Shown here: in pieces, positions 1 to 64,000 of the stretch | Layout: each line of letters begins with the position of its first letter | Numbering within the stretch: position 1 is the first letter of the stretch | Assembly (NCBI RefSeq): GCF_056746865.1 | Contig: NZ_CM163382.1 | DNA: 64,000 nt | Strand: one strand, 5' to 3' | The notes under the pieces: model-generated | Told to the model about the DNA's origin: nothing | Databases searched by the model: none | The model's input: the letters and a program-made list of their open reading frames with translations, nothing else | Translations under genes and position numbers: made by a program

Positions 1-27893: not shown

Positions 27894-28158
27894 ACATAAC
27901 CCTCAAGTGAAAATGGCTTTTTTATGTTGTGTATTGTGTTGTGTGTTTGCAGGCTCTTTCATGCAGGTCTTATGCCATCTTTACGACAACAGTAACATTC
28001 AACGTTAAATATGTTAACAAGACGTTGCATTATTGTCCTAAAGTTGAAGATAGCAGGTATAGCGGTTGAATCGCAGCGTTTCGATTGAATGGCAGAAACA
28101 AAATGTCGAGGATTTGATCGCGGTTGCAAAATTGCCCTGAAACAGGGCAACAATGAGG
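27894..28158 (-). promoter_or_regulatory. argT promoter region
   Basis: 265-bp intergenic region 5' of argT; argT is nitrogen-regulated in enterics, but I could not confidently place a sigma54 -24/-12 element. Confidence 0.4.
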
Positions 28159-28728
28159 TTATGCGCCCTGCCAGCGGGCAAAGAGATCTTCAGGAAGCGT
28201 TATGGCGAATTGATCGAGTACACGGTTAACCGTCTGATTTATCACATCATCAAGGGATTGCGGGCGATGATAAAACGCCGGAACGGGAGGCATAATCACC
28301 GCACCGATTTCTGCTGCCTGCGTCATTAAACGCAGATGGCCTAAGTGCAATGGTGTTTCACGTACGCAGAGCACCAACGGGCGACGCTCTTTCAGCACAA
28401 CATCTGCCGCACGGGTCAGTAAGCCATCAGTATAGCTATGGACAATGCCGGACAGGGTTTTGATTGAACAGGGTAAAATCACCATCCCCAGTGTCTGGAA
28501 AGAACCGGAAGAAATGCTGGCAGCAATATCGCGCGCATCGTGCGTCACATCGGCTAATGCCTGCACTTCGCGCAGGGAAAAATCCGTTTCGAGGGATAAG
28601 GTCTGGCGCGCGGCCTGGCTCATCACCAGATGCGTTTCAACATCTGCGACATCGCGCAGAACCTGTAATAAGCGCACGCCATAAATCGCGCCGCTGGCAC
28701 CGCTGATGCCTACAATGAGTCGTTTCAT
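28159..28728 (-). CDS. ubiX: Flavin prenyltransferase UbiX
   Basis: 189-aa ORF MKRLIVGISGASGAIYGVRLLQVLRD..., flavoprotein fold. Confidence 0.95.
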   Translation of the reverse strand: MKRLIVGISGASGAIYGVRLLQVLRDVADVETHLVMSQAARQTLSLETDFSLREVQALADVTHDARDIAASISSGSFQTLGMVILPCSIKTLSGIVHSYTDGLLTRAADVVLKERRPLVLCVRETPLHLGHLRLMTQAAEIGAVIMPPVPAFYHRPQSLDDVINQTVNRVLDQFAITLPEDLFARWQGA

Positions 28729-28822
28729 AAATAGTTGCCCTGTCAGACTTGCAGGCAGACTTTGCAGGATTTCAGCAGGAGTTGCAAGTCAGGGTGCCAG
28801 ACCGGCACCCTGAGCGAAGGCA

Positions 28823-30340
28823 TCATCCTTCGTTATGCATTTCGAGATTTTCCACTTCGTTCTGACGTTGCACGGCTTTGGCGTCATCATTACGTAAAGT
28901 ATCAAGGAAATCGAGGTAGCCCTGATCAACATCTTTGGTGACGTAGACGCCGTTGAACACCGAGCATTCAAACTGCTGGATATCCGGGTTTTCAGCGCGA
29001 ACGGCTTCGATCAGATCGTTCAGATCCTGGAAAATCAACCCGTCAGCACCGATGATCTGGCGAATTTCATCTACTTCGCGACCGTGAGCGATCAGTTCCG
29101 TGGCGCTCGGCATATCAATACCATAAACGTTCGGGAAGCGAATTTCCGGTGCCGCAGAAGCGAGATACACTTTCTTCGCTCCGGCTTCGCGTGCCATCTC
29201 GATAATCTGCTCAGAAGTGGTGCCACGGACGATGGAGTCGTCGACCAGCAGGACGTTTTTATCGCGGAACTCGGCGCGGTTGGCGTTCAGTTTACGGCGC
29301 ACGGACTTACGACGCAGCTGCTGACCCGGCATGATGAAGGTACGGCCTACATAGCGGTTTTTAACGAAGCCCTGACGGTACGGTTTGCCCAGAATACGCG
29401 CGATTTCCAGCGCGATATCACAAGAGGTTTCCGGGATCGGGATCACCACGTCGATATCCAGATCTTCCCATTCGCGGGCAATTTTCTCGCCCAGTTTCGT
29501 GCCCATATTCACGCGGGCGCTGTAAACGGAAATTTTGTCGATGAACGAGTCCGGGCGAGCAAAGTATACATACTCAAACAGGCACGGATTGCTGACCGGA
29601 TTGTCAGCACATTGACGGGTAAACAACTGCCCTTCTTCAGTGATGTAAATCGCTTCGCCCGGCGCGACGTCACGCAGGAAATCAAAGCCCAGCGTATCGA
29701 GCGCAACGCTTTCGGAAGCGACCATATATTCTGTGCGGTTCTCGTCAATATCACGTTTTCCCAGTACGAGCGGACGAATCCCGTTTGGATCGCGGAAAGC
29801 AACCATACCATGGCCGATAATCATCGCCACGCAGGCATACGCGCCGCGGATTAAGCGGTTTGTGGCAGCAATGGCAGCGAAAATATTGTCGGCTTCCAGC
29901 GGGTAGTGGCGGAAATTGTCCAGTTCGCTGGCAAAGATATTAAGCAGAATTTCCGAGTCGGAAGTGGTGTTGATGTGGCGGCGTTTTTCTTCAAACAGTT
30001 TTTTACGCAACTCGTGAGCGTTGGTCAGATTGCCGTTGTGGGCAAGCGTAATGCCATACGGGGAGTTAACGTAAAACGGCTGCGCTTCAGAGGCGCTGGA
30101 GCTGCCAGCCGTAGGGTAACGCACATGACCAATGCCCATATTGCCCTGCAAACGCTGCATATGGCGAGCTTCAAATACATCGCTCACCAGCCCGTTCGCT
30201 TTACGCAAACGGAAGCAGTTATTGGCATCTATGGTGATGATGCCGGCGGCATCCTGACCGCGATGCTGAAGCACCGTTAAGGCATCATAAATCGACTGGT
30301 TAACCGGCATAACACCGGCGATACCGACAATACCGCACAT
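28823..30340 (-). CDS. purF: Amidophosphoribosyltransferase
   Basis: 505-aa ORF beginning MCGIVGIAG (N-terminal nucleophile Cys) with a PRTase domain. Confidence 0.97.
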
Positions 30341-30376
30341 ACGTCTTTTTCCTCGTTAAGCCACATCTCAGAGCAC

Positions 30377-30865
30377 TTACGCTCTGGGCAAGAAACTTGA
30401 CGAGCTTTGCAGATAATCAAAAAACCATCTGATGATAAAACTGAACTGCGGGATCAGCTGTGATTTGCTCCAGTCTTCGCTTTTCGACACCCCGGTAAAG
30501 GAGTCGAGAAAGAAGAGAATGGCGGCAACAATCAACACACCGCGCAACGCACCGAAACAGACGCCCAGCACCCGATCGGTGCCTGACAACCCCGTTTTCT
30601 CCACCAACTGGCCTATCACGAAGTTCACGATAGCACCAACGATCAGGGTAGCGATAAACAGTACCGCGATGGCAATCCCATTTCGAACCAGTTCGTCTTC
30701 AAAGCCCGTAAACCAGACTGACAGGTAAGTGTAGTAATGACTGGCAACAAAGAAAGCACAACCCCATGTCACCAGCGATAACGCTTCACGAACAAAGCCG
30801 CGGATCAGGCTAACCAGAGAGGAAAAAGCAATCACCGCGATTATGGCGTAATCAATCCAGACCAT
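30377..30865 (-). CDS. cvpA: Colicin V production membrane protein
   Basis: 162-aa hydrophobic ORF MVWIDYAIIAVIAFSSLVSLIRGF... Confidence 0.93.
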   Translation of the reverse strand: MVWIDYAIIAVIAFSSLVSLIRGFVREALSLVTWGCAFFVASHYYTYLSVWFTGFEDELVRNGIAIAVLFIATLIVGAIVNFVIGQLVEKTGLSGTDRVLGVCFGALRGVLIVAAILFFLDSFTGVSKSEDWSKSQLIPQFSFIIRWFFDYLQSSSSFLPRA

Positions 30866-30921
30866 ATGTGTCCCACGATTTTACGCCCTGTCATCCTGTT
30901 CGGGGCGCATTCTAACAGAAA

Positions 30922-30937
30922 AAGAAAACGTTTGCGT
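30922..30937 (-). promoter_or_regulatory. PurR operator (PUR box) upstream of cvpA-purF
   Basis: Minus-strand sequence ACGCAAACGTTTTCTT matches the PurR box consensus; located 57 nt 5' of cvpA. Confidence 0.7.
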
Positions 30938-30959
30938 AGGGATTTCCTTCCCACGCATC

Positions 30960-30994
30960 AATAAAAATGGCGCTGAAAAAATATTCAACGCCAT
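30960..30994 (-). terminator. Intrinsic terminator downstream of dedD
   Basis: Minus-strand hairpin atggcgttgaatattttttcagcgccat followed by tttttat. Confidence 0.6.
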
Positions 30995-31012
30995 CGACTT
31001 TTTATGCCTTTG

Positions 31013-31112
31013 CGGCATCGGACAATGCGTGTCGGATGCGGCGTGAACGCCTTATTCGACCTACGGTTCTACCCCTGCGCAGGCCTGATAAGACGCGCCA
31101 GCGTCGCATCAG
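31013..31112. repeat. REP/BIME cluster (3' of dedD)
   Basis: Tandem REP units: gtcggatgcggcgtgaacgccttattcgacctac ... aggcctgataagacgcgccagcgtcgcatcaggc. Confidence 0.8.
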
Positions 31113-31123
31113 GCAAGACCGTA

Positions 31124-31786
31124 TTAATTCGGCGTATAGCCCATTACCACGCCACTTAAGCCAGAAAGTTGCTTCAACTCACCCAGCGAACCTTTCAGCT
31201 TATCTTTCGAGGCATCTGGCCCAACCAGAATACGGGTAATTTTACCCTGCACTGGCGTGGATGGCGACGTATAAACCCGATAACCGGCACCGCGCAGCTT
31301 ACCGACAATCTCATTCACTTTATCGGCATTTTTCAGCGCGCCCAGTTGCACAACATAGGCTTTACCCGTTGGCGCTGCTTTTTCTTCCACGACCGGCTTC
31401 GGTTCTGGCTTCGGCGCAGGTGGTGCTTCAACCTTTGGCTTAAGCGGCTCCACCGGTTTCCGCTTCGGTGGGGCGACCGGTGCAGGTTCCGGTTCAAACT
31501 CGGTGTTATTGGCTGCAATAGTGGCCGGATCGAGCGACGGTGCTGCGGCATCACCTGCCCGTACCTCTTCCGCTGCGCCTTCCGGCGGCTGCGTCGGCAA
31601 CGCCTGGGTGGCGGCTGGCATCATATCAGGCTCATCGCGATCGCCCGCTTTTGGCACCAGCGGGATAGCCGCAAACTCATCCTGATAATGTTTTTTCTGC
31701 CCGTCCAGCAGCCCTGGAAGTACAATCACCCCCAGCGCCACCAGCACGATCGTGCCCACTAACCGATTCTGAAACTTACTTGCCAC
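31124..31786 (-). CDS. dedD: Cell-division protein DedD (SPOR domain)
   Basis: ORF ...ASKFQNRLVGTIVLVALGVIVLPG..., one TM helix, Pro/Lys-rich linker and C-terminal SPOR-like domain; I chose the GTG start at 31786 (220 aa) as I recall it; the longest ORF starts at ATG 31804. Confidence 0.85.
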   Translation of the reverse strand: MASKFQNRLVGTIVLVALGVIVLPGLLDGQKKHYQDEFAAIPLVPKAGDRDEPDMMPAATQALPTQPPEGAAEEVRAGDAAAPSLDPATIAANNTEFEPEPAPVAPPKRKPVEPLKPKVEAPPAPKPEPKPVVEEKAAPTGKAYVVQLGALKNADKVNEIVGKLRGAGYRVYTSPSTPVQGKITRILVGPDASKDKLKGSLGELKQLSGLSGVVMGYTPN

Positions 31787-33044
31787 CGCTTCTCCTCGCG
31801 TCAATCACTTCCATGACATGTGCGACCGTGTGGAACGAACCACACACCAGCACGGTATCTTCCGCTTTAGCGTCCGCCATTGCGGCATCCCATGCCTGCG
31901 CCACGCTATCAAATGATTTGCCGTTACCCAAATGCTCAAGCAGTTGTTCTGCCGTGGCACCGCGCGGCCCTTCCAGTGGCGCACAATACCAGTCATCAAC
32001 CACGCTTTTCAACCAGGCCAGAGTTCCGGCAATATCTTTATCATGTAGCATACCGATAACCGCCAGCACGCGCCCGTTTTTCGGTAGCGCTTTCATACGC
32101 CCGGTGAGATATTCCGCCGCATGTGGATTATGCGCGACATCAAAAATAACGCGTGGCGACTCGCTCACAATCTGGAAACGTCCCGGCAAAATTGCGCTGG
32201 CAATCCCGTCGCGAATGGCATTTTCACTGACCTCCAGCCCGCTGGCACGCAGTGCCGCCAGCGCCGTTGCGGCATTCGGTTGCGGGACAAGCGGCAACGG
32301 CAGATTTTCCAGCGTGCCGTGAGCATCGCTAAACGCCCAGTCATGATCGGTGACGGAATAGTTCCACTCAACGCCCCGACGTTGTAACAGTGCACTTTTT
32401 TCCTGCGCCACATCAGCAATGGTAGAAGGCATTTCCGGCTCACCGACAATTGCCGGTTTTTCGCTGCGGAAGATGCCTGCTTTCTCGCGACCAATGCTTT
32501 CGCGATCTGGCCCCAGCCAGTCGGTATGATCCAGCGCAATGCTGGTTACTACCGCAACATCGGCATCGACAATATTGGTTGCGTCCAGACGACCGCCCAG
32601 CCCTACTTCCAGAATCACCACGTCAAGTTGTGCCTGTTTGAACAGCCACAACGCCGACAGCGTACCGTACTCGAAATAGGTCAGGGAAATATCACCGCGT
32701 GCCGATTCAATCTCCGCAAAAGAGGCGGTGTGGGCCGATTCCGGCAATTCCTGCTCCTGCACACGTACGCGCTCGGTATAACGCACCAGATGCGGTGAAC
32801 TGTAGACGCCCACTTTGTACCCTGCCGCCATCAGAATCGACTCCAGCGTACGGCAGGTGGTGCCTTTGCCATTCGTACCCGCAACGGTAAACACAAATGG
32901 CGCTGGTTTCAGAACGCCAAGACGCGCCGCGACCTGGCTCACGCGCTCAAGGCCGAGATCGATAGTTTTACTGTGCAGGTTTTCCAGATAAGAAAGCCAC
33001 GAAGCCAGAGGCGACGCGGCTTGAGGAGTGCGTTTGATAATCAT
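31776..33044 (-). CDS. folC: Bifunctional folylpolyglutamate synthase / dihydrofolate synthase
   Basis: 422-aa ORF with P-loop (GTNGKGT) of the Mur ligase family; its 3' end overlaps the dedD start. Confidence 0.95.
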   Translation of the reverse strand: MIIKRTPQAASPLASWLSYLENLHSKTIDLGLERVSQVAARLGVLKPAPFVFTVAGTNGKGTTCRTLESILMAAGYKVGVYSSPHLVRYTERVRVQEQELPESAHTASFAEIESARGDISLTYFEYGTLSALWLFKQAQLDVVILEVGLGGRLDATNIVDADVAVVTSIALDHTDWLGPDRESIGREKAGIFRSEKPAIVGEPEMPSTIADVAQEKSALLQRRGVEWNYSVTDHDWAFSDAHGTLENLPLPLVPQPNAATALAALRASGLEVSENAIRDGIASAILPGRFQIVSESPRVIFDVAHNPHAAEYLTGRMKALPKNGRVLAVIGMLHDKDIAGTLAWLKSVVDDWYCAPLEGPRGATAEQLLEHLGNGKSFDSVAQAWDAAMADAKAEDTVLVCGSFHTVAHVMEVIDARRSGGK

Positions 33045-33113
33045 GGTATCCGCTGATTCGTTACGGTGAGAATAGCAAAAGGGCAGAGCCAGTGGCCCTG
33101 CCCTTATCAGTTA

Positions 33114-34028
33114 TCAGGCCTCAGGTTCCTGATCTGGTACCGGTGGCACCACTACGCCTTCACGCGGCGCTTCAGGATTCGGCGCTGGCAGATTCATCAA
33201 CTTCGCCAGAATGCTCGCCAGTTTCAGGCGCATTTCCGGACGACGGACGATCATGTCGATCGCGCCTTTCTCGATCAGGAATTCACTGCGCTGGAATCCT
33301 GGCGGAAGTTTTTCGCGAACGGTCTGTTCGATAACACGCGGACCGGCAAAGCCGATTAACGCTTTCGGTTCAGCGATGTTGAGATCGCCCAGCATGGCGA
33401 AACTTGCAGAAACACCACCCATGGTCGGGTCGGTCAGCACGGAGATGTACGGCAAGCCGCGCTCCTGCATTTTTGCCAGCGCCGCAGAGGTTTTCGCCAT
33501 CTGCATCAGCGACATCAGTGCTTCCTGCATACGTGCGCCACCAGAGGCGGAGAAGCAGATCAGTGGGCAGTTATCTTCCAGCGCCTGCTCAACGGCACGC
33601 ACGAAACGTGCACCTACCACAGACCCCATGGAACCGCCCATAAAGGCGAATTCGAATGCCGCAGCGACAACTGGCATTCCATACAGGGTGCCTTTCATCA
33701 CCACCAGCGCATCTTTTTCGCCGGTTTCTTTCTGCGCAGATGCCAGACGGTCTTTATACTTCTTGGAGTCACGAAACTTCAGCACATCTTTCGGCTCAAG
33801 CTCGCTACCCAGCTCCACAAGGCTTCCTTCATCTAACAGGCTATGCAGGCGATTACGCGCTGTCATACGCATGTGATGGTCACACTTCGGACAGACCTCA
33901 AGATTACGTTCCAGCTCAGCGCGGTATAAAACCTGACCGCAGCTATCACACTTAGTCCACACCCCTTCAGGAATGCTCGCCTTGCGGGTGGGAGTAATGT
34001 TGCTTTTAATTCGTTCAATCCAGCTCAT
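33114..34028 (-). CDS. accD: Acetyl-CoA carboxylase carboxyltransferase beta subunit
   Basis: [55 protein letters not shown] (Cys4 zinc ribbon); I chose the internal ATG (304 aa); the longest ORF starts at 34112. Confidence 0.93.
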
Positions 34029-34183
34029 TAGGGACCTTTCTGTCTGAACCTGGTTCGATGCCAGTTTTATCTTTGGGGACGCATAATGCCATTTTTGCCC
34101 CCAACAGACCATGAATGTTGCACATTAAAACATAACAGCCCGAAACTTTGGATAAAAAAGTGGTCGAACCGCGGAGTTACTTT

Positions 34184-34843
34184 TTATTTTGCGGCGCGTG
34201 CCGCAGCGCGTTTGTGGCGAATAAATTCGAAAACACCTGGCAATATTGAAACAAAAATAATGCCAACAATCATCAGTTTAAGGTTGCTCTGAATGAAGGG
34301 GAGCGTTCCGAAGAAATAACCCGCGTAGGTAAAAATCAGTACCCATAGCAACGCGCCGATGACGTTAAAAGCGGCGAAATGACGATACGACATGTGGCCC
34401 ATTCCCGCAACGAACGGCGCGAACGTTCTGACGATCGGCACAAAACGGGCGAGAATAATCGTTTTGCCGCCATGTTTCTCATAAAACTGATGAGTCTTAT
34501 CAAGATAACTGCGACGAAAGATTTTCGAATCCGGATTACTGAACAGTTTGTCACCAAATAACCGTCCAATGGTGTAGTTCACCGCGTCACCCACAATCGC
34601 GGCGATCAGCATCAGCACCACCATCATATGGACGTTGAGATCGTTGGTTTCCAGTGATGCCAACGCACCGGCAACAAACAGCAATGAATCACCCGGTAAA
34701 AACGGCGTTACCACCAGACCGGTTTCACAGAACAAAATTAAGAACAAAATGGCATAAACCCAGACGCCATACTCCGCGACCAGTTCTGCCAGATGCACGT
34801 CAATGTGCAGGATAAAATCGATGAGGAAATAAATCAGGTCCAT
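34184..34843 (-). CDS. dedA: DedA-family inner-membrane protein
   Basis: 219-aa polytopic [37 protein letters not shown]... Confidence 0.93.
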
Positions 34844-34925
34844 ATTAGCCTATGCCTTGTACTCGTCATCTTTCAGGCTGTAACTACGTTGGCTACAGCC
34901 TGAAATGTTCCGAGCATTATTCTTG

Positions 34926-35738
34926 TTAGTCCGCCAGAAATAGCGGGCCCATTGGCGGTTTTGGAAGATCATACCGGTCAGGGTAATCCACCGCGACCAG
35001 ATACAGCCCTTCCGCTTTTGCCGTTGCTGCCGCCAGCGTTCTGTCCTTTGCCGCCAGCAACTCTGCTATCCAGCTCTCCGGCTGGTTGTGGGCACCGACT
35101 TCCATCAGGCTGCCGACAATATTCCTGACCATATGATGTACAAAGGCATTCGCTTTGATATCTACCACCACATAAGGACCGTGACGCGTGACATTAATAT
35201 GCATAACGTTGCGCCACGGGGTTCGGGACTGGCACTGCACCGCACGGAACGAGGTGAAATCATTCTCGCCCAGCAAGCATTGCGCAGCCCGATGCATCCG
35301 TTCAGCGTCCAGCGGTTCGTAAAAATGGGTTACCCCTTTACTCAGTACCGCCGGGCGCAGCCGATGATTGTAGATGATGTAGCGATAACGGCGAGCCGTG
35401 GCGCTAAATCGGGCATGAAAATCATCAGGTACAGCTTTAACCCAACGCACGGCGATGTCACCAGGTAAATTCGCATTTACGCCCAACGTCCACGCAGCGT
35501 CTTTGCGCTGCGCGGTCGTTTCGAAATGCACAACCTGCCCGGTGCCGTGTACACCTGCGTCAGTACGCCCGGCGCAGAAGACGGTGATCGGTTCGTTCGC
35601 CACCTGGGAGAGCGCCTTTTCCAGCTTCTCCTGCACACTGCGGACTTCGTTCTGCCGTTGCCAGCCGTAATACTTACTGCCGTCGTACTCAATGCCCAGC
35701 GCAATTTTATAAACTGGCGGTTGTTGCTGGTCGGACAT
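34926..35738 (-). CDS. truA: tRNA pseudouridine(38-40) synthase
   Basis: 270-aa ORF with the catalytic Asp motif (GRTDAGVHG); start overlaps the usg stop by 1 nt. Confidence 0.95.
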
Positions 35739-36751
35739 TAGTACAGATACTCCTGCACCAGTTTCTCGGCGATTTTTACTGCCATCAGCGCGCCGCCAAA
35801 GCGAACGTTATCGGCCACCGACCAGAACTGAACTTGCTCCGGCATACCGTAGTCATTACGTACGCAGCCAACGGAAAGATGCGGCGTACCAGAAGCATCC
35901 CCCACCTGAGTCGGGAATTCGTTCTCTTCAGAGAGCACAATATCTTCGCCCTGAGCAAACGCATCACGCGCTTCTTCTGCCGCCAGCGGACGCAGAGCTT
36001 CAAAGTTGACCATCTGGGCATGACCGTAGAATACCGGTGCCTGGACGACGCTTGCCGAAATCATCAGCCCTTCGTCCTGCAGGATTTTGCGTACTTCGTC
36101 AACGATACGACGTTCTTCACGCACGCTACCTTCGCTATCCGGCAGTAACGGCAGCATGTTGAACGCCAGCTGACGCCCGAAGAAATCTTCTTCATCAATC
36201 GGAATGCCGTTGAGCAATTTCGCACTCTGCCCCGCTAACGCATCGACCGCTTTTTTGCCCTGGGCGGAGGCTGAAATCAGGCTGGTAACGCTGATACGCG
36301 ACAAACCGCCCTGATCGATTAACGGTTTCAGTGCCGCCAGCAGTTGGCTGGTCAGACTGTCCGGTACGGCGATGACATTCCGGTTGCGGTAATCGGTCAG
36401 TACAAACGGGTTTACTTCCGGCACCACCAGCGGTACGTCAGGTTCGAGAGCAAACAATCCGCTGCTATCGATCACCAGGCAACCTGAGTTGGTCGCTTCT
36501 TCAACCCAGGCACCGGTAGCTTCTTTGCCTGCGACAAAAAACGCCAGCTGCGCCTGCGTCCAGTCGAATTCAGCGGCATCCTGCACGGTGATTGTCTTAC
36601 CACCAAAGCGCAGTTGTTCGCCTGCGCTTTCGTTACGTGCCAGTGCATAAATTTCCCCAACCGGGAACTGACGTTCAGCCAGCGTTTCAAGCAGGGCTTC
36701 GCCCACAGCGCCAGTTGCGCCCAGGACGGCAATGTTCCAGCCTTCAGACAT
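35738..36751 (-). CDS. usg: USG-1 protein (aspartate-semialdehyde dehydrogenase homologue)
   Basis: 337-aa [30 protein letters not shown]... with N-terminal Rossmann fold. Confidence 0.93.
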
Positions 36752-36816
36752 GGTGGTTTACTCCAGAAATAGCAAAGCTCCCTGCCAATATTACAGCAGA
36801 GAGCATGAAGAAGAGA

Positions 36817-37953
36817 TTAACGTGCCGGATGATGAACGGCGTTAAAACCCAGTTTACACAGCAATGATGCCGCGCTGGCGTCATCACAAATTACATACAG
36901 AGATGACCATTCACGGCGCTCAAGATAGTTTTTGCGCAGCTTATCGAACTCACCCGGTATTCCGGCGACTTTACGCAGCGGTGCGTCATCGCGGCGCACA
37001 TCATACACCAAATGCACCAGCCTTTTCAGCGTCGGTTGATCGAGCGGGCCATGCAGCGTAATGCGGCCAAACTCTGGCGCGGGCAGCAACGTATCCAGCG
37101 CAACGTGTTGTTCATGCCCAATAAACTTGCTATAAGCTTCAAACACTTGCGTAGTACCGCGTGCTTTACCTTCCAGGGTATAGCCTGCGATATGCGGCGT
37201 GCCGATATCCACTTTTTTCAGCAATTCCACGTTGAGTTCCGGTTCGCCTTCCCAGACATCCAGCACTACGCTTAACTTCTGGCCTTCGTTCAGACAGGTC
37301 AATAGGGCAGTATTATCGACGACTGCGCCACGGCAGGCGTTAATCAGAATCGCTCCTGGTTTCAGGCTACGGATCAGTTTTTCATCCGCCAGATGCAGCG
37401 TTTTGTACGGCCCGTCTTTGAAGAGTGGCGTATGGAAAGTCAGAATATCCGCATGCTGAACTAATTCATCCAGCGAGCGGAAATCCCCCTCATCCCCACG
37501 GTCGGCGCGAGGCGGATCGCAAAGCAAGGTTGTAATCCCTAACGCTTCCAGTCGCGCCTGTAAACGGCGACCAACGTTACCAACGCCCACGATCCCCACT
37601 GTACGGTCGTGCAGTGAAAATCCATCGCGTTCGGCAAGCATCAGCAGTGAGGAGAAAACATATTCCACCACCGCAATCGCATTACAGCCTGGTGCCGCGG
37701 AAAAACCAATTCCCGCCTGCTTTAACCACGCTTCATCGACATGGTCGGTCCCCGCGGTGGCAGTGCCAACAAATTTAATGGGTTTTCCTCCCAGCAAAGA
37801 TTCATTCACTTTCGTGACCGAACGCACCATCAGCGCATCCGCGTCTGCCAGTTGAGCCACGGGGATTGGACGCCCGGGAACCGCGGTCACCTCACCCAAA
37901 CGGCTAAATAAGTCGCGGGCATAAGGCATATTTTCATCAACAAGGATTTTCAC
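36817..37953 (-). CDS. pdxB: Erythronate-4-phosphate dehydrogenase
   Basis: 378-aa [25 protein letters not shown]..., D-2-hydroxyacid dehydrogenase family (GxGxx[10 protein letters not shown]). Confidence 0.95.
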
Positions 37954-38051
37954 GTTTGTGTTACCTGTATGAGACGAGAGTTAACCGGACAAGTGTGCCA
38001 TAATCTCGCGGCCAGGCATACTTGCGAAGATTTCAGGTATAAGGATACGTA

Positions 38052-40225
<2,174 letters not shown>

Positions 40226-40385
40226 TTACTCCAGAATGCAGCGCAAGGCGAGGAGTATCCCCGTCTCATCTCTCTGGTTTCAGGGTTACGGTGCGTTGGC
40301 AGGATTTAACGCGTACGTCTTTTCAGAAGGAAATCGACAAAGCGGGAAGTTTGCCTGGAACAGGCGGCGATTGTCAATGATGTGA

Positions 40386-40412
40386 AAAAGGGAACCATCG
40401 GGTTCCCTTTTG
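40386..40412 (-). terminator. Intrinsic terminator downstream of fabB
   Basis: gggaaccatcgggttccc hairpin with flanking A/T runs (ttttt on the minus strand). Confidence 0.65.
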
Positions 40413-40419
40413 CATTAGT

Positions 40420-40500
40420 GCCGGAGGCGGTATTGGTGCATATCGTCGGATGCGACGCTGGCGCGTCTTATCCGACCTACTCCGAGCTACTCCGACCTAC
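40420..40500. repeat. REP/BIME cluster between yfcJ and fabB
   Basis: gtcggatgcgacgctggcgcgtcttatccgacctac followed by repeated tccgacctac units. Confidence 0.75.
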
Positions 40501-40506
40501 TGCGAA

Positions 40507-41727
40507 TTAATCTTTCAGCTTACGCATTACCAGCGTGGCGTTGGTGCCGCCGAAGCCGAAGCTGTTAGACATCACGGTGGTCAGTTCGCGATCGGTCGTT
40601 TCGGTCACGATGTTCAGACCCGCAGCCTGTTCGTCCAGCTCTTCAATGTTGATGCTCGGGGCGATAAAGCCGTGTTCCAGCATCAGCAGAGAGTAGATAG
40701 CTTCCTGTACGCCAGCAGCGCCCAGAGAGTGACCGGTCATTGCTTTGGTTGCAGAAATCGCCGGGCTCTTATCGCCGAACACTTCACGGATAGCCGCCAG
40801 CTCTTTCACGTCGCCAACCGGAGTCGAAGTACCGTGGGAGTTCAGGTAGTCGATTGGGGTATCAACACCGTGCATCGCCATCTTCATGCAACGCACTGCG
40901 CCTTCGCCAGACGGAGCAACCATGTCTGCGCCATCAGACGTTGCGCCGTAGCCAACGATTTCAGCGTAGATATGAGCACCACGTGCCAACGCGTGTTCCA
41001 GTTCTTCGACCACCACCATACCGCCGCCGCCAGCGATAACGAAACCGTCACGGTGAGCGTCATAAGTACGGGAGGCTTTTTCCGGGGTGTCGTTGTATTT
41101 GGTAGACAGCGCGCCCATTGCGTCGAATTCGCAGGCCATTTCCCAGCACAGCTCTTCGCCGCCGCCAGCAAACACGATATCCTGTTTGCCCAGTTGGATC
41201 TGCTCTACTGCGTTACCGATACAGTGCGCGGAAGTCGCACATGCGGAGCTGATGGAGTAGTTAACGCCGTGAATCTTAAACGGCGTGGCGAGGCAGGCAG
41301 AAACGCCGGATGCCATCGCTTTGGTGACCACATACGGGCCTACCGCTTTCAGGCCGCGCGGGCCGCGCATTGCGTCAGCGCCGAACACCTGAAAACGCGG
41401 GGAACCGCCGCCGGAACCTGCAATCAGGCCAACGCGCGGGTTATTCTGGTAAGCTTCCGGGGAGAGGCCAGCATCTGCAATTGCCTGCTCCATAGAAAGG
41501 AATGCATAAATGGATGCGTCGCTCATAAAGCGCACAACTTTGCGGTCAATGAGGCCAGTGGTATCCAGTTTTACGTTGCCCCAGACGTGGCTACGCATGC
41601 CGGAATCCTTCAGCTCCTGAGAGAAAGTGATCCCTGAACGTCCTTCACGCAGAGATGCCAGGACTTCCTGCTGGTTATTACCGATGCTGGAAACAATGCC
41701 CAGGCCAGTAATCACTGCACGTTTCAT
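40507..41727 (-). CDS. fabB: 3-oxoacyl-ACP synthase I (KAS I)
   Basis: 406-aa [25 protein letters not shown]... with active-site Cys context (SSACATSAH) and His/His of the condensing-enzyme triad. Confidence 0.97.
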
Positions 41728-41774
41728 TCAATACCTCTGTAAGTCGCACATAGAGTAAGTTTCGAATGCACAAT

Positions 41775-64000: not shown

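What the first reader, a model, noticed from the sequence alone, without database searches (positions are those of the whole stretch)
28729..28822. Inverted and direct repeats in the 94-bp purF-ubiX spacer
The spacer contains gacttgcagg / gactttgcagg direct repeats, their inverted partner (cctgcaagtc / ttgcaagtcag), and a GC-rich hairpin gggtgccagaccggcaccc without a U-tract. This could be an RNase processing or mRNA-stability element separating purF from ubiX expression within the cvpA-purF-ubiX operon, or a protein-binding site.
Basis: seen in the sequence. Interest (0 to 1): 0.2.

Follow-up and report, generated by a model that had tools for sequence, protein, structure and literature searches.

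The report
purF end hairpin plus ubiX promoter
The 94-base gap between the E. coli genes purF and ubiX holds a hairpin where most purF messages end, followed directly by a weak promoter for ubiX, so the textbook three-gene operon largely behaves as two units; this is an ordinary kind of gene junction.

Summary
The window is E. coli. cvpA, purF and ubiX lie on the minus strand and the spacer is 28729-28822.

The 10-bp GC-rich hairpin (28789-28813) is not chance (p about 0.001). Published 3'-end maps of K-12 put the dominant end of cvpA-purF RNA 2-4 nt after it. A stable hairpin sits at this position in all 72 Enterobacteriaceae spacers examined, with many unrelated stem sequences. Klebsiella has a true U-tract terminator there.

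Directly downstream is a 36-bp block with no indels in 80 species. It reads TTGCAA, 17 bp, CAAAGT. A published start-site map enriched for triphosphate 5' ends places a weak start exactly 7 nt after it (28752). The block stays with ubiX in 7 of the 9 species where other genes were inserted between purF and ubiX.

The direct and inverted repeats are real in Escherichia, but they are only the -35 region, the -10/discriminator and the first transcribed bases. They are not conserved as repeats.

Verdict: a 3'-end hairpin followed by an internal sigma-70 promoter, a known kind of junction. How the 3' end forms (Rho plus trimming, or direct termination) is unresolved. Interest is low.

The parts
28823..28825 (-). 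purF stop codon (TGA)
   Evidence: ORF 28823-30340. Sequence read. Annotation.
28789..28813 (-). purF 3'-UTR hairpin, UCAGGGUGCC-GGUCU-GGCACCCUGA: 10 bp, 5-nt loop, no U-tract. In K-12 the second base is G, which leaves an 8-bp core.
   Evidence: I1. dG -20.2 kcal/mol in the window and -16.4 in K-12. Chance p about 0.001. z = -4.2. A hairpin is present at this position in 72/72 spacers, with at least 15 unrelated stem sequences (my reading of the list).
28785..28787 (-). Mapped RNA 3' ends of cvpA-purF transcripts in K-12: Term-seq 2428685 = window 28787; SMRT-Cappable-seq TTS 2428683 = window 28785.
   Evidence: PMC7815308 Supplementary file 1. PMC6131387 Supplementary Data 1. Coordinate offset K-12 = window + 2399898.
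28782..28787 (-). -35 hexamer TTGCAA of the ubiX promoter
   Evidence: T, T, G, C are 99-100% conserved across 74 distinct sequences. It lies exactly 17 bp from the -10 in all of them.
28765..28781 (-). 17-bp promoter spacer. It contains an unexplained conserved A-A-T-C-C (28767-28771; T28769 is 99% conserved). This reads TAAAAT/TATAAT in many genera, CGAAAT in K-12 and TGAAAT here.
   Evidence: The two window-versus-K-12 differences in the promoter (28777, 28774) fall in this spacer.
28759..28764 (-). -10 hexamer CAAAGT (C-12, A-11, A-9, G-8, T-7 are 96-100% conserved)
   Evidence: Variants seen are CAAAGT, CACAGT, CATTGT, CTAAGT and CAGAGT, which always keep T-7 and nearly always A-11.
28752..28752 (-). 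ubiX transcription start (G), giving a 24-nt leader
   Evidence: PMC3415461 Supplementary table: TSS at NC_000913.2 2426672 (-), 8 reads, 5' UTR 24 nt, assigned to ubiX. Terminator-exonuclease-treated RNA, two replicates. I predicted this position from the conserved hexamers before looking it up (note).
28756..28768 (-). Direct repeat copy 1, CCTGCAAAGTCTG (the end of the promoter spacer, the -10 hexamer and the start of the discriminator)
28744..28755 (-). Direct repeat copy 2, CCTGCAAGTCTG (positions -3 to +9 around the start site)
   Evidence: Conserved as a repeat only in Escherichia and partly in Citrobacter sedlakii/amalonaticus.
28783..28790 (-). Inverted-repeat arm GACTTGCA (overlaps the -35). 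Its partner TGCAAGTC is at 28746-28753 (around +1 to +7).
   Evidence: I5. p about 0.023. Escherichia-specific.
28738..28741 (-). Shine-Dalgarno-like AGGG, 9 nt before the ATG
   Evidence: GG is at least 90% conserved.
28726..28728 (-). ubiX start codon

Best explanation
The spacer is a compact junction between two transcription units.

(1) Hairpin. In cvpA-purF mRNA the GC-rich hairpin 28789-28813 forms just after the purF stop codon and defines the dominant, stable 3' end of that RNA, 2-4 nt after the stem. That a 3' end exists there is shown by public data. How it forms is inferred. Either RNA polymerase stops at or shortly after the hairpin, or it stops further downstream and 3' exonucleases trim back to the hairpin.

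(2) Promoter. The next 36 bp (28787-28752) are a weak sigma-70-type promoter for ubiX: -35 TTGCAA, 17 bp, -10 CAAAGT, start at G28752. The result is a 24-nt leader carrying an AGGG ribosome-binding site. The start site and the conservation are shown; promoter activity is inferred. ubiX is therefore expressed largely independently of the PurR-controlled cvpA promoter, with a minority of read-through transcripts.

(3) Repeats. The direct and inverted repeats that drew attention are by-products. They are the -35 region, the -10/discriminator and the initial transcribed bases, which happen to resemble one another in Escherichia.
For: 3' end:
- Term-seq lists a 'primary' purF 3' end at K-12 2428685 (window 28787) at two places in the three-condition table, which I take to be two growth conditions.
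- SMRT-Cappable-seq lists a termination site at 2428683 (window 28785) for reads that begin at the cvpA start 2430799 and cover only b2313|b2312.
- In M9, 254 reads end there and 191 pass. In rich medium, 113 end there and 25 pass. Median read-through is only 99-126 nt.

Hairpin conservation:
- All 72 purF-linked spacers fold into a stable hairpin between the stop codon and TTGCAA. Median dG is -23.7 kcal/mol and median z is -4.15; 90% have z < -2. The stem sequences are largely unrelated.
- Within Escherichia, changes fall in the loop or make G-U pairs.
- K. michiganensis has a hairpin with a T-tract at this position that passes the terminator scan. By eye, K. grimontii has one too.

Promoter:
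- There are no indels in the 36-bp block across 80 species, while both flanks have many.
- The key -35 and -10 positions are 96-100% conserved.
- The TSS at window 28752 is exactly 7 nt after the -10, from triphosphate-enriched RNA in two replicates.
- With 3,746 TSSs genome-wide, the chance of one within 1 nt of a predicted site is about 0.001.
- No TSS is listed between the one at window 28836 and the next, which lies 168 nt upstream of the purF start.
- In 9 of 80 species other genes sit between purF and ubiX. Seven of them keep the TTGC..-17-CA..GT pattern directly upstream of ubiX. Of the other two, S. arizonae (L081) lacks the block and P. vendiensis (L070) keeps only its 3' part.
Against: - The -10 matches the consensus at only 3 of 6 positions. 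The consensus promoter scan does not list this site.
- The TSS has only 8 reads, against a dataset mean of 108.
- I found no second TSS dataset. The stored Cappable-seq supplement has no hit here, though it totals only about 270,000 characters and may not hold the full table. SMRT-Cappable-seq lists no start near 2428650.
- The hairpin has no U-tract, so direct intrinsic termination is doubtful.
- The one bicyclomycin dataset I could search lists no Rho termination region between argT and yfcJ on this strand.
- Read-through of 18-43% shows that the units are not fully insulated.
- Conserved spacer bases (AATCC) are not explained by a plain promoter.
Confidence: 0.7

Rival explanations
1. One tricistronic operon with RNase processing. 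Transcription runs from the cvpA promoter through ubiX, and an endonuclease cuts in the spacer. The hairpin protects the upstream product, and the 28752 5' end is the downstream cleavage product.
For: There is a 3' end just after a U-less hairpin. There is some read-through. The low read count of the 28752 5' end means residual processed RNA cannot be excluded. All the papers retrieved treat the three genes as one operon.
Against: The 5' end survives terminator exonuclease in two replicates. The 3' and 5' ends are 33-35 nt apart, not adjacent. The sequence around 28752 (CCU|GCA) is not A/U-rich as RNase E sites usually are (my own knowledge). The -35/-10 pattern, with its fixed 17-bp spacing and A-11/T-7, is what DNA-level promoter selection predicts. 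It persists in 7 of the 9 loci where purF is no longer the upstream gene. Reads that pass the hairpin mostly stop within about 100-130 nt rather than covering ubiX.
Confidence: 0.1
2. The conserved block is, in addition, an operator for an unidentified regulator, or a second overlapping promoter that uses the TAAAAT/TATAAT-like motif. In that case ubiX transcription is regulated rather than constitutive.
For: Positions that a plain promoter spacer does not need are conserved: A-A-T-C-C at 28767-28771 (T28769 99%), C28781 at 93% and G28765 at 97%. Many genera have a perfect or near-perfect TATAAT/TAAAAT there.
Against: That hexamer lies only 7 bp after TTGCAA, and there is no conserved -35 or TGn for it. 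Its A-11 equivalent is only 68% conserved and is G in Escherichia. The mapped E. coli start fits CAAAGT, not this hexamer. I recognised no known factor motif, and the ubiD upstream region shares nothing obvious. Tests for sigma-54 and sigma-E spacing fail.
Confidence: 0.12
3. The repeats form a functional RNA structure in read-through transcripts. Candidates are the helix GACUUGCA/UGCAAGUC, or GCCYG pairing with the ribosome-binding site. Either would keep ubiX from being translated from purF read-through RNA.
For: The 8-bp inverted repeat is mildly unusual (p 0.023). Most species can pair GCCCU with AGGGC.
Against: There is no covariation support. Observed pairing and covariation equal the shuffled controls (61.9% against 62.9%; score 0.120 against 0.120). 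RNAalifold finds no consensus structure. The 8-bp helix is Escherichia-specific. Whole-spacer z is only -1.85.
Confidence: 0.05

Closest known systems
Protective 3' stem-loops of Rho-dependent transcripts (Dar and Sorek 2018, PMC6061677)
   Same: An energetically stable stem-loop, no U-rich tail, and a precise steady-state 3' end immediately downstream of the stem. Reads that pass the site end diffusely within about 100 nt. The sequence just downstream is moderately C-rich (C/G 1.57 in 36 nt).
   Different: Rho dependence is not shown. The bicyclomycin dataset I could search calls no Rho region here, although coverage was low. The presumed rut region would coincide with a promoter.
Canonical intrinsic (Rho-independent) terminator
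   Same: A GC-rich hairpin directly after a stop codon, with a transcript end next to it. K. michiganensis has a true U-tract terminator at the orthologous place that passes the scan. By eye, K. grimontii, Raoultella and Enterobacter pulveris do too.
   Different: There is no U-tract in Escherichia, Citrobacter or Enterobacter. The 3' end lies 2-4 nt after the stem, not 7-9 nt into a U run. The terminator scan does not call it.
Internal (intra-operon) sigma-70 promoters
   Same: A -35/-10 pair at 17 bp and a start 7 nt downstream. The promoter lets a distal gene be expressed independently of the operon's regulated promoter.
   Different: The -10 is weak (3/6). The -35 abuts the upstream gene's 3' hairpin, or in Enterobacter and the Citrobacter freundii group overlaps it. 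There is extra conservation inside the spacer.

Membership tests
Intrinsic terminator | GC-rich stem-loop | tested here: met
   10 bp, dG -20.2 kcal/mol
Intrinsic terminator | U-tract immediately after the stem | tested here: not met
   The tail is CUUGCAACUCC. The scan does not call it. The feature is met in K. michiganensis at the same position.
Protective 3' stem-loop of Rho-dependent transcripts | Stable stem-loop not followed by a U-rich sequence | tested here: met
Protective 3' stem-loop of Rho-dependent transcripts | Precise steady-state 3' end immediately downstream of the stem | tested here: met
   Public Term-seq and SMRT-Cappable-seq tables place ends at window 28787 and 28785
Protective 3' stem-loop of Rho-dependent transcripts | Read-through increases when Rho is inhibited | tested here: inconclusive
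   No Rho termination region is listed between 2427233 and 2440043 on the minus strand in PMC7815308 Supplementary file 2. Read counts in this purine-repressed locus were only about 40-120 per 800-nt window for the nearby purF and cvpA entries.
Protective 3' stem-loop of Rho-dependent transcripts | C-rich, G-poor rut region just downstream | tested here: inconclusive
   C/G is 1.57 in the 36-nt block and 1.1-1.4 in 78-nt windows. The median is 1.86 in species with a U-less hairpin and about 1.0-1.1 where a U-tract terminator precedes the block, but this comparison is confounded by phylogeny.
Sigma-70 promoter | -35 and -10 hexamers 16-18 bp apart | tested here: met
   TTGCAA (4/6), 17 bp, CAAAGT (3/6, with A-11 and T-7). 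The spacing is invariant in 80 species. The site is below the threshold of the consensus scan.
Sigma-70 promoter | Primary (triphosphate) transcript start 6-8 nt after the -10 | tested here: met
   Public TSS table, window 28752, 7 nt after the -10, 8 reads, exonuclease-treated RNA
Sigma-70 promoter | Drives transcription when isolated | not testable with these tools
   Needs a reporter fusion or in vitro transcription
Sigma-54 promoter | TGGCAC-N5-TTGC (GG and GC 10 nt apart) | tested here: not met
   The window has TGGCAC-N6-TTGCA (28799-28783). The TGGCAC is not conserved outside Escherichia. The RpoN gSELEX table has no peak in this spacer.
REP/BIME or any Rfam RNA family | Match to a family model; multi-copy in the genome | tested here: not met
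   No Rfam hit in 28700-28850 even at E<=10. One place per genome in 5,425 E. coli genomes.

The most novel reading that the evidence does not exclude
The 36-nt, indel-free block is dual-coded. As DNA it is the ubiX promoter. As RNA in purF read-through transcripts, its C-rich face is the Rho loading site that ends cvpA-purF transcription. This would explain both the conserved non-hexamer positions and the observation that the block is C-rich only in lineages where a U-less hairpin precedes it. A less specific variant is that the conserved AATCC marks an operator for an unknown regulator of prenyl-FMN/ubiquinone synthesis.
Probability: 0.15. Interest if true: 0.4.

Novelty: new member of a known kind. 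Interest (0 to 1): 0.2.

Why it matters
It corrects a piece of routine annotation. cvpA-purF-ubiX is treated as one PurR-controlled operon in all the papers retrieved here. The evidence says instead that most cvpA-purF transcripts stop at the hairpin and that ubiX, the flavin prenyltransferase needed for ubiquinone synthesis, has its own conserved weak promoter.

That makes biological sense, because a cofactor-synthesis enzyme should not be shut off when purines are plentiful. It matters for anyone modelling the PurR regulon, engineering this locus, or interpreting polar effects of purF mutations. It opens no new question of principle.

Tried and rejected
- Rfam scan of 27000-31500 at E<=10: nothing in the spacer.
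- Consensus promoter/terminator scan: calls neither feature in the window. It does call the Klebsiella terminator, but not those of Raoultella or E. pulveris.
- Global MAFFT + RNAalifold on 57 hairpin segments: fails because the stems are not alignable. A clade-restricted alignment (A3) is out of register between Escherichia and Enterobacter. I therefore relied on per-sequence folding against shuffles.
- Helix between the discriminator GCCCU and the ribosome-binding AGGGC: looked attractive in single folds, but has no covariation above controls. Rejected.
- Sigma-54: the spacing is off by one and the motif is not conserved. Sigma-E: GCAACTC...TCTG lies 19 nt apart instead of 16. Sigma-32, the PurR box, FNR, CRP, IHF and the marbox were compared by eye from memory with no fit.
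- Shared motif with the ubiD upstream region: none obvious.
- One search used a mis-specified pattern (18-nt gap) and carries no information.
- Searches for more data sets: the Cappable-seq supplement has no hit here. Thomason 2015 is not held. The Dar and Sorek, Conway and ROSE supplements are not held or are uninformative. The K. pneumoniae TSS table is not held for this gene.

Full report
**Identity and observation**

The window is E. coli, 100% identical over the queried 351 nt to strain 118UI. The locus is present once in 5,425 of 5,426 complete genomes. On the minus strand lie cvpA (30377-30865), purF (28823-30340) and ubiX (28159-28728), with the same annotation in K-12 and 118UI. The spacer is 28729-28822. 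K-12 coordinates are window + 2399898.

In mRNA sense the spacer reads UGA|UGCCUUCGC-UCAGGGUGCC-GGUCU-GGCACCCUGA-CUUGCAACUCCUGCUGAAAUCCUGCAAAGUCUGCCUGCAAGUCUGACAGGGCAACUAUUU|AUG.

Against dinucleotide shuffles:
- the 10-bp hairpin has p about 0.001;
- the gapped direct repeat CCTGCAA(A)GTCTG has p about 0.0075;
- the 8-bp inverted repeat has p about 0.023.

**The hairpin is a transcript end**

Two independent published maps for K-12 place RNA 3' ends just after the stem.

- Term-seq (PMC7815308, Supplementary file 1) lists a 'primary' purF 3' end at 2428685, which is window 28787. It appears at two places in the three-condition table, which I take to be two growth conditions.
- SMRT-Cappable-seq (PMC6131387, Supplementary Data 1) lists a 'novelTTS' at 2428683, which is window 28785. 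It applies to full-length reads that begin at the cvpA start 2430799 and cover only b2313|b2312.

The long-read counts are as follows.

| Medium | Reads ending at the site | Reads passing it | Share ending there | Median read-through |
|---|---|---|---|---|
| M9 | 254 | 191 | 57% | 99 nt |
| Rich | 113 | 25 | 82% | 126 nt |

In M9, 68 of the passing reads end within 50 bp. Few transcripts from the cvpA promoter therefore span ubiX.

**The hairpin is conserved as a structure, not as a sequence**

I fetched 80 ubiX loci, one per species, all apparently Enterobacteriaceae going by the record titles (one is mislabelled Chryseobacterium and two are 'Proteobacteria' MAGs).
- In 71 of them purF lies directly upstream, with a spacer of 88-141 nt.
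- Together with the window that makes 72 spacers, and each folds into a stable hairpin between the stop codon and a conserved TTGCAA. Median dG is -23.7 kcal/mol, median z is -4.15 against shuffles, and 90% have z < -2.
- The stems are largely unrelated. Examples are Escherichia CAGGGUGCC, Enterobacter GCAGGUGAGGGCG, the Citrobacter freundii group GCAAGCAAGGGYGC, Kosakonia GCGCCCCUC and Trabulsiella GCGCGUUCUGU.
- This is why a global alignment and RNAalifold fail.
- Within Escherichia, changes fall in the loop or give G-U pairs.
- K. michiganensis has a hairpin with a T-tract here that passes the terminator scan. By eye, K. grimontii, Raoultella and E. pulveris also have hairpins with T-rich tails, although the simple scan misses the last two.

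Selection has evidently kept 'something that ends purF RNA' at this spot.

**The repeat-bearing half is a promoter for ubiX**

Downstream of the hairpin, 80 species share a 36-bp block with no indels at all, while both flanks are full of them. It reads TTGCAA(C), 17 bp, CA(A/C)AGT.
- The T, T, G and C of the first hexamer are 99-100% conserved.
- C-12, A-11, A-9, G-8 and T-7 of the second hexamer are 96-100% conserved.

From this I predicted a start at 28750-28752 (note). The start-site table of Kim et al. 2012 (PMC3415461) lists a TSS at NC_000913.2 2426672 (-). It is assigned to ubiX and has a 24-nt leader, which places it at window 28752, exactly 7 nt after the -10. The RNA had been treated with terminator exonuclease, and reads had to appear in both replicates.

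It is a weak start, with 8 reads against a dataset mean of 108. But with 3,746 starts genome-wide, the chance of one within 1 nt of a predicted site is about 0.001. The table lists no start between the one at window 28836 and the next, which lies 168 nt upstream of the purF start.

**The promoter block travels with ubiX**

In 9 of the 80 species purF is not within 2.5 kb upstream. Other genes sit there instead:
- a LacI-type regulator, with a ROK-type kinase ORF seen upstream of it in K. oxytoca;
- an amino-acid permease;
- hyp genes.

The five of these loci whose ORFs I listed (L065, L024, L023, L052, L070) all keep ubiX followed by two periplasmic-binding-protein genes that look like argT and hisJ. 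Seven of the nine retain the TTGC..-17-CA..GT block directly upstream of ubiX.

In K. oxytoca the inserted regulator's stop codon lies inside the block. S. arizonae lacks the block altogether. P. vendiensis (L070) keeps only its 3' part, and the sequence upstream of ATAAT is unrelated. The S. arizonae case fits a report that in S. Typhimurium ubiX is the last gene of the sigma-54-dependent STM2360-2356 operon (PMC3844500).

**What the repeats are**

- Direct-repeat copy 1 (28756-28768) is the end of the promoter spacer, the -10 and the start of the discriminator.
- Copy 2 (28744-28755) is positions -3 to +9.
- The inverted pair is the -35 region (28783-28790) against +1 to +7 (28746-28753).

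As repeats they exist only in Escherichia, and in part in C. sedlakii and C. amalonaticus. I found no evidence that the repetition itself does anything.

A tempting RNA helix between the discriminator GCCCU and the ribosome-binding AGGGC has no covariation above controls. Paired cells are 61.9% against 62.9% in shuffles, and the covariation score is 0.120 against 0.120.

**What remains open**

(a) How the 3' end forms. The anatomy fits the class described by Dar and Sorek: a stable stem-loop without U's, a precise end right after it, and rut sites just downstream. The diffuse short read-through suits that model.

The block is C-rich where a U-less hairpin precedes it (median C/G 1.86). It is not C-rich where a U-tract terminator precedes it (about 1.0-1.1) or where purF is absent (1.16). 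That comparison is confounded by phylogeny. The one bicyclomycin dataset I could search lists no Rho region here, though the locus is poorly expressed in LB. Direct termination at a U-less hairpin is not excluded.

(b) Conserved bases inside the promoter spacer. A-A-T-C-C at 28767-28771 is conserved (T28769 at 99%) and reads TAAAAT or TATAAT in many genera. It lies only 7 bp after TTGCAA and has no -35 of its own. This is unexplained.

**Comparison and verdict**

- It is not an intrinsic terminator in this genome (no U-tract).
- It is not a sigma-54 promoter (N6 instead of N5, not conserved, and no gSELEX peak).
- It is not REP and not any Rfam family.
- It works like a protective or terminating 3' hairpin followed by an internal sigma-70 promoter. 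Both are well-known kinds.

The individual data points already sit in supplementary tables of published surveys. The papers I retrieved still call the locus a single cvpA-purF-ubiX operon. The finding is sound but ordinary, and my interest score is 0.2.

Noticed in passing
L002 (E. coli B27, NZ_AP027424.1) 1601-2030: This E. coli genome has purF followed after about 400 nt by argT, with no ubiX annotated. Homology to the spacer runs roughly to the ribosome-binding site and then breaks. That is an apparent loss of a gene needed for ubiquinone synthesis.
   Followed up: partly
L023, L024, L051, L052, L062, L065, L070, L078, L081 (upstream of ubiX): The purF-ubiX junction is an insertion hot spot. 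Nine of 80 species have other genes upstream of ubiX instead of purF: a LacI-type regulator (with a ROK-type kinase ORF in K. oxytoca), an amino-acid permease, or hyp genes. The insertion point lies upstream of the ubiX promoter block in 7 of them. S. arizonae has lost the block, and L070 keeps only its 3' part. The S. arizonae case matches the published sigma-54 STM2360-2356 (ubiX) operon of S. Typhimurium.
   Followed up: partly
window 28767-28773 (minus strand): A-A-T-C-C inside the promoter spacer is conserved (T28769 99%). It reads TATAAT/TAAAAT in Klebsiella, Kosakonia, Enterobacter and Citrobacter, but CGAAAT in K-12 and TGAAAT here. It is too close to TTGCAA (7 bp) to use it as a -35. 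It could be a second -10 or an operator.
   Followed up: partly
window 28836 (minus strand), inside the last codons of purF: Kim et al. 2012 list a second 5' end, assigned to ubiX, at NC_000913.2 2426756 (10 reads, 108 nt upstream of ubiX). I saw no convincing -10/-35 for it.
   Followed up: no
window 28783-28799 (minus strand): In Escherichia only, the 3' arm of the hairpin plus the -35 spell TGGCAC-N6-TTGCA. This looks like a sigma-54 promoter with the spacing off by one. It is not conserved, and there is no RpoN gSELEX peak.
   Followed up: yes
window 31027-31150, and 30966-30995 (minus strand): Sub-threshold naRNA4 (REP-like) matches lie between dedD and cvpA. A terminator-like hairpin with a T-tract lies just upstream of cvpA.
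   Followed up: no
K-12 2429970, 2430294, 2430606 (window about 30072, 30396, 30708; minus strand): Term-seq lists ORF-internal 3' ends inside purF and cvpA. The purF-internal one has a Rho score of 1.83 and was not called Rho-dependent.
   Followed up: no
L028, L031, L035, L038 and other Enterobacter/Citrobacter loci, spacer upstream of ubiX: In Enterobacter, Leclercia, Lelliottia and the Citrobacter freundii group, the 3' arm of the purF hairpin (...CACTTGC) includes the first four bases of the ubiX -35 hexamer. The transcript-end element and the promoter therefore physically overlap.
   Followed up: partly

What the first reader, a model, noticed from the sequence alone, without database searches (positions are those of the whole stretch)
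30866..31123. Compound cvpA-dedD spacer: dedD terminator, REP cluster and PurR operator in 258 bp
Reading on the minus strand from the dedD stop, there is first a REP/BIME cluster, then a hairpin with a U-tract (30960..30994), then a perfect PUR-box match ACGCAAACGTTTTCTT (30922..30937) about 57 nt before cvpA. This layout insulates the purine-regulated cvpA-purF-ubiX unit from the upstream pdxB-usg-truA-dedA-accD-folC-dedD transcripts.
Basis: partly seen in the sequence, partly recalled or inferred. Interest (0 to 1): 0.2.

Follow-up and report, generated by a model that had tools for sequence, protein, structure and literature searches.

The report
Known purF operon control region
The 258-base gap between the E. 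coli genes dedD and cvpA holds a mobile repeat pair, a transcription stop signal and the textbook PurR repressor site on the cvpA-purF-ubiX promoter; all of it is real, and the repressor site and promoter are already published.

Summary
The window is E. coli, and 30866-31123 is the 258-bp dedD/cvpA spacer.

Read on the minus strand it contains:
- one BIME: y REP 31114-31079, 14-nt linker, inverted z REP 31064-31031;
- a small hairpin;
- a 12-bp hairpin with a U tract (30995-30960, -18 kcal/mol);
- the 16-bp PUR box ACGCAAACGTTTTCTT (30937-30922);
- an extended -10, TGTTAGAAT (30917-30909).

The PUR box is letter for letter the PurR ChIP-chip site published for cvpA-purF-ubiX. It scores 21.7 bits on a leave-one-out matrix; the next independent site in the window scores 13.5. 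The published K-12 transcription start maps to G30901.

Across 79 Enterobacteriaceae genomes the box is identical in 78. The 130 bp from hairpin to ATG is far more conserved than cvpA third codon positions. The part holding the REPs varies: one, three or four BIME copies among five other E. coli strains compared.

Terminator function and the "insulation" idea remain inferred; the one 3'-end data set I could read lists no end in the spacer. Verdict: ordinary, already known, low interest.

The parts
31124..31126 (-). dedD stop codon (TAA); 9 nt (31123-31115) separate it from the first REP
   Evidence: annotation
31079..31114 (-). y-type REP, GCCTGATGCGACGCTGGCGCGTCTTATCAGGCCTGC. Its foot tetranucleotide reads CTGC here and CTAC in K-12
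   Evidence: (-21.4 kcal/mol hairpin); sub-threshold Rfam naRNA4 (REP-derived) hit
31065..31078 (-). short 14-nt linker between the two REP feet (GCAGGGGTAGAACC)
   Evidence: BIME definition in PMC3333891
31031..31064 (-). z-type REP in inverse orientation (GTAGGTCGAATAAGGCGTTCACGCCGCATCCGAC as read on the minus strand). Together with the y REP it forms one BIME
   Evidence: the 91-bp unit is repeated 3-4 times in other strains
30998..31018 (-). small 5-bp hairpin ATGCC-GCAAA-GGCAT followed by AAAAAG; the stem covaries between genera; function unknown
   Evidence: (-7.1 kcal/mol)
30960..30995 (-). intrinsic-terminator-like hairpin (stem 30994-30984 / 30977-30967, 6-nt loop) plus U tract UUUUAUU; the putative dedD terminator
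   Evidence: -18 kcal/mol, z -5.6; kept in 73 of 75 genomes; U-G becomes U-A in 9; 91% conserved
30938..30959 (-). conserved upstream promoter region (-58 to -37), including GGGAAGGAAATCCCT; no assigned function
   Evidence: 88% conserved
30922..30937 (-). PurR operator (PUR box) ACGCAAACGTTTTCTT, at -36 to -21 relative to the transcription start
   Evidence: ChIP-chip site with identical sequence; EMSA; 21.7 bits; identical in 78 of 79 genomes; 100% conserved
30909..30917 (-). extended -10 promoter element TGTTAGAAT (TG at -16/-15, hexamer at -13 to -8). The -35 position is occupied by the operator (ACGCAA, a poor match)
   Evidence: read from the sequence; position fits the TSS; about 100% conserved. 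The consensus scan missed it because the -35 match is weak
30902..30908 (-). G+C-rich discriminator GCGCCCC between the -10 element and the start
   Evidence: (97% conserved)
30901..30901 (-). cvpA-purF-ubiX transcription start (G), equivalent to NC_000913.2 position 2,428,821
   Evidence: 240 reads, 36-nt leader, flanking sequence identical to the window
30866..30900 (-). remainder of the 36-nt leader, with the Shine-Dalgarno-like GTGGGA at 30876-30871
   Evidence: 89% conserved
30377..30865 (-). cvpA, first gene of the PurR-controlled operon

Best explanation
The spacer is two functional modules plus one mobile passenger.

**Module 1, the cvpA-purF-ubiX control region (published evidence).** It is a sigma-70 promoter with an extended -10 (TGTTAGAAT) and essentially no -35 match. 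It starts transcription at G30901. The 16-bp PurR operator lies at -36 to -21, which is where RNA polymerase must contact the -35 and spacer DNA. When hypoxanthine or guanine is abundant, the PurR dimer with its corepressor occupies this site and blocks initiation. When purines are scarce the site is free and the operon is transcribed.

**Module 2, the dedD terminator (inferred).** A 12-bp hairpin followed by UUUUAUU lies 130 nt upstream of the cvpA ATG. It most likely ends folC-dedD transcripts, so that expression of cvpA-purF-ubiX depends mainly on its own PurR-controlled promoter.

**Passenger.** One BIME (a y REP and an inverted z REP) sits in the dedD 3' untranslated region between the stop codon and the terminator. 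This is the usual niche for these repeats. It may stabilise the dedD message but is not a fixed part of the design.
For: **Operator**
- It is sequence-identical to the ChIP-chip PurR site for cvpA-purF-ubiX, which is occupied in the presence of adenine.
- PurR shifts cvpA-purF control-region DNA in vitro.
- It scores 21.7 bits on a leave-one-out matrix and is the best site in the window.
- It is invariant in 78 of 79 Enterobacteriaceae genomes, always 54-59 nt from the ATG.

**Promoter**
- The published TSS has a 36-nt leader and identical flanking sequence.
- The operator, spacer and -10 are 100% conserved and the discriminator 97%, against 70% for cvpA third codon positions.
- PurR sites generally lie between the -35 and -10 elements and act on initiation.

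**Terminator**
- The only terminator-like site the scan found in 30300-31700.
- -18 kcal/mol, z = -5.6.
- The hairpin is kept in 73 of 75 genomes, and the U-G pair becomes U-A in 9.
- The shortest spacers (153 bp) keep the hairpin and promoter and little else.

**BIME as passenger**
- One copy here and in K-12, 3 in H105, 4 in SCU-108 and O157, partly deleted in MEC2025. The downstream 150 bp is invariant in all of them.
- The 130-bp core is single-copy in 5425 of 5426 E. coli genomes.
- Variable tandem copy number between strains is the published behaviour of BIME-2.
Against: - No 3'-end mapping was found for the hairpin. The Term-seq tables of Adams et al. 2021 list no 3' end in the spacer and none assigned to dedD. 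Those lists are selective, so this is weak evidence.
- The degree of read-through into cvpA is unmeasured.
- The hairpin is conserved in primary sequence (91%), including its loop. That is more than a terminator strictly needs and hints at an additional constraint.
- ChIP-chip, EMSA and TSS data come from K-12 or EHEC, not from this strain. The 130-bp core differs from K-12 at only one base, and that base is outside the operator and promoter.
Confidence: 0.88

Rival explanations
1. The hairpin is leaky, so the two units are not insulated. A substantial share of cvpA-purF-ubiX transcripts would start at the accD, folC or internal dedD promoters and read through. This would give a PurR-independent basal level of the operon.
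For: No 3' end is listed in the spacer in the Term-seq tables I could read. Upstream promoters on the same strand are mapped for dedD, folC and accD. The U tract is interrupted (UUUUAUU).
Against: The hairpin is strong (-18 kcal/mol, 12 pairs) and conserved across genera. The cvpA TSS is the strongest listed in the neighbourhood, with 240 reads against 31 and 11 for the dedD and folC starts. PurR is reported to repress its IMP-pathway targets strongly.
Confidence: 0.25
2. The hairpin region is conserved mainly as double-stranded DNA, either as a protein-binding palindrome or as an upstream promoter element for cvpA, and termination is secondary. One concrete candidate is a single ARG-box-like site for ArgR at the hairpin apex.
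For: Primary sequence of stem and loop is 91% conserved against 70% for third codon positions. TGAAAAAATATTCA at 30974-30987 matches the ARG-box core TGAATWWWWATTCA with one mismatch, and it is the only site this close in the window.
Against: Any hairpin with an A+T-rich apex is palindromic by construction. ArgR operators normally carry two boxes (from general knowledge) and only one is seen here. The region lies at -94 to -66, beyond the usual UP-element range. I found no published ArgR binding at cvpA or dedD. The changes that do occur preserve or improve RNA pairing.
Confidence: 0.07
3. The BIME, not the hairpin, is the functional end of the dedD message. It would act as a 3' stabiliser or pause and termination site, and because it begins 9 nt after the stop codon it would also tune DedD translation. 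The REPs would then be a selected part of the layout.
For: The first REP stem starts 9 nt after the dedD stop codon. REP hairpins are stable (-21.4 and -13.5 kcal/mol). Other genera also carry palindromic repeats at the same place. From memory, not verified here: REPs protect upstream mRNA from 3' exonucleases, and REPs within 15 nt of a stop codon lower protein output.
Against: Copy number differs between strains: a partly deleted copy, 1, 3 or 4. The whole segment is absent from genera with 153-bp spacers. It is only 37% conserved. This is the pattern of a mobile passenger.
Confidence: 0.15

Closest known systems
E. coli K-12 purF operator and cvpA promoter (cvpA-purF-ubiX operon; Makaroff and Zalkin 1985, Rolfes and Zalkin 1988, as cited)
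   Same: It is the same locus. The 16-bp operator, the -10 element, the start site and the leader are identical, and only one SNP falls in the 130-bp core.
   Different: Nothing functional differs. This strain (118UI-like) has 5 SNPs in the 258-bp spacer, 4 of them in or next to the REPs.
Other PurR operators of the pur regulon (purT, purHD, purL, purMN, and others)
   Same: A 16-bp imperfect palindrome around a central CG, overlapping the promoter between -35 and -10, and repressing initiation.
   Different: One half-site (GTTTTCTT) departs from the consensus GTTTGCGT at two positions. The site ranks 12th of 28 by matrix score. In purB and purR the site lies inside the coding region and acts as a roadblock. 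In carAB it lies at -128.5.
BIME-2 (y plus z2 REP pairs with a short linker, tandemly amplified)
   Same: Two REPs in inverse orientation, feet facing each other across a 14-nt linker. The unit is 91 bp and is present 1, 3 or 4 times at this locus in different strains.
   Different: There is only one copy here. I could not type the z REP as z1 or z2 because the consensus figure is not held. The y REP foot reads GCAG instead of GTAG in this strain.
Canonical Rho-independent terminators
   Same: A G+C-containing stem, a short loop and a U-rich tail directly after the stem, downstream of a stop codon on the same strand. An A tract lies 5' of the stem.
   Different: It sits 129 nt after the stop codon rather than directly after it, with a BIME in between. 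Its primary sequence is unusually conserved.

Membership tests
PurR operator (PUR box) | 16-bp imperfect palindrome matching ACGNAAACGTTTGCNT with a central CG | tested here: met
   One mismatch to the ChIP-derived motif. 21.7 bits on a leave-one-out matrix. Top site in the window, with about 0.002 this good expected by chance.
PurR operator (PUR box) | Occupied by PurR in vivo or in vitro | tested here: met
   Taken from the literature, not measured here. The K-12 ChIP-chip table lists this exact 16-mer for cvpA-purF-ubiX. EMSA was done with the cvpA-purF fragment. Sequence identity to K-12 was shown.
PurR operator (PUR box) | Placed so as to interfere with transcription of a downstream gene (overlapping the promoter, or acting as a roadblock) | tested here: met
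   The box spans -36 to -21 relative to the published start at G30901.
PurR operator (PUR box) | Purine-dependent repression of the downstream operon through this site | not testable with these tools
   Cited as established. The expression tables of PMC3159470 are not held.
Sigma-70 promoter, extended -10 class | TGn directly upstream of a -10 hexamer close to TATAAT, with a start 6-8 nt downstream | tested here: met
   TGTTAGAAT at 30917-30909. The mapped start is 7 nt after the hexamer. The element is invariant across genera.
Rho-independent terminator | Stable G+C-containing stem-loop immediately followed by a U-rich tract, on the strand of the upstream gene | tested here: met
   12 pairs, 5 of them G-C, 6-nt loop, -18 kcal/mol, tail UUUUAUU.
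Rho-independent terminator | RNA 3' ends in vivo at the U tract | tested here: inconclusive
   No 3' end in the spacer in the Adams 2021 tables. Other data sets are not held.
REP / BIME | 30-40-nt imperfect palindrome with the conserved GTAG tetranucleotide at its foot | tested here: met
   Both REPs match the REP pattern with 1-2 mismatches; the window has 7 such matches against 0.25 expected. Both form imperfect hairpins. The z REP has GTAG. The y REP has GCAG here and GTAG in K-12.
REP / BIME | [quoted passage not shown] | tested here: met
   31114-31079 and 31064-31031 lie on opposite strands with a 14-nt linker.
BIME-2 subtype | y plus z2 composition, short S linker, tandem copies whose number varies between strains | tested here: inconclusive
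   The short linker and the 1, 3 or 4-copy polymorphism are met. Typing as z1 or z2 was not possible without the consensus sequences.

The most novel reading that the evidence does not exclude
The dedD terminator hairpin carries a second, DNA-level function. This would explain why its primary sequence, loop included, is nearly invariant across Enterobacteriaceae. One possibility is a single ARG-box-like palindrome, or another upstream site, that links cvpA-purF transcription to a signal other than purines. Another is a bidirectional terminator that also stops antisense transcription out of the promoter region.
Probability: 0.08. Interest if true: 0.3.

Novelty: already known. Interest (0 to 1): 0.07.

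Why it matters
It matters little as a discovery. The purF operator is the archetypal PurR site, used for footprinting, for the PurR-DNA crystal structures cited, and for ChIP. REP/BIME elements and intrinsic terminators are textbook features.

The check is still useful in three ways:
- The first-stage reader can locate and correctly name regulatory elements from raw sequence.
- The spacer now has a base-accurate map.
- The comparative data show a clean split between a nearly invariant 130-bp terminator-promoter-operator core and a hypervariable repeat-landing zone directly after the dedD stop codon.

Tried and rejected
- **Rfam scan of 30000-32000.** Only sub-threshold naRNA4 hits, which are REP-derived. 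No RNA family.
- **Sigma-54 promoter.** An RpoN gSELEX peak is published in this spacer, but no TGGCAC-N5-TTGCW match with up to 3 mismatches lies in 30866-31123. The argT sigma-54 site at 27977-27962 was found as a control. The peak stays unexplained; REP-related binding or array resolution are possible causes.
- **Upstream mini-ORF in the leader (ATG at 30895).** The ATG is ACG in Citrobacter, Salmonella and Klebsiella, so it is not conserved. Rejected.
- **Predicted hairpin GCGCCCC...GGGCGT (30909-30881).** Its 5' arm lies upstream of the mapped start. It cannot form in the cvpA mRNA. Rejected as a leader structure.
- **Generic promoter scan.** It missed the real promoter because the -35 match is poor, and reported only a site inside dedD.
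- **ArgR binding.** No mention of cvpA or dedD in accessible ArgR ChIP papers, and the supplements are not held.
- **3'-end and operon data sets.** Conway 2014, Dar and Sorek 2018 and Ju 2019 are either not held or held without supplements.
- **Original papers.** He 1990 and Fath 1989 are not held. The REP-translation paper of Liang, Rudd and Deutscher could not be found.

Full report
**Identity of the region.** The window matches E. coli strain 118UI at 100% over 30700-31300, and 5425 of 5426 complete E. coli genomes hold a match. In that strain and in K-12 MG1655 the flanking genes are annotated dedD (cell division protein) and cvpA (colicin V production protein). cvpA is followed by purF and ubiX and preceded by folC, accD, dedA, truA, usg and pdxB, all on the minus strand. 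The dedD stop codon is at 31126-31124 and the cvpA ATG at 30865-30863. The K-12 spacer is also 258 bp and differs at 5 positions.

**Anatomy on the minus strand, with coordinates checked by script.**
- A 9-nt gap follows the stop codon.
- A y-type REP lies at 31114-31079.
- A 14-nt linker follows at 31078-31065.
- A z-type REP in inverse orientation lies at 31064-31031.
- A small hairpin ATGCC-GCAAA-GGCAT lies at 31018-31004, followed by AAAAAG.
- A 12-pair hairpin (30995-30966) with the tail UUUUAUU extends to 30960.
- A conserved stretch runs to 30938.
- The PUR box ACGCAAACGTTTTCTT lies at 30937-30922.
- TGTTAGAAT lies at 30917-30909.
- GCGCCCC lies at 30908-30902.
- A 36-nt leader starts at G30901.

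The two REPs are supported by inverted-repeat detection. They also match a REP pattern that occurs 7 times in the window against 0.25 expected, fold into stable imperfect hairpins and give sub-threshold hits to the REP-derived Rfam family naRNA4. Two REPs in inverse orientation with a linker define a BIME (PMC3333891).

**The PUR box.**
- I built a weight matrix from the 27 other PurR ChIP-chip sites of Cho et al. 2011 (PMC3159470, Table 1) and scanned both strands of the window.
- The site scores 21.7 bits and ranks first of about 128,000 positions. The next independent site scores 13.5 bits, and about 0.002 sites this good are expected by chance.
- The same table lists, for the transcription unit cvpA-purF-ubiX, the motif AAGAAAACGTTTGCGT. 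This is the reverse complement of the 16-mer here. PurR occupancy was seen in the presence of adenine.
- PurR also gel-shifts cvpA-purF regulatory-region DNA amplified from an EHEC strain (PMC5829826). The 'purF operator' is the DNA named in the titles of the PurR crystal-structure papers.
- Against the ChIP motif ACGNAAACGTTTGCNT there is one mismatch, so 'perfect' is slightly generous. The site is nevertheless the operator itself.

**Promoter and start site.**
- The supplementary TSS table of Kim et al. 2012 (PMC3415461) gives a cvpA start at NC_000913.2 position 2,428,821 on the minus strand. It has 240 reads and a 36-nt leader, and the upstream sequence is GGAAGGAAATCCCTACGCAAACGTTTTCTTTTTCTGTTAGAATGCGCCCCG.
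- With the offset fixed by the ChIP motif coordinates, this start is G30901 in the window.
- The operator therefore spans -36 to -21. TAGAAT is the -10 hexamer at -13 to -8. The TG at -16/-15 makes it an extended -10 promoter, which explains how it works with a poor -35 (ACGCAA, part of the operator).
- The generic promoter scan missed it for that reason.
- PurR bound here would exclude RNA polymerase. This is the general rule stated for PurR sites.

**Comparative evidence.** A search with CvpA in one genome per species returned 80 Enterobacteriaceae loci.
- The 16-mer is identical in 78 of the 79 loci with upstream sequence. The other has one substitution that keeps the score. It is always 54-59 nt from the ATG.
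- Spacer length ranges from 153 to 804 bp.
- Conservation relative to the window sequence in 75 aligned loci:

| Segment | Conserved |
|---|---|
| PUR box | 100% |
| Operator-to-(-10) spacer | 100% |
| -10 hexamer | 99.6% |
| Discriminator | 97% |
| Terminator hairpin | 91% |
| Leader | 89% |
| cvpA third codon positions | 70% |
| Segment upstream of the hairpin | 37% |

- The hairpin is kept in 73 of 75 loci, and its single U-G pair becomes U-A in nine.
- Within E. coli the 130-bp core (30866-30995) is single-copy in 5425 of 5426 genomes and at least 99% identical in 5128.
- The BIME varies between strains. There is one 91-bp unit here and in K-12, three in H105, four in SCU-108 and an O157:H7 strain, and a 23-bp internal deletion in MEC2025. 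This is the published behaviour of BIME-2.
- Other genera carry different palindromic repeats at the same place. The zone between the dedD stop codon and the terminator is therefore a landing site for such repeats, not a conserved part of the design.

**What is shown and what is inferred.**
- Shown, by published experiments on identical sequence: PurR binding, the start site and the operon structure.
- Shown here: exact coordinates, statistical strength of the site, deep conservation, and BIME polymorphism.
- Inferred: that the hairpin terminates folC-dedD transcripts and so insulates the purine-controlled unit. The form, energy (-18 kcal/mol, z = -5.6), position and conservation all fit.
- Weak counter-evidence: the one 3'-end data set I could read (Adams et al. 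2021) lists no 3' end in the spacer or assigned to dedD. That list is selective, so this counts for little.
- Upstream genes have their own mapped starts: accD 159 reads, folC 11, and an internal dedD start 31. Some read-through is possible, and I give that rival 0.25.

**Loose ends.**
- The hairpin's primary sequence is more conserved than a terminator needs to be. Its apex matches the ARG-box core with one mismatch. It is a single box, any A+T-rich hairpin apex is palindromic, and no ArgR data were found.
- An RpoN gSELEX peak is published for this spacer, but I found no sigma-54 consensus there.
- An in vitro run-off array reported an opposite-strand signal from this intergenic probe. REP cross-hybridisation is a plausible cause.
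- The G+C-rich discriminator suggests stringent control; this is untested.

**Verdict.** The system is already known and the interest is low.

Noticed in passing
window 31031-31114; loci L003, L004, L005, L006: The 91-bp BIME unit is polymorphic in copy number at this locus. There is one copy here and in K-12, three in strain H105, four in SCU-108 and an O157:H7 strain, and a copy with a 23-bp internal deletion in MEC2025. The downstream 150 bp is invariant in all of them.
   Followed up: yes
window 31079-31082: The foot tetranucleotide of the y REP reads CTGC (GCAG on the other strand) in this strain, against CTAC (GTAG) in K-12. GTAG is reported to be required for binding and cleavage by the REP-associated transposase, so this copy may be inert.
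   Followed up: partly
window 30998-31018: A small hairpin ATGCC/GGCAT followed by an A tract lies just 5' of the terminator. At the same place other genera have TGCC/GGCA, CGCC/GGCG, GACGTC/GACGTC or GGCC/GGCC, which looks like a covarying stem. It is absent from genera with 153-bp spacers. Function unknown.
   Followed up: partly
window 30974-30987 (+): The terminator apex TGAAAAAATATTCA matches the ARG-box core TGAATWWWWATTCA with one mismatch, the only site this close in the window. It is a single box, and no ArgR binding data were found.
   Followed up: partly
window 30902-30908: The G+C-rich discriminator GCGCCCC between the -10 element and the start is 97% conserved across genera. Such discriminators are typical of promoters inhibited by ppGpp/DksA. 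Not tested.
   Followed up: no
window about 31152 (NC_000913.2 position 2,429,072): A published RpoN (sigma-54) genomic SELEX peak is assigned to the cvpA/dedD spacer at 31-32% intensity. No sigma-54 consensus with up to 3 mismatches lies in 30866-31123. The known argT site at 27977-27962 was recovered as a control.
   Followed up: yes
window 30866-31123 (+): An in vitro run-off microarray study lists the probe for this intergenic region, opposite strand to cvpA, among the differentially transcribed regions when sigma-S and sigma-70 holoenzymes are compared. Cross-hybridisation of REP RNA is a likely cause.
   Followed up: no
window about 30708 and about 30396: Published Term-seq lists RNA 3' ends inside cvpA at NC_000913.3 positions 2430606 and 2430294. 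The first, 157 nt into the gene, is scored as not Rho-dependent. A weak TSS (3 reads) assigned to purF lies nearby at about 30726.
   Followed up: no
window 41310-41325 (-): ACCAAAGCGATGGCAT is the weak PurR ChIP-chip site listed for fabB-mnmC. It scores 13.1 bits and was one of the sites used to build the matrix.
   Followed up: partly
window 31115-31126: The first REP stem starts only 9 nt after the dedD stop codon. From memory (Liang, Rudd and Deutscher 2015; the paper could not be retrieved), REPs within 15 nt of a stop codon reduce protein output through ribosome stalling.
   Followed up: no
loci L012-L086, upstream of position 1370: Other genera carry their own repeats between the dedD stop codon and the terminator. 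Citrobacter has REP-like palindromes (GCCGGATAAGGTG...CCGCCATCCGGC) and Enterobacter has G-rich GGGTGAGGGGGAG-type repeats. Trabulsiella and Yokenella have none and a 153-bp spacer.
   Followed up: partly
window 31787-31804: The mechanical ORF list starts dedD at a TTG (31804, 226 aa). RefSeq annotates 220 aa from the GTG at 31786, overlapping the end of folC.
   Followed up: no
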